Virus genome (UHGV): UHGV-1366990
Length of the DNA: 64,000 nt
From: a virus
Direction: 5' to 3' (one strand)
Part shown: positions 1 to 64,000 of the stretch, one piece after another
How the letters are laid out: the number at the start of each line of letters is the position of its first letter
Position numbering within the stretch: position 1 is the stretch's first letter
Notes under the pieces: generated by a model
The model's database searches: none
Told to the model about the DNA's origin: nothing
The model's input: only the letters and a program-made list of their open reading frames with translations
Translations under genes and position numbers: made by a program

Positions 1-1541
1 ACGATAAGCCATCTCAACGTGCCTATGCGCTGCCCTCTAACCTGGGGTCTGTAACTGCCACCACTTTGGTGGACGGCCTGCTCACGCACTCTGGAGGCAC
101 TGTTGACCTGGGTGCACTGGCGGTACTGCGAGAAGAATTCGTTACTCTGGTGGAGAACTTCACGTCTGGGTTCACTATCCGTGTTAAGAATGAACTGGTG
201 AGCGACGGTCAGTCTCTGTACCGCTGGGATGGGGCGTTACCAAAGACAGTGAATGCGGGTGGTTCGGTTTCTGCGGATGGGGTTGGCAAGGGTAAATGGG
301 TTGAAACGAGCACAAGTAATCTCAGTTATTTTCCTAAACCGATAACTTGGGCCGGGTTTGCTGGAGGCGCAGCCTGGGATGGAGTAACTAATGACAGCAT
401 CCCCTATCAGGCCGCCGCGCAATCTGGGCGAAAGTTTTTAATGCCTTATGGTGTGGGGAACATACCGGATTATTCTGTAGGCTTGTATTCTCCCAACTTC
501 TCCGTTCTGGGTGAGGCTGAGCAGTTGGGTTCGTTACAAAATCCAGTTGACGATTTTCGACCGTCACACACAGACACAAAATATTCAAAGTATCACGAAA
601 CGGATCCAGCATCTAATCGGTGGGATTCCTGTTCTATACATACAATTGTTAAATGTCCTCAGGGCGATGCTAATCCAAAAGGAAATGCGGCAGCTGTAAC
701 TGGGTATGTAAGAGCAATTAGCAGCGAGGGTGGTGATCATGTTGGCGTACATGGTAGAGCAGAAGGTGATACCAGTTACGACTTCGGTACTGGGATGGGG
801 TTGTGGGGTGGATGGCTGTCAGCCGTTTACAGACCTAATACAGGCTCAGCTGGGAAGCTAATAAAGTCTATTATTGGTTGTGAGATTGACGTGCAAAATG
901 ATGGACCACATGCACAAAACCCCAATCCGGCTGGTGTTGGTGAGCTGCGTGGTCTCGCGGTAGGGAATACTGGCACCGGCCATCTTAATCAAGGCGTTGA
1001 TGTATTCTCTAGCAATAGCGGTGCGCGTGGAAGGTGGTGGATGGGCGTTCACGTGCGTGCTAATTCCATTGTAGGAAGACATCTGGTATCATCAGAGGAG
1101 GAAGTTGGTAATGCAATGGTGATTGCTGGAGCGGCATCGTCAGGGACGCGTTACGGCGGATTAAAATTTAGTAAATATCCCTACACAGCGGTAGGACAAG
1201 GAGGTCATCTTTCTTATGGAATTGATTTCAGGGAGGCAACAATTCGCTTACAAAACGCGATTGTAATGGGTCCTCAGCACCGGATTACATGGGATCCTGA
1301 CACTGCAAAGGGTGTTGCGGTAGAGACAGAGGGAGGGGATGTAATTACTTTCCGGGGATATAATATAGCCATAAATAACTCCAAAGTTTTGGGGGCTAGA
1401 CAAACTGGTATCTTTAATATGTCGGGGATAGCAGATGGAACCTCATACAATACAGAAACCGTTACACTTGTAAATCTTGCCAGATACCTAAAGAAGGTAA
1501 CTGATGCATTAATATTTCATGGCCTTATTGGCCCAACTTGA
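1..1541 (+). CDS. virion structural protein, C-terminal part (tail fibre/baseplate-like), 5' truncated at window edge
   Basis: Frame is open from the window start (codon phase from nt 3) to TGA at 1539-1541; Gly/Ser/Thr-rich; directly upstream of the large structural gene. Confidence 0.5.
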   Translation, partial: DKPSQRAYALPSNLGSVTATTLVDGLLTHSGGTVDLGALAVLREEFVTLVENFTSGFTIRVKNELVSDGQSLYRWDGALPKTVNAGGSVSADGVGKGKWVETSTSNLSYFPKPITWAGFAGGAAWDGVTNDSIPYQAAAQSGRKFLMPYGVGNIPDYSVGLYSPNFSVLGEAEQLGSLQNPVDDFRPSHTDTKYSKYHETDPASNRWDSCSIHTIVKCPQGDANPKGNAAAVTGYVRAISSEGGDHVGVHGRAEGDTSYDFGTGMGLWGGWLSAVYRPNTGSAGKLIKSIIGCEIDVQNDGPHAQNPNPAGVGELRGLAVGNTGTGHLNQGVDVFSSNSGARGRWWMGVHVRANSIVGRHLVSSEEEVGNAMVIAGAASSGTRYGGLKFSKYPYTAVGQGGHLSYGIDFREATIRLQNAIVMGPQHRITWDPDTAKGVAVETEGGDVITFRGYNIAINNSKVLGARQTGIFNMSGIADGTSYNTETVTLVNLARYLKKVTDALIFHGLIGPT

Positions 1542-1552
1542 TAGAGGTATCT

Positions 1553-1714
1553 ATGAATCAACAAACAATTCGCAACATCATGGAGTTCATGATGCGTGTT
1601 CAGTTAACTGGGCAAGAGGTTCCTGCATTCAACGTTGCAATGAACGCCTTGCAAGCCGAATTAGATAGCCAAGACAAATCCATTACTGAGGTAGAAGATG
1701 GCTCTAAAAAATGA
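1553..1714 (+). CDS. small hypothetical protein (53 aa)
   Basis: ATG with AGAGG Shine-Dalgarno 6 nt upstream; below the ORF-track size cutoff. Confidence 0.25.
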   Translation: MNQQTIRNIMEFMMRVQLTGQEVPAFNVAMNALQAELDSQDKSITEVEDGSKK

Positions 1715-1987
1715 GAATACTGGTGGGCTATATATCCGAGTAGAACTTCCGCGAGCACATGGTAAGTACCGCGTGCAGTTCGATCTAATTCAGTATGTAG
1801 GCCATCCCATTACTGGAGAAAGGTAGAGGTGGGTCGCGAAACCATGGAATGCGACTACGACCTTGATGGTCCTAACGTGTTCGAGCAATGCTACAATTAC
1901 ACCAAGACCCAAGTCCCGTATCAAACTGTTGACTGTTAACAGAATGCCTCCACGGAGGCATTTTTATTTCTATCTGCCCACCAGTCG

Positions 1988-1999
1988 TATACTAAATAT
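1988..1999 (+). promoter_or_regulatory. late-promoter-like motif TACTAAATAT
   Basis: Member of a recurring (C)ACTAAATA(C/T) family resembling the T4 late promoter TATAAATA; about 35 nt upstream of the 2034 start. Confidence 0.4.
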
Positions 2000-2033
2000 C
2001 TCTATAAACGGCACCTTATCGTGGAGCACTAAA

Positions 2034-5000
2034 ATGCAAGAAATGAACCTCAACCGCCGCCCATATTGGGATGACTGGAATCCAGAGAAGCGTTTTTCGC
2101 GCATCCTATTCCGTCCGGCACCTATCAAAGTTCAGACGCGTGAACTGAACCAGATACAGACCATCTTCCAGGATCAACTGGAGAAACTTGGCAACCATCT
2201 GTTCAAAGACGGTTCAATGGTTATCCCCGGCGGTCTAACGATCACCAACACTGCTGTGTCCATGAAGTTCACTCTGGCTGGTGGTAGTGAGTTCACTGAT
2301 CTGGAAGGTATCTCCGAACTCTATGTTCTGGGCAAGGACAACAATGCGAAAGCACGCGTCCTGTCCTTGGAACGTTATCCAGCTGAGCCGGATACAATGT
2401 ATGCCATCTTAGAGATTACTGAAAGTGGTAGTTCAGACGGTTTCGAAGCTGGTGACAATCTATATTTCAACACCTATGACGTGAACGATAACTTCATCCG
2501 TGTCGGCTATGGTGTGGCCGATACTGTTGGCGGTTCGATTGTCGCTCGCATGACAAAGGGTGTTTATTTCGTTCGTGGTATGTTCCTGGATGTTGAACCA
2601 ACCACTTTGATCGTAGACAACGCATCGAACTCTACATCTCACCGCATTGGCTTCAAAGTTACAGAAACAATCGTGACCGAAGCAGAAGATGAAAGTCTGT
2701 TCTCCAATGCTCAGGGTACTCCGAACTCTAAAGCCCCTGGTGCGCATCGCCTGCGCGTCGACCTCGTGTTGTCTCGCTACGGTTATGATGAAGAAGTGGC
2801 CGACTTCGTTGAACTGGCGAAGGTGAAAGACGGTCGTGTTCAGTCCATGGTCACCCAGTCAACGTACAACATCCTCGAAGACGCCATGGCTCAGCGTACC
2901 TATGAGACCAACGGGGATTACAACGTCTCTACTCACCAGATCGACCTACGCGAACATCTGAAACAGAACAACAACGGTGGCGTATACACTCCGGCCGAAG
3001 GTGGCGACGAAAGCAAATTCGTGGCGGTTATGAAGCCAGGCATTTCCTACGTTCGTGGTCGTCGTATCGAAAACCTCGGCGAAGAGCTGGTCATAATTGA
3101 CAAAGCCCGTGACACTGATATCCTGAACAACAACCCTGTGGCTGTTTCGACTGGCAACTATCTGGTGTCCAAGAACTCCAAAGGGGTTCCGGTTGTCTCC
3201 CGCACAATCCGCTACAAGTTCCTGAACGCATCCAGCGATGTGCAGGCCACCGCCCTGCTGATTTCGGCAGAGCGCTCTGGTACTGAATTCCGTCTGTATA
3301 TGCGCGACCTGGTTGTGACTGGGGACATGGGTACGGTGACCAAAGTCGCTTATGAAGAAAGCGGTACAACGATGTTCTCTTGCGAACTGGAGTCCAATCA
3401 GTTCAGCCAGAGTTCAGCAATTGACCTGATCTTCCCTCTGCCTGTATTTGGTGTGAAGACTCTAGCACCTACAGGCACCATCGACATCAACTACACCGTC
3501 CTGCGGTCAAACAAGATCACGTTGAACGCCGCTGGTGCAGGCTCAATCTCTGCTCCTCTGGGTTACAGCTTCAGCCCTGAGTTTTCACTGTACTCCGCAG
3601 CGAAGGCAGATGGCACTGCAGCTCAGTTTGATATCTCTTCGGGACTGTCCCTGGCTGGTACTCCGGTTGGTTCAGCACTACAGATTTCCCTGGGCGCGGG
3701 GTACGCCAACCAGTCTATCAACCTGTTGACATTGATGGTCCGCACCACAGCGACGATCAAGACCAAGACTGTTACCGAAGCCACCGAGACTGTGACGTTT
3801 ACTGCGGCGGCCAGCGCACAACTTGGGAACCATGATGGTTACAAGCTGATCAGCGTGAAGAACGCAAATGGCGCTGATGTCACCTCTAACTTCACTCTGG
3901 ACGGCGGCCAGCGTGATGCTGCATACTACCTTTCTAACCTCATATCGTCCGCTGGAGCCATTTCAGGGACGTTCACAGTGGTGTACCAGTACTTCGCTCA
4001 CAGTTCTGGTGATTTCTTCACAGCGGACTCCTATTCGTCCATCAACTACCCAGACATCCCGAACTATGTTTCATCCAGTTCTGGTACTGTGTATGGGTTG
4101 GCCGACAGTCTGGACTTCCGTCCCAAGATCACCAGCGGAGCGTCTGACACGGACATGGTTCGCCCGAACACCGCGATCATCCTAGATGCAGAGTACTATC
4201 TGCCTCGTATTGATGCTGTGTATCTGGCAGACAACGGTGTGTTCAACGTTGCTCGTGGTGTGAGTTCCAACAACCTGGCTTCCCCTGCGATTCCAGACAA
4301 CGGTATGCGTCTGTATGAATTGATGATCCCACCATACACGGCCAACATTGACGACATCCAGATTCGTACTATCGACAACCGCCGCTACACGATGCGCGAT
4401 ATCGGTAAACTGGAGACCCGTATCTCCAATGTCGAATATTACACCTCACTGTCTCAGCTGGAATCCTCGGCGATGTCACAACAGGTATTCGATCCAATTA
4501 CTGGCAACCCGCGCTTCAAGAACGGTATCGCAGCAGACCCGTTCAAAGACTTCCGTCTGATCGACGATTTGTCTGCAGACTGGGTGGGTTCAATCGACAC
4601 TGACAATGGTCGCCTACGCCCGTTTGTTCAGCAGAACGCGATTGACCTGACGCCAGTCGGTTGGAACAACGTTCAGGATGGCATGGTTGTATGCAACTAC
4701 ACCCGTGAGATCTCTGTCCGCCAGGACTATGCAACCACGACCATCAACGTGAACCCGTATGCAGTATTCAACTGGGAAGGTTTCCTGAAACTGAACCCGA
4801 CTACTGATTACTGGTTTGAGAACTACTATGTTACTCCACGTGTGATCAACGAAACGATCAACACCCGTGGTGCGATCAAAGAAGGTTCTGTGTATGGCAC
4901 ATGGCGTACTGTGTCCGTGTCTGAGCGTGTGTGGGAACCACATGGCGCAGGTGGTGTATGGTGGGGCTATCGCTACCGCACGACTGTGTCCACCCGTGAC

Positions 5001-6872
5001 ATTACCACGTACACGTACACCGACAGGACGACCACCACCATGACTGGTGAGCAGATCGTTGAAACGCAGGTAATCCCATACATGCGCAAAACGAACATCA
5101 ACTTCGAAGCCACAGGTCTGCGTCCGTTCACTCGTGTGTATCCGTTCTTCTCTGGACGTGATGTGAGCGCGTACTGTACCCCAAACGGTGGTGTACTGGG
5201 TGGTGCGTTGAACACTGACGCCAACGGTAACATCAAAGGTGTGTTTGCGGTTCCTCAGAACGAGACTATCAAGTTTAACACGGGTGACAACGTTTTCCGT
5301 CTGACTGACAGTCCTGTGGATAGCAAGTCTGCTGATGATACCCTGACCAATGCTGAGGCTGTTCATAAGTCCTTCGGCAAGAAACAGGGCATCCAGAAGA
5401 CTTATGTCAATACTCGCGTCCTGGGATACACTGCGACCAAGTCTACGGAAAACAAAACAGAGACGGTTGAAGTCGCGAAGTGGAAAGATCCTATCGCCCA
5501 GTCCTTCATGGTTGCCACCAATATCGGCGGCGAATACATCGAAGGGATTGAAGTCTTCTTCTCCACCAAGTCCCGTGATATCCCGATCACTCTGGAAATC
5601 CGTGAGATGAGCAATGGTCTGCCAGCGACGACTGTCGTCACTCGTAAGACTCTGAATCCATCAGAAGTTTCCACCTCCACAGACTCTTCTGTGCCGACGA
5701 TGTTCAAGTTTGATTATCCTGTGTATCTGCAGGCGCAGACTGAGTTCGCGATCGTACTCCTGGCCAACACTCAGGACTACAACGCATACATCGCAGAGAT
5801 GGGCAAGAAGAACTTGCTGACCAACGAGTTCATTGCCAAACAGCCGTACACTGGCGTGTTCTTCACATCTTCAAATGGTACGACCTGGACTCCAAACCAG
5901 ACTGCCGATATGAAGTTCCGTGTATATCGCTGTAACTTCTCCGCTGGTTCAAACATCGTGACCTTCGATGCTAAAGTCGGTCCGAAGATCCGCCCTCTGG
6001 GTCTGAATACCGTGAAATGTGTCAACGGTTCTTCAACTGTTACTGTGTACGCTCCGGGGCATGGCCTGACTGCGGGTGAAAGTGTTACTCTGTCTGGGTT
6101 GACAGGTGGTTGCGGTTTCACTCCTGAGCAACTGAACGCTCAACACACTGTGACTGATGCGACGTTCACGACATTCAAATTCGTTCTGAGTTCCAACGCC
6201 GACTCCGACGGTCAGATTGGTGGTGAGGCGGCTTCTTTCCTAGGCAACTACTTGGTAGACATGTTCTACGCAAGCGTCACCAATTCAGCCCTGGAAGGAT
6301 CTGTGTTGAAACTGGAATACCGCTATCGCGATGCGACCTCCAACTCATTCTCTGATTGGGTTGAGTTCGAATCCGATACGGACGTGTCTCTGCCGACGGA
6401 AGGTATCTATCGTCAGGTGGGCGACTTCCAGGTTCGTGCAACCATGACTCGCAACGAGAGTAATGTCTACACGGCTCCAATGATCGACGGTGATGATTTC
6501 ACTATCATCTTCAACACCTACGGTGTGGATCCGTTTGAAGATGTGTTCAGCTATGTGACCAAGGATATCGGATTCGATAACCCTTGCACCACTCTGAAGC
6601 AATACTTCGGCGCGATGCTACCTTCTCAGTCTTCAATGACTGTGCAGGTTAAACTGCTACGCGCAGGTCAGGAGATGGATAACGTGGCATGGGAAACTGT
6701 GACACCGACATCCCCTCTGGTCAATGACGGTTCTGCATTCTTCGAATATGAGTATGACAAGACTGTAGACAGCACCAATCCTTTCGTTGGCCTGAAGATC
6801 CGCCTGCTGGTCAGAGGCAACCGCATAGCACCGCCGTCATTCAAAGATTTCCGTTTGATTGCTCTGGCATAA
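2034..6872 (+). CDS. large virion structural protein (about 1612 aa; tail fibre/baseplate-associated)
   Basis: ORF 1863..6872; first ATG with GGAG Shine-Dalgarno is at 2034 (MQEMNL...); position upstream of neck genes. Confidence 0.7.
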   Translation: MQEMNLNRRPYWDDWNPEKRFSRILFRPAPIKVQTRELNQIQTIFQDQLEKLGNHLFKDGSMVIPGGLTITNTAVSMKFTLAGGSEFTDLEGISELYVLGKDNNAKARVLSLERYPAEPDTMYAILEITESGSSDGFEAGDNLYFNTYDVNDNFIRVGYGVADTVGGSIVARMTKGVYFVRGMFLDVEPTTLIVDNASNSTSHRIGFKVTETIVTEAEDESLFSNAQGTPNSKAPGAHRLRVDLVLSRYGYDEEVADFVELAKVKDGRVQSMVTQSTYNILEDAMAQRTYETNGDYNVSTHQIDLREHLKQNNNGGVYTPAEGGDESKFVAVMKPGISYVRGRRIENLGEELVIIDKARDTDILNNNPVAVSTGNYLVSKNSKGVPVVSRTIRYKFLNASSDVQATALLISAERSGTEFRLYMRDLVVTGDMGTVTKVAYEESGTTMFSCELESNQFSQSSAIDLIFPLPVFGVKTLAPTGTIDINYTVLRSNKITLNAAGAGSISAPLGYSFSPEFSLYSAAKADGTAAQFDISSGLSLAGTPVGSALQISLGAGYANQSINLLTLMVRTTATIKTKTVTEATETVTFTAAASAQLGNHDGYKLISVKNANGADVTSNFTLDGGQRDAAYYLSNLISSAGAISGTFTVVYQYFAHSSGDFFTADSYSSINYPDIPNYVSSSSGTVYGLADSLDFRPKITSGASDTDMVRPNTAIILDAEYYLPRIDAVYLADNGVFNVARGVSSNNLASPAIPDNGMRLYELMIPPYTANIDDIQIRTIDNRRYTMRDIGKLETRISNVEYYTSLSQLESSAMSQQVFDPITGNPRFKNGIAADPFKDFRLIDDLSADWVGSIDTDNGRLRPFVQQNAIDLTPVGWNNVQDGMVVCNYTREISVRQDYATTTINVNPYAVFNWEGFLKLNPTTDYWFENYYVTPRVINETINTRGAIKEGSVYGTWRTVSVSERVWEPHGAGGVWWGYRYRTTVSTRDITTYTYTDRTTTTMTGEQIVETQVIPYMRKTNINFEATGLRPFTRVYPFFSGRDVSAYCTPNGGVLGGALNTDANGNIKGVFAVPQNETIKFNTGDNVFRLTDSPVDSKSADDTLTNAEAVHKSFGKKQGIQKTYVNTRVLGYTATKSTENKTETVEVAKWKDPIAQSFMVATNIGGEYIEGIEVFFSTKSRDIPITLEIREMSNGLPATTVVTRKTLNPSEVSTSTDSSVPTMFKFDYPVYLQAQTEFAIVLLANTQDYNAYIAEMGKKNLLTNEFIAKQPYTGVFFTSSNGTTWTPNQTADMKFRVYRCNFSAGSNIVTFDAKVGPKIRPLGLNTVKCVNGSSTVTVYAPGHGLTAGESVTLSGLTGGCGFTPEQLNAQHTVTDATFTTFKFVLSSNADSDGQIGGEAASFLGNYLVDMFYASVTNSALEGSVLKLEYRYRDATSNSFSDWVEFESDTDVSLPTEGIYRQVGDFQVRATMTRNESNVYTAPMIDGDDFTIIFNTYGVDPFEDVFSYVTKDIGFDNPCTTLKQYFGAMLPSQSSMTVQVKLLRAGQEMDNVAWETVTPTSPLVNDGSAFFEYEYDKTVDSTNPFVGLKIRLLVRGNRIAPPSFKDFRLIALA

Positions 6873-6882
6873 GTAGTATTAA

Positions 6883-6906
6883 CAAGGCGGGGTTGCCCCG
6901 CCATTA
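6883..6906 (+). terminator. stem-loop GGCGGGG-TTG-CCCCGCC after the structural gene
   Basis: Perfect 7-bp GC stem just after the stop at 6872; weak U-tract. Confidence 0.4.
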
Positions 6907-6921
6907 ACAGAGGATATTATC

Positions 6922-7170
6922 ATGCGTGGTGTAAAAGTACAAGGGCATGCATCGATGATGAGAAGTAGCTCTTGCCCTGGGGCTATCATCTGCACAGACA
7001 ATGCTGCCGGTTTGGCAGCACTGAACGCTCGTCGAAATCAGGAAGAAAAGGACAGAACTATTGCAGCGCAGGCAGCGCAAATAGATCAACTGACAGCGAT
7101 GGTACAACTCATGGCGGAACACCTCGGGATTGAACTCCCGTCAGGAGGCCAAGATGGCAACCCAAACTGA
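6922..7170 (+). CDS. hypothetical protein (82 aa)
   Basis: ATG preceded by AGAGGA; ORF track. Confidence 0.45.
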   Translation: MRGVKVQGHASMMRSSSCPGAIICTDNAAGLAALNARRNQEEKDRTIAAQAAQIDQLTAMVQLMAEHLGIELPSGGQDGNPN

Positions 7171-7492
7171 CACTGTGATCGATGTTAAAGCGATCCTCAC
7201 CGGGGTGCTGACGGCGACGATAGTCTCTGTTGGCTCGGTTGTTTGGATGATGGGTAAATTTGAGAATCGCCTTGATGTGGTTGAGCGTGACTCCAACAAG
7301 GTCGACCTGATCCTCACCAAGGTGAACGATATGAATGAGAAGATTGCTGTGTTAAACACAGACGTTAACTACGTCAAGCAGAACGTTGCTGAGTTGAAAC
7401 TCAATAGCAACAGTCTATCCGACGACGTTCGCACTTTACGTATCACCGTCGCTGATATCCAGAGCAACAAGGGGAATGGCAATGGCCGTTAA
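7154..7492 (+). CDS. membrane-anchored coiled-coil protein (112 aa)
   Basis: Start MATQTD with CAGGAGG upstream; N-terminal hydrophobic helix (LTGVLTATIVSVGSVVWMM) then heptad-like region. Confidence 0.5.
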   Translation: MATQTDTVIDVKAILTGVLTATIVSVGSVVWMMGKFENRLDVVERDSNKVDLILTKVNDMNEKIAVLNTDVNYVKQNVAELKLNSNSLSDDVRTLRITVADIQSNKGNGNGR

Positions 7493-8234
7493 TTCTATTG
7501 TTGATCGTAAAGGATTTATGAATTACATTCTCAAGAAATTGGGGGCACCTGTAATTCAGATCAACCTTGACCCAACGCAAGTTTCGGATGCTGTAGACGA
7601 TGCTCTACAGAAGTTTTGGGAGTATCATCGTGATGGCAGTCAGGACGCATTCTTTGTTCACCAGGTGACTGAAGAAACTATCACCAACGGTTACATCGAA
7701 TTCCCCAAAGACATCGACGACGTGGTTGAAGTCATCGTTGGCCCTCCGATTGAATCGATCGGTAACTGGGCAACCCCTCAATGGCAGATGGCCCAAGCCA
7801 TGTTGGTACCAAAGGCCGCCCTCGTTTCCATCCGCTTGGTCGACTATGTTTCAATGCAACAGCGTTTGTCTGACATCACCAGTGTGCTGAACGTGAAGCG
7901 CACCTTCGTTTACAAGAAATTCCAGCGCAAACTCTACCCACAATTCGCCCTGATAAAGGACGAGGTGTTGGCGTTCAAATGCTTCCAGAACATCGACCCA
8001 GAGGTTGAGGGTAATGAAGAAGCATGGAATGATATGTGGCTGAAGGCATATGCAACTGCGTTGGTCAAGCGCCGCTGGGCAGAAGTGCTCAAGAAGGCAA
8101 GAGGCATCCGTCTCCCTGGCGGTATCGAGCTGGATGGCGATAGTATGTTCAGTGAGGCTGAAGCGGAGATCGAGCGTTTAGAGGAAGAATTGCGTACTGG
8201 TCAGCAGTACCCTATCGACTTCTACATGGGATAA
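7476..8234 (+). CDS. neck protein, T4 gp13/gp14-like
   Basis: N-terminus ILKKLGAPVIQINLDPTQV resembles the recalled T4 neck protein ILRRLGAPIINVELTPDQI; synteny upstream of terminase. Confidence 0.65.
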   Translation: MAMAVNSIVDRKGFMNYILKKLGAPVIQINLDPTQVSDAVDDALQKFWEYHRDGSQDAFFVHQVTEETITNGYIEFPKDIDDVVEVIVGPPIESIGNWATPQWQMAQAMLVPKAALVSIRLVDYVSMQQRLSDITSVLNVKRTFVYKKFQRKLYPQFALIKDEVLAFKCFQNIDPEVEGNEEAWNDMWLKAYATALVKRRWAEVLKKARGIRLPGGIELDGDSMFSEAEAEIERLEEELRTGQQYPIDFYMG

Positions 8235-8239
8235 GGAAA

Positions 8240-8266
8240 GGCGGGATTACCCGCCCTTCTTTTAGA
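8240..8266. terminator. bidirectional stem-loop AGGCGGG-ATTA-CCCGCCT with flanking T/A runs
   Basis: Lies between the convergent stops at 8234 (+) and 8262 (-). Confidence 0.5.
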
Positions 8267-8474
8267 TTTTCAAATCCAGGTTTCCGTCGCCACTACCACG
8301 CAGCAGACCGTCTTCTGTCTTGTCTTTGGAGTTCCACCACTCAATGAAGTCTGTGCCATCTACTTCTTTCACCAGACCGACGATGTCGTAATCACCACCT
8401 CCAATCTTGGCGTCCACACAGATGATTCGGACGCGACGACCGCTGCGAACTTCTTTGATGTCTTCCACTTGCAT
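8262..8474 (-). CDS. hypothetical protein (70 aa)
   Basis: Minus-strand ORF in a 300-nt gap between + genes; GAGGAA Shine-Dalgarno 6 nt before ATG. Confidence 0.4.
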   Translation of the reverse strand: MQVEDIKEVRSGRRVRIICVDAKIGGGDYDIVGLVKEVDGTDFIEWWNSKDKTEDGLLRGSGDGNLDLKI

Positions 8475-8502
8475 GAGCTATTCCTCAAAAGAATAAACTT
8501 CG

Positions 8503-8512
8503 ACTAAATACC
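8503..8512 (+). promoter_or_regulatory. late-promoter-like motif GACTAAATAC
   Basis: Motif family member; 22 nt upstream of ATG 8534. Confidence 0.4.
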
Positions 8513-8533
8513 TTCAAAATTGAGGGTATCGAT

Positions 8534-9184
8534 ATGGCCACTTCTAAATATTTCAACGCCACCAATCACCAAGGCACACAGAAGCTGATTGAAGATTTGG
8601 TACAGGAAATGATTGAGTTGCGCGGGATAGACATCAAGTATATACCCCGTTCCATCGTTGAAAAATTTCCTATCACCAACGATGCCAACCACAGGTTCGA
8701 CCAGGCGTTCGACATCGAAGCGTACATGCAGGATTATCAGGGCTTCAACACCCAGATGTGGGAGAAGTTTGGGGGTATCCAATTGCAAGACGAAGTGACG
8801 TTCTCTATCTCGCGCCGCCGATTTGCCGAGGTGATAGGCAACGGTGTTGGGATTGAACAACAACCTCAGGAAGGTGACCTGATCTATCTACCACTGGCGA
8901 ACAAGATCTTCAAGGTCAACAACCCGAACAACGATGAAGACTTCATGCAATTTGGCAAATGGTATACGTTCTCTCTGCCGTGCACGTTGTTCCAGTACGG
9001 CAACGAAAACTTCGATACGGGCGTTCCGGAGATCGACGATATCGACAAACGTCTGTCCATCTTGGACGAAGAGAACGAACCGGACGTGTACAAGGATTCT
9101 TCTCTACAGACCGACAATGCTTTAGCAGATGATCTTGAGAAGGGGCTTGCAACAGACAAGATGAAGATCGACTTTGGAGAATAA
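8534..9184 (+). CDS. neck/head-completion protein (gp14-like by position)
   Basis: ORF with GAGGG Shine-Dalgarno; position between the gp13-like and gp15-like genes. Confidence 0.5.
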   Translation: MATSKYFNATNHQGTQKLIEDLVQEMIELRGIDIKYIPRSIVEKFPITNDANHRFDQAFDIEAYMQDYQGFNTQMWEKFGGIQLQDEVTFSISRRRFAEVIGNGVGIEQQPQEGDLIYLPLANKIFKVNNPNNDEDFMQFGKWYTFSLPCTLFQYGNENFDTGVPEIDDIDKRLSILDEENEPDVYKDSSLQTDNALADDLEKGLATDKMKIDFGE

Positions 9185-9186
9185 TC

Positions 9187-9882
9187 ATGGCCAGACCATT
9201 TGAAAATTACTTCTACCATGATTCATTGATGAAATACATCAATCTGTTTGCCACCATTATGTCTGATCTGAAGGTGAACACAGAGCGTGGTCTTATGGAA
9301 GTCCCATTACACATGGCCATCGGGAGACGCAATGACCTCAACAGGAACGTGCCGTCCAACATGCTTCCATTTGCGACCTTCTCTTTTGGTCAGTTTGAGA
9401 TCAACAAACAGGTGACGAAGACGTACCACAATCGACAATCGACACCAACAGCAGGGGCGAAGCAGCGAATCCCCCTGATTATCGATTTTGAGTACAATAT
9501 CCGAACCAAGAAATTGGTTGAGATGTTACAGGTGCTAGAGCAGGTTTATTCGGTATTCACTCCCTCTCTAGACTGTGGTATCAAGGACAACGATACACTA
9601 CAGCAAGACCAGAAGATCAAGATCCAACTGGTCAGCCACCAGATGTCCGATAACTGGGAAGGGGATGCTTCTGATTCACCACACGTCGACTGCTCCTTCA
9701 TGTTCCAGCTGAGCGGCTTCATCTACGGATATGACTATTGGGTGGACAACGAGGGAGGCGGGGATCCTAACGGGATCAAAGAGATAATTATCGAAATGTC
9801 TAATGATTTGAAAACACCGTGGACGGAACTGCCGGAGTGGTTCCGTGTTGACAAAGACGGTGTACATCATCCTGGAGATTGA
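9187..9882 (+). CDS. tail completion/sheath stabiliser (gp15-like by synteny)
   Basis: GGAG Shine-Dalgarno; immediately precedes terminase genes as in T4. Confidence 0.45.
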   Translation: MARPFENYFYHDSLMKYINLFATIMSDLKVNTERGLMEVPLHMAIGRRNDLNRNVPSNMLPFATFSFGQFEINKQVTKTYHNRQSTPTAGAKQRIPLIIDFEYNIRTKKLVEMLQVLEQVYSVFTPSLDCGIKDNDTLQQDQKIKIQLVSHQMSDNWEGDASDSPHVDCSFMFQLSGFIYGYDYWVDNEGGGDPNGIKEIIIEMSNDLKTPWTELPEWFRVDKDGVHHPGD

Positions 9883-9884
9883 TT

Positions 9885-10592
9885 ATGAGTGCTATGTCAG
9901 AACGCCTATTATCCACCCTCAGTGCTATCCAAGCGCGGGATGAGGTCGCTCAAGAAGTCATGGAGAAGACCTCGCCTATGGCCAGAAAAGATTACGATCC
10001 GGATACAGGCGAATGGTTGGGTGAAAAGCCTGCGGGGTATGAGCCTGTGGTGTTTCCTCCTTCATTGGACCCAGAAGAGCTGAAGCCCAAGGAGTCTAAG
10101 GTTCCAGACTTCGAAGACACTGATGCCACCACCGACTACAAACGCATCCGTGACACGACTTATGCCATGCAGGAAGCCACGATGTTCATGATGGGACAGG
10201 CAGCCAAACTTGCGACGACGACTGAAGCACCCCGTGCCTTCACAGTCTTCAAAGAGTTGGGTGAACTCATGCGCGGCCTGAACAAAGACCTGATGGAGAA
10301 CCAGAAAACTATCAAGGCGGTCACGGGCGACAGAGAGCCACCTCCTGGAGATGAAACAACCGTCGAGGTCACCACGTCCCCTGATGGCACAACCACGGTC
10401 AACGTCGGTAAACAGGCCAGGTCTTCCCGTGATCTACTGAAGACCATCGAAGACGCCCGTAAACGTGCTGAAGAACGTGCTGCAGCGAAAGCTGCGTCCA
10501 AAGGACCTGATCCCGAAGAAGATGTAATCGACGTTCAGGCCGAGCCGCAGCCGAAGGAAGAAGGTGAAGACAATGGCGTATCAGAAGCGTGA
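9885..10592 (+). CDS. putative terminase small subunit (gp16 position)
   Basis: Acidic Pro/Glu-rich protein; ATG at 9885 with GGAG upstream; synteny only. Confidence 0.4.
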   Translation: MSAMSERLLSTLSAIQARDEVAQEVMEKTSPMARKDYDPDTGEWLGEKPAGYEPVVFPPSLDPEELKPKESKVPDFEDTDATTDYKRIRDTTYAMQEATMFMMGQAAKLATTTEAPRAFTVFKELGELMRGLNKDLMENQKTIKAVTGDREPPPGDETTVEVTTSPDGTTTVNVGKQARSSRDLLKTIEDARKRAEERAAAKAASKGPDPEEDVIDVQAEPQPKEEGEDNGVSEA

Positions 10593-12783
10593 TGTAGAAT
10601 ACGCCCCACTCAAGACGGGGTTTAAGACAGAAGACGTCAGACTGCGTATGGACCAAACGTTCATGCGCAAGCCGTCTGTGCGCGCTCCTCGTGTGGAGTT
10701 GATGCTAACAGATGAGCAGGAATCGGAGTTCGTCGAGTGCGCGATGGACGCCCATTACTTCGCCGCCAACTACTACAAGATCACGACCATCGATAAAGGC
10801 TTCATCCTCTTTGACATGCACGATTACCAGAAGCAGTTGTTCCATGACTTCCAGGACTATCGATTCAATGCGGTCGTCCAGGCTCGTCAGTCTGGGAAAT
10901 GTGTAAAAGGTGACACGCTTGTCACAGTTTACGATACTCTCAGCCAAGAGCAGTTGCTCCTGACCATAGGGGAGCTTCACAGCCGCTTCGAGGACGTCAA
11001 TCACGCTGTGCCGCTGAATACCATTGGCAACCATGACAAGTTCGTGGACAGCCGCTTCGGCAAACGTTACTTTGTGCAATCCGATAGTGGCTGGGTTCCG
11101 GTTATCGCAGCGCATAAGACGAAGAAATATGCGGAATTCGTTATTGTGACTGTTACTGGGCGGCGAATTAACGTGGCCGACGAACATATATTCTTCACTC
11201 CGGAAATGAAGGAGATATTTGCCAAAGACCTGAATGCTGGGTCATACATCATGACGTCAGAAGGTCCAGAAGAAATCCGTGAGGTTTGGCAGACTGGTGA
11301 GACGCATCACATGTATGACCTACAGGTGAAATCTAGTGATCAGCGCTACTACACCAACGGCTTCCTCAGCCACAACACGACAGTCGTGGCAGCGTTCCTG
11401 CTCTGGTATGCGATGTTCCACTCCGACAAAGAGATCGCAGTACTGGCGAACAAAGAGAAGCAGGCGATTGAAATCCTAGATCGTATTCGCAAAGCATATC
11501 AAGATTTGCCATTCTTCCTCCAACAGGGTTGTGAGAAGTTCGGTTCCACGCTGATAGAGTTCGAAAACGGATCAAAGATCTACGCCTATGCGACATCTTC
11601 CGACTCCATCCGTGGTCGATCTGTATCGCTCCTGTATGTGGACGAAGTGGCGTTCATTGAAAACGACTTTGAATTCTGGGAGTCTACATTCCCGGCGATT
11701 GCATCTGCAGAGACTTCACGTTGTATTCTGACCAGTACGCCGAAAGGTCAGCGCGGGTTGTTCTACGACATCGTCACCAAGGCGAACCCAGAACACCCAC
11801 AATACAACGACTTCAAACTCACCGAGGTCCCATGGTATCGTGTTCCAACGTACACCAAAGATCCAGACTGGGAATCCAAACAGAGGGCGAAGCTGGGTGA
11901 TGCACGTTTCGATCAAGAATTTGGCATTAAGTTCCGTGGTTCTGTGGGATCACTGATACCTGCCAAGTGTCTGGACAAGATGACCTCGAAGCTGTATCAG
12001 GAGCCGAACGAGTTCACCAAGATTTATCACGACTACGATCCCAAACGCATCTATATGGGTATCGCAGATACAGGCAAGGGTGTCGAAGGGGATTATTCTG
12101 TACTGACCATTATCGACATCACAGACTATCCTCACAAGATCGCAGCCAAGTATCGAAATAACACGATACCTCCAATGATGTACGCGTACACAATCGCCGA
12201 TATGGGCGAGAAGTATGGAACGTGCCCGATGCTAGTCGAGACTAACAACGACGTGGGTGGTCAGGTAATCACAATTCTATACCAGGAAATTGAATATCCA
12301 GAGATCATCTTCACTACAACAGATACCAAGGGTACAGGCAAAAGAATCGGTGGTCGCCGCCCTGAGCCTGGTATCAATACCAACAAGAAGGTGCGCACAA
12401 ACGGCTGTGCCAACCTGAAAGCCCTGATTGAACGTGAAATGCTGGTGATAGATGACCAGGACACGATAGATGAACTCAGTACATTCGTATGGACTGGAAC
12501 AAGGTATGAAGCCGATGATGGTTGTCATGATGACTGTGTAATGCCCCTCGTGTTGTATGCATGGGCGGTGAAACAAGAATGGTTTAGTGATCTCACCAAT
12601 TCAAATATCTCTGTGGACATGAGAGGACGGTTGTCTGCGATGGAAGAATCTCAGATGCTACCATTTGGGGGTATGATGTCGACGCCAGATCCTCACTCTG
12701 TGGAGAACATCCCAGGGTTCGGTGGAATTCAGGTTTATGATGAACGCTCTGGTGTGTCTATGGAAGAATGGCTGAGACGGTGA
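10573..12783 (+). CDS. terL: terminase large subunit (T4 gp17-like), intein-containing
   Basis: Exteins QARQSGK + TTVVAAFLLWYAMF...ILTSTPKGQRGLFYDIV align to T4 gp17 P-loop and downstream motifs; ATG at 10573 (ORF track starts at GTG 10564). Confidence 0.9.
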   Translation: MAYQKRDVEYAPLKTGFKTEDVRLRMDQTFMRKPSVRAPRVELMLTDEQESEFVECAMDAHYFAANYYKITTIDKGFILFDMHDYQKQLFHDFQDYRFNAVVQARQSGKCVKGDTLVTVYDTLSQEQLLLTIGELHSRFEDVNHAVPLNTIGNHDKFVDSRFGKRYFVQSDSGWVPVIAAHKTKKYAEFVIVTVTGRRINVADEHIFFTPEMKEIFAKDLNAGSYIMTSEGPEEIREVWQTGETHHMYDLQVKSSDQRYYTNGFLSHNTTVVAAFLLWYAMFHSDKEIAVLANKEKQAIEILDRIRKAYQDLPFFLQQGCEKFGSTLIEFENGSKIYAYATSSDSIRGRSVSLLYVDEVAFIENDFEFWESTFPAIASAETSRCILTSTPKGQRGLFYDIVTKANPEHPQYNDFKLTEVPWYRVPTYTKDPDWESKQRAKLGDARFDQEFGIKFRGSVGSLIPAKCLDKMTSKLYQEPNEFTKIYHDYDPKRIYMGIADTGKGVEGDYSVLTIIDITDYPHKIAAKYRNNTIPPMMYAYTIADMGEKYGTCPMLVETNNDVGGQVITILYQEIEYPEIIFTTTDTKGTGKRIGGRRPEPGINTNKKVRTNGCANLKALIEREMLVIDDQDTIDELSTFVWTGTRYEADDGCHDDCVMPLVLYAWAVKQEWFSDLTNSNISVDMRGRLSAMEESQMLPFGGMMSTPDPHSVENIPGFGGIQVYDERSGVSMEEWLRR
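10900..11376 (+). mobile_element. mini-intein (159 aa) inserted in TerL Walker A
   Basis: Begins with Cys (CVKGDTLV), ends ...FLSHN followed by Thr +1; removal restores a contiguous GK-T P-loop; too short for an endonuclease domain. Confidence 0.75.
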
Positions 12784-12795
12784 TCACTAAATATC
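12784..12795 (+). promoter_or_regulatory. late-promoter-like motif CACTAAATAT
   Basis: Preceded by palindrome GTGATCAC; 40 nt upstream of the sheath ATG. Confidence 0.45.
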
Positions 12796-12835
12796 TTTCA
12801 AATTGAGCGAAACTCTACAGAGAAGGAATAAGATT

Positions 12836-14731
12836 ATGGCAACTCAAAGCTTCAGCGTTGCGCCGTCCGTACAGTGGACTGAGCGTGATGCCACGCTTCA
12901 GACGTCTCCATCCGTTGTTGTTCAGGGTGCGACTGTCGGCAAATTCCAATGGGGTGAAGCAGAACTCCCTGTGTTGGTCACTGGTGGCGAAACTGGTCTG
13001 GTGAAGAAATTCTTCAAGCCAAACGATGCAACTGCCACCGACTTCTTGGTGATTGCTGACTTCCTGTCTTACAGCTCTGTTGCATGGGTGACCCGTGTGG
13101 TCGGTCCGGCGGCACGCAACGCTGTAACCAAAGGTCAGACTGCAATCCTTATCCGCAACAAACTAGACTTCGAAACTGCGTCCCCATCTGCGTCTATTAC
13201 TTGGACAGGCCGCTATGCTGGCTCTCTGGGTAACGACATTGCTGTGAACATCTGTGATGCTGCGCTGTTCCCGACCTGGGAATTTCGTAACAACTTCGCA
13301 TATGCTCCGCAGGCTGGCGAGTACCACATCGCCATCGTTGACAAAGTAGGTCGTATTACCGACTCTTCTGGCGCTGTTAGTCAGGTTGACCGTATCTCTG
13401 TATCCGGTACTGCCACCGCTGCTGGTTCCATCTCTGTTGCTGGTGAAGCCGTGGCGTACACTGACGCTGACACCCCGGCGACTCTGGCGACAAAGATCGG
13501 AACCGCGCTGACGTCTCTGTCTGACGTGTATTCTTCTGTTGTCGTGAAGTCCAACACCGTCACCGTCACCCACAAAGCAATCGGTCCTCAGGCTGCGACT
13601 GCGATTGTTCCAGACGCGAATGGTCTGACTGCTACCGCTGCCGTCACCACTGTTGGTGCTTCCGGTACGATCATCGAGAAGTATGAACTGGTGCAGACCG
13701 CTCAGGGTTCTAAGAAATCTGATGGATCCAATGCGTACTTCAAAGACGTGATCAACGGCACCTCAAATTGGGTGTACACCTTCGCCACTACCCTGGCTGC
13801 TGGTGTCATTGAACTCGAAGGTGGTGTAGACGATTACACTGGGAACCGTGTTGCGGCTATCCAGGCACTGAACAACGCCGAAGCGTATGATGCCAAGCCA
13901 GTGTTCGGTTTCTGTGAAGAACTGATTGAGCAGCAGGCACTGATCGACCTGTCCACCGAGCGTAAAGACACAGTGTCCTTTGTGTCTCCTCTTCGCGATA
14001 CGGTCGTCGGAAACCGTGGCCGTGAGATGGATGATGTTGTGGCCTGGCGTGAAAGCCTTGTTCGCGACTCCTCCTACTTCTTCATGGATGACAACTGGGC
14101 GTATGTGTACGACAAGTACAACGACAAAATGCGTTGGATTCCGGCTTGTGGCGGCACCGCAGGTGTTTGGGCGCGAAGCATTGAAATCGCGGGTATCTAC
14201 AAGTCTCCAGCGTTCCATAACCGTGGTAAATACAACAACTATAATCGAATGGCGTGGTCTGCGTCTTCTGATGAGCGTGCTGTGCTGTATCGCAACCAGA
14301 TCAACAGCATCGTCACCTTCTCCAACGAAGGCATCGTGTTGTACGGCGACAAGACTGGCCTGACCCGCCCATCGGCGTTCGACCGCATCAACGTTCGTGG
14401 TCTGTTCATTATGGCAGAGCAGAATATCGCAGCCATCGCCAAATACTACCTTGGTGAGAACAACGATGCATTCACTCGTGGGTTGTTCAGCAACGCTGTC
14501 CGCCCATATATCCGCCAGTTGGCCAACATGGGCGCGATCTATGACGGGATGGTGAAGTGTGACGAGGACAACAACACCGCTGATGTTATCGCTGCGAACC
14601 AGATGGTCGCGGGTATCTGGCTGAAACCAGAATACTCCATCAACTGGGTGTATCTGGACTTTGCTGCGGTACGTCCGGACATGGAGTTCAGCGAGATCGA
14701 AACTGGCGGTGGCATCGTAGCCGCTTCTTAA
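12836..14731 (+). CDS. tail sheath protein (T4 gp18-like)
   Basis: Shares GKFQWG, YDKYND, RW(I/V)P, FDRINVR and TRG motifs with recalled T4 gp18; ATG at 12836 with AGAAGGA Shine-Dalgarno. Confidence 0.9.
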   Translation: MATQSFSVAPSVQWTERDATLQTSPSVVVQGATVGKFQWGEAELPVLVTGGETGLVKKFFKPNDATATDFLVIADFLSYSSVAWVTRVVGPAARNAVTKGQTAILIRNKLDFETASPSASITWTGRYAGSLGNDIAVNICDAALFPTWEFRNNFAYAPQAGEYHIAIVDKVGRITDSSGAVSQVDRISVSGTATAAGSISVAGEAVAYTDADTPATLATKIGTALTSLSDVYSSVVVKSNTVTVTHKAIGPQAATAIVPDANGLTATAAVTTVGASGTIIEKYELVQTAQGSKKSDGSNAYFKDVINGTSNWVYTFATTLAAGVIELEGGVDDYTGNRVAAIQALNNAEAYDAKPVFGFCEELIEQQALIDLSTERKDTVSFVSPLRDTVVGNRGREMDDVVAWRESLVRDSSYFFMDDNWAYVYDKYNDKMRWIPACGGTAGVWARSIEIAGIYKSPAFHNRGKYNNYNRMAWSASSDERAVLYRNQINSIVTFSNEGIVLYGDKTGLTRPSAFDRINVRGLFIMAEQNIAAIAKYYLGENNDAFTRGLFSNAVRPYIRQLANMGAIYDGMVKCDEDNNTADVIAANQMVAGIWLKPEYSINWVYLDFAAVRPDMEFSEIETGGGIVAAS

Positions 14732-14739
14732 TTTACTCC

Positions 14740-14759
14740 ATGCCCTCTTCGGAGGGCAT
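14740..14759 (+). terminator. stem-loop ATGCCCTC-TTCG-GAGGGCAT
   Basis: Perfect 8-bp stem with TTCG loop right after the sheath stop; no strong U-tract. Confidence 0.4.
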
Positions 14760-14773
14760 ATTGAGGTATTGTT

Positions 14774-15076
14774 ATGAAAAGTTTTTCTCAATTTTTAGCA
14801 GAAGCAGGTCTAAAAGGTGACCTTCAGAAAGTTAAAGACTCCGTGATTGAATGGTTGGAAGACCAAGATGTAAGGCTCAAAAAGGGTGATATCGAAAATG
14901 GAGTATTTGGAGATTTCTTCCGCATAACCATTGATGATTTTGAATATACATATAATGGCAAAGAGATTAAAGTATTCGACCTGAAGAAAGATAAACAGGT
15001 TGTTAGCAAGGCTGCTGGAACTCGAGAAGCCCCAGGTGAACTCGGTAAATTGTTTAAGAAATACAGCAAAGTGTAA
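14774..15076 (+). CDS. hypothetical protein (100 aa)
   Basis: ATG with GAGGT Shine-Dalgarno; Lys/Asp-rich; inside the insertion island between sheath and tube. Confidence 0.5.
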   Translation: MKSFSQFLAEAGLKGDLQKVKDSVIEWLEDQDVRLKKGDIENGVFGDFFRITIDDFEYTYNGKEIKVFDLKKDKQVVSKAAGTREAPGELGKLFKKYSKV

Positions 15077-15081
15077 CAAGA

Positions 15082-15109
15082 CCCCGCTTCGGCGGGGTTT
15101 TAAATTTTT
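15082..15109 (+). terminator. rho-independent terminator CCCCGC-TTCG-GCGGGG + T-run
   Basis: GC stem with TTCG loop followed by TTTTAAATTTTT. Confidence 0.7.
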
Positions 15110-15131
15110 CCAGATTATTTTATTGAATTAC

Positions 15132-15159
15132 TTTACTTCTTCAATAACTCACGTATAAT
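15132..15159 (+). promoter_or_regulatory. sigma70-like early promoter (TTTACT-16 nt-TATAAT)
   Basis: -35 TTTACT at 15132-15137 and -10 TATAAT at 15154-15159; part of a repeated cassette. Confidence 0.5.
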
Positions 15160-15207
15160 TCTAAACATAAGCAGTACGACACCAACTTGAAACGAAGGAT
15201 CTATATC

Positions 15208-15564
15208 ATGACCAAGACCGAAATTAACGCTATCCTGAAAGAAATCGGCCTCTGTAACCTGAAACGCCGCATCAATCCTTACCAGCCTGCAAAGCCAGTA
15301 CGCGACAGCCAGGGAAAGATGATAAAAGGGATCTACTGTGCAGATGTTGGTCCAATGACGGTGACCAGTCCACACATTGACAGATTTAACGCTATTGTTG
15401 GGGAGTTTTGTGGTAAGGTTCTGGGTAAACTGTCTAATGATTTATGCTCCCCAGATACCAAAGTTGTAGCTTTCGGGAGCCACCTCGTCACCTTCCACCT
15501 CACCACCTTCCGTACCCACGGTGATTATCATGTGTATTATGCTCAGGTTAGCATTCGCAAATAG
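15208..15564 (+). CDS. hypothetical early protein (118 aa)
   Basis: ATG within the conserved AAGGAtCTATATCATG start region; ORF track frame. Confidence 0.55.
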   Translation: MTKTEINAILKEIGLCNLKRRINPYQPAKPVRDSQGKMIKGIYCADVGPMTVTSPHIDRFNAIVGEFCGKVLGKLSNDLCSPDTKVVAFGSHLVTFHLTTFRTHGDYHVYYAQVSIRK

Positions 15565-15570
15565 TAGTTT

Positions 15571-15598
15571 ACCCCGCTGAGGCGGGGTTTTAGTTTTC
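15571..15598. terminator. bidirectional terminator CCCCGC-TGAG-GCGGGG + T-run
   Basis: Between convergent genes 15208..15564 (+) and 15603..15878 (-). Confidence 0.65.
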
Positions 15599-15602
15599 CA
15601 GT

Positions 15603-15878
15603 TCATACCGGATAAGACCACACCCCCCCCCAGATACACCCCAACCCGGTTTCTATCGCCAGTATATCCTCTGTTTTACCTTCTACATTGTATCCAAGTT
15701 TAAGGAATTTCTCTTTCCTGAGTTTACTATCAACCCAAGATCGGCATTCAGTTTCGGTCGTCGGGTTGTTATCCAACAAACCCGGATTGCGTTTCATCGT
15801 CCCCAGCATGAATGATTTACATTCGTCACTACAATACAACGCAGCCTTCCTGGTTGGGTGAACGGTTTGTGACAGCAT
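15603..15878 (-). CDS. homing-endonuclease-derived small protein (nuclease core absent)
   Basis: N-terminal YCSDECKSF and C-terminal GYNVEGKTEDILAIETGLGCIW match the ends of the 490-aa endonuclease at 21901..23373 (FCSDACKTF / GYDVEGKTESQLATEAGLVRIW). Confidence 0.5.
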   Translation of the reverse strand: MLSQTVHPTRKAALYCSDECKSFMLGTMKRNPGLLDNNPTTETECRSWVDSKLRKEKFLKLGYNVEGKTEDILAIETGLGCIWGGVWSYPV

Positions 15879-15950
15879 GAACAATTTTTATCGGGGAATG
15901 GCATAATAAATATCCTCACTTTGGAGTATTTTAACCCCCATTTATTTCAA

Positions 15951-15960
15951 AACTAAATAT
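15951..15960 (+). promoter_or_regulatory. late-promoter-like motif AACTAAATAT
   Basis: 26 nt upstream of the tail tube ATG. Confidence 0.4.
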
Positions 15961-15985
15961 TTACACTATTCAGAGGAGAACGACC

Positions 15986-16519
15986 ATGGCTACAGTTAAT
16001 GAATTCAGAGCAGCTATGTCACGCGGGGGCGGCGTTCAGCGCCAACACCGTTGGCGTGTGACTGTTAACTTCCCTTCCTTCGTGGCTGGAAGCGATACTA
16101 TCCGTGATGTTTCGCTGTTGGCGGTGACCACAAATACCCCAACAGGCCAGCTCGGGGAAATACTCGTCCCATGGGGTGGTCGTGAACTTCCATTCCCAGG
16201 CGACCGTCGTTTCGAGGCTCTGCCTGTGACGTTCATCAACGTCGTGGACAACGCTCCGTACAACGCATTCGAAGTCTGGCAGCAGTATATCAACGGCAGC
16301 AACAACAACCGTGCGTCTGCTAACCCAGATGATTATTTCCGTGATGTAATCATGGAACTGCTGGATGCTAACGACAACGTCACCAAGACCTGGACCCTTC
16401 AGGGCACCTGGCCTCAGAACCTCGGTCAGCTGGAACTGGACATGTCTGCAATGGACTCTTATACTCAGTTCACTGTTGACCTGCGTTACTTCCAGGCCAT
16501 TTCAGACAAGTCTCTCTAA
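15986..16519 (+). CDS. tail tube protein (T4 gp19-like)
   Basis: C-terminus LQGTWPQNLGQLELDMS...QFTVDLRY resembles recalled T4 gp19 IKGLWPTNVGELQLDWD...TFEVTLALDY. Confidence 0.85.
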   Translation: MATVNEFRAAMSRGGGVQRQHRWRVTVNFPSFVAGSDTIRDVSLLAVTTNTPTGQLGEILVPWGGRELPFPGDRRFEALPVTFINVVDNAPYNAFEVWQQYINGSNNNRASANPDDYFRDVIMELLDANDNVTKTWTLQGTWPQNLGQLELDMSAMDSYTQFTVDLRYFQAISDKSL

Positions 16520-16543
16520 TGTCCTCAGTGCTGGGGGATCTTT

Positions 16544-16553
16544 ATTCCCCCTC
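16544..16553 (+). promoter_or_regulatory. late-promoter-like variant CACTAATTAC
   Basis: Preceded by hairpin GGGGGA-N7-TCCCCC; 33 nt upstream of the portal ATG. Confidence 0.35.
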
Positions 16554-16585
16554 ACTAATTACAAGAAAATGTTGAGGACTTAATC

Positions 16586-18280
16586 ATGGCATTCGGTAAT
16601 GGTGCATTCGGAAATGGGTTCTTCGGCTTGTTCGGCAGAGGCGGCAAAGTAGAAGCGCCGATTGATACCGACAAGATGGTCACGAACCAAGAAGAGAAGT
16701 TGCTTTCAAAAGCGACTGTTGTTGCGCTGGACGATTCTCAGGATGGTTCCATCATCCTCCAGGGCGGCGCGAACACATTCAATTTCGTTGGTGTTGAGAA
16801 TGAGTTGCTCAACGTCAAACAGCTGGTCGAAGAGTACCAGTCTATGGCTCAGCAGCCTGAGATTCGTAAGGCTGTGGATATCATTGTCAACGACATCGTC
16901 ACCTGTGAAGAGGAAGAGACTCCTGTAACCATCAACCTGGAAAAGGTGGATGGCGTCACAAACGAAGTCAAAGAGAAGATCACTGACGCATTCAAAGAGA
17001 TCATGCATCTCCTTGACTTTGACAACACGGCGTATCAGAAGATCCGCAAATGGTATATTGAAGGCCGTCAGGCATTCCACGTTGTGGTGGACCCGAAGAA
17101 CAAGAAAGCGGGTATCGCCAAACTCATCATGATGGACTCACGCTGTATCCGTCCTGTATACATCGTTCAAAAGGCGATGCGCGACGGTATCGAAGTCATC
17201 AATGACGTAAAACTTCAATACTACTACAACCCGAACTACAACCGCAACCAATTCACTGGCCAGTCCGGAACGTCTCAGAACTTCCAACCGTCACAGCAAG
17301 AGCTGGTGTTTGATGATGAGAGCATAGTGTATCTGGACAGTGGTGAAGAGCCTCTGGCGAATGGGGTTGTGCCAAGCCTGCTGAACCCAGCTATCCGTCC
17401 CCTGAACAACCTTGTTACAACTGAAGATGCAACGGTGATCTATGCGATCACACGTGCTCCTGAGAAGCGAGCGTTCTATCTCGACGTGGGTACGCTGGGT
17501 AAGAAGTCGGCCGAAGAATACATGCAAGCCATGATGGGCAAATTCAAGAACCGTCTGGCGTATGATCGCACCACTGGTAAGGTGGCTGGTAACACTCATT
17601 TGATGGGCATCGCTGAGGACTACTGGTTACCACGTCGCGAAGGGCAGAACGCAACCGAGATCTCCAACGTAGGCGGTGGCGATCAACTGGGTCAAATGGA
17701 TCATGTGGTATACTTCCGCGAGAAGCTCTACGAGGCTCTGATGATCCCTAAGAGCCGCCTGCAAGAGGAAGGTTCCATCAACATCGGTGGTTCCAATCTT
17801 GCTGAAATCACACAGGAAGAACTGCGCTTCAACAAGTTCTGTGCGAGCCTGCGCCGTCGTTATTCTTCTGGTATCTTCCTGGAACTTCTGCGCCGTCAAC
17901 TGATATTGAAAGGCATTACAGATCAGGCTGACTGGAATGAGAAGATCAAGCCGTTCGTCAAGTTCGAATTCACTTCTGACAGCTTCATCCGTGAACAACA
18001 AGAGAACGAAATCTTGTCACAGCGTATGGCGGCTCTCGGTCAGATCGAACCATATATCGGCACTCTCTTCTCTATCGATTTTGCTCAACGCAATTTGCTG
18101 CGTATGTCCGATGAAGACATCAAAGACCAGCAAGAGAAGATCGCGAAAGAGAAGAAAGAAGGCAAATACCCTGAAGTGCAGGCAGATGAGTCCGGCGGCT
18201 TCGGCAGCGGGGAAGTCAGTCCACTGAAATTCAGACCTAACGTCATCCCAGCGACTAACCCTCCTGGTGGTGAAGAATAA
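16586..18280 (+). CDS. portal protein (T4 gp20-like)
   Basis: 564 aa in the gp20 position between tube and prohead core genes; GAGGA Shine-Dalgarno. Confidence 0.8.
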   Translation: MAFGNGAFGNGFFGLFGRGGKVEAPIDTDKMVTNQEEKLLSKATVVALDDSQDGSIILQGGANTFNFVGVENELLNVKQLVEEYQSMAQQPEIRKAVDIIVNDIVTCEEEETPVTINLEKVDGVTNEVKEKITDAFKEIMHLLDFDNTAYQKIRKWYIEGRQAFHVVVDPKNKKAGIAKLIMMDSRCIRPVYIVQKAMRDGIEVINDVKLQYYYNPNYNRNQFTGQSGTSQNFQPSQQELVFDDESIVYLDSGEEPLANGVVPSLLNPAIRPLNNLVTTEDATVIYAITRAPEKRAFYLDVGTLGKKSAEEYMQAMMGKFKNRLAYDRTTGKVAGNTHLMGIAEDYWLPRREGQNATEISNVGGGDQLGQMDHVVYFREKLYEALMIPKSRLQEEGSINIGGSNLAEITQEELRFNKFCASLRRRYSSGIFLELLRRQLILKGITDQADWNEKIKPFVKFEFTSDSFIREQQENEILSQRMAALGQIEPYIGTLFSIDFAQRNLLRMSDEDIKDQQEKIAKEKKEGKYPEVQADESGGFGSGEVSPLKFRPNVIPATNPPGGEE

Positions 18281-18311
18281 TTCGACTAAGTATAGAAAAC
18301 ATTTAGAGGAT

Positions 18312-18488
18312 ATGAACATGGCTGCTATCGATCTGGTAAAAGCAATCATCGCTGGTGATACTGATGCCGCTGCTGCTGAATGCGAAATGGAGCTATCCGC
18401 TCGCGCCCAAGAACTGGTCCAGCAGGGTACTGAATATGTCTTGAACTCCCTGAGCCAAGACATGGGTCCTTTCGGCGACGACCAGTAA
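18312..18488 (+). CDS. small acidic prohead-core-like protein (gp67 position)
   Basis: ATG after AGAGGA; 58 aa acidic; synteny only. Confidence 0.35.
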   Translation: MNMAAIDLVKAIIAGDTDAAAAECEMELSARAQELVQQGTEYVLNSLSQDMGPFGDDQ

Positions 18489-18500
18489 GAGGAATGTATC

Positions 18501-18806
18501 ATGGAAATCGAAGAAGTTGCAACGTTCGCTGATTTCCTGGCTTCCCGCATGGATGAGCAGAAAGTCATTGACAAGGTGAACGCAAAAGGCAAACGCCGTC
18601 GCCGTCTGCAGTGTGCTCCTGGTTTCAAACTGTCTGCGGATGGTTCCCGTTGTGAGGTGATGGTCGCCAGTGAGCGCCGTACTCGCAAGCTGGGCAACCG
18701 CAAGGCGATCCGAGCCAAGAAACGCATGGGTATGGGATACCAACGCAAAATCGAGCGTCGTAAGAAAAAAGCAATGAAGTTCCGTCGTATGATGGGACTG
18801 AGTTAA
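18501..18806 (+). CDS. basic prohead-core-like protein (gp68 position)
   Basis: 101 aa, highly basic C-terminus; AGAGGAA Shine-Dalgarno; synteny. Confidence 0.45.
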   Translation: MEIEEVATFADFLASRMDEQKVIDKVNAKGKRRRRLQCAPGFKLSADGSRCEVMVASERRTRKLGNRKAIRAKKRMGMGYQRKIERRKKKAMKFRRMMGLS

Positions 18807-18813
18807 GGAGCGA

Positions 18814-19482
18814 ATGATGAAACTGTTGCGTGAGATCACTGCGATAGGGAAAGACCTTCAGATTGGTGAAGCGGCCACGGCTACTGGCGGCAAAGCCATG
18901 TACATCGAAGGTCCATTCGTGATGTGTAACCAGGTGAACCGTAATGGTCGCAACTACGATCTCCAAAAGGTGGGTATCCCTGCTGTCGAAGCATACGACA
19001 AAGAGTATATCCAGGATCGTCGTGCAATCGGTGAACTCAAGCATCCGGATTATCCTTTCCCCGATATCGAACACGCTGCACTCAAAACCGAATCTTTGCG
19101 CTGGGAAGGCACCAACGCTATCGGTCGAGCGCGGATCCTGAATACACCGAAAGGTCAGATCATTCGTGCTCTGGCTGAAGCAGACTTCAACCTGGCCGTG
19201 TCTACACGTGGCCTTGGTGAGACCAAGTCAGTGAACGGCTATGATGACGTTCAACCCGGCTTTATGCTCACTGCTGTTGATGCAGTCGACCGTCCTTCTG
19301 GACAAGTTTGTTATGTAAAGGCTGTGAGCGAATCTGTGGAATGGCAGCTTGATGAATCTTCAGGAATTTGGGTTCCTAAGGACATTAAGGGGCATGTGGT
19401 CGATTCATTGGTGAAAACCAATATTCAGTTAGAAGACGACTTCCTGCGCCGCCTCGATATCGCATTGAAACATCTGGGCTGA
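18814..19482 (+). CDS. prohead core protease (T4 gp21-like)
   Basis: YIEGPFV...NRNGRNY, GELKHP and GRARI...STRGLG align with recalled T4 gp21; AAGGAG Shine-Dalgarno. Confidence 0.85.
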   Translation: MMKLLREITAIGKDLQIGEAATATGGKAMYIEGPFVMCNQVNRNGRNYDLQKVGIPAVEAYDKEYIQDRRAIGELKHPDYPFPDIEHAALKTESLRWEGTNAIGRARILNTPKGQIIRALAEADFNLAVSTRGLGETKSVNGYDDVQPGFMLTAVDAVDRPSGQVCYVKAVSESVEWQLDESSGIWVPKDIKGHVVDSLVKTNIQLEDDFLRRLDIALKHLG

Positions 19483-19490
19483 ATTCAGCC

Positions 19491-19501
19491 TCACTAAATA
19501 C
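19491..19501 (+). promoter_or_regulatory. late-promoter-like motif TCACTAAATAC
   Basis: Follows the 14-nt perfect palindrome GGCTGAATTCAGCC; 27 nt upstream of the scaffold ATG. Confidence 0.45.
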
Positions 19502-19527
19502 TGAAAATCGTTCAGAAGGAAACAATC

Positions 19528-20382
19528 ATGAAACCTGAATTGCAAAAACTGTTTGAGGGCGTTAACGGCCTCAGCACCGACTTCCTGGATAAAGTGTCTG
19601 GTCTGCTGGAATCTAAAGTAGAAGCCGCTCGCCTGACCGCTATTCAAGAAACCGAAAACGCTGCCAATATTGAGCGCCTGCGTCTGGTTGAAGCTCATCA
19701 GGCTGAGATTGCTCAGCTGAAAGAGTCTCACTTGATGGAAATCGCGACCAAAGTCGATGGCTTCCTGAATGCTGTTGTAGAAGAGTGGGCTAACAAGAAC
19801 GCTCCTGCAATCGATGCTCAGATCAAACGTGAAGCGGCTGAAAATCTGCTGACTGGCCTGACTGGTGTTCTGAAAGAAGCTGGTATCAACTTTGCCACCG
19901 ACGAAAACGGCCAGATCGCTGCGCTGACTGCCCGCCTGACCGAAGCAGAACGACGTGCTGCGATTGCCGAAAGCGAAAACCGTCAAATCAAAGAAGCCGC
20001 GAATGCGACTCTGCGTGACTCTGTGATCGCCCGTATCTGTGAAGGTATGGTCGACACCAAGAAAGCAACGGTTGTCAATCTGCTGGAAGCTGTGCAGTTC
20101 ACCACCGAAAGCGAATTCGCTTCCCGCGTACACACCTTCCGCAACCTGGTAGAAGGTAAGTCCGTGAAGAAAGAAGGCGATGACGATGACGATGACTTCC
20201 AGGACAAAGTCGGCGGAAAAGACGGCGATGACGACAACAAAGATGTTAAAGTCGAAGAAGGCAAAAAGTCTAAGAAAGAAGGCGATGAAGATGACGATGA
20301 AGATGAAACAGACAAAGAGCTGAAAGAATCTATCAAGCGTCAGTTAGCCGACTATAATCGTCGCTTCGGCATCAACGGCTAA
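19528..20382 (+). CDS. prohead scaffold protein (gp22 position)
   Basis: Ala/Glu-rich with poly-Asp/Glu tail (KEGDDDDDDF...DEDDDEDE); synteny. Confidence 0.7.
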   Translation: MKPELQKLFEGVNGLSTDFLDKVSGLLESKVEAARLTAIQETENAANIERLRLVEAHQAEIAQLKESHLMEIATKVDGFLNAVVEEWANKNAPAIDAQIKREAAENLLTGLTGVLKEAGINFATDENGQIAALTARLTEAERRAAIAESENRQIKEAANATLRDSVIARICEGMVDTKKATVVNLLEAVQFTTESEFASRVHTFRNLVEGKSVKKEGDDDDDDFQDKVGGKDGDDDNKDVKVEEGKKSKKEGDEDDDEDETDKELKESIKRQLADYNRRFGING

Positions 20383-20395
20383 TTTTAGCAGCCAC

Positions 20396-20419
20396 AGCCC
20401 TCGAAAGGGGGCTTGATTT
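20396..20419 (+). terminator. GNRA-loop hairpin AGCCCTC-GAAA-GGGGGCT + TGATTTT (attenuator-like)
   Basis: 7-bp stem with one GU pair between the scaffold and capsid genes. Confidence 0.35.
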
Positions 20420-20473
20420 TGAACTACTAAGTAATTTCAACTTAACTGAATATCAATGTAAGGAATGACCATC

Positions 20474-21796
20474 ATGGCTAAGAAACTTGTTACCGAACAA
20501 ATGCGCGAGCAGTGGCTGCCAGTTCTTCAGAAAGAATCTGAAAGCATCCAGCCGCTTTCTGCCGAAAACGTTGCCGTCCGTCTGCTGCAAAACCAGGCTG
20601 AGTGGAACGCCAAAAACCTGGGCGAATCCGACGCTCCTGGCTCCGTGAACGCCTCTGTGGGCAAATGGCAGCCAGTCCTGATCGACATGGCCAAACGTCT
20701 GGCTCCGGTCAACATCGCGATGGACTTCTTCGGTGTTCAGCCGCTGTCTGGTCCTGACGGTCAGATCTTCGCACTGCGTGCTCGCCAGGGCGTTGCAGAC
20801 GGCTCCAACACTGCCCAGTCCCGCGCTGAGCTGTTCATGAACGAAGCCAACTCCGGTTACTCCGGTGACGACACTGCACAGGCTGGCGACCCATCTGGCT
20901 TCTCCCAGACTGAGATCGAAGGTTCCGGCGCTGCTACCACCACCATCGGTAAAGGTATGTCAACTGCCGACGCTGAACTGCTGGGCACCACCACCAACCC
21001 ATGGGCACGTGTTGGTATCACCGTTCAGAAAGCAACCGTGACTGCGAAGTCTCGCGGCCTGTACGCTGACTACAGCCACGAACTGCGCCAGGACATGATG
21101 GCGATCCACGGCGAAGACGTTGACAGCATCCTGTCCGACGTGATGGTAACTGAAATTCAGGCAGAGATGAACCGTGAGTTTATCCGCACCATGAACTTCA
21201 GCGCAGTACGCTTCAAAAAATTCGGCACCAACGGTATCGTAGACATCTCCACTGACATCTCCGGTCGTTGGGCGCTGGAAAAATGGAAGTACATGACTTT
21301 CATGCTGGAAGTTGAAGCGAACGGCATCGGTGTTGACACCCGTCGTGGTAAAGGCAACCGTGTTCTGTGTTCTCCGAACGTAGCGTCTGCCCTGGCGATG
21401 TCCGGCATGCTGGATTATGCTCCGGCACTGCAGGAAAACACCAAGCTGGCGATTGATCCGACTGGCCAGACCTTCGCTGGTGTGCTGTCTAACGGTATGC
21501 GTGTCTACATCGACCCGTATGCAGTAGCAGAATACATCACCCTGGCATACAAAGGCGCAACCGCGCTGGACGCTGGTATCTTCTTCGCACCGTATGTGCC
21601 GCTGGAAATGTACCGCACCCAGGGTGAAACCACCTTCGCACCACGTATGGCGTTCAAGACCCGCTACGGGATTTGTGCTAACCCATTCGTTCAGATCCCA
21701 GCGAACCAGGATCCACAGGTCTATGTGACTGCGGATGGTATCGCCAAGGACACCAACGTGTACTTCCGTAAAGGGCTGATCAAAGGCCTGTTCTAA
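20474..21796 (+). CDS. major capsid protein (T4 gp23-like)
   Basis: FGVQPLSGPDGQIFALRA, AGVLSNGMRVYIDPYA, FKTRYGI align with recalled T4 gp23; ATG at 20474 with AAGGA (20465 is an alternative start). Confidence 0.9.
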   Translation: MAKKLVTEQMREQWLPVLQKESESIQPLSAENVAVRLLQNQAEWNAKNLGESDAPGSVNASVGKWQPVLIDMAKRLAPVNIAMDFFGVQPLSGPDGQIFALRARQGVADGSNTAQSRAELFMNEANSGYSGDDTAQAGDPSGFSQTEIEGSGAATTTIGKGMSTADAELLGTTTNPWARVGITVQKATVTAKSRGLYADYSHELRQDMMAIHGEDVDSILSDVMVTEIQAEMNREFIRTMNFSAVRFKKFGTNGIVDISTDISGRWALEKWKYMTFMLEVEANGIGVDTRRGKGNRVLCSPNVASALAMSGMLDYAPALQENTKLAIDPTGQTFAGVLSNGMRVYIDPYAVAEYITLAYKGATALDAGIFFAPYVPLEMYRTQGETTFAPRMAFKTRYGICANPFVQIPANQDPQVYVTADGIAKDTNVYFRKGLIKGLF

Positions 21797-21823
21797 TCGA
21801 ACAGTTGTCCTTAACCCTGACAA

Positions 21824-21848
21824 ACCCCGCTTCGGCGGGGTTTTTATT
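21824..21848 (+). terminator. rho-independent terminator CCCCGC-TTCG-GCGGGG-TTTTT
   Basis: Same hairpin type as at 15082; directly after the capsid gene. Confidence 0.75.
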
Positions 21849-21900
21849 TGTTCATATTATCGAACAGGTTATACTAGATACCATATGGAGGAGAATAATT

Positions 21901-23373
21901 ATGTATCAGGTAATCTGTAGTGTCTGCCATGAACAGTTCAAAGCATCCAGGAAAGATAAGAAATTTTGTTCAGATGCTTGCAAGACCTTCGCATCGAACA
22001 CCCTAAAGAACCTCCCGGAAGGTTTCCTTGAAGCAGTGAATGAATTGTCTGACGAGGAATCATATCGCCAATTTTTCTACAAATATATGTTTACCAAGAA
22101 CAACAAATTGGATATCCAAAAATGCAAATCTGAACTGCTTATGAAGCACATCAATGTAGACCTTTTAGCGTTCGCCAATACCCACAACACCCTACAAGAT
22201 TTGGCTTGTAAAGTCACAGCTTGGCTGTACAATAGAACCGTGAAAATATGCCCGGTGTGTTCCAAGGAAACCAACTTTTATATCAATAATAAAGATTACA
22301 GAACATATTGTTCTGAAGAATGTTATCAGGTTTCTATGTGTAAAGGTGGGATTGGTCGGAAAGCCATAGAGACTTCGAATATATCCAAATACGGGAGCTG
22401 CTCCACACTACAATTACCTGGTGTGAGGGAGAAGGCGTTGGCAACGTTACAAGAACGTTATGGTGTTGACAACCCTATGAAAAACTCGAACATACTAAAA
22501 CGTGCGTTGTTCAGCAATGGTTCTATCAGGAACAAGAAATCTTCTTATGAAAAGGAAATATCCGAGTTTCTCACCTCAATGGGAGTTGTAAACACTGTTT
22601 CTGATTACAGTATATTATCCGGTAAACAACTGGATATCTATTGCCCTGAACACAAATTGGCGATTGAATTTAATGGTCTGTACTGGCATTCAGAAGTTTT
22701 TAAAGAGAAACATTATCACCTGGAAAAGACTGAAATATGTGAATCTCAGGGTATCCAGTTGGTCCACATCTGGGAAGATGAATGGGTTGAGAAACAGGAA
22801 GTGGTCAAATCTCTTCTGAAAGCTAAACTTGGCATTAAAACGCCTGCGTCATATGCTCGCCAACACAAAGTCGTTTGGGGGAATATAAGCGGCTTGAGGG
22901 AGTTTTTAGACAACCACCACATACAAGGTTCCGTTTCTTCCACCCACCATTTATCGTTAATTGACAAGAGTGGGGTCATACAAGCCGTGATGCTATTCAC
23001 TAAAAGGAAAGATGGCCTGGAATTAGTCAGATTTGCCTCTAATGATTGCCACGGAGCATTCAGTAAACTTCTTTCACACTTCAGAAGAAAATTTGCCGGC
23101 ACCAAAATCTATTCCTTTGGGGATAGGTGTGTTGTAAGCAGGTTGTCCAACATTTACCTATCCCACGGATTCGTAGAAGAGGAAGTACAGAAGCCAGACT
23201 ACAAATATCACAAGCCTGGCACATTTATGCGTGAGCACAAATTCGGTTTCAGAAAAGGTTCATTTGCTCGCATGGGGTATGACGTAGAAGGCAAAACAGA
23301 AAGCCAGTTAGCAACCGAAGCCGGGCTGGTCAGGATTTGGAATTGTGGACTGATCAAATATGTCTTGAACTAA
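21901..23373 (+). CDS. freestanding homing endonuclease, Vsr-like PD-(D/E)xK type with N-terminal zinc ribbons
   Basis: Repeated CxxC pairs at the N-terminus; core LDIYCPEHKLAIEFNGLYWH matches the Vsr/DUF559-type signature; GGAGGAG Shine-Dalgarno; inserted after the capsid gene. Confidence 0.6.
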   Translation: MYQVICSVCHEQFKASRKDKKFCSDACKTFASNTLKNLPEGFLEAVNELSDEESYRQFFYKYMFTKNNKLDIQKCKSELLMKHINVDLLAFANTHNTLQDLACKVTAWLYNRTVKICPVCSKETNFYINNKDYRTYCSEECYQVSMCKGGIGRKAIETSNISKYGSCSTLQLPGVREKALATLQERYGVDNPMKNSNILKRALFSNGSIRNKKSSYEKEISEFLTSMGVVNTVSDYSILSGKQLDIYCPEHKLAIEFNGLYWHSEVFKEKHYHLEKTEICESQGIQLVHIWEDEWVEKQEVVKSLLKAKLGIKTPASYARQHKVVWGNISGLREFLDNHHIQGSVSSTHHLSLIDKSGVIQAVMLFTKRKDGLELVRFASNDCHGAFSKLLSHFRRKFAGTKIYSFGDRCVVSRLSNIYLSHGFVEEEVQKPDYKYHKPGTFMREHKFGFRKGSFARMGYDVEGKTESQLATEAGLVRIWNCGLIKYVLN

Positions 23374-23436
23374 AAGAACATTTCAATAACGGGGCGAGAG
23401 GTATTATTGCCCCGTCTACTATCCGAGGGTTGTACC

Positions 23437-23661
23437 ATGTACCTGAAAAAGACTGTGAAGAAGCCGAAAGGTGATGTTGTCGAGGTGTGCCTTATTGAGG
23501 CTTATGTTGACTCCTGGAATAACGAGCAGCGCTACTTCATGGTCAACACATTGGTGTATGTGCCAGCCTCTCACTTGAACCGTGATTTCATCACAACCGA
23601 GAACATCGTCCGCTGGGAGATTGCAACGCAGTCCGATATCGACGAACACAACATTCTTTGA
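23437..23661 (+). CDS. hypothetical protein (74 aa)
   Basis: Internal ATG of ORF 23407..23661 with GAGGG upstream. Confidence 0.4.
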   Translation: MYLKKTVKKPKGDVVEVCLIEAYVDSWNNEQRYFMVNTLVYVPASHLNRDFITTENIVRWEIATQSDIDEHNIL

Positions 23662-23678
23662 AAGGAAGAATCTATATC

Positions 23679-24122
23679 ATGTGTGATAAGAATTTCATTT
23701 TCATTAGTCCCGCCAAGAAACAGTTCTTCCATAGCTCCGTTGGGGACAAGGTGGAAGGTTTCCGTAAACTCAAAGATTATCGCCTGGCATGCGGTGATGT
23801 TGATTTTCAGAGCTTCGACAATGATCGCCAGGATTTGAACGATGAGGGTTGGACAGAAGTTCCATCCCCACAGTTTATCGACGTCAAGCTGTACTACATG
23901 AAGGACAGTGGGAAGTATTATTCAGAGGGTGTGATCAAAATCAACCGTGGGGAGGCCGAGGCCGAACCTGCTAAGTCCTGGATGGAGACTATGGATAAAA
24001 TCCGCTATCTGCTTGACTCAGGCAATTTGCCTGGTTTGGTTAAAGGTGCCCGGTATGAGGTCTTCGTGACCGGAGAAGGGCATCCAGGTGGGTATCCGGC
24101 GGTATTCCGCGTTAACAACTGA
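23679..24122 (+). CDS. hypothetical early protein (147 aa)
   Basis: ATG in the conserved AAGGAAGAATCTATATCATG start region. Confidence 0.55.
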   Translation: MCDKNFIFISPAKKQFFHSSVGDKVEGFRKLKDYRLACGDVDFQSFDNDRQDLNDEGWTEVPSPQFIDVKLYYMKDSGKYYSEGVIKINRGEAEAEPAKSWMETMDKIRYLLDSGNLPGLVKGARYEVFVTGEGHPGGYPAVFRVNN

Positions 24123-24130
24123 GGTCAAAC

Positions 24131-24367
24131 ATGATTATCAAAAAGATCGGCGCAAGTCCTCTCACTGGTACTATATTCCAGGGCAGGTTGAACACCAAAA
24201 CCAGCATGTGGGTTGGTGAGAAGACCGACGTGACAGATGACTGCGTGGCAGCTGTAGCTGAACACTTGCGTCACATCAAGAAAGACTATTGCTTCCCAAC
24301 AACGGATGGTAAGTTTCTGGTGCTGAGCGCCGAGGTTCACGACACCCTTCCTGATCGCTTCAAATAA
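24131..24367 (+). CDS. hypothetical protein (78 aa)
   Basis: ORF with GAGG Shine-Dalgarno. Confidence 0.5.
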   Translation: MIIKKIGASPLTGTIFQGRLNTKTSMWVGEKTDVTDDCVAAVAEHLRHIKKDYCFPTTDGKFLVLSAEVHDTLPDRFK

Positions 24368-24393
24368 ATTTTAAATTTATTCAATAAACGGGG

Positions 24394-24421
24394 TTTACTT
24401 CTTCAATAAACCCCGTATACT
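24394..24421 (+). promoter_or_regulatory. sigma70-like early promoter (TTTACT-16 nt-TATACT) inside a hairpin cassette
   Basis: The -35 lies in the loop of ACGGGGT...ACCCCGT; same architecture as the cassettes at 15132 and 58291. Confidence 0.5.
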
Positions 24422-24470
24422 TCATTCCATAAGCAGCACAACACTGACTCTGAAATGAAGGAACTATATC

Positions 24471-24788
24471 ATGAACACTCCAAAAATCTCTATCTGGGCT
24501 TTCGACGAATTCACCGCATTTGACGCTCTGATTGCTACTCTGGGTTGTGCTCCTCAGGAAGCGGAAGACGATTACTCCCGCACTAACAAAGTCAAGATGG
24601 TGAACACCACTCACGATTTCAAACACGACCTGAACTCCTTCTTGGACGTTTTGGCTACCACCCTGCCAGAAGCTGACATGGCAACTGTGCGCGGCTCTAT
24701 CTTTAAGAAGAACGGCGAAATGCGCAAGTTAGCGGGTAAAGAAGTGAAATTCGCCGCCGACGGTTTCTTCATCACCATTGAATTCTGA
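24471..24788 (+). CDS. hypothetical early protein (105 aa)
   Basis: ATG in the conserved GAAGGAACTATATCATG start region. Confidence 0.55.
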   Translation: MNTPKISIWAFDEFTAFDALIATLGCAPQEAEDDYSRTNKVKMVNTTHDFKHDLNSFLDVLATTLPEADMATVRGSIFKKNGEMRKLAGKEVKFAADGFFITIEF

Positions 24789-24802
24789 TTGAGGTGCACA
24801 CC

Positions 24803-25132
24803 ATGACTTTTAAAGGCTTTGTAGCATTCGACGCAACCAAAACCAACGTGCTGAGCAATCCGCAGCTGGAAACCATCTCTGAAATGCGCCAGTGGGTGAT
24901 GGGGATCACTGGCCATCAAACCCGCAAAGATCTTGAAGCGGAGTTCTATATCGAACCTGCTGAAGTCTTCTTCAATCGCCCTGAAGATGAACCGTTCATC
25001 CGTCAAGACTTGGATGACAATGATATCACTCTCGCGATCTTCTCTGAAGCAAAAGCGGCTATGATCGTGGACGGCCTGTGTGATGAGTCCTTCACATACG
25101 ATGAATACTGCGATCAGTGTCAGGATCTGTGA
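24803..25132 (+). CDS. hypothetical protein (109 aa)
   Basis: First ATG in ORF 24794..25132. Confidence 0.5.
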   Translation: MTFKGFVAFDATKTNVLSNPQLETISEMRQWVMGITGHQTRKDLEAEFYIEPAEVFFNRPEDEPFIRQDLDDNDITLAIFSEAKAAMIVDGLCDESFTYDEYCDQCQDL

Positions 25133-25201
25133 TTTGTTCTAAACCTTTGAACAGGGTATGTTAACCGCATACCCTATCCCCTACAAATAGAGGACTTTAC
25201 C

Positions 25202-25546
25202 ATGGCAGCAGACACCAAACTGAACAAATCCGTGGAGATCCCCCACATCGTCAAATTCGAAAAGCCGAGTGAGCGCAAGCCACGCAAAACGCGCCGCCTG
25301 ACCACCAAACTGGATATTCTGAAACAGAAGTTCGGCGACCACAGCGTGTTCACTCGCATTCGCAATGCAATAAAGGAAGGGCGAACTGAGCTGGAGCTGT
25401 ACCGTCCGAACGGTTCGACACGTGCGTATCAGACCACCGACGGCTTACTGGAACTGATCCGCCTGAGCGGGATGACGATCGAACCTCGTTCGTCAGGCAC
25501 TCCTCTGTGCTCCCTGTACGTAATCGGCAATCTTGGGGCGCTGTGA
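25202..25546 (+). CDS. hypothetical basic protein (114 aa)
   Basis: AGAGGA Shine-Dalgarno; ORF track. Confidence 0.5.
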   Translation: MAADTKLNKSVEIPHIVKFEKPSERKPRKTRRLTTKLDILKQKFGDHSVFTRIRNAIKEGRTELELYRPNGSTRAYQTTDGLLELIRLSGMTIEPRSSGTPLCSLYVIGNLGAL

Positions 25547-25551
25547 GTTCT

Positions 25552-25974
25552 ATGAAGAAGTATATCGTTCTCATTACGGGTTCCCGCTCAATCACCGAGC
25601 GGGATAAGGTATTCGCCAAGCTGGACGAACTCCTCGATCCTCATGAAGTCTATACGTTGATCGAGGGTGAGGCCACGGGTGTCGACACGATTTGCCGTGA
25701 TTGGGCTGAAATCAATTATGTTCATATCACTCCTATGCCAATACCTCCGAGCTATTATGAAAAGTATGGGAAAGGGATGGGCAACAAACGCAATCAGGAC
25801 ATGTTAGACAAGGCATTGGATCTCGTCAGACAGACCAAGCTGGAAGTGTATCCGATTGCGATGTGGGATGGTTCGTCCACTGGCACCCTGGACATGATCA
25901 ACCGTTGCAAGAAAGCTGGCCTCCCTGTGGATATCACTCTAATGGGTAAGCCGAAGACCAAGCGCCTTTTGTAA
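25552..25974 (+). CDS. SLOG/DprA-like Rossmann-fold protein (DUF2493-like)
   Basis: IVLITGSRS...GEATGVD motif pattern typical of the SLOG/DprA-like fold; assignment from memory. Confidence 0.4.
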   Translation: MKKYIVLITGSRSITERDKVFAKLDELLDPHEVYTLIEGEATGVDTICRDWAEINYVHITPMPIPPSYYEKYGKGMGNKRNQDMLDKALDLVRQTKLEVYPIAMWDGSSTGTLDMINRCKKAGLPVDITLMGKPKTKRLL

Positions 25975-26015
25975 CATATCATAAATAATTTGAGTACACA
26001 CAGCGGAGATACATC

Positions 26016-26186
26016 ATGTTTGTCGTCATCAATCTGTTCTGTTACATCTTCACGGCGTACTTCTTGGGCGCGGTAGGGATCGAGACATACAATGATCTGA
26101 AGGATGGGGAATACGCCAACCGAATGGTTTATGTCAAGAAGTTTGTTCGTAAGTTCTGGTCCAACTTCGTTTACAAACTACCATGA
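26016..26186 (+). CDS. small membrane protein (56 aa)
   Basis: GGAG Shine-Dalgarno; one hydrophobic helix; below the ORF-track cutoff. Confidence 0.35.
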   Translation: MFVVINLFCYIFTAYFLGAVGIETYNDLKDGEYANRMVYVKKFVRKFWSNFVYKLP

Positions 26187-26188
26187 TC

Positions 26189-26215
26189 CCTAAATACCCC
26201 CATCATACATGGGGG
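26189..26215 (+). promoter_or_regulatory. late-promoter-like motif CCCTAAATACC fused to hairpin CCCCC-N9-GGGGG
   Basis: Motif overlaps the 5' arm of the hairpin; the GGGGG arm is the only Shine-Dalgarno candidate for the ATG at 26225. Confidence 0.4.
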
Positions 26216-26224
26216 TATTTTCTT

Positions 26225-26953
26225 ATGAACGCACAGATCTATGACGCCCTATCACAGGGCAACGCCTTTACCAATCCTCTCCCGTCCCTCAGCAGCGCCT
26301 CACAGGGGTTAATCACCAGTGGTAAGGCGACTACAGCGTCACTGGCTAACACCGGAAATGCGCAGATTCAGGAAGCGCTGACGGCAGGTGGGTTGACTAC
26401 AGCCAAACTCAACGAATCTACAGCAATGTTCAACTCAGCCAACAACAGCATCACTACTTTGAACAACTATGGCGACCAGTCAGTGAACGAGGCATATTCC
26501 CGCATCGGTACATCTGTGTCGTATAAGTCCGCCCTGAAGTCTATAGGTCGAGAACCGAACAACTGTGATCTGATCAATAATGCATTTGGGATTATTCAGA
26601 ACCTCGGCAAACAGTGGATCAACACCATGCAAAGTGTTCTCACAACTATCACAAACAAGATGAATGAGCTGGCTGAGTTGGTAGCTCAGGGTGTCAGTGC
26701 TGGTCTTGATGCTATTCGGGCACTGGCTGCTGAAGTTACTCAGGCCATCGACACTGCTGTCGCATCAGTAGCCTCTATTGCTCAGGACATCACGAACGGT
26801 ATTGCAGCAGAGTTAGCCCATATCCAAGACATGGTTGGTAAGTGTCTTAACTTCTCTTTTGCCAACGTGATATCAGAGTGGGCGAAAGATATCTGCGCCG
26901 GAGGTGTCATCAACAGCATCGGTTCCGATAATCTGAAGAACGCACTGAAGTAA
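26225..26953 (+). CDS. hypothetical Ser/Thr/Asn/Ala-rich late protein (242 aa)
   Basis: ATG at 26225 downstream of the late motif; low-complexity composition suggests a structural or fibrous protein. Confidence 0.5.
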   Translation: MNAQIYDALSQGNAFTNPLPSLSSASQGLITSGKATTASLANTGNAQIQEALTAGGLTTAKLNESTAMFNSANNSITTLNNYGDQSVNEAYSRIGTSVSYKSALKSIGREPNNCDLINNAFGIIQNLGKQWINTMQSVLTTITNKMNELAELVAQGVSAGLDAIRALAAEVTQAIDTAVASVASIAQDITNGIAAELAHIQDMVGKCLNFSFANVISEWAKDICAGGVINSIGSDNLKNALK

Positions 26954-27361
26954 TCAGTGCTCCCGCGCCGGAAGAACTCCCAATGGTTCGATGCCATCCA
27001 ACAGCAGGGAGTTCACACCCGCATTACTCAGTCTGATCAAGATTGTTCCCCCTGGGTTAACTTCAAAGATGCTCATCCCATTTCCAACCGCGTCGTTGTT
27101 AACGAACACACCCTGAGTTGCGATTCGTACTGGTTTATCTGTGTCATTCATGATCTTGAACGTCACGATTATATCCGATGTTGTACCCAGTCGTCCAACC
27201 ATGCGTTGCTTCAGCTTGGTATAGAATGATGGATTAAAAGTGATAATGATGCTGTTGTTCTGAGAGTAATAAATACTGGCTGAAAGGTATGGAATCTTCC
27301 CTTCATCGCCACGCCGCAGGAGAGGAATTGTGGTCCTCCAGTATGGCTTGAGGGTGCTCAT
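26954..27361 (-). CDS. hypothetical protein (136 aa; start uncertain)
   Basis: Minus frame has protein-like composition across 26954-27300 while + frames there are junk-like; 3' end abuts the convergent + gene. Confidence 0.35.
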   Translation of the reverse strand: MSTLKPYWRTTIPLLRRGDEGKIPYLSASIYYSQNNSIIITFNPSFYTKLKQRMVGRLGTTSDIIVTFKIMNDTDKPVRIATQGVFVNNDAVGNGMSIFEVNPGGTILIRLSNAGVNSLLLDGIEPLGVLPAREH

Positions 27362-27632
27362 GTTCTCATCAAAGCAACCTAAAGGTACGAGCTTCTGGAA
27401 GGGCTGGAACTCTTGCACGATGATGTCCAGCATACCCTTGTTACAAGTGGGAACGCTGGCCGACAACATCACAGGTACGGTGCGCACTTCTGGGGTCCAG
27501 AGTTCGGAAACAGAAATTATTGGCGTGACAAAGATGCGACAGCTCGTAAACAAGAGCATCGAGCATGCCAACAACAATCTACTGATCCCGCGCATCAGGG
27601 TCACAACATATCTCCACAGCAAAGGTGCTATT

Positions 27633-28145
27633 ATGTCCAACGTACAATTTAAGAACGAAAACCCTAATTTCGCGGCGTCCGATAAGTGGCGTCTGACTAT
27701 CGGAGACCTTGTACTCCTAACCCGTAACATCCACGACTTCAGTATACCAGGGGTGTACTCCGAAGGCATCGATGGTCCGTCTCCTGGTGACGTGTTGGTT
27801 TCTATACCTTCAGAGCGTTTAACCTATGATCCCGTCGTATTTACTTTCGTTATAGACGAGGACTGGAAATCATGGTTACAGATCCACCAATGGATTACCA
27901 GCAACGTCGGCAAGGATTTGCCTGTCAGCAAGGACATTACCATTGAATTGCTGGATAACCTCAACCGACCGATTGGCCTCACTCTCGTGCTGGAGGAAGC
28001 CCGCCCGACTGCTTTGGACAACGTACTGGTGGACGTAGACGCGGCTGTACCTCAGCTAGTGACGACAGTGACCTTCAAGTTCCAACAGCTGGTTCCACTA
28101 TCTGGTGGGAAGGCGATTGATTCTAATCCGCAAAATGTGGTATAA
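27633..28145 (+). CDS. hypothetical protein (170 aa; may start upstream)
   Basis: ATG with AAAGGTG upstream; the ORF is open from 27330. Confidence 0.5.
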   Translation: MSNVQFKNENPNFAASDKWRLTIGDLVLLTRNIHDFSIPGVYSEGIDGPSPGDVLVSIPSERLTYDPVVFTFVIDEDWKSWLQIHQWITSNVGKDLPVSKDITIELLDNLNRPIGLTLVLEEARPTALDNVLVDVDAAVPQLVTTVTFKFQQLVPLSGGKAIDSNPQNVV

Positions 28146-28175
28146 TTTTATGACATTGACAAGCTGGGATATTTT

Positions 28176-28628
28176 ATGAAAGAACAACTACAGACAATGG
28201 CTACCGAGGACATCATGAACGAACTGGAGCCGCTGATCACAGTGGACCCAGAAGACATGAACCTTGACCAGATCTCACTGAAAATCGGGCGCTCTTGGAT
28301 GGCTGTACAGCGGCATTATCTGCGCGAGGGACGTTATCTTGAATTTCTCAACGGGCGCTTCCGCCAGATCGACCTCTATCTGCGCCGCTACTATGCAGGG
28401 GAGTTACCCCCTAACATCTACGCAGAGCGCCCCCTGAAGGTTCGCCCCCTGAAGTCTGACCTAGATACATGGGTCAAAGCAGACGATGACTATGTGGAGT
28501 TGTCTGTTCTGTTACAAGAACAAAAAGCAAAAGTCAAGTTCATAGAGACTTGTTTGGATCGCCTGAACAAACTGGGATACGAAGTGAAAAATGCTATTGA
28601 GTGGAGAAAATATATTGATGGTGTATAA
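28176..28628 (+). CDS. hypothetical protein (150 aa)
   Basis: ORF track; acidic N-terminus. Confidence 0.5.
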   Translation: MKEQLQTMATEDIMNELEPLITVDPEDMNLDQISLKIGRSWMAVQRHYLREGRYLEFLNGRFRQIDLYLRRYYAGELPPNIYAERPLKVRPLKSDLDTWVKADDDYVELSVLLQEQKAKVKFIETCLDRLNKLGYEVKNAIEWRKYIDGV

Positions 28629-28643
28629 CGAGGATCACACATA

Positions 28644-29390
28644 ATGGCATCTCTCCAAGATCTACGCAAGCTGAATGACTTCGAAAACCGTCATTACACA
28701 TTCCAGCAATACGAACTTCCTCATAAGGAACTGGAGTGTGTTACGACGGAGAATGGTCGTCATTACGTTTCACCGTCTGGTGTAAAACTGACATCCGTCA
28801 CGACTATGCTGGGACGCACTGGAGATCATGAATGGCTTGAGTCTTGGAGGAAGAAGCTGGGCGCAGAGGCCGCTGATCTTGAGACCATGCGCTGTGCTGA
28901 CCGAGGGGAGAAGCTGCACCTTGCTTGTGAACTGTATCTAAAGAACCGCCCAATGAAAGAAGTGTTGGAAGCGGCTGGCGAATACATGTTCATGTTCAAG
29001 CAGCTGTTCCCTTACCTGAACAAGATGACAAAGATCTATGCTCAGGAGATCCCATTATATAGCGAGGTGCTTGGTCTTGCAGGTCGTGTAGACCTTATCG
29101 GGGTTTATGAGGGTAAACCTGCTGTCATCGACTTCAAGACATCGAACACCATGAAGACGCGGGGCATGATCGAGGATTACAGTATTCAGCTGTGCTTATA
29201 TTCGGTCATGTTCCAGCAGATGTTCGGCGTCAAGATCACCCGCCTCATCAACGTGATTGCCAACGAGTCTTCCCCTCTACCAACCGTCATTGAGTTCAAC
29301 CGTGATGACATTCTGACTAAGATGTTTGAGCGTGTTCGTCTGTATCATCGCATGGATAAAGAACAAAACGGAGTCTGGCCGGATCACTAA
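28644..29390 (+). CDS. RecB-family PD-(D/E)xK nuclease
   Basis: GRVDLIG...VIDFKTS (D...D/ExK) followed by QLCLY (QhxxY). Confidence 0.5.
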   Translation: MASLQDLRKLNDFENRHYTFQQYELPHKELECVTTENGRHYVSPSGVKLTSVTTMLGRTGDHEWLESWRKKLGAEAADLETMRCADRGEKLHLACELYLKNRPMKEVLEAAGEYMFMFKQLFPYLNKMTKIYAQEIPLYSEVLGLAGRVDLIGVYEGKPAVIDFKTSNTMKTRGMIEDYSIQLCLYSVMFQQMFGVKITRLINVIANESSPLPTVIEFNRDDILTKMFERVRLYHRMDKEQNGVWPDH

Positions 29391-29395
29391 ATACC
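29384..29395 (+). promoter_or_regulatory. late-promoter-like motif TCACTAAATACC
   Basis: 24 nt upstream of the helicase ATG at 29419. Confidence 0.4.
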
Positions 29396-29418
29396 CCATA
29401 ATCCTTGGGAGATTTTGT

Positions 29419-30927
29419 ATGGCAGACATTCAGATTGTTAAGGTTAACGAAGTCCGCATGCGTTGCATCGCAGATCTTTCTATCAGGGAAGAACTTAATG
29501 ACTACTTCAAATTCGAAGACCCGAACTTCGTTCCCAACCCCTTCTCTAAATGGGACGGGGTTGTCCGCCTATTTACCAAGTCATCTGGTCTAATCGATAT
29601 CGGTCTGCTGTTTGAGGTATTTAAGTTCTGTAAGAACAACGGATACACCATTGAACTGGATCCGGCACTGAAGTACATTCAGGACATCCCAGATGAAGAA
29701 ATCCGTGAATTCATCGACAGCCTGCATCCAAAGATCCGTACCGAAAATCACGAATATATCGATGCCGAGACTCGTGACTACCAGTACGACACCATCGCCA
29801 AGGCTATGCGTCAAACCAGATGCGTCTGTGAACTGGCTACGAGTGCCGGTAAGTCCTTTATTCTGTATGTCATGGCGCGGTACTACAGGCGGCGCAGAGA
29901 AGCTCTCGAAAGTCCTCTGAAGACGCTTATCGTGGTGCCGTCAATCCACCTAGTCACTCAGCTGTACGACAACTTCGAAGAGTATGCGCATGGCAGTGAT
30001 TGGAAGCCCGTTGTTAACACCCAGCTGATTTTTGAGGGCGCGACAAAGGAGATCAGTAAACCAATCGTCATCAGCACATGGCAGGGCATTCAAGACCAGT
30101 CGAAGGAATGGTTCCACCAGTTCGGCGATATCGTGGTGGATGAAGTGCACACCTCCAAGTCTGAGAAACTGTCTTACATCCTGAACAACTGCATCTATGC
30201 CGACCAGCGCCTGGGGGTTACAGGTACGCTGGCGAACACCAAAGTTGCCGGGCTTCAGGTGGTGGCTCACTTCGGGGCGTACCATAAGATCATCACGGCT
30301 CGCGATCTTATCAATCTCGGGTACGCCACTGACATCAAAGTGAAGATGATTCAGCTGAAGCACACTCCGGCGGATGCTGTTGGTCTAGACGGGGATTATT
30401 CCAAGGAAATAGAATACCTTATTACACACCAGTCCCGCAACGAACTGATCGCCAAGATGGCACTGAATCTGAAAGGGAACGTGGCCATCATGTTCGAGCG
30501 TATTGACGCCCACATGATGGTTGTGTACGATATGCTGAGCGCAGTCAAGCCCAACGTGTTTGTCATCAACGGGGAAGTGAAGATCGAAGACCGCCGCCGC
30601 ATACAGAAAGCGATGGAGGATGGAGAAGATATCACGTTGTTGGCTTCATACGGGACAATGCAACAGGGTGTGTCAATCAAGAAGCTACACCACCTTGTAC
30701 TGGCACACCCGAGCAAGTCATATATCCGTGTCATACAGACATTGGGTCGTCTGATGCGTCAGCACTCCTCTAAGGACGTCGCGTGGATATGGGACTTAGT
30801 GGATGATGCATCGTACAACGCCAGCACGAACCACGCTCTCAGGCACTCTCATGAACGTTACAAGTTTTACCTGGCAGAGCGCCACCCCGTGGAGTTCATG
30901 AAGGTGGCGCTGGGCAATCACGATTAA
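29419..30927 (+). CDS. SF2 DNA helicase (DExH)
   Basis: Walker A ATSAGKS, Walker B VVDEVH, C-terminal helicase motifs; ATG is residue 32 of ORF 29326. Confidence 0.8.
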   Translation: MADIQIVKVNEVRMRCIADLSIREELNDYFKFEDPNFVPNPFSKWDGVVRLFTKSSGLIDIGLLFEVFKFCKNNGYTIELDPALKYIQDIPDEEIREFIDSLHPKIRTENHEYIDAETRDYQYDTIAKAMRQTRCVCELATSAGKSFILYVMARYYRRRREALESPLKTLIVVPSIHLVTQLYDNFEEYAHGSDWKPVVNTQLIFEGATKEISKPIVISTWQGIQDQSKEWFHQFGDIVVDEVHTSKSEKLSYILNNCIYADQRLGVTGTLANTKVAGLQVVAHFGAYHKIITARDLINLGYATDIKVKMIQLKHTPADAVGLDGDYSKEIEYLITHQSRNELIAKMALNLKGNVAIMFERIDAHMMVVYDMLSAVKPNVFVINGEVKIEDRRRIQKAMEDGEDITLLASYGTMQQGVSIKKLHHLVLAHPSKSYIRVIQTLGRLMRQHSSKDVAWIWDLVDDASYNASTNHALRHSHERYKFYLAERHPVEFMKVALGNHD

Positions 30928-31295
30928 TCTTGATTCACATAGGCGGGGGTGGCCTCGCCTTCATCAGTTACTACGCCGAACAATTTATCCAGAGAAGCCA
31001 GACATTGTGAGTTTAGGTGTTCACTGATCGTATCCTTCAGCATTTCTTCGCTGCCCAATTTGAATGGCAGAACTTTCGCTTCGATGCCGTTTTCAAACGT
31101 CACCACACCGACATACAGACCAACTTTCAGACCTGTCATCAAACCCAGAGGGACAAATCGCGGCTCCGATGGTAAGTTCTTGTCTGACGCCAGCTGTGTC
31201 AGATAAACCGGGGTGCCTGTGATAAATTGACCTGTGGTGAGGTTGGCGTCTGGCTTACTACACCCGACTGCGTATAATCCTACGAACTGTTTCAT
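30924..31295 (-). CDS. hypothetical protein (123 aa)
   Basis: Protein-like minus ORF; the overlapping + ORF 30949..31206 is Ser/Arg/Pro-rich junk; convergent with the helicase. Confidence 0.5.
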   Translation of the reverse strand: MKQFVGLYAVGCSKPDANLTTGQFITGTPVYLTQLASDKNLPSEPRFVPLGLMTGLKVGLYVGVVTFENGIEAKVLPFKLGSEEMLKDTISEHLNSQCLASLDKLFGVVTDEGEATPAYVNQD

Positions 31296-31480
31296 ATATT
31301 ACTCTCGTGTGTTGGTTAACATGACATACATATTATTTCGCGTGCATGTTTAGACCAAATAAATTAATTTTGCTGTTGAATAAAAACTGCTTTCTTGTTG
31401 AACAACGGCGTGGTATTATACGAGTTGTGAGCGTTAGCGAACAACGAGTATTTGTTTTATGAGCGAAGCGAATAGGATTA

Positions 31481-31549
31481 ATAAAGATTATTATCTTTAA
31501 TAAAGGTTATTATCTTTAATAAAGTCCATAAATGCCGAAGGCATTTATT
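31481..31549. repeat. tandem direct repeats (TTATTATCTTTAATAAAG x2) plus perfect 8-3-8 palindrome TAAATGCC-GAA-GGCATTTA
   Basis: Read directly in the 360-nt AT-rich divergent intergenic region; operator- or origin-like architecture. Confidence 0.6.
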
Positions 31550-31656
31550 AATAACGCGTAGCGCAATTTGCCACTTGTTCTATAAGCAAAACACAGCGAT
31601 ACTAGATTTCGTCAAACATGACTTGAACCCCCACTATATTTTGAGGATACATACAA

Positions 31657-32325
31657 ATGCAAGAGATCACTCTCTCCGAACGTACACTTCAGTTGCTGGC
31701 CAACTTTGAGACCATCAACCCATCTATCGTTCTGACACCGGGCAAGATGCTGCGCAGTATTAATGATTCTTCTACTGTGATCGCCGTGGCGCAGATCGAA
31801 GAAGACTTCCCGTTTGAGTTCCCGATTCTGGACCTGACCAAACTTCTGGCCATCCAGCGCCTACCTTCCTTCAAAGGTGCCAAAGCCGAATTCCATCAGG
31901 ACTACATCCTGTTGAAAGGCGAAAGCTCTCAGCTGCAATTCTGGCGTTCTGCTAAAGAACTCACTGTTGTTCCGGCTGACACCATTGAACTGCCGTCTGT
32001 TGACTTTGAAGCGATCATCACTCCAGAGAAGATGAAAGAACTGACCCGCGCCTGCTCTACCCTCGGACACAAGACTGTGCGTCTGGTTGCTCAGGGTGGC
32101 AAAACTCGCCTGGTTGCAACCACCACTACCCTGGACAACTCCAACAACTACACTGTTGAGCTGGGCGAAACCGCGCTGCCGGACTTCGTAATGCCGCTGG
32201 ATGTTGCCAACCTGAAAATGATCGAAGGCAACTACACTCTGCGTGCATGTGCTGATCTACAGATGGTGAACTTCCAATCATCAGACGCGACGATCAATTA
32301 CTTCGTCGGCGCACAGATTGAGTAA
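31657..32325 (+). CDS. sliding clamp (T4 gp45-like)
   Basis: N-terminus LQLLANFETINPSIVL resembles recalled T4 gp45 LLKNFATINSGIML; followed by clamp loader as in T4. Confidence 0.8.
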   Translation: MQEITLSERTLQLLANFETINPSIVLTPGKMLRSINDSSTVIAVAQIEEDFPFEFPILDLTKLLAIQRLPSFKGAKAEFHQDYILLKGESSQLQFWRSAKELTVVPADTIELPSVDFEAIITPEKMKELTRACSTLGHKTVRLVAQGGKTRLVATTTTLDNSNNYTVELGETALPDFVMPLDVANLKMIEGNYTLRACADLQMVNFQSSDATINYFVGAQIE

Positions 32326-32405
32326 TCAATCTCCAGCCTGATGCTATAATGTGTGGGCGGGGCGTTCCCCGCCTATTTGAAATGATTCTTCTACACGAGG
32401 CTGAA

Positions 32406-33395
32406 ATGTCTAATATCACTATCGTTTCCGACCAGTACGCATGGGAAAACAAGTACCGCCCTGACAACCTGGACGAGATTATCATCCCTCAAGACGTCCG
32501 CGCTAAAATCCATGGCTACATCACCAGCGGTAACGGCAACATCCCGTCTATGCTGTTCTACTCCCCTCAGCCTGGTACTGGCAAGACTACCTCCGCCCTG
32601 GCCGTGTGTAATGAAATCGGTTGTAAGCAACCACTGATGATCAACGCATCCCTGGACAACAGCATCGACGTTATCCGTGACCGCGTGATTCAGTACTCTA
32701 CTGGTGTGAGCGTATTCGGTGGCCGCAAAGTCGTTATCCTCGACGAAGTAGAGCGTCTGTCTATGGCGGCACAGGAGTCGCTGAAGGGTATTGTGGAGAA
32801 GGTCTCCAAGAACTGTTCATTCATCCTGACCACCAACGCCAAGCAACGTGTGAACGAACCTCTGCGCTCTCGTTGCCGTGAAATCGACTTTATCTGGAAT
32901 GAGACCGAGGCTGATGAGGTCAAACTTCAGTTCATGCGCCGCTGTGCTGAAATCCTTCGCTGCGAAGGTGTTGAGTATGACCCTCCTGTGTTGGCTGCTA
33001 TTGTCAAGCGCCATTTCCCTGATAACCGCCGCATCATGGGTGTTCTACAGGATAACGTCACCACTTACGGCAAGATCGACGAACGTGCACTGGCTGTGTT
33101 AAAATCGGCCGATATGGGCATGTTGGTGAATATGTTGAAGGATAATGACTGGGCTGGGATGAAGCAGTGGGTGACCGACAACCAGAACTATATCACTGAA
33201 GACTTCTATTCCCGCTTCTTCCAGTTCTGTGTACCACAGGATAAAGAGAAGCAAATGTTGGTCCAGAATGAGTCTATCCCTGATCTGGTATGCGTGTGTG
33301 GTCAGTCTCAGATTGAACACCGTCAAGTCGGCGATGTCTGGCTGCATGCTGTGTTTTTCCTGACCAATGTCATGCTCAACATCAAGTGGAAGTGA
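32406..33395 (+). CDS. clamp loader large subunit (T4 gp44-like AAA+)
   Basis: ENKYRP, SPQPGTGKTT Walker A, ILDEVE Walker B, SRC motif; ATG at 32406 after GAGG. Confidence 0.9.
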   Translation: MSNITIVSDQYAWENKYRPDNLDEIIIPQDVRAKIHGYITSGNGNIPSMLFYSPQPGTGKTTSALAVCNEIGCKQPLMINASLDNSIDVIRDRVIQYSTGVSVFGGRKVVILDEVERLSMAAQESLKGIVEKVSKNCSFILTTNAKQRVNEPLRSRCREIDFIWNETEADEVKLQFMRRCAEILRCEGVEYDPPVLAAIVKRHFPDNRRIMGVLQDNVTTYGKIDERALAVLKSADMGMLVNMLKDNDWAGMKQWVTDNQNYITEDFYSRFFQFCVPQDKEKQMLVQNESIPDLVCVCGQSQIEHRQVGDVWLHAVFFLTNVMLNIKWK

Positions 33396-33399
33396 TATT

Positions 33400-33822
33400 A
33401 TGGCCGCCCTTGGATTGTTCGATTACCTGGCTGCTCTGAACAGCAGCAAAGAAAACCTTTTGCGGTCTGATGACCCAGAAGTGTTGAAAGGATTCGACCC
33501 GTTTATGACGCGGCGTGGTTTAGCTCAGAGCAAAGACACTCTAGTGGCTGCGCAACAGATGAATAAGCTACATGCTATCACTCCATGGATGCAATGGTCA
33601 TATGCCTTTTACACCATTCCGGCTCGGAAACGCTACGACAAATGGTCTAAGAAAGGTCCGATTGATCCTGACGTGAAGTTACTCTCCGAGTACTTCTACA
33701 TCAGCATGGAGAAGGCATCGGAGTACGTCCGTTTCTTGCCGAAGGAAGTCCTGGCCGAGATACGCGAGAAGATGAGACGTACTGAGCTGAACGCCAAAGC
33801 GAAACCGCGCAAGGCTAAGTAG
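33400..33822 (+). CDS. clamp loader small subunit (T4 gp62-like)
   Basis: IPARKRYDKWSK resembles recalled T4 gp62 VPRGKRYGKWAK; synteny. Confidence 0.7.
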   Translation: MAALGLFDYLAALNSSKENLLRSDDPEVLKGFDPFMTRRGLAQSKDTLVAAQQMNKLHAITPWMQWSYAFYTIPARKRYDKWSKKGPIDPDVKLLSEYFYISMEKASEYVRFLPKEVLAEIREKMRRTELNAKAKPRKAK

Positions 33823-33851
33823 TTCAAACTATTGTAAAAGGGGAATGAGTC

Positions 33852-34316
33852 ATGGCGCGTAATACGCTAGACATATTGAATATTTCAGCAGTCAACGATG
33901 AGGCCAGCATCGTTGATTGTATGGTTGAAGTTCAATTGAACCAAGATCGGCCAGGTATATTCCTGGGGATCAAGGAAACACTGAGTCGAATTGGGGTAAA
34001 CACGCGCCAAGAGCCGAATACTCTGTATCAGACTTGCCATATTCTTCATAAGTGTGGTAAGTATTATATCGTCCACTTTAAGCATCTATTTATGCTGGAC
34101 GGGCATTACAACGGATTTAACCGCGAAGATGTCCTGAGGATGAACCGAATCATCAAGCTGCTGGAGCAGTGGAACATGGTGAAGGTCATTCATCCTGAGC
34201 AGGTCACCGAAGCAGCCGATATGTCTCGCATTAAAGTGGTTAAACACGATCAGGTTCCTGAATGGAAGCTGGTTCCAAAATACATCATCCGGCCTACAAA
34301 GGCAAAAAGCGAATAA
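33852..34316 (+). CDS. regA: translational repressor RegA
   Basis: LYQTCHILHKCGKYYIVHFKHLFMLDG and EWKLVPKY match recalled T4 RegA; T4 gene order 45-44-62-regA is conserved. Confidence 0.85.
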   Translation: MARNTLDILNISAVNDEASIVDCMVEVQLNQDRPGIFLGIKETLSRIGVNTRQEPNTLYQTCHILHKCGKYYIVHFKHLFMLDGHYNGFNREDVLRMNRIIKLLEQWNMVKVIHPEQVTEAADMSRIKVVKHDQVPEWKLVPKYIIRPTKAKSE

Positions 34317-34332
34317 CTGGAGTCGCTATATT

Positions 34333-35205
34333 ATGACAACTACATTTTCTAAGAACGTGAATCTGAATCTGGCTTTCGGTAATGCAAAGGGCGACGTCAC
34401 ATCGCCCGACTTTGGTAAGATCCGCAATCAGGCGAAACTGGTGCTGGAAGAAACTCGTGAACTGCTAGAAGCGGCGTATTTCGACCACGAGGTGAAAATT
34501 GAGTTCACCGCATCTCCGCGAGTCCTGAAAGAACCCGTTGTTGTCGACATCAAAGACATTATGCGCCAGATCATGGATGCCCAGGGCGACATCACAACAG
34601 TCAACGACGGTTTGGCTCATATTGCTGGTTTCGACGGTGACGAATGCCTACAGCGCGTGTATGCGTCTAATATGAGCAAGTTCGTTCGCAATGAAGGTGA
34701 AGTTGTTCCAGCGCTGGAGTATTACTATAACAAAGGATTCCCACGCGAAAGTCTACGCATCGAAGGGGAATTCCCTCAGGCGTGCATCAAAGTGGTGGAC
34801 ACCATCACTGTCGACAGCAAAGAATACCCGGCTGGCAAGTTCCTGAAGAACATGGCAACCTTCAAAGAGCCTGACTTCTCTGATATGTTGACCACCGAGC
34901 CTAAGCGCCAGATCACCGAAATCATTCTGACGGGCACGGCTACCCCAGGTCGACTCGGATGCAACGAACATGCTGGTGTTGCCTACGCGCCGTTCGATTT
35001 TATTGACGAGATCGTGGGATACACCAAGATGGGTTTCCAGGCGTTCTCTGGCGAAACAGTCGAGAGCTACATTCCCGTGTTTGTTTTCAATGAAGACAAC
35101 TTCCCAACTCTACCGTTGATCTGGGGTGAATGGAAAGCCAACGTCCGTATCTATGTGGCCAGCCCAGTGCAATCATCTATCACCCAACTGACCCGTATCG
35201 ATTAA
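34333..35205 (+). CDS. MazG-like NTP pyrophosphohydrolase domain protein with extra C-terminal domain
   Basis: N-terminal LVLEETRELLEA resembles the all-alpha NTP-PPase EExxELLE motif; C-terminal 170 aa unassigned. Confidence 0.35.
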   Translation: MTTTFSKNVNLNLAFGNAKGDVTSPDFGKIRNQAKLVLEETRELLEAAYFDHEVKIEFTASPRVLKEPVVVDIKDIMRQIMDAQGDITTVNDGLAHIAGFDGDECLQRVYASNMSKFVRNEGEVVPALEYYYNKGFPRESLRIEGEFPQACIKVVDTITVDSKEYPAGKFLKNMATFKEPDFSDMLTTEPKRQITEIILTGTATPGRLGCNEHAGVAYAPFDFIDEIVGYTKMGFQAFSGETVESYIPVFVFNEDNFPTLPLIWGEWKANVRIYVASPVQSSITQLTRID

Positions 35206-35228
35206 GATATACAGTTATTCACTAAACA

Positions 35229-35256
35229 ACAGAGGCTATAATGGCCTCTGTTTTCG
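35229..35256 (+). terminator. hairpin AGAGGC-TATAATG-GCCTCT + TTTT
   Basis: 6-bp stem; the loop contains TATAAT. Confidence 0.5.
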
Positions 35257-35273
35257 TATTCTAAGAGGATACC

Positions 35274-36497
35274 ATGAAAGATAAACCATATGACATCCCA
35301 TATTGCGGTGTCCGTGAAACCAAAATCAAATCAGCCCATCCTATGTTAAGTTCATTCCACCGCCAGCTGGCATATGAATGGATGAGGGATCGTTATGCGA
35401 TACATGTCAAGAAGGACGTGCAATGCCTTCCAGCGCCATGGACGGATAATCCGGTATTACGCCAAGTCAAGTTTTGTAACGTGCGGAGAGAGCACGATAG
35501 ACAGTCTCGAAATTTGATCAATAATATCATCCTCAATCAGGATCTCACGCTATCTGACAAAATGTTCAACTGTGTATTGTTCCGCATGTACAACATGTGG
35601 GAACCTATACAGGCTTTGGGTGGTCCATGGACGATCGAAGAATTCGGAAACATAAATCTTGAATGGTGTCGAAATGTTCTTCAGGAATTCGAATCTAAAG
35701 GTGGCAAAGTTTTCACCAATGCGTTTAATACAGGCGGTCTGAAACAATGCCTGGCTTTCCCCGAACTAGTTGTCAACCACAAGGAGCATCACTTCGGTGG
35801 GATGATGGTGAATCTGATCTGTAAAGACGGTTCAATCCAGAACATGGATTACAAGGAAGCCAAGGCCATCGCTGAAGCAGAGCCGGACTTCTACACCATC
35901 GAAGGTTGGGAACCGTACATGCCAATGCGTGTCATCCGCTCCCTGAAGGCATTCGTCAACAAACACCCTCATTACTTTGATCGCCTCAGGGAATTTAGCC
36001 GTCCCGACTCTGTTTACCAGGCGATGTATGACGACATTGAGGGGCTTGGACCATTCTTGGCATACCAGATTTGGGTTGATTTTACATACATCGATGAATA
36101 TCCATTCAGTGAAAACCACTTCACTATCGCTGGTCCAGGTTGCCGTGCTGGTATCGATCTGTTATTTTTGGACAAGGACGGCATGACGCATGAAGAATGC
36201 ATATTCTGGGTTCGTGATCATCAAGATCAATTGTTCGCTCAGTATGGGTATAAACGTAATGAATTTTGGTCGGCAGAAGAACCGGAAGACCGTTGCATGA
36301 ATGTTATGCAGCTGGAGAACATGTTCTGTGAACTTCAGAAATATACCCGCTGCGTTGAGGCAGTGATGCGCGGGGAGAAACCTCGAGGAAAGGTGGGGTA
36401 TGACGGGAATGGCAGTGCGTATAAGCAACGTTGTGATGAAGTCGTGCTCAAACGTGGTTCCGTCAATTTGCTGGACCGTTTGAAGAAACCTGAATAA
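35274..36497 (+). CDS. hypothetical protein (407 aa), Trp/Cys-rich, function unknown
   Basis: AAGAGGA Shine-Dalgarno; no motif recognised by eye. Confidence 0.6.
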   Translation: MKDKPYDIPYCGVRETKIKSAHPMLSSFHRQLAYEWMRDRYAIHVKKDVQCLPAPWTDNPVLRQVKFCNVRREHDRQSRNLINNIILNQDLTLSDKMFNCVLFRMYNMWEPIQALGGPWTIEEFGNINLEWCRNVLQEFESKGGKVFTNAFNTGGLKQCLAFPELVVNHKEHHFGGMMVNLICKDGSIQNMDYKEAKAIAEAEPDFYTIEGWEPYMPMRVIRSLKAFVNKHPHYFDRLREFSRPDSVYQAMYDDIEGLGPFLAYQIWVDFTYIDEYPFSENHFTIAGPGCRAGIDLLFLDKDGMTHEECIFWVRDHQDQLFAQYGYKRNEFWSAEEPEDRCMNVMQLENMFCELQKYTRCVEAVMRGEKPRGKVGYDGNGSAYKQRCDEVVLKRGSVNLLDRLKKPE

Positions 36498-36612
36498 AGA
36501 TTCCCTTTACTTCGTTCTTCAATAACTCTTTTCAACGTATTATTGACCTCACTTAAACGAAGCGCCCTGGCAAACGGGGCGCACATTTGAACTGAAACAG
36601 GAAGACTACACC

Positions 36613-38631
36613 ATGTCAGAATTTAAGCCCTTCGCAGTAGCTGTTAACAACAACGTGCTGGCTATGTCAGCATCTGGTCTGTTCATGACCAACATCGATA
36701 AAGATGCTCTGTGGGATCTGTATCTGTCTTCTTTCCCTGCTGGTACCAACCCGCTCTACCGTGAGCGTACCGAGCACGACTGCACCTGCTGTAAACAATT
36801 CATCCGTAACATCGGCGGTGTGGTCACCATCGACGCCGACCTGAACGTGATCTCTATCTGGGATAACATTCAGCTGGGTAACGAATACGACGTTGTCGCT
36901 GCGGCGCTGTCAGCGTATGTTAAGCAGCACGCAATCGTCGACGTGTACTTCAACGACACCAAGAAAGTTGGTGTTGAGTCGAATCACGAAATGAAAGACG
37001 GTATTGTCCGCACCTACAACCACTTCCACACCGACCTGCTGGGCAGCTATGTTCTGCGGGCAGATACCATCGCTTCTAAGAAGGGTGAAATCCGCCAGGC
37101 GATTGAAGTGTTTGAGCGCGGCCTGCGTGAACTGTCTCTGGAATCGGCTGAAATCGTTCTGGAATTGATTGACCAGAATTCTCTGTATCGCGGTGAAGAG
37201 CACAAAGCGGCAGTGCAGGCGTTCGTGGTGAACAAGACCCTGTACGAACAAACTGCAGAAGAGAAACGCGCTCTGTGGGCTTGGCGCACTGGCTACCGTG
37301 CAAACGGTCATACCCCTCACGGCATTCGTAATACCGTGATTGGCTCTCTGCTGGTAGACCTCAATGAAGGCCGGGATCTGGAAACCGCCGTGAAGTCCTT
37401 TGAAGCCAAAGTCGCTCCGACGAACTACAAGCGCCCAACCGCGCTGGTCACGAAGTCCATGATTGAAAACGCGCAGAAAGAAGTCGAAGCGCTGGGCCTG
37501 ACCGATTCACTGGGTCGCCGTTATGCCGTGTATGACGATCTGACCATCAACAATGTTCTGTTCGCCGATCTGGCAGCTCAGAAGAAGATGGACCCGTTTG
37601 CTCAGCTGGCGTCTGAAGTGAAGACTCCGACCAAGTCCCTGGACAAGGTTGAAGAGATCACGATCGACGACTTCCTGACCAACGTGTTGCCAAAGGCGCA
37701 TTCCCTGGAAGTACTGGTTGAAAACTCTCACATTGGCAACCTGATGTCCCTGATCGCTCCGGCTACCGCAGGCGCTCCTAACCTGTTCAAGTGGAACAAC
37801 GGCTTCAGCTGGTCGTACAATGGCGAAGTGGCCGACTCCATCAAAGAGCGCGTGAAGACCGCAGGCGGTAATGTCGACAGTTTCCTCCGTGTGTCACTGG
37901 CTTGGCATAACAACGACGACCTGGATCTGAGCATGAACGATCCTCTTCACAACCACGTGTATTATCACAACCGTCGTTCGACAACTGGCGCAACTCTGGA
38001 CATCGACATGAACGGTATGGACGGCATTGATCCAAACCGCCGTCCGGTGGAGAACATCTTCTTCAGCGATGAACGCAAGCTGCGTGATGGTCTGTACGAG
38101 TTCTATGTCACTAACTTCAGCCAGCGTGAAACCTGTGATATGGGCTTCGAAATCGAAGTTGAATACAAAGGCCAGACCAAGCGTTTTTCGCATCCTGGCC
38201 TGAAGCACAAAGATCGCACTCTGGCTGTTGTGATTGATGTCCGCGCTGGACAAGTGGTAGACATCCGTTCTACCCTGAAAGACGACGCTCGCTCTCAGGA
38301 AATCTGGGGCATCAAGACCTCCGTCTTCCAGAAGGTACAGCTGGTTCTGAACTCACCAAACCATTGGGACGGCGAGCAGACTGGCAACAAGCACGTGTTC
38401 TTCATCCTGGAAGGTTGTGCTAACCCTGTCGGCACCCGTGGTTTCTATAACGAATATCTGAAGCCGGAACTTGATAAACACCGCAAGGTTTTTGAAATGT
38501 TAGGCGGTAAGATTAAAGTACAGCCAAGCACTGAGCAGCTGTCCGGTCTGGGCTTCTCTACCACCCAACGCAACCACGTGTTCGTGAAGGTGAGCGGTTC
38601 GTTCAACCGCACTGTGAAAGTTGTGTTCTAA
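36613..38631 (+). CDS. hypothetical protein (672 aa), function unknown
   Basis: CAGGAAG Shine-Dalgarno; upstream TTTACTTC...TTCAATAA cassette-like element; no P-loop seen. Confidence 0.7.
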   Translation: MSEFKPFAVAVNNNVLAMSASGLFMTNIDKDALWDLYLSSFPAGTNPLYRERTEHDCTCCKQFIRNIGGVVTIDADLNVISIWDNIQLGNEYDVVAAALSAYVKQHAIVDVYFNDTKKVGVESNHEMKDGIVRTYNHFHTDLLGSYVLRADTIASKKGEIRQAIEVFERGLRELSLESAEIVLELIDQNSLYRGEEHKAAVQAFVVNKTLYEQTAEEKRALWAWRTGYRANGHTPHGIRNTVIGSLLVDLNEGRDLETAVKSFEAKVAPTNYKRPTALVTKSMIENAQKEVEALGLTDSLGRRYAVYDDLTINNVLFADLAAQKKMDPFAQLASEVKTPTKSLDKVEEITIDDFLTNVLPKAHSLEVLVENSHIGNLMSLIAPATAGAPNLFKWNNGFSWSYNGEVADSIKERVKTAGGNVDSFLRVSLAWHNNDDLDLSMNDPLHNHVYYHNRRSTTGATLDIDMNGMDGIDPNRRPVENIFFSDERKLRDGLYEFYVTNFSQRETCDMGFEIEVEYKGQTKRFSHPGLKHKDRTLAVVIDVRAGQVVDIRSTLKDDARSQEIWGIKTSVFQKVQLVLNSPNHWDGEQTGNKHVFFILEGCANPVGTRGFYNEYLKPELDKHRKVFEMLGGKIKVQPSTEQLSGLGFSTTQRNHVFVKVSGSFNRTVKVVF

Positions 38632-38675
38632 ACCTGATTTGAAATTGTAACCCATTCATCATTGAGGATAGTAAA

Positions 38676-39047
38676 ATGTTTGATAAAGCAACCCGTATGA
38701 AACTGCGCTTCGAGTCTAACAAAGGCCTGTTGTCTGTTGAGCAGGTCTGGGACCTGAGCCTGACTGCCCTGAACGAAATGGCGAAAGGTCTGAGCCGTCA
38801 GGTGAAAGCAGCAGAAACCGATGAAGAAGATTTCATTGGTACCAAAAGCAACGTTGACTCCGAACTGCAGCTGCGCTTCGACGTTGTCAAGCACATCATC
38901 GGCGTTAAGCTGAAAGAACGTGACGACAGCAGAGAAGCGGCAGAGCGTAAGGCGAACAACCAGGTTATCCTGGAGCTGATCCAACGTAAGAAACAGCAAG
39001 AGCTGGAAAGCAAATCTGTTGAAGAACTGGAAGCGCTGCTGAAATAA
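38676..39047 (+). CDS. hypothetical coiled-coil protein (123 aa)
   Basis: GAGGA Shine-Dalgarno; followed by a strong terminator. Confidence 0.55.
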   Translation: MFDKATRMKLRFESNKGLLSVEQVWDLSLTALNEMAKGLSRQVKAAETDEEDFIGTKSNVDSELQLRFDVVKHIIGVKLKERDDSREAAERKANNQVILELIQRKKQQELESKSVEELEALLK

Positions 39048-39069
39048 CCCTGTTGGCCTCGGCCTGAGC

Positions 39070-39097
39070 AACCCCGCCATGTGCGGGGTTTCTTTTT
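39070..39097 (+). terminator. rho-independent terminator CCCCGC-CATGT-GCGGGG-TTTCTTTTT
   Basis: GC stem plus U-tract. Confidence 0.7.
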
Positions 39098-39108
39098 GGA
39101 CAAAGAAT

Positions 39109-39510
39109 ATGAAACTTGTCATCTGTGATTACTGCGGCCTCCTAGCCGAATTCGTCGGTGGTGATGTTCTCTACCCTCATCGCCCTGACCTCCGCAATCT
39201 GAAGTTCTGGGTGTGCACTCCATGTGATGCCCGTGTCGGTTGCCATGCCCATGGCGACGGCAGACAACCTTTGGGAAGGATGGCGAATGCCGCTCTCCGT
39301 GCTGCTAAGCAGGAAGCCCATAGATCGTTTGACCCATTGTGGAAAAGCGGAGAGAGGAGCAGGAGCGACGCTTACAGTTGGCTGGCGCATGAGCTGGGGA
39401 TAAAGAAGCGTGAGTGTCATATTGGCTTGTTCGATATCGACATGTGCCGTAAAGTAGTTGCTGTATGCAACCAATTACGGGAAACACAGAATGGCAACCA
39501 TCAATCGTAA
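39109..39510 (+). CDS. zinc-ribbon protein (DUF3268-like)
   Basis: CDYCG...CTPCDARVGCHAHG cysteine pattern; ATG is residue 11 of ORF 39079. Confidence 0.5.
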   Translation: MKLVICDYCGLLAEFVGGDVLYPHRPDLRNLKFWVCTPCDARVGCHAHGDGRQPLGRMANAALRAAKQEAHRSFDPLWKSGERSRSDAYSWLAHELGIKKRECHIGLFDIDMCRKVVAVCNQLRETQNGNHQS

Positions 39511-40285
39511 TGAACCCCAAGGTGTTGAGCTGAAGGGTAAATCTGTTCGCGAAGGTCTAAGGCTATCTCCAGATCTTCTGAAGTCACACATTGCCGAAGT
39601 CATCTATGAAGACCGTGAAGTCGGCGGCCACCGCGTCATCACCTGCCACTTCAAGATGGACAACGGCTTTGTCGTGTGGGGTAAGAGTAGCTCTACTTCC
39701 ATCGACCCTGCCAACTTTGATGAAGAGTTGGGCAAGAAGCTGGCCTATGACAAGACCTTCTCCCAGTTGTGGGAACTGGAAGCCTACCGCGCCGTTGTGG
39801 AGAAGCAGATGTTGGAGGTGGCTACCGCCGATGCGAAGATAGACATCTTCCAGTACATCTCCGAAAGGGGGAAGATAAATCATATGGCTGGGATGGAATT
39901 CTTACAAGGCCACGGTCAGTCTTTCGTGTTCCGACATCCACGAGACCCAAGTCGCGGATTCGGTGCTGAATTTATTCAGACTGACAACGAACGCCACAAC
40001 GAACAATTCAATGGTAAATCCCGAGAGAAGGTTGAAGCCTATCTGCGTTCGTTCATGCGCCCGGATGAATTGTATTCTGAACTCGTTGTTCGTCTGGCCA
40101 AGACTTGCATGGCGGCCTACAAGGGTGGGATCTACTTTAATGCCACCTCTTGGGATAAGATGAGCGCCGAAGAACAGAAAGACTGCTGTGATGACGTCAG
40201 GCGGCTCTTGCTGGCTCCGACGGATTATACCCCAACCGACCAGAAGGATGCGCTGTTCAAGGCCATCGTTGATTCTTACAAATAA
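39491..40285 (+). CDS. hypothetical protein with Gp49-like N-terminal domain
   Basis: ITCHFKMDNGFVVWGKSS...DPANFDEELGKKLAY resembles the phage Gp49/Sf6-gp66 family; from memory. Confidence 0.45.
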   Translation: MATINRNEPQGVELKGKSVREGLRLSPDLLKSHIAEVIYEDREVGGHRVITCHFKMDNGFVVWGKSSSTSIDPANFDEELGKKLAYDKTFSQLWELEAYRAVVEKQMLEVATADAKIDIFQYISERGKINHMAGMEFLQGHGQSFVFRHPRDPSRGFGAEFIQTDNERHNEQFNGKSREKVEAYLRSFMRPDELYSELVVRLAKTCMAAYKGGIYFNATSWDKMSAEEQKDCCDDVRRLLLAPTDYTPTDQKDALFKAIVDSYK

Positions 40286-40358
40286 CTGAATTATCAAAGT
40301 CCTTCAATAACAATAACGCCCAGTATATTTGCTGGGCGTTTCAATTTGTACATCACAG

Positions 40359-40364
40359 TATAAT
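40359..40364 (+). promoter_or_regulatory. -10 TATAAT downstream of terminator hairpin ACGCCCAG-N8-CTGGGCGT
   Basis: Perfect -10 hexamer 32 nt before ATG 40396; no good -35. Confidence 0.3.
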
Positions 40365-40395
40365 ACGGCTGTACAATACACCATGAGGTTACATT

Positions 40396-40629
40396 ATGTT
40401 TCGTTTGAAATTGAACGACCAAGATGTGTTCTACAAACACTTCACCTTCCCAGGTGGTGAGGAACATATCAAGATTCAAAAATCTGGTATCCCTATCGGC
40501 CATGTTCAGAACGTGGTGATTGATGCTCACATCAAATCATCAGACGTTCAGAAGCGGTTGGCTCTATCCAGCGCCTGTGGGAGATCTTTGAAACTGGGCA
40601 CTTCCTGTTGGATGAGCACATCGGCCTGA
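40396..40629 (+). CDS. hypothetical small protein, possibly frameshifted
   Basis: The first 50 aa are protein-like, the tail is junk-like; the alternative frame gives SIQRLWEIFETGHFLLDEHIGLIYGDSITPPGA ending in a C7 tract. Confidence 0.3.
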   Translation: MFRLKLNDQDVFYKHFTFPGGEEHIKIQKSGIPIGHVQNVVIDAHIKSSDVQKRLALSSACGRSLKLGTSCWMSTSA

Positions 40630-40714
40630 TCTACGGTGATTCTATCACCCCCCCTGGCGCGTGAAGACCGCTATTAAATCCCAACAGGGCGTCGTCTCTG
40701 TTAAGTGAGATCAA

Positions 40715-40930
40715 ATGATACTGAAAGAATGTTTTACCGACCTGAAGGCGACGTCTGAAAGTATTCCGGCTTGCATTCAGAACTATGCTCCAAAGGATGT
40801 GCTCTTGGCTCAGCTGGAGCAGTCTCGTGAGTTTATCAACAATATGCTGGACTCTGTAAAGACGCGCATCGAAGCCGCTGATGAGTCTGAACTTAACCCT
40901 TACGCACAAGGCGAAGAGAACAATGATTGA
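40715..40930 (+). CDS. hypothetical acidic protein (71 aa)
   Basis: ATG ORF; stop overlaps the next start (ATGA). Confidence 0.35.
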   Translation: MILKECFTDLKATSESIPACIQNYAPKDVLLAQLEQSREFINNMLDSVKTRIEAADESELNPYAQGEENND

Positions 40931-43124
40931 ATCATTAGAATTTAAGAATGCGGTTGCGACTGCTGCCCCGTCCAACCATGTAATCGTTGTAGACATTTCC
41001 GGCTCTATGTACCGTGCGCTCCCTGAAGTCCGTAAGCATCTGAAGGAGAACCTGCCTTCCCTGGTGAAACCGGAAGACACTGTGAGTGTTCTATACTTCT
41101 CATCCAAAGGCGACTTTGGCACTGTGTTCGCTGGCCGTCAGATCAATGCAGCATCCGACCTGAGCGAAATCAACAATCTGATTGACCGTTTCCTGCAACC
41201 ATCCGGCTGTACTGGTTTCGTTGAGCCATTGAAACTGGCGATGGACACTGCTCGTGGCCTGAAGAAGCCTGGCTATGTCAACAACCTGGCGTTCATGACT
41301 GACGGGTATGACAACTGCTGGCGTACCAACGAAATTCTACTGGTTGCTGAGACCCTGCCATTTGCTTTTGATAACATTACATTTATCGAATATGGCTGGT
41401 ACTGTAACCGCGAACTGCTGGCGCAGATGGCCGAACGCTCTGGTGCTACTCACGTGTTTGCCGAAGGTCAGACCGAATACCAGACCGAGCTGGAAAACGT
41501 GCTGAAGTCATCAGTGCCGAAGGTGAAAGTTGATGTCCCAGTCATCTACACCCATGCCATCTACGTCGAAAACGGTGTGGCAACAGTACTGGCGGTGCAG
41601 GACGATGACTCTCACCCGGTCGGCTATGTGAGCATCCCTGAGAGCGTCACCAAGCTGTGGGTTGTAAACCCTAACATGATCGACCAGCTTGATGCGCTGG
41701 CGGATATCCAGGCGGCATACGTGCTGGCGTTCTACGGCGTACACATCATGGACGCGGACCTGGTGTGGGCTGCACTGAAGAAAACAGGTGACGTTCGCTT
41801 CATCAAACAGTACAGCAACTGCTTCACCAAGCAGGACTACTCCAACATCAAGAACGATCTGGTTCAGGCGATTGTTGAAGACCAGCTGCGCGGCGTTGAC
41901 GGTATTGACTATGACCTGGTTCCGGCTGAAGATGCGACCACCGTCGTTGATGTGCTGACGTACCTGGCTGAAGCTGGTGTGCCTGTTGCTACCAAGCATC
42001 CGATGTTCTCCTATAAGAGTATCGGGCGCGGTACTGTGCAGAAAACCGACGACACCGAAGACAAGCTGGCAGAACAGATCGCGAATGCTCAGTCCAAAGA
42101 AGAGCGTAAAGCCCTGGCTCTCAAGCTGGCAGAGCACGAAGAGTGGAACCCGACGTTCGAACCTACCAACGACCTGGGTGTTGTGCCAATCAGTGATTTG
42201 GTCTATAACTTCGAGCGCCCGAACATCAGTGTGCGTACAATTCAACACGGTACTGTGGCTGTGCCTGAATTCGCACAGAAGAAGTTTGGCCTGCCTGAAG
42301 AACTGGACACTTTCCAGTGGCGCAACTACACCATCGTCAAAGACGGTATCATCAACGTGAAGACTCTGCCGTTCAAGGCTGATATCGAAGTTGTACAGAA
42401 GCTGATCGAAATGGGCGTCCACGTGTTTGGTGGTCCGGAAGTGTTTGTCCTGAACCTGGAAAGCGTACCGCTGGTCAACCGCGCCATGGTCAAGAACATC
42501 AGTGCTGCTCAGTTCTTTGCGGATAATGTCCGTCTGGAAGCCCTGAAAGGTAAGCAGAAGGTGCTGAAGTTCTATCGAGACGCCCTGGTTGGTAAGGGTA
42601 ACGCCAAAGGCCTGGCAGTACAGTACGGCGCTGAGGCGGCCGAGTTCCTGTCCTCCTACGGCATCCGCGATTACGGCTTCTCACCGAAGACTGAGACCAA
42701 AGAGTCTACCGACTTCTACATGAGCCGTGAGCTGAACGTGAAGATCGCCGGGGCGTCTTCACTACCGAGCATCGCGGCAGTACAGAAGAAGATCGCAGAG
42801 AACAAGAAACTCAATGCTGGTGACTTGTTCATCGCCAATGCTCTGAAAGAGTACGAAGCATTCGTGAAGTCTCCTATGATCACTGCCGTGCCTGAAGCCT
42901 TACAGAAACAGCTGATCGAAAACTGGATCGACGCTGCTGCCAAGGCGGCCATCACCGAAGTCCGTGCCCTGAACAAGACGCTGTCTAAAGTGGTGTATGG
43001 TATCGTTGCTGGTCATGGCTGGTTCACCGACCTCGACCTGGAAGAGTCCACCATGGAAGTTGAAGTGGATGGCGTGAAGTACAAGGTCACTGCCGAACTG
43101 ACAGAGAAAGAAATCAAAATCTAA
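40923..43124 (+). CDS. von Willebrand factor A (vWA) domain protein (733 aa)
   Basis: MIDAS-like VIVVDISGSM ... MTDGYDN near the N-terminus; the C-terminal 500 aa are unassigned. Confidence 0.7.
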   Translation: MIESLEFKNAVATAAPSNHVIVVDISGSMYRALPEVRKHLKENLPSLVKPEDTVSVLYFSSKGDFGTVFAGRQINAASDLSEINNLIDRFLQPSGCTGFVEPLKLAMDTARGLKKPGYVNNLAFMTDGYDNCWRTNEILLVAETLPFAFDNITFIEYGWYCNRELLAQMAERSGATHVFAEGQTEYQTELENVLKSSVPKVKVDVPVIYTHAIYVENGVATVLAVQDDDSHPVGYVSIPESVTKLWVVNPNMIDQLDALADIQAAYVLAFYGVHIMDADLVWAALKKTGDVRFIKQYSNCFTKQDYSNIKNDLVQAIVEDQLRGVDGIDYDLVPAEDATTVVDVLTYLAEAGVPVATKHPMFSYKSIGRGTVQKTDDTEDKLAEQIANAQSKEERKALALKLAEHEEWNPTFEPTNDLGVVPISDLVYNFERPNISVRTIQHGTVAVPEFAQKKFGLPEELDTFQWRNYTIVKDGIINVKTLPFKADIEVVQKLIEMGVHVFGGPEVFVLNLESVPLVNRAMVKNISAAQFFADNVRLEALKGKQKVLKFYRDALVGKGNAKGLAVQYGAEAAEFLSSYGIRDYGFSPKTETKESTDFYMSRELNVKIAGASSLPSIAAVQKKIAENKKLNAGDLFIANALKEYEAFVKSPMITAVPEALQKQLIENWIDAAAKAAITEVRALNKTLSKVVYGIVAGHGWFTDLDLEESTMEVEVDGVKYKVTAELTEKEIKI

Positions 43125-43128
43125 TCCA

Positions 43129-43155
43129 ACGGGCGGGGCAACCCGCCTTTCTTTG
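43129..43155 (+). terminator. rho-independent terminator GGCGGG-GCAA-CCCGCC-TTTCTTT
   Basis: GC stem plus U-tract after the vWA gene. Confidence 0.65.
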
Positions 43156-43166
43156 GGAGAAGTAGC

Positions 43167-43490
43167 ATGAGCAGTAAACCAACATATGTTGAAGTCATGC
43201 GTCATCTGGCTCAGTACGCCACCGACAATCTGAATATGGATCTGTGGCGTGACGATGACAAGCGCAAATTGCTGGACGACGTGGCATCTCAGAACGAGGA
43301 CGCCCTGGACAAGCTGGCTGGCCTCCGTACCAAGAAAGACCTCGGCGGTGATGAACTGGACGCTATCGAAATCGTAATGGACCTCGAAGAAGAGTTTCAG
43401 GTCGAAATCGACGACGGCTGGCTGGGTAGTAAAGGCGATGACCCGACCATGGGTGAACTCGCTGAACTCGTGGTTGCCCTGCGCAAATAA
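43167..43490 (+). CDS. acyl-carrier-protein-like protein with DSL to DEL substitution
   Basis: DLGGDELDAIEIVMDLEEEFQVEIDD aligns with E. coli ACP [26 protein letters not shown], but the Ser is Glu. Confidence 0.65.
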   Translation: MSSKPTYVEVMRHLAQYATDNLNMDLWRDDDKRKLLDDVASQNEDALDKLAGLRTKKDLGGDELDAIEIVMDLEEEFQVEIDDGWLGSKGDDPTMGELAELVVALRK

Positions 43491-43493
43491 CAG

Positions 43494-43522
43494 AAGTCCC
43501 CAACAAACGTTGGGGATTTTTA
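43494..43522 (+). terminator. terminator TCCCCAAC-AAAC-GTTGGGGA-TTTTT
   Basis: 8-bp stem plus U-tract. Confidence 0.65.
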
Positions 43523-43532
43523 CTTTTAGGGG

Positions 43533-43561
43533 TTTACTTCCTCTAAGGAATGTCCTATTAT
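43533..43561 (+). promoter_or_regulatory. sigma70-like early promoter (TTTACT-17 nt-TATTAT)
   Basis: Same TTTACTTC -35 context as the other cassettes; followed by TTCAATAA. Confidence 0.45.
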
Positions 43562-43612
43562 TCAATAACTGGCGAACGATGGGTTCACCGGGTTGAAAGG
43601 TAAGATTATATC

Positions 43613-43852
43613 ATGAAGAACAAAATGGTCGAAACTTCAGTAGAGATTGATCGCAATTGGGGATTGCTCCGCGCTAAAGGGTTCCGCCGTGTGTATGCGA
43701 CCAAAGAAGTCTACGCACAGCGTCGTGACGTTATCATCAGCAAGAAAGGCAAAGAGTGGGTTGCTGAAGAAGTTGATGTCGAGACAGGCATCGTAGGAAA
43801 GGTAAAGGCCAAGGCCGCGATCCTCTTCGCTCTTCTGAAGCACATCAGTTAA
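43613..43852 (+). CDS. hypothetical basic protein (79 aa)
   Basis: ATG in the conserved AGGTAAGATTATATCATG start region. Confidence 0.5.
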   Translation: MKNKMVETSVEIDRNWGLLRAKGFRRVYATKEVYAQRRDVIISKKGKEWVAEEVDVETGIVGKVKAKAAILFALLKHIS

Positions 43853-43911
43853 TTCTATAACTTTGGGCGGGGTATGATTACCCCGTCTATTTGAAACCAA
43901 GAGACTATATC

Positions 43912-44286
43912 ATGAAAAAGTTAATCCTCGCTGTTGCCCTGCTGGGCGCTTCCTTTGCTGCTGTTTCCGCCCCTCCTGTCATCACCGGAGTGTCTACCAA
44001 CGGTGTTTATGCTTTCAAGGCGTATGGCCAAGACCTCGTTCTGTATAAGAACGGGAAGATGATTGAGCGCTGCGTATCAGACGACGTGAATCGTGGGATC
44101 GACAATCAGGGTAGCCCATACGTCCTGGACATCTATTCCTGCTCCAACGGGACGAAGTCCTTTGGCGTCAAGACCTTTGGCAACGTCGCCGACGGTGGCT
44201 GGGGCTTCATGTTCGAAACCCGCAACCACCACCCGGTCAAGACCATGCAAGAAGAGTTCTTGATCTCTGTCGGGGGTACGTTATGA
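43912..44286 (+). CDS. exported protein with signal peptide (124 aa)
   Basis: MKKLILAVALLGASFAAVSA-PP: signal peptide with AxA site; conserved start region. Confidence 0.6.
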   Translation: MKKLILAVALLGASFAAVSAPPVITGVSTNGVYAFKAYGQDLVLYKNGKMIERCVSDDVNRGIDNQGSPYVLDIYSCSNGTKSFGVKTFGNVADGGWGFMFETRNHHPVKTMQEEFLISVGGTL

Positions 44287-44570
44287 CACCATCAGAGAGA
44301 AGTTCTATCAAGGAGATGATCAGAGACAAGGCGTGTGTTGGCCATACTCAGTCAGAGAACATCTTGCGCCTGATGGTAATAAAGAACGATATCGACAACA
44401 GCCGATTCCAAACAGCGTTGTATGGCATGCTGGAGTTTATATCGCGGTCATCTGATCTTGGCACGGTCCGATATCTTGACGATCTGACCAAGCTGCTGAA
44501 CACGGGCGGGGAAACTTTCGACGCCGCTCGTATCCTGATTGACGGTGGACCTGAAGAAGACGAGGTATAA
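44283..44570 (+). CDS. hypothetical protein (95 aa)
   Basis: ATGA overlap with the upstream gene. Confidence 0.5.
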   Translation: MTPSERSSIKEMIRDKACVGHTQSENILRLMVIKNDIDNSRFQTALYGMLEFISRSSDLGTVRYLDDLTKLLNTGGETFDAARILIDGGPEEDEV

Positions 44571-44762
44571 TTTGGATAAAGAATTGGTTTGGGAAATTGT
44601 GAAGGGTGTCCTAGTAATAATCGCGGTGGTTTTCATCTTGGGTGGGAACTTCTTCTATTGGTTATTCCGATCCGACCAGAAACGTCGCGAACGCAAGGAG
44701 AAAGAGAGAAAGGATCGATGGATGCGCTAACTAAGGGATAACCCTATATCCCGAGGTGTGTC

Positions 44763-45212
44763 ATGTTCCTTACATCTTTTATTGACTGGTTGAACATCAT
44801 TAACGGCCTGAGGATTCCTGTTGGGAACCTCGGGCTTTCTCGTTCTTCTATGCCGCAAATCGATGCCGACAAACAAGAAGATTTTCACAAATATCTTGAA
44901 GACAACGGCGTGTCCATAGATGCTGTGCAAGTGCCCATCAAAATGCTTCGTCTTACCCAGAACGAAATCAACAAGATGAAGGTCTGGAAGATCATGAAGA
45001 ACATCAGAAATAAGAAACCTATGGGTCGAGTTTGGGTGTCTTCTGACAATTACGTTGTTGACGGTTCTCACCGATTTGTCGCTGCGTTGAACATGGACGG
45101 CAAACAGCGCATGAAGGTCTACAAAGTTGATTTGCCAGCGATGGAATTTGTTAAACTCGCTAAACAGTTTCAGGGTGTGCGATACAGAACGGTCAGTGAT
45201 ACCCGTTTCTGA
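44763..45212 (+). CDS. ParB/sulfiredoxin-like nuclease domain protein
   Basis: VSSDNYVVDGSHRFVAA matches the ParB N-domain DGxHR core; GAGGTG Shine-Dalgarno. Confidence 0.5.
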   Translation: MFLTSFIDWLNIINGLRIPVGNLGLSRSSMPQIDADKQEDFHKYLEDNGVSIDAVQVPIKMLRLTQNEINKMKVWKIMKNIRNKKPMGRVWVSSDNYVVDGSHRFVAALNMDGKQRMKVYKVDLPAMEFVKLAKQFQGVRYRTVSDTRF

Positions 45213-45291
45213 ATACGATAGTTTATTGAATCCCTTTACTCAACATGGTGAGCCGCCTATCATTTCATCCAATGAAATAAGGAGAATCGCC

Positions 45292-45978
45292 ATGAAACGT
45301 TTAATCCTCGGGGTTGTGCTGGCTGGTCTGGCATTACCCGCCGCTGCCAAGCTGAACTCCACAGGTGATAAACTGTGGTCCGACCTTTCCTATTGTGCTG
45401 GGTTCTCCCAGGCGGTTGCCATCGACAAGTCTGGTTCCATAGAGAACTTCGCTGAACTCTGGAACACAGGCAACGTCTCCACTGCTGTCGTCAATGCCGG
45501 AATTGAGTTCAACCGTTACAAACAGGGAGCCTATAACCTCAAGGGCTACCTCAATGACGACGAATTTAACCGTGGAGGCATGGAGGCTGGCGATTTAATC
45601 ATGACTGGGCGTATGGGCACCCAAGGCCGGATGACCGTAAGACAGTGCCGTTCGCTCCCTTCTCCGGCATTACAGAAGGGTGTGCAGGTTGGTCGCCGCC
45701 ACCTGAACCTCATCAACGATGGCAACCAGTGCGTCAAAGTATTCGAATACAGCGCCACGCAGACCTCTGATCGCGTCCTGAAGAAGGAATGGCGTACTCG
45801 CGCTCTCGGTCTCAGAGCCTGGCTGGTTGAGAACGATTATTACTTTGAAGACAGGGTTCAGAACGGTCTGAAAGACCTGGCCACGAATCTGAGCGTGAAC
45901 CTTGATGATCCTCGCATGTCGCGCGAACTCCAGCAGACTCGTGTTGACTGCGACAATATGATGAAGGAGAACGAGTGA
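45292..45978 (+). CDS. exported protein with signal peptide (228 aa)
   Basis: MKRLILGVVLAGLALPAAA-K signal peptide; AAGGAGAA Shine-Dalgarno. Confidence 0.6.
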   Translation: MKRLILGVVLAGLALPAAAKLNSTGDKLWSDLSYCAGFSQAVAIDKSGSIENFAELWNTGNVSTAVVNAGIEFNRYKQGAYNLKGYLNDDEFNRGGMEAGDLIMTGRMGTQGRMTVRQCRSLPSPALQKGVQVGRRHLNLINDGNQCVKVFEYSATQTSDRVLKKEWRTRALGLRAWLVENDYYFEDRVQNGLKDLATNLSVNLDDPRMSRELQQTRVDCDNMMKENE

Positions 45979-46304
45979 TGAAATGTAAAATCCTGCTCTT
46001 GTTGGTACTGATAGCCGGGTGTGTAAACGCCGCGCCACCGTCCAAACTGAACACATGTGTGGCATGGATGGAGACGTATCAGCAGTTCCACCCAGATGAC
46101 AAGGATACATCTATCCTCCTGTCCGACTTCGAGGGGGAGCTGAAGCGCCTTGATCTGTTCAGTGTTGATCAGATAGAGAATGCGCTGGATCTTCCCATGA
46201 TGCTGACTGCGGCTGATAACAGTCCACAAACGAAGAAAGACCTGATGTATTGTCGGGGGATTGCCCAGGACTTTGTCGGATTTCAAAATAAAGTTTCGGG
46301 TTAA
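45978..46304 (+). CDS. putative lipoprotein (108 aa)
   Basis: MKCKILLLLVLIAGC: lipobox L-I-A-G-C; overlaps the upstream stop. Confidence 0.55.
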   Translation: MKCKILLLLVLIAGCVNAAPPSKLNTCVAWMETYQQFHPDDKDTSILLSDFEGELKRLDLFSVDQIENALDLPMMLTAADNSPQTKKDLMYCRGIAQDFVGFQNKVSG

Positions 46305-46343
46305 AATTTAGCCCTACATTGTGAACTGAAGGAATACACTGTG

Positions 46344-47210
46344 ATGCTCCTGACCAAAACAATCGCTGCGGCGATTATCGAAAAGAATAAGGCTTTTGCC
46401 CCCAACGCAGCCAAAGTTATGTTGGTACACGAAGACGCTCGCGTGATCTTCGCCGAGAAGTTCGAGATGGGTGCGAAGTTCTGGTATGCCGACAACTTAC
46501 GTGAGAGCAAACTTCAGGGTATCATCCACAAACTGACTCTGGTCGCCAAGCGTAATGACCAGGGTGACTGGGTCGGCGTTTCTGACTTCAGTACGAAGAT
46601 CACCCCAAAGGCTCCGCTTTCTCGTCAAGAGCGCATTCTGGAAGCCCAGGAAAAGCTGCGTGCGGCTCGGAGTACCACAAAGGCGAAACCAGATACAAGC
46701 CCTGTCATCAAGCCAGCGGTTGTTCCTAAGTCCAAATACCTCCCACCCGTGAGTCAAAAGGCTGTGGAGCAATTGGTTGAGAAGCGCAAGGGTGACGTTG
46801 TGATGAAGTCTGACTCTTCAGTGGAGCCGTTCAAGCCGGATCCAGCAGAAGTACAGGCGCTGGCAGAAAAGGTAAAGAATTCACAATTCATTTCCCTGCG
46901 TGAACTTGAACCGCCTACTCGCCGTCGTATCGCCAACGAGCTGTTTGTGTCGTTCAGGTCGGATGGTAAGATCATCCTGTGCAAAGCCCTGCGCGATGCA
47001 ATCCCTTGGACAACTCTGAACATGATGGTCACTCGCGACTTCAAGCGTTTTGGTATCATGCAAGGCAAGGACTACAACGTCAACCAGAGCGGGACTTATG
47101 TTAATCGCGCCATGTGTGACAAACTGACCTTCCCAGAAGATACCGGAACGATCCGTGTCGTTCTGAATTGGGACGACAAGCTGAACATGTATGTTGGCGA
47201 TTTCCAATAA
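46344..47210 (+). CDS. hypothetical protein (288 aa)
   Basis: ATG one codon after GTG 46341; Lys/Pro-rich central linker. Confidence 0.55.
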   Translation: MLLTKTIAAAIIEKNKAFAPNAAKVMLVHEDARVIFAEKFEMGAKFWYADNLRESKLQGIIHKLTLVAKRNDQGDWVGVSDFSTKITPKAPLSRQERILEAQEKLRAARSTTKAKPDTSPVIKPAVVPKSKYLPPVSQKAVEQLVEKRKGDVVMKSDSSVEPFKPDPAEVQALAEKVKNSQFISLRELEPPTRRRIANELFVSFRSDGKIILCKALRDAIPWTTLNMMVTRDFKRFGIMQGKDYNVNQSGTYVNRAMCDKLTFPEDTGTIRVVLNWDDKLNMYVGDFQ

Positions 47211-47266
47211 TCAATAACCTCGGGCGGCTTATCATAAAGCTGCCCTTTCATTTGAGAGACTATATC

Positions 47267-47929
47267 ATGGAAAAACTTTATTCTATTATCGTCGGTCCTG
47301 ATCCTGACGGATTATTCTTCGCCCCGTTGTCTTATATTGCCCACGCCCGTATCGGTAGCCATTACGCATATTGCACACGTGGCCACGACGGTTCCAATAT
47401 CCTCCATTATAACCGCATGAACGATTTCCTGGCACTTCAACCAGAAGATGTTGTGCTGGCGCGTCGCGTGTTCATCGACTTCAACGCTATGCACAACAAC
47501 GAAATTGACGCTCGCTATCATGCCATGCGTTCTATGGAAGGGGGAGACTGCATTTATCGCATCGACCATTTTAGTGAGTTTACCGAATGTATTGATTGGT
47601 TCGTTTCAGAAAAGACGTTGGGTGAAAGAATCGTCACAACTCCGTGGGCGCATGCGGAACAACTTCGTGTGTCTACCGATGCGTACAAAGAAGTCGACAA
47701 TCTGTGCAACAAGTTCCGCATCTCGGTGACCTGTAATCAAGACCTGGGCGAAGAGATACAATGGACAGCTGAGTCTCCTCATTTCAGTGGCCTGGTGATG
47801 ACGGCCGAAACCCGTTCCCGTGCTGTTGTCCAGTTAGTACTCTGGGCGTTCTACCAGCGCACCCCGTTCTCATACATGGGACAGAAAGAGATTGATGAAC
47901 TCCTGAAGTCTCACGCGGTGGAGGTGTAA
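47267..47929 (+). CDS. hypothetical protein (220 aa)
   Basis: ATG in the conserved GAGAGACTATATCATG start region. Confidence 0.55.
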   Translation: MEKLYSIIVGPDPDGLFFAPLSYIAHARIGSHYAYCTRGHDGSNILHYNRMNDFLALQPEDVVLARRVFIDFNAMHNNEIDARYHAMRSMEGGDCIYRIDHFSEFTECIDWFVSEKTLGERIVTTPWAHAEQLRVSTDAYKEVDNLCNKFRISVTCNQDLGEEIQWTAESPHFSGLVMTAETRSRAVVQLVLWAFYQRTPFSYMGQKEIDELLKSHAVEV

Positions 47930-47930
47930 T

Positions 47931-48371
47931 ATGGCTGGCGTATGGTGTGATGTCTTGCTGGTTCGTTACAGCGTAAATGGGTGTGCCCAAGTGCGTTCCG
48001 CCTTCTATCCAGTACCGTTCTCCTCTGGTGGCCTTACAGCCCAGAGGGTGTTAAGTATCGAAGCAGAACTGAACGCGAAGACATATATCGGCGATACACA
48101 AGTGTTGGGATACGATCTTCTGAACGAAATGTTGATCGATGAAGATAAGGTAGAAACCATTATTGTTAGCCGTCAAGAAATGGAGGTCTTGATGAAACCG
48201 GAAGGCACCGAAAAGACTGAAGTTCAAACGGTGTCTGTGCCTGTCACACCAACACAGGAACGCCTTGATGCCATTGCTGGATTATTCACGCATGGATTTT
48301 GTGATGATCGCATGGCTCGTGGTATCTATGCCGCCGCACTGGGCGTTGAGAAACAAACGGAGCAAATATGA
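47931..48371 (+). CDS. hypothetical protein (146 aa)
   Basis: ATG 1 nt after the upstream stop. Confidence 0.45.
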   Translation: MAGVWCDVLLVRYSVNGCAQVRSAFYPVPFSSGGLTAQRVLSIEAELNAKTYIGDTQVLGYDLLNEMLIDEDKVETIIVSRQEMEVLMKPEGTEKTEVQTVSVPVTPTQERLDAIAGLFTHGFCDDRMARGIYAAALGVEKQTEQI

Positions 48372-48496
48372 GCACAAAGACTGAAGACGTGGCGAAAGGC
48401 TATTAATTCCGCTTTATTCAATAAAATTTGTTAGTTAAACTGTAGTCCTCTTGTAGTGAACATGAAAGTAAACATTAACCCAACGGAGAAATCCAG

Positions 48497-48775
48497 ATGA
48501 ATCGTACTGAATTTGTTGCCCACATTGCTTCGACCCAGAATATCACCAAAGGCGAAGCGGAGAAAGTAGTGGCATCCTTTATCAACGGTGTTAAAACTGC
48601 AGTTGCTGCGGGCGCATCTGTACAGCTGGTCGGCTTCGGTGCGTTCGAAGTGAAACACCAAGAAGCGCGTGAAGGCCGCAACCCTCTGGACGGCCAGACC
48701 ATTCAGATCGCGGCGAAAAACGTTGTGAAATTCAAAGTGGGCGAAGGTCTGAAGAACGCTGCCAACGGCAAGTAA
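48497..48775 (+). CDS. HU/IHF-like histone-like DNA-binding protein
   Basis: GFGAFEV...R.GRNP.DGQTIQIAAK...F is the HU-family signature; GGAGAAA Shine-Dalgarno. Confidence 0.8.
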   Translation: MNRTEFVAHIASTQNITKGEAEKVVASFINGVKTAVAAGASVQLVGFGAFEVKHQEAREGRNPLDGQTIQIAAKNVVKFKVGEGLKNAANGK

Positions 48776-48825
48776 TTCTATCTGACGCGCGGCCAGACTC
48801 TGCAATACAGGGCATGGCAAAAGAG

Positions 48826-48856
48826 AAAGCCGGAGTACAATGCTCCGGCTTTTTCG
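48826..48856 (+). terminator. rho-independent terminator GCCGGAG-TACAATG-CTCCGGC-TTTTT
   Basis: 7-bp stem plus U-tract after the HU-like gene. Confidence 0.7.
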
Positions 48857-48904
48857 TTCTTGGGGATCGGGTAAACTATAGGCGAATCCCATAGGAGGAA
48901 GAAA

Positions 48905-50623
48905 GTGACAGCATTCAACCAATATACCAAGGCGCTTGACGGCGTCGGACCAGTCAGCATAGACCACATCAAGTCTCTTGCCACTGAGTTCTTCCCGTAT
49001 GACACCGCCAACCCCGGCCAGATGGAATGCATCGTTGAAGCCATTGATGCCCTTGTGAATAAGAAATTCAAACACGTGATCATCGAGGCTCCGACTGGTG
49101 TAGGTAAATCCCTCATCGGCACTACCATCCATAACGTGCTTCGCCATTTGGTTCTTGAGCACAACCCGTATGGTCAGTTCCGCACGTCTATCACGACGCC
49201 GACCAAAGGTTTACAGGATCAGTATGCAGCAGAGAAAGCCGTGGCGATAGACATCCTGAAGGGCAAGAAGAACTACCGTTGCCACATCAGTCCCGACCTA
49301 TACTACAACGCCATTCAGTGCCGTATGGCATGCCGTGATGGCCACTGTAGTAAGAATCGTTGCCCATATGTTCAGGCGCGTCGACAGTGGACCGACGTCT
49401 CCTCCCTGCGCTGCACCAACGCCGCCATGATGGTGGAGATGTGTACGACGATTTGTATGAAGCCGGAAAACCGTGCCGATATGCTGATCCTTGACGAGTG
49501 TCATAAAATGCCCTCTACGCTCCTAGAGCATACTATCATGGAATACAGCACAAAGGCTGTGGAAGGGCTGCTTACGATCCCCGAGGGAGTGCCTATCGTG
49601 GAGACCATCAAGGATATCATCACCCGCACAGAGAACTATGAATTGGGCAAGCTGTATTCCCTGTCTGGTGAGATGCATGCGATATTTGATGAACTGCACG
49701 GCAAGGTTGAAGCCCTGTTGGAAACTCTTGAGGAACTGGTGGAGGACGAGCGCCTGACTGAAGCCCAGGTGATGAAGCTGTCTGATATTATTGATAATCT
49801 TCACAACCTCAGCGACTACTGTGGTATCATGGGGCAGACCAACGCCAGCACTTTCATCGTACAGGAGAAGGACAAGGGTATGATTCAGTTCAAGCCTGTC
49901 ATCGCCTCTGATGTATCCCAGTTCGGCCTGTTCCGCAAGGGTGACTACCACGTTCACATGTCGGCTACCATTTGTGGGATTGACTCGTACGCCCGGTCAC
50001 TGGGTATCCGCGAGGGTGAGTACCACAAGATACAGATCGGCAACCCTATCCCGATTGAGAACCGGAAAGTCAACTACATGCCCATCATGAAGATGACAGC
50101 GAACATGGGTGACTACGAGATGAAGAAGCTGGCTGAATACGTGGATGAAATTATCGCGTTCCACCCTGGACAGTCTGGCATCATTCACACAGTCAGTTAT
50201 GACCGCGCCCTGGCTCTACAAAAGTTCAGTAAGTACCGGAATATGATTCACGTTCCTCGTACTCGTAAGGCTCTGATGGACATCATGGAACACGCGTTCA
50301 GGACGAAGACGCCTTGTGTCATCGCCAGTCCGGCCATGGAAGAGGGGTATGACTTCAAAGGTGATTATAGTCGATTTCAGATCTTGATCAAGGTGCCATA
50401 CGATTACCTTGGTGATCCTCTGGTGGCCCACGTCAACAGTGTGGACCCATCGGCGTACTTCAGGATGGCGGTACTGCGTATCGTTCAGATGTGTGGGCGT
50501 TCGGTCAGGGGCGTGAATGACTGGGCTGCGACGTACATCCTTGATTCTTCTTTTGAATCACTGATGATGCGCAACCCAGAGTTCTTCCCCGCTTGGTTCA
50601 CTGATGCCGTGTTTGAGGTTTAG
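48905..50623 (+). CDS. Rad3/XPD/DinG-family SF2 helicase
   Basis: EAPTGVGKS Walker A, LILDECH, C-terminal GRSVRG...DWAATYILD; GTG start after GGAGGAAG. Confidence 0.65.
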   Translation: MTAFNQYTKALDGVGPVSIDHIKSLATEFFPYDTANPGQMECIVEAIDALVNKKFKHVIIEAPTGVGKSLIGTTIHNVLRHLVLEHNPYGQFRTSITTPTKGLQDQYAAEKAVAIDILKGKKNYRCHISPDLYYNAIQCRMACRDGHCSKNRCPYVQARRQWTDVSSLRCTNAAMMVEMCTTICMKPENRADMLILDECHKMPSTLLEHTIMEYSTKAVEGLLTIPEGVPIVETIKDIITRTENYELGKLYSLSGEMHAIFDELHGKVEALLETLEELVEDERLTEAQVMKLSDIIDNLHNLSDYCGIMGQTNASTFIVQEKDKGMIQFKPVIASDVSQFGLFRKGDYHVHMSATICGIDSYARSLGIREGEYHKIQIGNPIPIENRKVNYMPIMKMTANMGDYEMKKLAEYVDEIIAFHPGQSGIIHTVSYDRALALQKFSKYRNMIHVPRTRKALMDIMEHAFRTKTPCVIASPAMEEGYDFKGDYSRFQILIKVPYDYLGDPLVAHVNSVDPSAYFRMAVLRIVQMCGRSVRGVNDWAATYILDSSFESLMMRNPEFFPAWFTDAVFEV

Positions 50624-51387
50624 TAACCCGCAACGAAGGACAGATGGCACTTGACATTCGGTTCCAACGACGTCACAGAAACCGTCATATTGTCCGTATC
50701 TTGGCTGAAGTCAATGGTGGCGAGAGGTTTGGTCTGAATATGGTTGTATACACTGTAGATCAGATCCTCGCCACGATACCCTACCTTCCCGTCTGTGTCT
50801 TGCCAATGACCCAGTGTCTCATCGTAGACATGCACTCTGAACTCGATCATATGGAAGAGTGCCTTGGGGATGTCCTTGAGTACGCTGGTACCAACCACGG
50901 GAATCTCTATGCTGGAATCATTGGAGTTCCCTTCATAGACCGAAGCCCATGCAAAGGTAGGATCACCCCCAGCAACAGGGGTTCGCTTCCAGTATTGGAA
51001 TTCTGGGTTGCCCGAAGCGTTCTTCTGGAGTAGAATGACCTCACCACCTGTGAAGTTCGAGGTATCGATGTCGCCTCGCTGAAGTTCATCTGCTGGAGAT
51101 CCAATAAATTTCCAGCCTTCGCGATCCAGTAAAGACTTATAATAGTCGGTGAACACGTTGCTGTCTTCTGCATCGTTGATGGCATCTTTGAGACCTTGGC
51201 CTGTCACCATCTCGTTGAGCTTCAACCACATGTTCTTGACAGCAGAAGCTGCTGCGACTTGTCCAGCAGTCCCACCTGCAGTATAATCATAGATGATATC
51301 TTCTGACTTGATAGCATCATAGATAGAGAGGAGCAATTGCTCAATCTGCGGGGCGGTGAGACTGAAACGATATGCGCGGGGTGCCAT
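50620..51387 (-). CDS. hypothetical protein (255 aa)
   Basis: Minus ORF; ATG with GAGGAA Shine-Dalgarno at 51387; divergent from RNase H. Confidence 0.5.
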   Translation of the reverse strand: MAPRAYRFSLTAPQIEQLLLSIYDAIKSEDIIYDYTAGGTAGQVAAASAVKNMWLKLNEMVTGQGLKDAINDAEDSNVFTDYYKSLLDREGWKFIGSPADELQRGDIDTSNFTGGEVILLQKNASGNPEFQYWKRTPVAGGDPTFAWASVYEGNSNDSSIEIPVVGTSVLKDIPKALFHMIEFRVHVYDETLGHWQDTDGKVGYRGEDLIYSVYNHIQTKPLATIDFSQDTDNMTVSVTSLEPNVKCHLSFVAGY

Positions 51388-51432
51388 AGTTTCATTCCTC
51401 TTTCTATAAAACCAGTTTGGGATATTTATATC

Positions 51433-51960
51433 ATGATAGAAATTTATTCTGACGGGGGTTCTAACCCGAAGACCAACCAGGCCGCAGGCTGGGCATTTGT
51501 CATCAGGCCAATAACGGGTATGCAATGGAAGGTGTTCTTCGGTCATCTACCTCCCCCGTCCACCAACAATATCGCCGAGTTGTTGGGTGTGACCAACGCA
51601 TTGAAGCTACTGTGGGCATTCTCAGGAAAGGGTGAGCGCAGAATACCAAAGGCAACAATTTGGTCTGACAGCCAATATGCCATCAAGAGTGTCACCGAAT
51701 GGCGAACGAAGTGGGAGTATCAGGGGTTCCCAGAAAAGAACGTTGAACTCATCAAAGATCTGTTCAGAATCTATGATCTCGTTTGTTCAATTTGTGATGT
51801 TGAACTAAAATGGGTTAAGGGTCATGCGGGACACGAAGGCAACGAACTTGCCGATGACTGGGCTACAGCAGCCAAAAACGACAGCAACTTCCTGATTGAG
51901 AATGACAAGATCTCGGTGAGGAAGGTTGTTGGATCTTTTGATGAATTTATCGGTATCTGA
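51433..51960 (+). CDS. rnh: ribonuclease H (RNase HI type)
   Basis: IEIYSDGG, NNIAELLG, IWSDSQYAI, KGHAGHEGNELADDWA: canonical RNase HI catalytic motifs. Confidence 0.85.
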   Translation: MIEIYSDGGSNPKTNQAAGWAFVIRPITGMQWKVFFGHLPPPSTNNIAELLGVTNALKLLWAFSGKGERRIPKATIWSDSQYAIKSVTEWRTKWEYQGFPEKNVELIKDLFRIYDLVCSICDVELKWVKGHAGHEGNELADDWATAAKNDSNFLIENDKISVRKVVGSFDEFIGI

Positions 51961-51971
51961 GGACTATCATA

Positions 51972-52700
51972 ATGGGAATGAACTTCGTGGACAGAGGGGA
52001 GAATGTCGTCAAATATTTCACGGACGAAGACAACGAGCGTGTCATTAGTATCCTTCGTGATTGGATCCCTGCTCGCAAGAAAGCACTTGCTGAGGGCACC
52101 AGGCTTCCAAAGATCCCCAACTATGTTGCTCTGCAGGTCCAGCGCATCATCACCAAGATGAGTACCCGCTACAACTATCGCGATTATCCCTTCCGTGAAG
52201 ACATGGTCTCTGAAGCAATCGTCAACATCCTGCGTTACCTCCACACATTTGACGTCGACCACATCGGTAAGAAAGGGAAGATCAACTTCTTTTCTTGGGT
52301 GACCATGTGTGCTGATCGCTCATTTGCCCGTAAACTGAACATCGAAGAAGAGCACACGTACATTAAATTGCGCTCATTTGAAGAGGCGGGTGGGTTCGCA
52401 GGCCTGGCAGACGATCCCGACTTCCAACAAGAGATCTTTGTTGATGCTACAGGAATTGGCATGGACTTCCGTGAACGTATCGGCAACTTTGAGAACAAAA
52501 AGGACGCTCAAAGGCAAAAGGAGCGAGAGAAGGTGGAGGCGGCTCGTCTCGCAGAATCGAATAAAAAGATTGCGAAAGGCATACTTCAATACATGGCGCA
52601 GGCTAAGAATACGACACCAGCGCAGGCCGAAGAAAATTTAGATCAGGACTTCGGCAATACCCAATTCGGCCTAGACGAAACCGAAGGAGAAACAGAATAA
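51972..52700 (+). CDS. late-transcription sigma factor (T4 gp55-like)
   Basis: Central region shows recalled gp55-like spacing; sits next to gp47/gp46 as in T4. Confidence 0.55.
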   Translation: MGMNFVDRGENVVKYFTDEDNERVISILRDWIPARKKALAEGTRLPKIPNYVALQVQRIITKMSTRYNYRDYPFREDMVSEAIVNILRYLHTFDVDHIGKKGKINFFSWVTMCADRSFARKLNIEEEHTYIKLRSFEEAGGFAGLADDPDFQQEIFVDATGIGMDFRERIGNFENKKDAQRQKEREKVEAARLAESNKKIAKGILQYMAQAKNTTPAQAEENLDQDFGNTQFGLDETEGETE

Positions 52701-53815
52701 TGGCGATTGCTAAAATTGGTGATCTGCATATCGGGAGCCGTAATGGTTCTCGATACGTTCGCGACTTCATCAAGAACTATCTCATCAATTATTTCATTCC
52801 TGAACTTGCCGACTCTGATATCAAAGAGGTCTGGCAGTTCGGTGATACGTTTGATGTCCGCAAATTCATGTACGGTCGTGACAAAGACTGGCTGAAGGAT
52901 GAACTCACCCCTGCATTGAAAGCGGCTGGTATCAAGTGGAATGGCATCGTGGGCAACCATGACATCACCCTGGAAGAGTCCAACCGCATCAACTGGCCAT
53001 CCTACCTGAACGAACTCGACCCGGATGTGTACTGCTATTACAGCGAACCGACCGAAGTGATGATCGAGGGTGTCAAGACTTTGCTGCTGCCTTGGATCAA
53101 CAAGGAGAACTATGATGCGTCTATTAAAGCGATACGAGATACAGACGCCGAGTACTGTTTTGCGCATCTGGAGCTGGCGGGGTTCAAAATGTACCAGTCT
53201 TCTACTTGTGATCACGGTCAGATCGACGTTGCTCTGCTTTCCAAGTTTACCAGGGTCGACACGGGCCATTTCCATACCCGTTCGATGGAAGGTAACATTC
53301 AATATATTGGGACTCCGTATCACCTGAACTGGGAAGACTACAAAGACGGCACCAATCGTGGCTTCTATGTGGACGACATGCGTGGTGGTGAGATCTTTAT
53401 CCCGAACGCCGAGCACCAGACGCTGTTCCGCTATGTGGAATATGATTACACCAAGTTGTCCTCTGATGAAGAAGGCAATTGGATCGACCCGGAATGGTTG
53501 AACACAGGCTTGGGTATTGAAGGGCAAATTGTTAAGGTTATTGTACAGAACCGCGACAATGCTAAGCATTATGAAAAGTTCTGTGATGCCATGAAGCGAT
53601 GCAAGTGTATTGACTACAACTTCATCGACCGGACGATTACTGTTGCTGCCGAGAAGGTTGAGGTCACCGAAGAGATGGTGGCGACCGATGCGGTGGAAGT
53701 CTTGAAGAAGGATATCCGCGCCGGGAACAACATTCAGCGCCCCGACAACGTCTGTAAACTAGCAGAGCACTTCTATAATGCTGCCCAACAACGCCTGAAC
53801 AAACTGGATGCATAA
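52700..53815 (+). CDS. recombination nuclease subunit, Mre11/SbcD-like (T4 gp47-like)
   Basis: Phosphoesterase motifs GDLHIG, GDTFD, GNHD. Confidence 0.85.
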   Translation: MAIAKIGDLHIGSRNGSRYVRDFIKNYLINYFIPELADSDIKEVWQFGDTFDVRKFMYGRDKDWLKDELTPALKAAGIKWNGIVGNHDITLEESNRINWPSYLNELDPDVYCYYSEPTEVMIEGVKTLLLPWINKENYDASIKAIRDTDAEYCFAHLELAGFKMYQSSTCDHGQIDVALLSKFTRVDTGHFHTRSMEGNIQYIGTPYHLNWEDYKDGTNRGFYVDDMRGGEIFIPNAEHQTLFRYVEYDYTKLSSDEEGNWIDPEWLNTGLGIEGQIVKVIVQNRDNAKHYEKFCDAMKRCKCIDYNFIDRTITVAAEKVEVTEEMVATDAVEVLKKDIRAGNNIQRPDNVCKLAEHFYNAAQQRLNKLDA

Positions 53816-53816
53816 C

Positions 53817-56153
53817 ATGACTCAGAGCACAGATATCTTGACCAAATTTGGTAATCTTTTGAAGGAAGCCGACGCCCCGGTTGAGGTTGAAGTCCCATTT
53901 GAAGTGCGTAACGTTGTTACACACAAACTGACCTTCCGTAAAGGCCGCGCCAAGAACTTCCGCTCCATCGGCAATCAGTTCATGGAGATTGATTATCAGC
54001 GCAACCCGGCCACCCTTGTCACGTCTGATGACAACGGCGCGGGTAAATCCACGATGCTGGTATGGCTGCTGTTTTTCGTACTGTACAACGACACATACAG
54101 CAAGAAGGAGAAGAAGGCAGGCCTGGTTAACTCACAGAGCCGCAAGGAATGTGTGGGTGAGGTGGAGTTTGCCTGCCGTGGTAGCGAATGGAAGGTTCGC
54201 CGTGGCATTAAACCTGACTTTGTTGAAGTCTACCAGATGGTGGACGGCAAGTGGTTGCAGATCGATAACGAAGCAGCCAAAGCCGACATGAACAAGTACA
54301 TCGTGAACCTCATCGGCGTGGACCAGAAGATGTTTGAGAACTCTCTGGTGCTGGGTAAAGAGAAGTTCATTCCGTTCACGGAGATGTACACAGCCGACCG
54401 CCGCGCCATGGTGGAGACTATCTGGGACTTGGGCTTCTTCAGCCTGATGAACGAAGATGTCAAGGCATCCATCAAGAAAGCGAACGAAAAGCTGGACACG
54501 ATCGCGAATGAATGTGCGTTGAAGGTTGTTGACCACACCAACAAGAAGACGCAGCTTCAGCAGATCGAGCAATCCAACGCCCTGATCCAACAGCAGTCGG
54601 CCGATATCCTTGTGCAGCAACAGGAAGCCCTGAATTCCTTGGATGCTGACATCGCCGCCCAGAATGAAGAGCGCACCCGCCTCACTGCGGTTGAGTTCGA
54701 AGCCAGCCAGGAAATGAAGACGGTAGAAAGCCGCCTGCATGATGAATCCATGGTGGAGATCGAGGCTGTCAAGAAAGACTTTGATGCCAAGATCCAGGCG
54801 GTGAAGGACGCCGCGCAGGACAAGGCTGACGATTATGAGCGCATCGAAGTGTCTACTGCGGAGCATGATCTTCAGGTCTTGCGTGACCGCGCCTTTACAG
54901 TGGCCGAACGCAAGAACACCCTGCTCACCGAGCGCAATGCAAACCTGGGTGCCCTGAACGCTGCTATTCAGCGCCGCCAGCAGGGTGAGAACTTCCGTAT
55001 CAAGTTCCAGACTGAAATGGAGGGGCATCAGTCGGCCATCAAGCGCTTCCACGATATGGGGACTTGCCCAACATGTACCCAACTGGTGTCCGACGATACC
55101 AAGGCGCGCATTGAAAGCGAGTACAATCCTCAGATCCAGGAACTGCAGTCGAAGTTAGATCAACTGGACAAAGTTACCGCCGATATCAATGTCCTGATCG
55201 ATGACCACAAAGCCCAGGACGGCAAGCTGGTTGCTGACATTGCTGTGTTGGATGCTGAACTAGATGCAATGCGCAAGCAGGCCGACGAAATCGTTGACAA
55301 CATCAAGCAGCTGCGCCGTGATATTCAAGGTTTTTATGATGCCGCCACGATTGAGTGTAATTCGCTGAACCGTGAATGCCAACAGAAGATCCTTGACATC
55401 CGTAAGGCACTGAACGTTCGTTTTGAAGACATCACTGCGTCACTACAACAAACGCGAGAGAATGCCGTCAGCGGGATTAAAGCCGTCGATGATAAGATCG
55501 CCGAGCTGAAAGCCCGTCGTGCTCCTCTCGTGGCGTCTATTGCCGATCTGGAGCGTAAACTGGCTGTACAGCCAACACCTACCACCGACCTAGAGAACTC
55601 TATCGCTGCGTTGGAGGGTGAACTGGAGGATCTATACCAGCGCGGCGAGGATGCCGACCAAGAACTCCAGGACTTACAGCACCTGCTGTTCTTCTTGAAA
55701 GATGACCAGACCAAGGCGCGTATCATCGCCCTGTATCTGCCATTCCTCAATAGCAAGATCAACGAGTATCTTGAAGCCCTCAACATGTTCTTGGACATCG
55801 TTGTTGACGATACCTTTGAGATCACCATGAGCGCGGCAGGCCGCAAGGGACAGAGTATCTTCTCCCTGTCTACTGGTCAGCGCAGTCGTCTGAACCTGGC
55901 TGTGACATTAGCTCTGCGCGATGTGGCTAACCTCAAGGCGTCTGTACAATGTAACCTGTTTGTCCTGGACGAGATCCTTGAGAACATGAGCGAGCGTGGG
56001 GTGCAGGAATCGGTTGAAATGTTGAAGCATAAGTTCGGCGGGAACAACCTGTTTGTTATTAGCCAGCGCGAACAGGAGTTCCAGGAATACTTCCAACACA
56101 ACATTCGCTACGGCTTGCGAAACGGCCTGACTGAAGTTATCAAGAAGGATTGA
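53817..56153 (+). CDS. recombination ATPase subunit, Rad50/SbcC-like (T4 gp46-like)
   Basis: Walker A GAGKST, long coiled coil, zinc hook CPTC, C-terminal LFVLDE Walker B. Confidence 0.85.
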   Translation: MTQSTDILTKFGNLLKEADAPVEVEVPFEVRNVVTHKLTFRKGRAKNFRSIGNQFMEIDYQRNPATLVTSDDNGAGKSTMLVWLLFFVLYNDTYSKKEKKAGLVNSQSRKECVGEVEFACRGSEWKVRRGIKPDFVEVYQMVDGKWLQIDNEAAKADMNKYIVNLIGVDQKMFENSLVLGKEKFIPFTEMYTADRRAMVETIWDLGFFSLMNEDVKASIKKANEKLDTIANECALKVVDHTNKKTQLQQIEQSNALIQQQSADILVQQQEALNSLDADIAAQNEERTRLTAVEFEASQEMKTVESRLHDESMVEIEAVKKDFDAKIQAVKDAAQDKADDYERIEVSTAEHDLQVLRDRAFTVAERKNTLLTERNANLGALNAAIQRRQQGENFRIKFQTEMEGHQSAIKRFHDMGTCPTCTQLVSDDTKARIESEYNPQIQELQSKLDQLDKVTADINVLIDDHKAQDGKLVADIAVLDAELDAMRKQADEIVDNIKQLRRDIQGFYDAATIECNSLNRECQQKILDIRKALNVRFEDITASLQQTRENAVSGIKAVDDKIAELKARRAPLVASIADLERKLAVQPTPTTDLENSIAALEGELEDLYQRGEDADQELQDLQHLLFFLKDDQTKARIIALYLPFLNSKINEYLEALNMFLDIVVDDTFEITMSAAGRKGQSIFSLSTGQRSRLNLAVTLALRDVANLKASVQCNLFVLDEILENMSERGVQESVEMLKHKFGGNNLFVISQREQEFQEYFQHNIRYGLRNGLTEVIKKD

Positions 56154-56155
56154 TC

Positions 56156-56320
56156 ATGAACTACGAACAAATTAAACTCGCAATACTGATCTTTGCATGC
56201 ATCATTGACATCGTTGCATTTTCTCGTGAAGTCGAAAGGAAAAACTACCTGAAATCACTGGGGTATCTCGGGTTCTCTGTCTGGTTCTGTTATCTACTTG
56301 CAGGTCAAATCCTGAAATGA
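56156..56320 (+). CDS. small two-helix membrane protein (54 aa; holin-like candidate)
   Basis: Two hydrophobic segments; translationally coupled at both ends; below the ORF-track cutoff. Confidence 0.35.
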   Translation: MNYEQIKLAILIFACIIDIVAFSREVERKNYLKSLGYLGFSVWFCYLLAGQILK

Positions 56321-56646
56321 AAGTCGTCCACTTCAAGAAGGAGCCATATGACGTCTACATTGGTCGGCCTGGTAAATGGGGGAACCCGTTTGAGGTCAAA
56401 GACCATGGACGAGGCGTCTGTATCGAACTGTTTGAGGACGACCTGTATGTGCGCCTGATTGAAGGGGATATCACTGAGGATGAACTCCTTGATCTTGACG
56501 GGAAGGTATTGGGGTGCTGGTGTAAGCCGCGCCCCTGCCACGGAGATGTTTACGTCAAAGTCATTGGTCGTATTAAACTATTCCGCAAGCTGGGTAAATC
56601 CTTTACTGAACACCTGAGACAAACGTATGTCAGAAACCAAAGATGA
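56317..56646 (+). CDS. DUF4326-like protein
   Basis: YDVYIGRPGKWGNPF ... LGCWCKPRPCHGDV pattern recalled for DUF4326. Confidence 0.5.
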   Translation: MKVVHFKKEPYDVYIGRPGKWGNPFEVKDHGRGVCIELFEDDLYVRLIEGDITEDELLDLDGKVLGCWCKPRPCHGDVYVKVIGRIKLFRKLGKSFTEHLRQTYVRNQR

Positions 56647-56911
56647 AATTCAGGAATCCTGTGACATTGCTGTGGAGATATGGAATCGCAGGAATCCTCA
56701 TTACCAAGTGACCGTCACTCCGAATCGTTATCTTGAGCAGGGTGGTCTAATTGTGGTTGATGCTGTACTCGCTTTCAACAAGTACCAAGATATGCAGATC
56801 CTGGACGGCAACTTTACCGTCGCGACCAAGACGGCATGGGATGACCCTCTACAGTTCGTCTATGGCTGGCTGGAGTGTATCGAGGAATCCTACCACCTCA
56901 TCTACGAATGA
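56627..56911 (+). CDS. hypothetical protein (94 aa)
   Basis: ATG ORF overlapping the upstream gene by 20 nt. Confidence 0.45.
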   Translation: MSETKDEIQESCDIAVEIWNRRNPHYQVTVTPNRYLEQGGLIVVDAVLAFNKYQDMQILDGNFTVATKTAWDDPLQFVYGWLECIEESYHLIYE

Positions 56912-56920
56912 GGCTGAAGG

Positions 56921-56950
56921 GCACTAAATACCACGTGCCCTTTATCTTTT
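56921..56950 (+). promoter_or_regulatory. hairpin GGGCACG...CGTGCCC with GCACTAAATACC late motif in the loop, then T-rich tract
   Basis: Composite terminator and late-promoter-like element; about 80 nt upstream of the SLT gene. Confidence 0.4.
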
Positions 56951-57007
56951 AACCCCTGTCAGGAGGCTCAAGCGAGCTGCAAGTCGACAAACATAAGGAA
57001 CGCCATC

Positions 57008-57622
57008 ATGACGATGACAACGTTGAAGGCCATGGCCTTGTCCGTGACCTTTACCATTGCCAGCGGGAATGTGCACGCTTCCCAAAATACAAGTCAATGT
57101 GTTTATAATTTCTCCGAGCAACAACTTAATACGATGGCAACCGCCTATCACGTAGGCAAGACACAAGATCTTGGCTACACGCTGGCCGCCATATCTTGGC
57201 GAGAGAGCCGCGCTGGTGAAGATGTAGTGTCAATGCGATACGGCCTCAAAGCGGCCAACATGGGAGCCTTTCAGAACAAGGTGAAGACAGTTGGTGATCG
57301 CGAAGGTTGTAAGAATCGCAAGTGCTATGCCAATGTCGCCATAAAGTTGCTGACCGACCAAGAATATGCCGCGCAAGCCGCCCTCGATGAGATGCAGTTC
57401 TGGCTGACCTATCACAATCAGAATATCCGCAAATCCCTCTCCTCTTACAATGCTGGCTTCGCCCGTAATCCTGCATCGAACGCTTATGCTGCCGACGTCG
57501 TGAAGAAAGCTAAATATCTTCAGAAATGTGTGTCCTTCGAAGGCCGGACCATCTCCGAGGTAGATCCTCAGGTGATCGCCATGAACAAGCACACAATAGA
57601 GAAACTGAAGAGGACAAGATAA
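57008..57622 (+). CDS. lytic transglycosylase (SLT domain) with N-terminal signal/SAR-like segment; endolysin candidate
   Basis: AISWRES (catalytic Glu-Ser), AANMGAFQ, YNAG motifs; hydrophobic N-terminus MTMTTLKAMALSVTFTIASGNVHA. Confidence 0.6.
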   Translation: MTMTTLKAMALSVTFTIASGNVHASQNTSQCVYNFSEQQLNTMATAYHVGKTQDLGYTLAAISWRESRAGEDVVSMRYGLKAANMGAFQNKVKTVGDREGCKNRKCYANVAIKLLTDQEYAAQAALDEMQFWLTYHNQNIRKSLSSYNAGFARNPASNAYAADVVKKAKYLQKCVSFEGRTISEVDPQVIAMNKHTIEKLKRTR

Positions 57623-58260
57623 TGAACATCACTCCATCTCAGGCCGGATATGAACATATCTTGGTCTTCATTGCTCTACAGGGTGCGAAGGAAGGCATCA
57701 TCGTATCCGAGTACTCAGGCACGGTTCGCCTTGCTGATTATGTCGCACCGGAGGCATTTATCAAGAAGTGTATTGACGCATGGTGCCTCTATGCCCTCGG
57801 CACGTATACTACCCCTCCTGAGGGTGAGTTGTTGTTTACTGTACCGACTCCGGCTGCTGGCGATACGGACGCGATCTTTGCCGATATGCTGGCCAAGGGG
57901 TATCTGGTGTATGACCTCACCCACGATGTCTATTCCTTCACCTCGCTGAACACCGTGTTTGGATTCACCATCACATCTGAAGCCAACATCCCTGACTGGG
58001 GTATTTTGGCGTGGGGTGTTGACGGTCTGGGTGCAACCTACGCATCGTCTGACGTCGGTGCGGTTCTGATTGATGAGGGTGTCACCATGGAGCAGTACCT
58101 TGCCCAGTTCCCTCAGCACAATATCACAGGCAGCGACATCATTTTGGTCCAGCCTGGCGCTATCGCTCTACCCCGTTTGGTGGGTGGATGGAAGCCTCAG
58201 CTGAAGGACATCATCGCAGGTATTCGATCCCACATTCCGGTTGTGAATCCGACGCCGTAA
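57622..58260 (+). CDS. hypothetical protein (212 aa)
   Basis: ATG overlapping the upstream stop. Confidence 0.5.
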   Translation: MNITPSQAGYEHILVFIALQGAKEGIIVSEYSGTVRLADYVAPEAFIKKCIDAWCLYALGTYTTPPEGELLFTVPTPAAGDTDAIFADMLAKGYLVYDLTHDVYSFTSLNTVFGFTITSEANIPDWGILAWGVDGLGATYASSDVGAVLIDEGVTMEQYLAQFPQHNITGSDIILVQPGAIALPRLVGGWKPQLKDIIAGIRSHIPVVNPTP

Positions 58261-58272
58261 AAATAATTCAAT

Positions 58273-58292
58273 AAAAGGGGCTTTTGCCCCTT
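58273..58292 (+). terminator. terminator AGGGGC-TTTT-GCCCCT
   Basis: Hairpin whose 3' flank TTTACTTC is the -35 of the next promoter. Confidence 0.6.
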
Positions 58293-58319
58293 TACTTCTT
58301 CAATATCCTTCCCTATACT
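58291..58319 (+). promoter_or_regulatory. sigma70-like early promoter (TTTACT-17 nt-TATACT)
   Basis: Downstream leader CATAAGCAGTACGACACCAACTTGAA is identical to the leader at 15167-15192. Confidence 0.5.
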
Positions 58320-58367
58320 TCATTCCATAAGCAGTACGACACCAACTTGAATAGCAGGAACTATATC

Positions 58368-58703
58368 ATGACACAACTCAAGAACTTCACCGCCGATGAC
58401 ATGTTCACCTTCCAGGGTGCTGAGCACTTTGCTGACGGCTCTGTACCTCGCATCTACTACTTCTCCGACGAAGAAATGGAAGATTTCTTCGCCCTGATGG
58501 AAAAGGACTACGAACCAGACGACTTCGTTTATATCATCCATCACGCCGAAGGACTGACATTGGGTTGGACGGCCAGCAATGAACCAGAAGAAGTAAACTT
58601 CCCTGAAGGTATCATGTCAGAGCGCGTCGAATATCTACTGGAAGCCCTGGACCCCCACACCCTCCCGCTCTGGGCGATGTCTGTAGCCCAAGTTCAAAAA
58701 TAA
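58368..58703 (+). CDS. hypothetical acidic early protein (111 aa)
   Basis: ATG in the conserved GCAGGAACTATATCATG start region. Confidence 0.55.
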   Translation: MTQLKNFTADDMFTFQGAEHFADGSVPRIYYFSDEEMEDFFALMEKDYEPDDFVYIIHHAEGLTLGWTASNEPEEVNFPEGIMSERVEYLLEALDPHTLPLWAMSVAQVQK

Positions 58704-58778
58704 GATAAGGGGGCTGACGCTCCCTTTTGGTTTCGCTAATTAGAAGAAACCGCCGTTAATTCAGTCAGGAGATATAAA

Positions 58779-61706
58779 ATGTCAAAGCTAAGTTTCCTCC
58801 AGTTCATGCAGGAAAGAGATCAGTTGGACGAAGCGTTCAACTCCGCTCCGTATGAGCTGACTATGGGTAAGAAGAACGCAGGCGATGTGTTCTTCACCTT
58901 CGTCGACGAAGATGAAAAGGAATACCGTATTCAGTTCTATACCCCTCAGGGGCTGGGTAAGAGTGTTCGTCAGGTTTTCATCGGCCAGAAGCGCGGCTCC
59001 GTCTATCCTGACGCCATCGCTCGCTTTAAGAACCCAATGCGCGTTATCGCTTCCATGATCGAAGCGACCAAACAATTCATGGCGACTCCTCTGGGCAAGA
59101 CCATCGATGGCTTTGCTGTCAACTTCTCTAAGAAAGCGCTGGATCGTGGGATGACCCTGATTCCTAAGATCATCCGCCAGTCCGGCCTGAAGCAGAAACT
59201 GAATGTAATGGACCTGACCTACGCGCCTGTCCCTGACCGTGGTTATGTGTGGCTAGTTCGTAAGGGTAAAGATCCGGCTCAGGTATTTGACGGTCCGAAG
59301 ATGCAGGGTATCACATGGGATGATCCAGACAAGGTCGGTGACGTTCCGGTTCAGAACAGCGTTGATGGCGTTGTGGGTGGAACTGGTCAAACCATTGTTG
59401 TTGGTGTTGATTTCCGTTCTGAAATGGAAGACTTGGATATTTCGGTGTCTGGAAATGATATCACAGTGATGGATGGGCGCAAACTCGTAGTGTCTTTCAC
59501 TGATCCCGAGACAGCTAGAATCATTTCTGGGATGAAAACCCCTTCTGCTGCAATTACCAATTTCATGCAAAAAACGAATCCAGGAAGATACACTGGAAAC
59601 ATCAAAGTTAACAGCACGAGTACCCGCAGTGGCAAGAAATATGAATTTATTGCTTCCGACTCATCTGGGAAACAATTGTTCAATCTAAACGTAGAAGATT
59701 CCAGAAAAACAAACTTGGGAACCGGGGCTGGTTCTTCTGAAATCGAAGTCAACCGCGAGTGGTACAACAGCTCGGACACTGGTCTGAAGTTGAAGAGCGG
59801 GCGAGACCCGATTCGTGGAAACTACGTCCGCCTGATAAGCGGTTCGAAAGAAGTAGCCGCATTCTATGGTTATGATTTTGACAAATATCCAGACGGGACT
59901 GAGGTATCTTGGAATATGAAGCGCGGCTTCACCAACCAAGACTTGGTCGGTGCGTCCATGACCAAACAGAAGAAAGGCATGTACGATCAGTACACTTTCA
60001 AGAAAGGTGCTCAGATAATTCTGGTGGTGGACGTTGACACCAGCAATGACACCAGCAATGACACCAGCAATGACAACGGTTGGAAACTCGCAAAAGCCGA
60101 CGCCACTCAACCAATGTTAGTATGGGCGGGGAAAGAAAAGGGTCGCTTAGTCACGGCAAATATCGCTCCCCACTACAATGAGCCGGGTGTGTATGTTGGC
60201 GCATACATGAATGAGAAACCTGTGCGTGGGCAAAGTGCTGATTTCATTGCTCGTCAGTTGAAATTACCGCAAGTCCCTATCAGTATCCTGAATGATTTCA
60301 CCATGGCGTCCACAAATTTTTGGAAAGGTTCTCAGCAGAAGTCCGCGCCAGCTGACTCCAACACCACAATCGGGGCAACCAGTATCGATCAATTGCGTGA
60401 CAGCGGTTTCATCGCTCGTGTTCTGGGTATCATTGATACCAACATTGACCAGAAAGCAAGCTATCTCCCAGGGGAAAGCATTAAGAAGATCGGACAGGCG
60501 CGTTATCAAACTAAAGGTGGTCTGGTGATCATCGTCAGCTTCGATTCAGTCGATGGCAAGAATCTGACCTACAACGTGTTCTCTGAAATCGAAACTCAGC
60601 CTGGTGTCATCTCTGGCGATGCTCGTCGGGTGGCAAACGAAATTATGGAAACGATCACACACGTGGCCGAACATCAGTATCGTGGCGGATGGGAAATTAG
60701 CGCAGTGCCAACAAGCGCTCCATACCCTATCAAAGCCATTCGCCGTTCTCGGGGCTGGGGTTATGTGGAAACCGCAAACTGGACTCTGAAAGTGTCCGAC
60801 GCTGTCCTGAATCGTGTGAAGCCAGGGAACACTGCTCTACTGGAACTCATCAAAGAGCCTCCGCGTGGCAAGCACCTGCTGGAAATCATCCCAGAGAAGG
60901 GCGACAAGACCCTGATGCTGAAAGATCGTATTACCGGGGCCATCTATGGTTCTATCGACCTGAATGCCCAAGGTGCTGATCTGGTCAACTCTGGAACCCT
61001 GAAGATACCAAGCAACGCCATGGTGTTTGGTGAGACTGTCAACGGTATGTCCATTCGGTGGAATGTCAATTTCCCCGAAACAGGAAAATATGCCGGTACT
61101 TCTATGATAACCAACGTAACATATTATCACGACAAAGGCAAAGTTGCATTCACCCCAATTGTCTCTCAGAAAGGGCGTACCCTGAACAATCCGAAGACAT
61201 ATGAACTTCCTTTAAACAAAGATATGGTCCAGAGTGTGATTGATGAGATTTCATCAAAAATGGAATATCTTTCCAGAAACCTCCAACAGTTGAAAAGTCA
61301 GTCATACAACCCAAACCAGGTGTTCTTGAACGATATAACCATCACGGATAAAGGTGAAGTGATTTGGAATGATTACAACTTGTCTGACGGCAAAGTTACA
61401 CAAATTATGCTGTCCATGATAAGCGCAGAAAATAAACGCCTGGAGAAAGTAGCAAACACGCCGGATATCAATATCACATTGCCAAAGAAACAAGCTGAAG
61501 TGGTAGAATTTATAAACCGGATGATTGATATTGATCTCACCCCTTATGTGAGAACCCCCAAAAACCGTGATGTGGTATTATTTTACTCTTCTGAATTGTC
61601 GATAAACCAACTCAACAACATAGAACGCCTGGGAAGAGAAACAGGAAAATGGTCTCTTCAGTCAAACGGCGGTATGGGTCATGCACTATTTCTGAATGTT
61701 TGGTGA
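58779..61706 (+). CDS. large hypothetical protein (975 aa) with internal DTSN tandem repeat; possible virion or ejected protein
   Basis: CAGGAG Shine-Dalgarno; upstream CTAATTA late-like variant; 12-nt x3 repeat at 60036-60071. Confidence 0.7.
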   Translation: MSKLSFLQFMQERDQLDEAFNSAPYELTMGKKNAGDVFFTFVDEDEKEYRIQFYTPQGLGKSVRQVFIGQKRGSVYPDAIARFKNPMRVIASMIEATKQFMATPLGKTIDGFAVNFSKKALDRGMTLIPKIIRQSGLKQKLNVMDLTYAPVPDRGYVWLVRKGKDPAQVFDGPKMQGITWDDPDKVGDVPVQNSVDGVVGGTGQTIVVGVDFRSEMEDLDISVSGNDITVMDGRKLVVSFTDPETARIISGMKTPSAAITNFMQKTNPGRYTGNIKVNSTSTRSGKKYEFIASDSSGKQLFNLNVEDSRKTNLGTGAGSSEIEVNREWYNSSDTGLKLKSGRDPIRGNYVRLISGSKEVAAFYGYDFDKYPDGTEVSWNMKRGFTNQDLVGASMTKQKKGMYDQYTFKKGAQIILVVDVDTSNDTSNDTSNDNGWKLAKADATQPMLVWAGKEKGRLVTANIAPHYNEPGVYVGAYMNEKPVRGQSADFIARQLKLPQVPISILNDFTMASTNFWKGSQQKSAPADSNTTIGATSIDQLRDSGFIARVLGIIDTNIDQKASYLPGESIKKIGQARYQTKGGLVIIVSFDSVDGKNLTYNVFSEIETQPGVISGDARRVANEIMETITHVAEHQYRGGWEISAVPTSAPYPIKAIRRSRGWGYVETANWTLKVSDAVLNRVKPGNTALLELIKEPPRGKHLLEIIPEKGDKTLMLKDRITGAIYGSIDLNAQGADLVNSGTLKIPSNAMVFGETVNGMSIRWNVNFPETGKYAGTSMITNVTYYHDKGKVAFTPIVSQKGRTLNNPKTYELPLNKDMVQSVIDEISSKMEYLSRNLQQLKSQSYNPNQVFLNDITITDKGEVIWNDYNLSDGKVTQIMLSMISAENKRLEKVANTPDINITLPKKQAEVVEFINRMIDIDLTPYVRTPKNRDVVLFYSSELSINQLNNIERLGRETGKWSLQSNGGMGHALFLNVW
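60036..60071 (+). repeat. perfect 12-nt tandem repeat GACACCAGCAAT x3, in frame (DTSN x3)
   Basis: Read directly in the sequence. Confidence 0.9.
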
Positions 61707-61780
61707 AACTAGCTGGACTTGAGAACAGAATAAAGCCCCTCTGGGGGCTAATTACATCTAAATCCCCGAGGAGAGATCCA

Positions 61781-62350
61781 ATGAAACCTTTTATCGAATA
61801 TTTTAAAGAACAAGCCGCTAAACCTCAGACCCATGCTGGTGTCCAGGGTAAGACCGTATCCATCACCAAGCAAGCTGACGGCACCCAGTGGTGTTCCGGC
61901 GCTACCGTGACCCAGATCACTCCTGACAATCAGGCGGATGTCTACAACCTGGAGTTAACCAACGGCAACACCATCAAGGTGAAGCTGACTCCGGATCAGA
62001 CTCACGGTATCTCCCAAGGTCAGGAAGTCGTTGCTGTCCATGACGGTTTCGAATTCTTCTTTGGCAAGTCTGCCGACAAAGGCCAGGTGACCGAATCCTA
62101 TGCTCAGGAACTGGCGAACATGGACAAGATGATCGGCAAAGCACTGGGTGCTGGCAAGTCTCGCAAGAGTGGTCGTACTGAGTTCGAATACTCTGGCATC
62201 CCTGGCATCGGCAAGGCGATCACCGTGAACTTCGGTGGTGAAGATGACCCGTATGTGATCGTCACCTGCAACGGCAAGGAGCATGATATCAGCAAGGGTA
62301 AAAACCTGGCTGCTGACATTGCCAAGTTCCTCGGTGTTAAGCCTGTCTAG
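61781..62350 (+). CDS. hypothetical protein (189 aa)
   Basis: ATG with GAGGAGAG upstream (residue 45 of ORF 61649). Confidence 0.55.
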   Translation: MKPFIEYFKEQAAKPQTHAGVQGKTVSITKQADGTQWCSGATVTQITPDNQADVYNLELTNGNTIKVKLTPDQTHGISQGQEVVAVHDGFEFFFGKSADKGQVTESYAQELANMDKMIGKALGAGKSRKSGRTEFEYSGIPGIGKAITVNFGGEDDPYVIVTCNGKEHDISKGKNLAADIAKFLGVKPV

Positions 62351-62399
62351 AAGGTTGCACTAGACGACGCCACGGCGAAAGAACTTGGTCTGTAACTGG

Positions 62400-62430
62400 A
62401 TCCCCCTAAATACAGGGGGATTTCTTTTTC
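62400..62430 (+). terminator. terminator ATCCCCC-TAAATACA-GGGGGAT-TTCTTTTT with late motif in the loop
   Basis: 7-bp stem plus U-tract; loop sequence CCTAAATAC matches the late motif family. Confidence 0.6.
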
Positions 62431-62444
62431 TGAGGAAACAAATC

Positions 62445-62798
62445 ATGGTCAATGCGAGTATTTTCATCAACCGTGGACTGCTTGCTATAGCCCACTCTCA
62501 TGCCTTGCACTTCGTTACAACGTCCTATGCCAAGCACAAGGCACTCGGGGAGTTCTACGGGGATCTAGAGGACTTGCTGGACACGTTTACCGAAGCATAC
62601 ATCGGTGCGGGTGGTCAGTATGTTCCATCATTCGAGAATATCAAATTGTACAACCCAGACCCTATCTCCTATATTAACAGTGTGGTGATAGACGTCGACG
62701 GTATCTACAGGCAGTGCGACTCCCACCTTCAGAACACGCTTGATGAAATCAAGACGCTGTGTTACCAGACGATCTACAAACTGAAGCAGCTGTCGTAA
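62445..62798 (+). CDS. hypothetical protein (117 aa)
   Basis: ATG with GAGGAAA upstream. Confidence 0.5.
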   Translation: MVNASIFINRGLLAIAHSHALHFVTTSYAKHKALGEFYGDLEDLLDTFTEAYIGAGGQYVPSFENIKLYNPDPISYINSVVIDVDGIYRQCDSHLQNTLDEIKTLCYQTIYKLKQLS

Positions 62799-62855
62799 GT
62801 CAATACAAAATAAAGGCATATAATTTTGCTCATTATTCACCAAAAGGAAAGGACA

Positions 62856-63467
62856 ATGAGCAAAATCTTTATCCCGTCACACCGCGAAGGATGTGAAATC
62901 GCGGCCAACTACCTGCGCGGTCGCATGAACTGCGGCGCTGTCTTCATCGAGCCAAATTCGTTTGACAACAAAGAATCACCTGATGCCATCGGGTTCCGTT
63001 CCGGCGGTTGCTCTATCCTGATGGAAGTGAAGGTGTCTCGCTCTGATTTCCTTACCGACAAGAAGAAGCCCCATCGGATGGACCCCACAACAGGGATGGG
63101 CGCATACCGCTTTTATGTCTGCCCTCAGGACGTGATCAGGGTTGAAGACCTGCCACCAAAGTGGGGGTTGTTCTACTTCACACCCCGCAAGTCCCTGATG
63201 CCAGTTCATGTGCCAGACATGCAGTACTCTTCATTGTCATCACCAGAGCATTATCAGAAGTACCTTGATGAACAGATCAAGAGAGGAAGAACCGTTACCC
63301 GGCATATGCGCAGCTACATGGAACTCCTCGACGGATTCGCCCACTTTGAGCGCAACACGACTGGGGAACAGAATATCCTGTATGGGGCTTGGCGCCAACT
63401 GTGTATAGCTCAAAGTCGTGGTGTAGACTATACTGTGACCGAAGTGTTCCAGAGGCCGAAGATCTAA
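62856..63467 (+). CDS. PD-(D/E)xK nuclease-like protein
   Basis: PDAIGF ... SILMEVKVSRSDF fits a D...ExK core; weak. Confidence 0.4.
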   Translation: MSKIFIPSHREGCEIAANYLRGRMNCGAVFIEPNSFDNKESPDAIGFRSGGCSILMEVKVSRSDFLTDKKKPHRMDPTTGMGAYRFYVCPQDVIRVEDLPPKWGLFYFTPRKSLMPVHVPDMQYSSLSSPEHYQKYLDEQIKRGRTVTRHMRSYMELLDGFAHFERNTTGEQNILYGAWRQLCIAQSRGVDYTVTEVFQRPKI

Positions 63468-64000
63468 TGAAATTTCTTGATGAACAATTCATAAATTACG
63501 TTGCTCCCAGACTCGATAAATTCAAGTGGGAACGTGTTGGGTCTGTCGCAAATTTTAGATGTCCGCTTTGTGGAGATTCTCTCAAAAGTGCTAATAAGCG
63601 ACGCGGTTATTTTTTCTTTGATCGAGATAATGATTGCTTTCGGTTTAAATGTCATAATTGCCATAACATGAATGGCTGGTCATTTGAGTTCTGGCTGAAG
63701 AAGTTCGACGAACGCCTCTCAACAGAGTACAACATGGAGAAGTTCCGTCTGCTGGGTGATACGTCGGGTAGACCACTTCCTTCCCTGAAGCCGTTGCCAA
63801 AGCTGACACAGACCGCCCGTATTGGCTCAGTGGCGGCAAAACGCGACGAGAGCCTCCTCGGCAATATGCTACGGCTTGATCTGCTACCGCCTGACCATAA
63901 GGCTCGACAGTACGTACAGTGGCGTGGACTGCCGGAGAGCACTTTGTCCCTCCTGTATTACACACAGCACTTCCGCCAGGATCTACTCCAGTTCGAAACG
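63467..64000 (+). CDS. DNA primase (T4 gp61-like), 3' truncated at window edge
   Basis: FRCPLCGDSLKSANKRRGYFF...FKCHNCHN resembles recalled T4 gp61 zinc-ribbon FRCPVCGDSKTDQNKARGWYY; not in the ORF track because no stop falls in the window. Confidence 0.8.
   Translation, partial: MKFLDEQFINYVAPRLDKFKWERVGSVANFRCPLCGDSLKSANKRRGYFFFDRDNDCFRFKCHNCHNMNGWSFEFWLKKFDERLSTEYNMEKFRLLGDTSGRPLPSLKPLPKLTQTARIGSVAAKRDESLLGNMLRLDLLPPDHKARQYVQWRGLPESTLSLLYYTQHFRQDLLQFET

What the first reader, a model, noticed from the sequence alone, without database searches (positions are those of the whole stretch)
43167..43490. Acyl-carrier-protein mimic with the phosphopantetheine serine replaced by glutamate
The C-terminal half aligns closely with bacterial ACP (DLGGDELDAIEIVMDLEEEFQVEIDD versus E. 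coli [26 protein letters not shown]), but the invariant Ser of the DSL motif is Glu, so it cannot be phosphopantetheinylated. A 50-aa N-terminal extension precedes it. The gene is a single-gene unit between two terminators with no partner lipid or polyketide enzymes. A non-modifiable ACP fold could act as a decoy for host ACP-binding proteins; this is speculation.
Basis: partly seen in the sequence, partly recalled or inferred. Interest (0 to 1): 0.65.

Follow-up and report, generated by a model that had tools for sequence, protein, structure and literature searches.

The report
Phage ACP look-alike that cannot carry acyl groups
This phage gene encodes a protein with the fold of the bacterial acyl carrier protein, but every relative has glutamate or aspartate in place of the cofactor-bearing serine, so it cannot be a carrier and most likely works by binding another protein that has not been identified.

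Summary

Two corrections. The net N-terminal addition is about 27 residues (one extra conserved helix), not 50. The gene has no room for its own promoter. It is the last cistron after a highly conserved 733-aa vWA/MIDAS protein, separated from it by a conserved GC hairpin.

Function is unresolved. The best reading is a non-carrier ACP mimic that docks through its retained acidic helix II onto an ACP-binding protein, probably a host one (confidence about 0.35). The main rival is that it is a ligand or subunit of the adjacent phage vWA protein (about 0.2). ACP-like proteins with the same Ser-to-Glu change also occur in unrelated phage contigs. I rate it a new variant of a known kind, of moderate interest.

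The parts
43167..43490 (+). CDS of the 107-aa ACP-fold protein (pseudo-ACP). pI 4.24, 27 acidic and 13 basic residues, no Cys.
43353..43355 (+). Codon GAA for Glu63, at the position of the phosphopantetheine-bearing Ser36 of AcpP. In relatives the codon is GAA, GAG, GAT or GAC.
43338..43415 (+). Residues 58-83, DLGGDELDAIEIVMDLEEEFQVEIDD: the loop and helix II ('recognition helix') equivalent. L59 G60 G61 D62 L64 D65 I67 E68 E74 E76 D83 are invariant in the main family.
43185..43229 (+). Extra N-terminal helix (residues 7-21) that canonical ACPs lack. Y7 V10 L14 A18 N21 (and L22, just after the helix) are invariant and form a hydrophobic stripe.
43419..43448 (+). Family-specific loop W85-x-G87-x3-D91-D92-P93-T94, with a 4-5 residue insertion relative to AcpP. 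It is invariant in the main Ackermannviridae family and absent from the phiMAM1 and Bue1 versions.
43131..43156 (+). GC-rich hairpin plus T-run between the vWA stop codon and the ACP-like start. The hairpin is kept at this place in all lineages, with different stem sequences.
43155..43161 (+). Shine-Dalgarno-like GGGAGAA, 5 nt upstream of the ATG.
43497..43526 (+). Downstream hairpin (TCCCCAAC/GTTGGGGA) followed by TTTTTACTTTT. It is the terminator of the unit and is conserved in distant relatives.
43531..43561 (+). Promoter-like motif GGTTTACTTC...TATTAT for the next gene (43613-43852). It marks the end of the unit that contains the ACP-like gene.
40923..43124 (+). Upstream cistron: a 733-aa vWA-domain protein with an intact MIDAS motif (D24-x-S26-x-S28...T97...D127). 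The listed ORF starts at 40881, but homologues begin at MIESLEFK.
40715..40930 (+). Small 71-aa ORF that overlaps the vWA start and is the first gene of the unit (Maynard_86 equivalent).

Best explanation
The gene encodes a 'pseudo-ACP'. It has the acyl-carrier-protein helical fold but has permanently lost carrier chemistry, and it acts as a protein-binding module.

Shown here:
- The fold is ACP-like.
- The acidic docking helix II is retained (D62, D65, E68, E74-E76 correspond to AcpP D35, D38, E41, E47-E49).
- The Ser that AcpS modifies is Glu or Asp in every relative.
- The gene is under purifying selection.
- It sits as the last cistron of a short-ORF/vWA/ACP-like unit. Going by the annotated relative Maynard, that unit lies inside the replication and DNA-metabolism gene block of an Ackermannviridae phage.

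Inferred:
- The carboxylate does two things. It makes the protein invisible to the host phosphopantetheinyl transferase. It also fixes a negative charge roughly where holo-ACP carries its phosphodiester.
- The protein can therefore occupy the ACP-docking site of an ACP-client protein without delivering an acyl group.
- The most likely targets are host clients that accept Ppant-free ACP, such as the glycerol-3-phosphate acyltransferase PlsB or the condensin MukB. Clients that need Ser36 or the holo form (IscS, SpoT) are less likely.
- The extra N-terminal helix and the W...DDPT loop would add specificity or affinity.
For: - Helix II is 63% identical to E. coli AcpP.
- The docking acidic residues are invariant across 26 Ackermannviridae sequences and conserved in distant relatives.
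- Position 63 is Glu in 40, Asp in 7 and Ser in 0 of 47 cluster representatives. It is also acidic in four relatives at 30-45% identity, in Erwinia phage Bue1 and in Serratia phage phiMAM1.
- The codons GAA, GAG, GAT and GAC are at least two substitutions from any Ser codon.
- dN/dS is 0.02-0.31.
- No conserved alternative Ser and no Cys.
- No lipid or PKS genes within about 8 kb upstream and 2 kb downstream.
- Independent normal-sized ACP-likes with the same Ser-to-Glu change occur in unrelated phage contigs, with no annotated lipid genes among their called neighbours or none apparent on reading the flanking ORFs. These are L054, L061, L078, L079, L181, L188 and L212-215. In contrast, 80 of 80 bacterial chromosomal ACP loci sampled have Ser.
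- Precedents from the literature: apo-ACP inhibits G3P acyltransferase and stops growth (PMC3896788); apo- and holo-AcpP stimulate MukB equally (PMC8602292); D35 and D38 are needed for client binding (PMC13343975).
Against: - There are no interaction data of any kind, and no paper on this protein was found in ten literature searches.
- Conservation of helix II is generic to all ACPs, including Ser-bearing phage ACPs, so it does not by itself indicate mimicry of the host protein.
- The best sequence matches are Bacillus, plastid and mitochondrial ACPs rather than E. coli AcpP.
- Host AcpP is at about 50 uM. A distal cistron behind a hairpin would have to bind far more tightly, or target a scarce client.
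- An acidic residue at the N-terminus of helix II may be favoured simply for helix capping.
- The extra helix and the DDPT loop are not explained by a decoy role.
- The phage/bacteria contrast for Glu-type ACP-likes rests on small, pattern-biased samples.
Confidence: 0.35

Rival explanations
1. The protein is a partner of the phage's own vWA protein. Its invariant acidic residue (Glu/Asp63, or the DDPT loop) completes the coordination of the Mg2+ in the MIDAS site of the upstream 733-aa vWA protein, as acidic ligand residues do for integrin I-domains or midasin. The pseudo-ACP would then be a small subunit or regulator of that protein.
For: - The vWA gene lies directly upstream, about 40 nt away, in the window. 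The same holds in Kuttervirus Maynard, in four divergent contigs where the ACP-like protein is only 30-45% identical, and in Erwinia phage Bue1.
- There is no promoter between the two genes.
- The MIDAS motif DxSxS...T...D is conserved in 41 vWA homologues down to 34% identity.
- An 'only Glu or Asp' pattern is what a metal-ligand role predicts.
- Both proteins were detected with one spectrum each in Sajous1 virion preparations (PMC10892097).
- That MIDAS ligands donate a carboxylate is established knowledge, not tested here.
Against: - The vWA family is in 502 phage records, against 272 for the ACP-like protein.
- KP27 (Straboviridae), pf16, Shewanella Thanatos-1 and an Aeromonas contig have the vWA gene with no ACP-like ORF within 2.5-3 kb.
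- In phiMAM1 three genes separate the two.
- Glu-type ACP-likes in unrelated phages have no vWA protein among their called or annotated neighbours.
- Gene order is conserved across Ackermannviridae as a whole, so adjacency is not independent evidence.
- The vWA protein evolves much more slowly (73-93% identity) than the ACP-like protein (30-45%) in the same genomes.
- No complex prediction could be run.
Confidence: 0.2
2. The protein is still a carrier, but with unconventional chemistry. A substrate would be attached to the Glu/Asp63 carboxylate (as amino-group carrier LysW uses a glutamate) or to another residue. It might serve, for example, the thymidine hypermodification pathway whose 5-hmdU DNA kinase is encoded 7 kb upstream.
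For: - An invariant acidic residue sits exactly at the attachment position.
- A 5-hmdU DNA kinase gene is at 35274-36497 in the same gene block.
- The LysW precedent is from general knowledge.
Against: - No ATP-grasp ligase, adenylating enzyme or transferase was found within about 8 kb upstream and 2 kb downstream.
- Glu and Asp are interchangeable among close relatives, which is unusual for a covalent attachment site.
- The fold is ACP, not the LysW zinc-ribbon.
- Glu-type ACP-likes occur in other phages with no hypermodification genes among their called or annotated neighbours.
Confidence: 0.05
3. The protein is a decaying or functionless relic of a once-functional phage ACP. Alternatively it is a generic acidic protein (DNA mimic or anti-restriction type) whose ACP ancestry is irrelevant.
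For: - It is strongly acidic (pI 4.24).
- It is located among replication and repair genes.
- Several other Glu-type ACP-likes sit next to RecT, YqaJ, RuvC-like or primase genes.
Against: - dN/dS is 0.02-0.31, and the protein is retained full-length in all 272 records and in divergent lineages, which excludes a relic.
- There is no match to any PADLOC model.
- Canonical AcpP is just as acidic (pI 4.05).
Confidence: 0.07

Closest known systems
Bacterial type II acyl carrier protein (E. coli AcpP; Pfam PF00550 PP-binding)
   Different: Ser36 is Glu or Asp in the whole family, so 4'-phosphopantetheine cannot be attached. There is an extra N-terminal helix and a W...DDPT loop insertion. All NCBIfam ACP models score far below their cut-offs (33.7 against 70.45 bits). 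No fatty-acid or PKS genes are nearby.
Apo-ACP as an inhibitor (overproduced unmodified E. coli ACP blocks growth and glycerol-3-phosphate acyltransferase)
   Same: It is an ACP fold without the prosthetic group that still engages a client enzyme. This is the closest functional precedent for a decoy (PMC3896788). MukB likewise binds apo-AcpP (PMC8602292).
   Different: Apo-ACP is a transient biosynthetic intermediate with Ser36 intact, and it is convertible to holo-ACP. The phage protein is genetically locked, carries a carboxylate instead of a hydroxyl, and has additional structural elements. No inhibition has been shown for it.
Ser-bearing phage ACPs (e.g. phrog_5934; cyanophage P-HM1; many IMG/VR contigs)
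   Same: These are small stand-alone ACP-fold genes in phage genomes that are annotated as auxiliary metabolic genes.
   Different: They keep the DSL serine: about 95 DSL motif occurrences counted across the two viral scans. They are of canonical length. The Ackermannviridae family (phrog_4154) never has Ser.
ACP-fold structural subunits of large complexes (mitochondrial NDUFAB1/SDAP in complex I; ACP-like subunits of ciliate and euglenid respiratory complexes; mt-SAF32)
   Different: Classical mitochondrial ACP subunits keep the Ser and bind LYR proteins through the acyl-Ppant arm. Whether the protist ACP-like subunits lack Ser was not checked here. No large complex is known for the phage protein.
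MIDAS ligands of vWA/I-domains (integrin-ICAM Glu, midasin-UBL Glu, anthrax PA Asp)
   Same: A small domain presents an invariant Glu/Asp next to a vWA protein with an intact MIDAS motif.
   Different: The resemblance rests only on gene adjacency and residue chemistry. No interface was modelled, and the vWA family exists widely without the ACP-like gene.

Membership tests
Acyl carrier protein / PP-binding (PF00550) | Carrier-protein helical-bundle fold | tested here: met
   [not shown]
Acyl carrier protein / PP-binding (PF00550) | Profile score above the curated thresholds | tested here: inconclusive
   PF00550 scores 24.7 bits against a gathering score of 20.8 (met). PF14573 scores 27.5 against 32 (not met). 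All ten NCBIfam ACP models are far below their cut-offs, best 33.7 against 70.45.
Acyl carrier protein / PP-binding (PF00550) | Conserved Ser of the D-S-L motif that receives 4'-phosphopantetheine | tested here: not met
   The residue is Glu63 in the window. Among 47 homologue clusters it is Glu in 40, Asp in 7 and Ser in 0. It is also Glu or Asp in the relatives at 30-45% identity, in Bue1 and in phiMAM1. No other conserved Ser exists.
Acyl carrier protein / PP-binding (PF00550) | Genomic association with a phosphopantetheinyl transferase or with acyl/ketide/peptidyl-processing enzymes | tested here: not met
   Pfam and PHROG scans of the ten flanking genes (35.3-45.2 kb) found a 5-hmdU kinase, DUF3268, a gp49-like domain and vWA only. 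The Maynard annotation of 21 kb shows none. The rest of the genome was not scanned.
Acyl carrier protein / PP-binding (PF00550) | Actual phosphopantetheinylation or acylation of the protein | not testable with these tools
   This needs intact-mass spectrometry of the protein from infected cells.
ACP-mimic / decoy of host ACP clients (apo-ACP-like inhibitor) | Retention of the helix-II acidic docking residues (AcpP D35, D38, E41, E47, E48) | tested here: met
   D62, D65, E68 and E74 are invariant and E75 is nearly invariant (at least 90%).
ACP-mimic / decoy of host ACP clients (apo-ACP-like inhibitor) | Physical binding to, and inhibition of, a host ACP-dependent protein | not testable with these tools
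   No complex prediction tool was available, and no experimental report was found.
vWA-MIDAS protein plus acidic ligand pair | vWA partner with an intact MIDAS motif (DxSxS...T...D) | tested here: met
   [not shown]
vWA-MIDAS protein plus acidic ligand pair | Co-occurrence of the two genes across lineages | tested here: inconclusive
   The genes are adjacent in all Ackermannviridae-like loci read and 0.9 kb apart in phiMAM1. The vWA gene occurs alone in KP27, pf16, Thanatos-1 and an Aeromonas contig. Glu-type ACP-likes elsewhere lack a vWA neighbour.
LysW-type amino-group carrier protein | Zinc-ribbon fold with a C-terminal Glu attachment site and an adjacent ATP-grasp ligase | tested here: not met
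   The fold is ACP. The acidic residue is internal, at the helix II N-terminus. No ATP-grasp gene lies nearby.
Known anti-defence or defence-associated proteins | Match to a curated model | tested here: not met
   There is no PADLOC match for the ACP-like protein, the vWA protein or five neighbours. PADLOC holds defence rather than anti-defence models, so this is a weak test.

The most novel reading that the evidence does not exclude
Ser-to-Glu/Asp 'locked' ACP mimics are a recurrent phage device. A carboxylate stands in for the phosphodiester of holo-ACP, so the protein docks irreversibly onto an ACP-dependent host machine and shuts it off or hijacks it during infection. Candidate targets are the condensin MukBEF, whose ATPase needs AcpP, or membrane-lipid and lipid A synthesis. 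The Ackermannviridae version would be a family-wide core gene, elaborated with an extra helix and the DDPT loop.
Probability: 0.25. Interest if true: 0.75.

Novelty: new variant of a known kind. Interest (0 to 1): 0.52.

Why it matters
The gene is present in essentially every Ackermannviridae genome examined: 272 phage records, many of them therapy candidates against Salmonella, E. coli, Klebsiella and Dickeya. It is routinely labelled 'acyl carrier protein' and filed as an auxiliary metabolic gene. The family-wide loss of the attachment serine shows that this label is wrong, and that any metabolic inference drawn from it is unfounded.

If the protein proves to be an ACP mimic, it would be a genetically encoded probe for the ACP-docking sites of essential bacterial enzymes, which are antibiotic targets. 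It would also be a new class of host-takeover protein. If instead it is a ligand of the equally unexplained and very widespread phage vWA/MIDAS protein, it would give a first handle on that protein's function. The recurrence of the same Ser-to-Glu change in unrelated phages suggests a general principle rather than a one-off.

Tried and rejected
1. Literature: ten full-text searches found only annotation tables that mention the gene. Nothing functional was found.
2. PADLOC and Rfam gave no matches. Search of the PDB with the vWA profile gave only insignificant matches (best E 0.27, anamorsin).
3. Complex prediction of vWA with the ACP-like protein was not possible.
4. The genome-contig scan, seeded with the short Glu-type relatives P0050, P0052 and P0055, returned only ordinary Ser-bearing bacterial ACPs. 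The genomic context of those three proteins remains unknown.
5. RNAalifold on the vWA/ACP-like intergenic hairpin failed because MAFFT misaligned stems of different sequence. Only the per-sequence folds are used.
6. I looked for T4-type late promoters (TATAAATA) as an expression clue. There is one match in 64 kb, which equals chance expectation.
8. I considered a recent capture of the host acpP gene and rejected it. The best matches are not enterobacterial, and the family is deeply diverged.
9. I do not claim phage enrichment of Glu-type ACPs as a statistic. The search patterns were partly Glu-specific. With the neutral pattern only, there are about 2 Glu-type among roughly 53 viral hits, against 0 of 80 bacterial hits, which is too few to count.

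Full report
**What is there**

The window is part of an Ackermannviridae phage genome. The region 42000-45000 is 97-98.5% identical to Escherichia phages RPN242, PC3, PH4, LHE287 and AV101, and about 88-92% identical to Salmonella phages pertopsoe, Maynard and P46FS4. ORF 43167-43490 on the + strand encodes 107 residues and is preceded by a GGGAG ribosome-binding site. The protein is acidic: pI 4.24, 27 Asp+Glu against 13 Lys+Arg, and no cysteine.

**Is it ACP-like?**

Yes, by four independent measures.
- Pfam PP-binding (PF00550) scores 24.7 bits against a gathering score of 20.8. PP-binding_2 scores 27.5, below its threshold of 32.
- PHROG 4154, named 'acyl carrier protein', matches end to end at 2.6e-57.
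- phmmer against all PDB chains returns only ACPs, best E 1.6e-5.

It is not an orthodox ACP. All ten NCBIfam ACP models fall far below their cut-offs, best 33.7 against 70.45 bits.

**The serine**

The residue aligned with the phosphopantetheine-bearing Ser36 is Glu63, codon GAA at 43353-43355. This is not a peculiarity of one phage.
- Among 47 homologue clusters the position is Glu in 40, Asp in 7 and Ser in none. The two exceptions are fragments that lack the region.
- The same holds in 18 IMG/VR Ackermannviridae genomes.
- It holds in four divergent contigs whose protein is only 30-45% identical.
- It holds in an uncalled ORF of Erwinia phage Bue1.
- It holds in the shorter ACP-like gp092 of Serratia phage phiMAM1.

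The codons seen (GAA, GAG, GAT, GAC) are at least two substitutions away from any serine codon. Pairwise dN/dS is 0.02-0.31. None of the four serines in the window protein is conserved or sits in a DSL-like context. The protein is therefore a maintained, functional ACP-fold protein that cannot be phosphopantetheinylated at the canonical site.

**Corrections to the description**

The '50-aa N-terminal extension' is an overestimate. AcpP has 30-31 residues before its DLGADS motif and the phage protein has 57. The alignment and the model place ACP helix I at about residues 30-40. The real addition is about 27 residues. It contains one extra helix (7-21) with an invariant hydrophobic stripe (Y7, V10, L14, A18, N21, L22).

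A second family signature is the loop W85-x-G87...D91-D92-P93-T94, a 4-5 residue insertion after helix II. Both signatures are missing from the phiMAM1 and Bue1 versions. The acidic substitution is thus shared by all three variants and may predate these elaborations, unless they were lost or the genes were acquired separately.

'A single-gene unit between two terminators' is only half right. Hairpins with T-runs flank the gene at 43131-43148 and 43497-43516. The upstream hairpin ends about 18 nt before the ATG, and no promoter-like site lies between them. The unit appears to start after the terminator at about 40315-40340. It would run through a 71-aa ORF, the vWA gene and the hairpin into the ACP-like gene. 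It then ends at the downstream terminator, which is immediately followed by a conserved promoter-like motif (GGTTTACTTC...TATTAT, 43531-43561) for the next gene.

Every lineage examined keeps a GC-rich hairpin between the vWA and ACP-like genes, although the stem sequence differs. Two lineages lack the T-run. A formal covariation test failed because the alignment was poor.

**Surroundings**

Within about 8 kb upstream and 2 kb downstream there are no lipid, polyketide or phosphopantetheinyl-transferase genes. The ten flanking proteins hit only a 5-hmdU DNA kinase (35274-36497), DUF3268, a gp49/gp66-like domain and vWA. In phage Maynard the block is flanked by clamp-loader, RegA and MazG genes on one side, and by helicase, RNase H, the late sigma factor and gp46/47 on the other. 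This is the replication and DNA-metabolism region, not the late structural region.

The upstream gene encodes a 733-aa protein whose real start is probably 40923.
- Its N-terminal vWA domain has an intact MIDAS motif, conserved in 41 homologues down to 34% identity.
- Its AlphaFold model has pLDDT 85.
- It is strikingly conserved: 73-93% identity in genomes where the ACP-like protein is 30-45% identical.
- It occurs in 502 phage records, including Straboviridae (RB43, RB16, KP27) and Pseudomonas phage pf16.

**Does the vWA neighbour explain it?**

The two genes are adjacent in every Ackermannviridae-like locus read. An 'only Glu or Asp' residue is what a MIDAS metal ligand would look like.

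Several observations cut the other way. In phiMAM1 three genes intervene. KP27, pf16, Shewanella Thanatos-1 and an Aeromonas contig carry the vWA gene with no ACP-like ORF within 2.5-3 kb. Gene order in this family is conserved globally, so adjacency is weak evidence. I keep this as the main rival.

**The same substitution elsewhere**

Normal-sized ACP-like genes (71-104 aa) with Glu at the serine position turn up in unrelated phage contigs. They sit next to RecT/YqaJ (L054), in an early region with an antirepressor, a methyltransferase and RecT (L078), and near dCMP deaminase and DNA methylase genes (L079). Others lie after a RuvC-like gene (L181), before a primase-polymerase (L188) and after a lysozyme (L212-215). 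L061 is a further case.

Most phage ACPs in the same scans keep DSL. All 80 bacterial chromosomal ACP loci sampled have Ser. The samples are small and partly biased by Glu-specific search patterns, so I do not quote an enrichment.

A bacterial lipoprotein family with a signal peptide and a DELD ACP-like domain also exists. That is a second context in which the fold is used where phosphopantetheinylation is presumably impossible. Where the serine is lost, an acidic residue is the usual though not the only replacement: two Gly and single His, Pro, Thr and Phe cases were also seen, at least some in proteins with more than one ACP-like motif. This suggests the negative charge is usually selected.

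**Mechanism**

What is shown: an ACP fold with the client-docking acidic helix II intact (D62, D65, E68 and E74-E76 correspond to AcpP D35, D38, E41 and E47-E49). It is locked in a non-modifiable state and under purifying selection.

What is inferred: the protein acts by binding. The carboxylate prevents modification by host AcpS and places a fixed negative charge about where holo-ACP carries its phosphodiester.

The literature shows that Ppant-free ACP can still engage some clients. Apo-ACP inhibits glycerol-3-phosphate acyltransferase and arrests growth (PMC3896788). Apo- and holo-AcpP stimulate the MukB ATPase equally (PMC8602292). IscS and SpoT, in contrast, need Ser36 or the holo form. 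An ACP-client mimic is therefore my best explanation, at modest confidence (0.35).

Four points limit that confidence.
- Helix II is generic to ACPs.
- The protein is not especially close to enterobacterial AcpP.
- Host AcpP is very abundant, about 50 uM.
- The family-specific helix and loop are unexplained.

The rivals, in order:
- A partner of the phage vWA/MIDAS protein (0.2).
- An unconventional carrier (0.05).
- A relic or a generic acidic or DNA-mimic protein (0.07). The relic reading is contradicted by the selection data. The DNA-mimic reading gets no support from the fold.

The remainder is 'something else'.

**Novelty**

The gene is widely annotated as 'acyl carrier protein' and was seen at trace level in a virion proteome alongside the vWA protein (PMC10892097). 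I classify it as a new variant of a known kind: an ACP-fold protein recruited to a non-carrier role, family-wide in Ackermannviridae and recurrent in other phages. The immediate practical result is that the current annotation, and its filing as an auxiliary metabolic gene, is misleading.

Noticed in passing
window 40290-40700: This is a deletion scar. Only the 5' end of a ribose-phosphate pyrophosphokinase gene (prs) and the 3' end of a nicotinamide phosphoribosyltransferase gene (nadV) remain. Most relatives carry both NAD-salvage genes here, just upstream of the vWA/ACP-like unit. Only phage RPN242 shares the deletion.
   Followed up: partly
[not shown]
   Followed up: partly
window 43531-43561; second exact copy of the first element at 24392-24401: A promoter-like motif, GGTTTACTTC followed by TATTAT, lies directly after the ACP-like terminator. 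The same arrangement is conserved in relatives whose proteins are only 30-45% identical. It may be a phage promoter class.
   Followed up: partly
window 43131-43148 and the equivalent place in L002-L014 and L072-L075: The GC-rich hairpin between the vWA stop and the ACP-like start is kept in every lineage, with different stem sequences (GGCGGGG/CCCGCC, GCCGGGG/CCCGGC, GGGGGC/GCCCCC). In L072 and L075 it lacks a T-run, so it may be more than a terminator. The covariation test failed on alignment.
   Followed up: partly
window 35274-36497: This is a 5-hmdU DNA kinase (PF18723, E 1.6e-83). The phage therefore carries the kinase of the thymidine-hypermodification pathway; no other pathway enzyme was identified in the ten genes scanned. 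A 672-aa protein of unknown function follows at 36613-38631 (DUF8224 in relatives).
   Followed up: no
L230 5316-5615 (Erwinia phage vB_EamM-Bue1, MG973030): An ACP-like ORF (motif AMDELD) directly downstream of the vWA gene is not called as a gene in the collection's gene calls.
   Followed up: yes
L077 7001-7483, and proteins P0194, P0197, P0201, P0190: This is a bacterial family of predicted lipoproteins (signal peptide plus a Cys lipobox) that carry an ACP-like domain with DELD in place of DSL. In one 1.17-Mb contig it lies next to ArgJ. It appears to be an exported, non-carrier use of the ACP fold.
   Followed up: no
L054, L061, L078, L079, L181, L188, L212-L215: Canonical-length ACP-like genes with Glu at the serine position occur in unrelated phage contigs. 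Several sit beside recombination or replication genes (RecT, YqaJ, RuvC-like, primase-polymerase).
   Followed up: partly
window 42000-45000 compared with relatives (H4, H5, H7, H8, H15, H19): Several close relatives have insertions in this stretch, including a putative membrane protein and, in P46FS4 and EspM4VN, a denV pyrimidine-dimer glycosylase. Gene content near the ACP-like gene therefore varies, while the vWA/ACP-like pair is constant.
   Followed up: no

Follow-up and report, generated by a model that had tools for sequence, protein, structure and literature searches.

Gene layout and sequence searches

The sequence analysed, referred to below as the window, is a 64-kb stretch from an Ackermannviridae (Vi1-like) E. 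coli phage, 98.8% identical to Escherichia phage PC3. The block of genes under study, g1 to g7, is reported in Table 1, along with a promoter-like site detected upstream of it by a consensus scan. The site is preceded by a hairpin terminator (43497-43516). The four features listed in the original prediction (g2, g5, g6 and g7) were found where it had located them, but g3 and g4 had been overlooked.

Table 1. Genes and promoter-like site of the block. Coordinates refer to the window. Protein lengths, PHROG groups and names found in public records are reported in the last column.
Feature	Coordinates	Strand	Description
promoter-like site	43528..43561	+	sigma-70-like GTTTAC/TTTACT - 17 nt - TATTAT, upstream of g1 to g7; consensus scan
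g1	43613..43852	+	79 aa, cytoplasmic; phrog_804; opens the block
g2	43912..44286	+	124 aa, accessory exported protein, signal-peptide-type N-terminus, 2 Cys; phrog_5474
g3	44283..44570	+	95 aa, cytoplasmic; phrog_4458; 4-nt ATGA overlap with g2
g4	44572..44730	+	52 aa, TTG start, GAGG Shine-Dalgarno, one transmembrane segment; phrog_14464 'membrane protein'
g5	44763..45212	+	149 aa, basic (pI 9.9), stand-alone ParB/sulfiredoxin fold; contains VVDGSHRF
g6	45292..45978	+	228 aa, predicted exported, all-helical, two-domain, 4 conserved Cys; 'i-spanin' in some records
g7	45978..46304	+	108 aa, acidic, predicted exported, 2 invariant Cys; phrog_3843; annotated 'o-spanin' / 'Rz-like spanin'

Searches against Pfam, NCBIfam and PADLOC gave no significant match for any of the 8 proteins compared. 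Comparison with PHROGs returned family-internal groups only, together with a weak ParB-like match for g5 and the name 'Rz-like spanin' for g7.

Clustering of exported proteins

A crude export scan was applied to every ORF of at least 45 aa preceded by a Shine-Dalgarno sequence in the 64-kb window. Nine loci were obtained: four clear ones correspond to annotated genes (g2, g4, g6 and g7), all contained within 2.4 kb, and the remaining five are ORFs that lie on the minus strand or measure 52-54 aa. The clustering of exported proteins in these 2.4 kb is above chance. To this extent the cluster described in the original prediction holds, but its members do not form a single system, as g6-g7 occurs in every enterobacterial family member sampled, g2 and g4 are patchy and g5 is separable. 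The interval is made up of three unrelated things, namely the g6-g7 pair, g5, and the accessory genes g2 and g4.

Accessory genes and putative promoter

In related phages, g1 adjoins the acyl carrier protein gene, in a conserved arrangement, and the insertions found between g1 and g2 include an ADP-ribosylase gene and denV. The N-terminus of g2 (MKKLILAVALLGASFAAVSA|PP) is signal-like by a rule-based reading, as had been predicted for this gene. Since a Pro at +1 disfavours cleavage by signal peptidase, processing of g2 is more likely at SFA|A than at VSA|PP. By tblastn, g2 was detected in 105 of about 280 phage records, mostly from Klebsiella, Dickeya and Agtrevirus-like phages, and was not found in Vi01.

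The g4 protein has an acidic N-end and a Lys/Arg-rich C-tail, with a predicted N-out/C-in orientation, and gives a weak, sub-threshold match to the Pfam model Phage_holin_2_4 (E 0.04). Its gene is present, by tblastn, in 59 of the approximately 280 records; this number, together with the sub-threshold match, rules out g4 as a family-wide holin. Both g2 and g4 are patchy accessory genes for putative envelope proteins.

The intergenic region containing the promoter-like site has a near-identical counterpart in Dickeya phage LIMEstone1, where the matching site was annotated, in silico, as a 'putative early promoter' by the authors of that genome. Overall, the consensus scan found 8 sites, against 5.9 expected from shuffled sequences, with no enrichment. 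T4-type late promoters (TATAAATA) gave one match in 64 kb, on the opposite strand, against 0.6 expected. Early expression of the block is possible, starting from the site shared with LIMEstone1; literature searches on transcript timing in Ackermannviridae gave no experiments.

The ParB/sulfiredoxin-fold protein g5

A structural model of g5 was obtained by AlphaFold2 (pLDDT 84.5) and compared with the PDB by using Foldseek. The top 44 matches were to ParB-N, sulfiredoxin, Noc, SbnI, SerK, PadC and Atu1540, with probabilities up to 1.00, a best E of 1e-3 and about 90 aligned residues; all of these except Atu1540 we take to be ParB/Srx-fold proteins. At the level of fold, therefore, the ParB/sulfiredoxin-like protein with a DGSHR core foreseen from the sequence is confirmed. 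Nothing supports the term 'nuclease' originally attached to it, which is an inherited domain name: the structural neighbours of known function are, presumably, CTP switches, kinases and sulfiredoxin, not nucleases.

With the cut-off relaxed to E<=1, the Pfam model ParBc still fails to detect g5, and NCBIfam gives no match. UniRef names the orthologs 'ParB/Sulfiredoxin domain-containing'. The ParB-like PHROG match is weak (E 5e-4), and the PHROG matches of g5 lie within two profiles of great length (740 and 3431 positions), a likeness to the ParB-type modules of large multi-domain phage proteins. Such large proteins, too, are found in virions.

The invariant motifs of g5 are MPQ, L(T/A)QNExNK, DGSHR and R..S; among them DGSHR, a nucleotide/phosphate loop of the Gly-x-x-Arg type following the central strands, does not vary among 21 homologs, the most divergent of them 39% identical. 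This loop and the core fold are shared with the ParB-N/Srx superfamily (pNOB8 ParB-N, Noc, Srx, SerK/SbnI, PadC). The model is composed of an N-terminal extension and the core only. Unlike ParB and Noc, the 149 aa of g5 include neither a helix-turn-helix nor a dimerisation domain, and the CTP boxes GERRxR and ENLQR are not recognisable in the alignment of the family. The 57-aa N-terminal extension, with the invariant pattern PxGxL...R..MPQ, is family-specific and sets g5 apart from the rest of the superfamily. An identification of g5 with one of the thymidine-hypermodification kinases of ViI was ruled out, as g5 corresponds to Vi01_117c and not to gp67 or gp243.

Sequences related to g5 were found in 432 phage records, with homologs also in Vibrio, Aeromonas, Stenotrophomonas, Ralstonia and Pseudomonas phages. 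Two published virion proteomes contain its orthologs: LIMEstone1 ORF101 is reported as a 'confirmed structural protein' of 17.3 kDa (35.6% coverage, 5 peptides), and Sajous1 gp192 was detected with 11 spectra in CsCl-purified virions. Neither g6 nor g7 appears in the protein lists of the two studies. These proteomic data, obtained by others on orthologs from two genera, indicate that g5 is virion-associated. The protein, which is probably nucleotide-binding, would be packaged in the virion and enter the cell along with the DNA. As a counterpoint to early expression of the block, g5, which lies in it, must also be on hand at virion assembly.

The order g5-g6-g7 is maintained from Kuttervirus to Erwinia phage Bue1, as would be expected if g5 and the exported pair formed one module, for example a cytoplasmic ParB-like nuclease or sensor under periplasmic control. 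Such a module is highly improbable. Homologs of g5 occur in distant phages, and in four such loci g6 and g7 were not detected beside it; virions contain g5 orthologs, with g6 and g7 unlisted; g5 has no signal or membrane segment; and g6 is provided with its own Shine-Dalgarno (AAGGAG), following an 80-nt spacer after g5. The ParB-like protein next to exported proteins, initially presented as unexplained, is most probably not tied to them in function, in the light of its occurrence without them and of its virion orthologs. A single-domain protein probably borne by the virion, g5 is small and easy to handle, and may serve in the study of the ParB-type modules of very large multi-domain phage proteins.

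Anatomy and distribution of the g6-g7 pair

The N-terminus of g6 (MKRLILGVVLAGLALPAAA|K) features an uncharged run of 16 aa, with a Pro at -3. In the homologs examined, small residues occupy positions -3/-1 (AAA|K, ATA|K, AHA|G, ASA|A, ANA|G, AWS|E, VHA|R). According to this rule-based reading, g6 appears to be secreted without a membrane anchor, but a SAR or uncleaved N-terminus would look alike; the signal-peptide-like N-terminus of T4 RI, for instance, stays uncleaved. The second signal-peptide protein of the original prediction thus has a signal-type N-terminus, and its 95%-identical ortholog in LIMEstone1 was assigned a 'putative signal peptide' by the authors of that genome on the basis of SignalP; the same record has a SignalP-derived note on the g7 ortholog, too. 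The structure model of g6 is a compact helical bundle, arranged in two helical-bundle domains and containing no extended coiled coil; a coiled coil had been flagged by COILS in the LIMEstone1 ortholog. The protein is basic (pI 8.3) and its four Cys are conserved.

The predicted lipoprotein, g7, starts with MKCKILLLLVLIAGC and contains a canonical lipobox, LIAGC, with Val and not Asp at +2, as originally noticed. It also retains the signal-peptidase-I site of the family, VNA|AP. A lipobox Cys (in [LIM]AGC or IVGC) is found in only 6 of 37 g7 protein clusters and 7 of 26 loci, being absent from the remaining 31 clusters and 19 loci, Vi01 included; in one 93%-identical cluster it is replaced by Ser. 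The orthologs from Vi01 and from Klebsiella, Serratia, Dickeya and Erwinia phages show ...A|(A/T/V/E)P signal-peptidase-I sites, with an invariant Ala at -1, which the window protein keeps too. Since the lipobox is missing in most homologs, it is not a property of the family. The mature part of g7 is 94 aa long, has a pI of 4.75 and contains 5 Pro (5.3%). In the window and the rest of the PC3 genome, g7 is the sole credible lipoprotein ORF: no credible second one, nor any alternative spanin, was found there, even by using a relaxed lipobox rule.

The stop codon of g6 and the start codon of g7 overlap by 1 nt (TGATG), in agreement with the translational coupling that had been proposed for the two genes. 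Both genes were recovered from 25 loci: in 23 of these they overlap by 1-4 nt, and in the other two a 66-nt gap separates them. The pair was found in every enterobacterial member of the family sampled. Records containing g6 and g7 amount to 271 and 282, respectively, all from enterobacterial Ackermannviridae, and g6 is at least 80% identical across all of its 271 records; both genes are among the listed core genes of Vi01-like phages. No relatives of either protein were found outside the family, and a comparison of g5, g6 and g7 with solved structures, in which single sequences and profiles were run against all PDB chains, gave nothing meaningful. Experiments on g6, g7, g2 or g4 were not found in the literature searched, which covered lysis, spanins and periplasmic proteins of Ackermannviridae.

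Because membrane anchors are mostly missing and relatives are lacking beyond the family, g6 and g7 are best described as an orphan pair of predicted exported, periplasmic proteins. Their coupling, complementary charge and strict co-occurrence suggest that they may form a 1:1 periplasmic complex.

The spanin annotation

In public records, starting from phage Marshall, g6 and g7 are labelled i-spanin and o-spanin, and PHROG 3843 has been named 'Rz-like spanin'. The Marshall pair is included in the spanin database of Kongari et al. 2018 (PMC6139136), where it stands as a singleton and an outlier, no other pair of the set reaching its periplasmic length. The same laboratory lists Vi01, CBA120, PhaxI, ECML-4, SFP10, AG3, RC-2014 and Maynard as spanin-less (PMC6139136), though the N-terminus of the Maynard g7 is identical to that of Marshall.

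The arrangement of the two genes resembles that of two-component spanins (lambda Rz/Rz1; T4 PseT.3/PseT.2), as a larger upstream gene is followed by a smaller one, overlapping and coupled to it, an order compatible with the separated or overlapped spanin architectures. Further common traits are the envelope-bound destination of the products, the presence of periplasmic Cys in both and, in the window, the outer-membrane lipoprotein signal of g7.

The proteins themselves are different. An i-spanin has an uncleaved N-terminal anchor (N-in, C-out) and an extended, long coiled-coil periplasmic domain, whereas g6 shows, by the rules applied, a cleavable-type signal peptide, with conserved small residues at -3/-1, and compact bundles in its model. 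The lipobox expected in an o-spanin is present in the window g7 but absent from most of its orthologs, despite a conserved mature protein. Rz1 is short and proline-rich, whereas mature g7 is long, acidic and proline-poor; exceptions to the short, proline-rich mature domain are on record among o-spanins. No endolysin or holin gene adjoins g6-g7, which is not part of a lysis cassette, and a resemblance to other spanin families was found neither in sequence nor in fold.

The g6-g7 pair is most probably not a canonical spanin of the Rz/Rz1 type, as across the family the label fails the features which define it. That the annotation is nonetheless right, with g6 and g7 bridging and fusing both membranes in the last step of lysis, is very unlikely: the database entry for Marshall, the gene order, the Cys residues and the only lipoprotein ORF of the genome speak for it, but the signal-type N-terminus and compact fold of g6, the scarcity of the lipobox, the length and composition of g7 and the classification of the rest of the family, even Maynard, as spanin-less speak against it. 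In many records, the 'Rz-like spanin' and 'i-spanin' labels derive, through homology-based annotation, from a single phage that by chance has a lipobox in its own g7. If they are wrong, neither a holin nor a route through the outer membrane is known for the family, and g6-g7 becomes the first candidate.

Possible functions of the g6-g7 pair

The explanation we favour, tentatively and at somewhat less than even chances, is that g6-g7 is a protective exported pair, g5 an independent virion protein, and g2 and g4 accessory genes. The basic, helical g6 and the small, acidic g7 would both leave the cytoplasm through Sec and pair 1:1 in the periplasm, both being soluble in most of the family. In the subclade of the window, a single Cys substitution would have created the lipobox, probably tethering g7 to the outer membrane, on its inner face. 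The pair would exert its effect on the cell envelope, probably starting early in infection, and protect the infected cell from lysis-from-without or superinfection by related phages, much as T4 Spackle blocks tail lysozyme. Superinfection exclusion or lysis regulation, as put forward in the original prediction, stays a plausible idea.

Two known systems offer partial parallels. T4 Spackle (gp61.3) is a periplasmic superinfection-exclusion protein which inhibits the gp5 tail lysozyme. Like g6 and g7, it is a small signal-peptide protein from a large, virulent myovirus of the T4-related kind, its gene lying apart from those for lysis, and Ackermannviridae also encode a gp5-like tail lysozyme; Spackle is, on the other hand, a single protein, and profile comparisons against all PDB chains revealed no sequence similarity. 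Periplasmic inhibitors of the MliC/PliC type, which are beta-barrel host proteins, exist in lipoprotein and soluble versions. Similarly, g7 is predicted to be lipid-anchored in some lineages and soluble in others, which would place its action in the periplasm, close to the outer membrane; the analogy is one of topology only, as g7 shows no similarity to these proteins.

A lysis role remains attractive because no other lipoprotein or recognisable spanin is present in the phage. In place of the spanins that the family lacks, a soluble g6-g7 could weaken the outer membrane itself or the connections between it and the cell wall, or it could time lysis in the manner of the T4 RI antiholin. Such a non-canonical lysis function would agree with the lack of a recognisable spanin in the family, with the report by the authors of a Kuttervirus paper that no holin gene could be found, and with the tolerance of one subclade to outer-membrane tethering of g7. 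It would also fit the distribution of the pair, present in every enterobacterial member sampled with a strongly constrained g6, confined to Enterobacterales-infecting members and not seen beside g5 in distant phage contigs of 145-168 kb. We nevertheless hold it to be rather unlikely: no sequence or fold similarity to any lysis protein was found, the features of an amphipathic cationic peptide were not seen in the pair, g7 being acidic, no holin partner is known, and the only annotated promoter of the block is of the early type.

The orphan character of the family, and the prediction of exported, disulfide-bonded, binder-like helical bundles, would also be compatible with a periplasmic takeover of the host, distinct from both lysis and exclusion, in which a periplasmic or outer-membrane host factor, such as a nuclease, protease, stress sensor or defence component, is neutralised. 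The block is, in relatives, a hotspot of accessory genes such as the ADP-ribosylase gene and denV. This possibility appears fairly doubtful, as no candidate target is known, no matches to defence or anti-defence models were found, and strong conservation across phages of at least five host genera argues for a conserved target, which might equally be a phage component.

A further reading, which we regard as distinctly unlikely, would see in g6-g7 the device, so far missing, by which the 'spanin-less' Ackermannviridae disrupt the outer membrane or control lysis. The pair would be a soluble, non-spanning periplasmic heterodimer, the lipobox subclade, this phage included, representing a soluble factor in the course of becoming tethered to the outer membrane. 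Separately, g5 would be a virion-delivered ParB-fold nucleotide switch loading on the incoming genome.

Among the sequenced Ackermannviridae genomes that carry the pair, about 280 in number, are those of phages in use, or suggested, for the biocontrol of Salmonella, E. coli O157, Klebsiella and Dickeya. If the pair serves exclusion or envelope protection, as in the favoured explanation, related phages may exclude one another, a point of relevance for the design of phage cocktails.

Genes for superinfection exclusion are mostly accessory and fast-evolving. The constraint acting on g6 and the presence of the pair in every family member sampled fit an essential function in the lytic cycle better than exclusion.

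Gene content of the block and clustering of exported proteins

The 3.2 kb around the finding are closest to Escherichia phage PC3 (98.8% identity) and match 277 phage records, all of Vi1-like myoviruses (Ackermannviridae) infecting Salmonella, Klebsiella, Escherichia, Dickeya, Serratia, Shigella and Enterobacter. The original prediction had placed two signal-peptide proteins, a ParB-like nuclease and a lipoprotein within 2.4 kb. All four features are present as placed, but the interval contains six genes, of which g3 and g4 had been overlooked. The last two genes are coupled as predicted, the stop codon of g6 sharing one base with the start codon of g7.

Features of the gene block and of its surroundings
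Feature	Position	Strand	Description
vWA gene	40881-43124		747 aa
Acyl carrier protein gene	43167-43490		adjoins vWA gene
Promoter match	43528-43561		sequence of the LIMEstone1 "putative early promoter"
g1	43613-43852	+	79 aa, cytoplasmic
g1/g2 junction	43852-43912
g2	43912-44286	+	124 aa, exported, two cysteines
g3	44283-44570	+	95 aa; ATGA overlap with g2
g4	44572-44730	+	52 aa, TTG start after GAGG; one transmembrane segment, Lys/Arg-rich tail
g5	44763-45212	+	149 aa, contains VVDGSHRF
g6	45292-45978	+	228 aa
g7	45978-46304	+	108 aa, N-terminus MKCKILLLLVLIAGC
54-aa ORF	56156-56320		Shine-Dalgarno, hydrophobic N-terminal segment (MNYEQIKLAILIFACIIDIVAF...)
Start-codon motif sites	15202, 23673, 24465, 43607 (g1), 43906 (g2), 47261, 58362	+	weaker: 51427

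Both strands of the 64-kb window were searched for exported products with a crude rule, taking ORFs of 45 aa or more that follow a Shine-Dalgarno sequence. Signal peptides were called by the classical n-h-c and -3/-1 rules. Nine loci were flagged. Among them g2, g4, g6 and g7 are clear and coincide with annotated genes, and all four are inside the studied interval; the remaining five are minus-strand or 52-54-aa candidate ORFs. A lipobox scan of the window, in all frames and with all start codons, located the lipobox of g7 and left it as the sole credible lipoprotein ORF, in agreement with the predicted lipoprotein; a scan of the remaining PC3 genome gave no further one, even under a relaxed lipobox rule. 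Since all four clear loci and the sole lipoprotein ORF fall inside the interval, the clustering of exported genes is real. g2 is found in 105 phage records and is absent from Vi01, while g4 is found in 59, its only outside match being to a holin family, below threshold (E 0.04 against a 30-bit cut-off). Both are consistent with the usual pattern of variable, envelope-directed accessory genes.

The g6-g7 pair and the spanin label

g6, g7 and their neighbours are already known and annotated as genes. What is added here is that the spanin label fails a feature-by-feature test across the family, that the lipobox is a subclade novelty, and that the ParB-fold protein encoded next to the pair belongs to the virion. 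The pair consists of exported phage envelope proteins, with a gene architecture like that of spanins but lacking, as a family, the membrane anchors.

The uncharged run at the g6 N-terminus spans only 16 residues, against about 23 for the anchor of lambda Rz; Pro occupies -3, and the -3/-1 residues are small. All homologs examined retain a signal-peptide design (AAA|K, ATA|K, AVA|K, ASA|K, AHA|G, ASA|A, ANA|G, AWS|E, VHA|R), which persists while the sequence drifts. With SignalP, the LIMEstone1 authors had marked both the g6 ortholog (95% identical) and the g7 ortholog of this Dickeya phage as having a "putative signal peptide". The g6 N-terminus may instead be uncleaved or of the SAR type. Full-length g6 proteins conserve four cysteines; Serratia phage 3M-like and Erwinia phage loci have the N-terminal domain alone (126 and 165 aa). 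The g6 family is very small: HMMER, run exhaustively against 1.8 billion representative proteins, gave 10 matches, and Foldseek against predicted viral structures retrieved Ackermannviridae orthologs only. g6 and g7 are an orphan exported helical family.

Mature g7 is well conserved, with 22 invariant positions, including C27 and C92, in an alignment of 25 homologs (35-95% identity). Among the 37 protein clusters and the 26 genomic loci also inspected, the lipobox Cys was seen only in close relatives of the window (6 clusters and 7 loci; carriers are PC3, Marshall, Maynard, MK-13, P46FS4 and CECAV_050). It is replaced by Ser in one 93%-identical cluster and missing from the Vi01 N-terminus (MRNIIFLLFFSMLASFQVMA|TPASK), and orthologs of Klebsiella, Serratia, Dickeya and Erwinia phages bear ordinary signal peptides. 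All aligned proteins have Ala at -1 of the signal-peptidase-I site, and g7 of the window retains this Ala (VNA|AP), three residues past the lipobox Cys. Because the Cys is confined to close relatives and the Ala is invariant, the predicted lipid anchor is a recent and labile gain of one subclade, not a family property.

In the Marshall record the orthologs of g6 and g7 are i-spanin and o-spanin; g7 is "Rz-like spanin" in RefSeq and many later records, after PHROG 3843, and a 2024 comparative paper counts "Rz-like spanin" and "putative i-spanin" among Vi01-like core genes. The spanin survey of the Young laboratory (PMC6139136) treats the Marshall pair as a singleton family whose periplasmic length, 300 residues, is the longest in the set, and finds no spanin in Vi01, SFP10, SJ2, SJ3, Maynard, CBA120, PhaxI, ECML-4, AG3 and Dickeya RC-2014, all ten of which carry orthologs of the pair. 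The separation of Marshall from Vi01, CBA120 and the others is probably explained by presence versus absence of the lipobox, which leaves Maynard unaccounted for. Marshall (L001) and Maynard (L002) have identical g7 N-termini, both with the lipobox, so that the published 2018 table is inconsistent in listing the former with a spanin and the latter without. No experiments on g6 or g7 orthologs were found in the searched literature.

Conservation and possible function of the pair

g6 is found in 271 and g7 in 282 phage records, restricted to Ackermannviridae infecting Enterobacterales; identity is 80% or higher in every g6 record and mostly 60-80% for g7. Both genes were recovered in 25 loci: in 23 they overlap by 1-4 nt, and in the other two a 66-nt gap separates them. 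g6 is basic (pI 8.3) and g7 acidic (pI 4.75). From coupling, co-occurrence and complementary charge we infer that the two would form a 1:1 periplasmic complex. For this block the LIMEstone1 annotation has a single promoter, a "putative early promoter" preceding the g1 ortholog; its sequence is also in the window, which weakly suggests, in silico, early expression.

Ackermannviridae possess a gp5-like tail lysozyme. Exported proteins of virulent phages not devoted to lysis mostly serve superinfection exclusion or receptor masking, as do T4 Spackle, T5 Llp and Cor. Lysis-from-without at high multiplicity has been reported for Ackermannviridae phages. On these grounds, and by analogy, the reading tentatively ranked first is that g6-g7 would protect the envelope of the infected cell, as Spackle does. 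Against this reading stand the presence of the pair in every family member sampled, the strong constraint on g6, the lack of another lipoprotein or spanin in this genome (window and rest of PC3 scanned) and the report that the family has yielded no holin; they would fit a non-canonical role in lysis, which is rather unlikely. A canonical spanin was set aside as quite improbable, because two compact soluble partners cannot bridge the periplasm. The importance of the pair would be high only if it were the missing outer-membrane or lysis-control device of the family.

g5, a ParB/sulfiredoxin-fold protein found in virions of relatives

g5 is not recognised by Pfam or NCBIfam, and sequence and profile searches of the PDB gave nothing. 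The ParB/sulfiredoxin-like assignment is nevertheless borne out by its AlphaFold2 model (pLDDT 84.5), the top 44 Foldseek matches of which are ParB N-domains, Noc, sulfiredoxins, SerK and SbnI (both kinases of the ParB fold), PadC and Atu1540, which is uncharacterised. DGSHR is invariant in homologs down to 39% identity, together with L(T/A)QNExNK and an N-terminal PxGxL...R..MPQ. Neither a helix-turn-helix nor a dimerisation domain was found, and the CTP boxes of ParB are not recognisable; as modelled, g5 belongs to the superfamily with one domain only and is no partition ParB. The proposed nuclease activity has no support in any result.

The position of g5 beside the exported genes, originally left unexplained, reflects no dependence on them. 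g5 was found in 432 phage records, among them those of Vibrio, Aeromonas, Stenotrophomonas, Ralstonia and Pseudomonas phages; in distant loci other genes, e.g. the helicase, directly follow it, and four distant contigs of phages, of which three measure 145-168 kb, showed neither g6 nor g7 beside it. Its orthologs are found in virions. LIMEstone1 ORF101, the g5 ortholog, is annotated "confirmed structural protein", and its computed mass (17.30 kDa) corresponds to the 17.31-kDa "unknown structural protein" of the virion table (35.6% coverage, 5 unique peptides); the table numbering is offset by one. In CsCl-purified virions of Sajous1, the ortholog gp192 gave 11 spectra. g5 is basic (pI 9.9) and aligns with part of very long PHROG profiles (740 and 3431 positions). 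It is probably a packaged, nucleotide-binding protein, DNA-associated and co-injected. At least five different names are given to its orthologs in GenBank: 'cytidyltransferase', 'PLxRFG domain-containing protein', 'putative structural protein', 'phage associated protein' and 'hypothetical protein'.

Genomic surroundings and a conserved start-codon motif

By the MK-13 annotation, genes lie on the + strand nearly throughout the window, and structural genes are followed by replication/recombination genes, NAD-salvage genes, and the von Willebrand-A (vWA) and acyl carrier protein genes; an HU-like protein and a helicase are encoded 3' of the block. Virions of LIMEstone1 contained the vWA protein as well (6 peptides, 11% coverage), and those of Sajous1 gave one spectrum of it. 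Thus two virion-associated, non-structural-looking proteins, vWA and g5, flank the block.

The g1/g2 junction carries differing insertions in the relatives compared (L004, L005, L032, L033). MK-13 and CECAV_050 have an 'RNA polymerase ADP-ribosylase' there; Vi01, LIMEstone1, P46FS4 and EspM4VN have the pyrimidine-dimer glycosylase denV; the window has neither. The junction is a recombination hotspot for accessory genes, and the region is plastic. In Erwinia phage Bue1 (L026, 6292-7731), a series of small membrane proteins lies 3' of the g7 ortholog, namely an 86-aa protein with a C-terminal transmembrane segment and a 64-aa protein with two, followed by a 259-aa lipoprotein (LLAGC). Envelope-directed genes gather around the g7 neighbourhood in several genera. 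Elsewhere in the window, the 54-aa ORF may be a small membrane protein.

A conserved motif, TTGAAA-n-GAAGGAAC-TATATC-ATG, directly abuts start codons. Its core, ACTATATCATG, occurs seven times with at most one mismatch, always on the + strand, against 0.72 expected. Three sites (15202, 24465 and 58362) have in common a leader of about 50 nt, CGTATA(A/C)TTC..CCATAAGCAGTACGACACCAAC, and a GC hairpin with a T-run lies immediately 5' of the motif at g2 and at the gene starting at 47267. The motif may be a phage promoter with a conserved 5'UTR, or a translational-control site. A RegA-like repressor is encoded by the phage, according to the MK-13 annotation.
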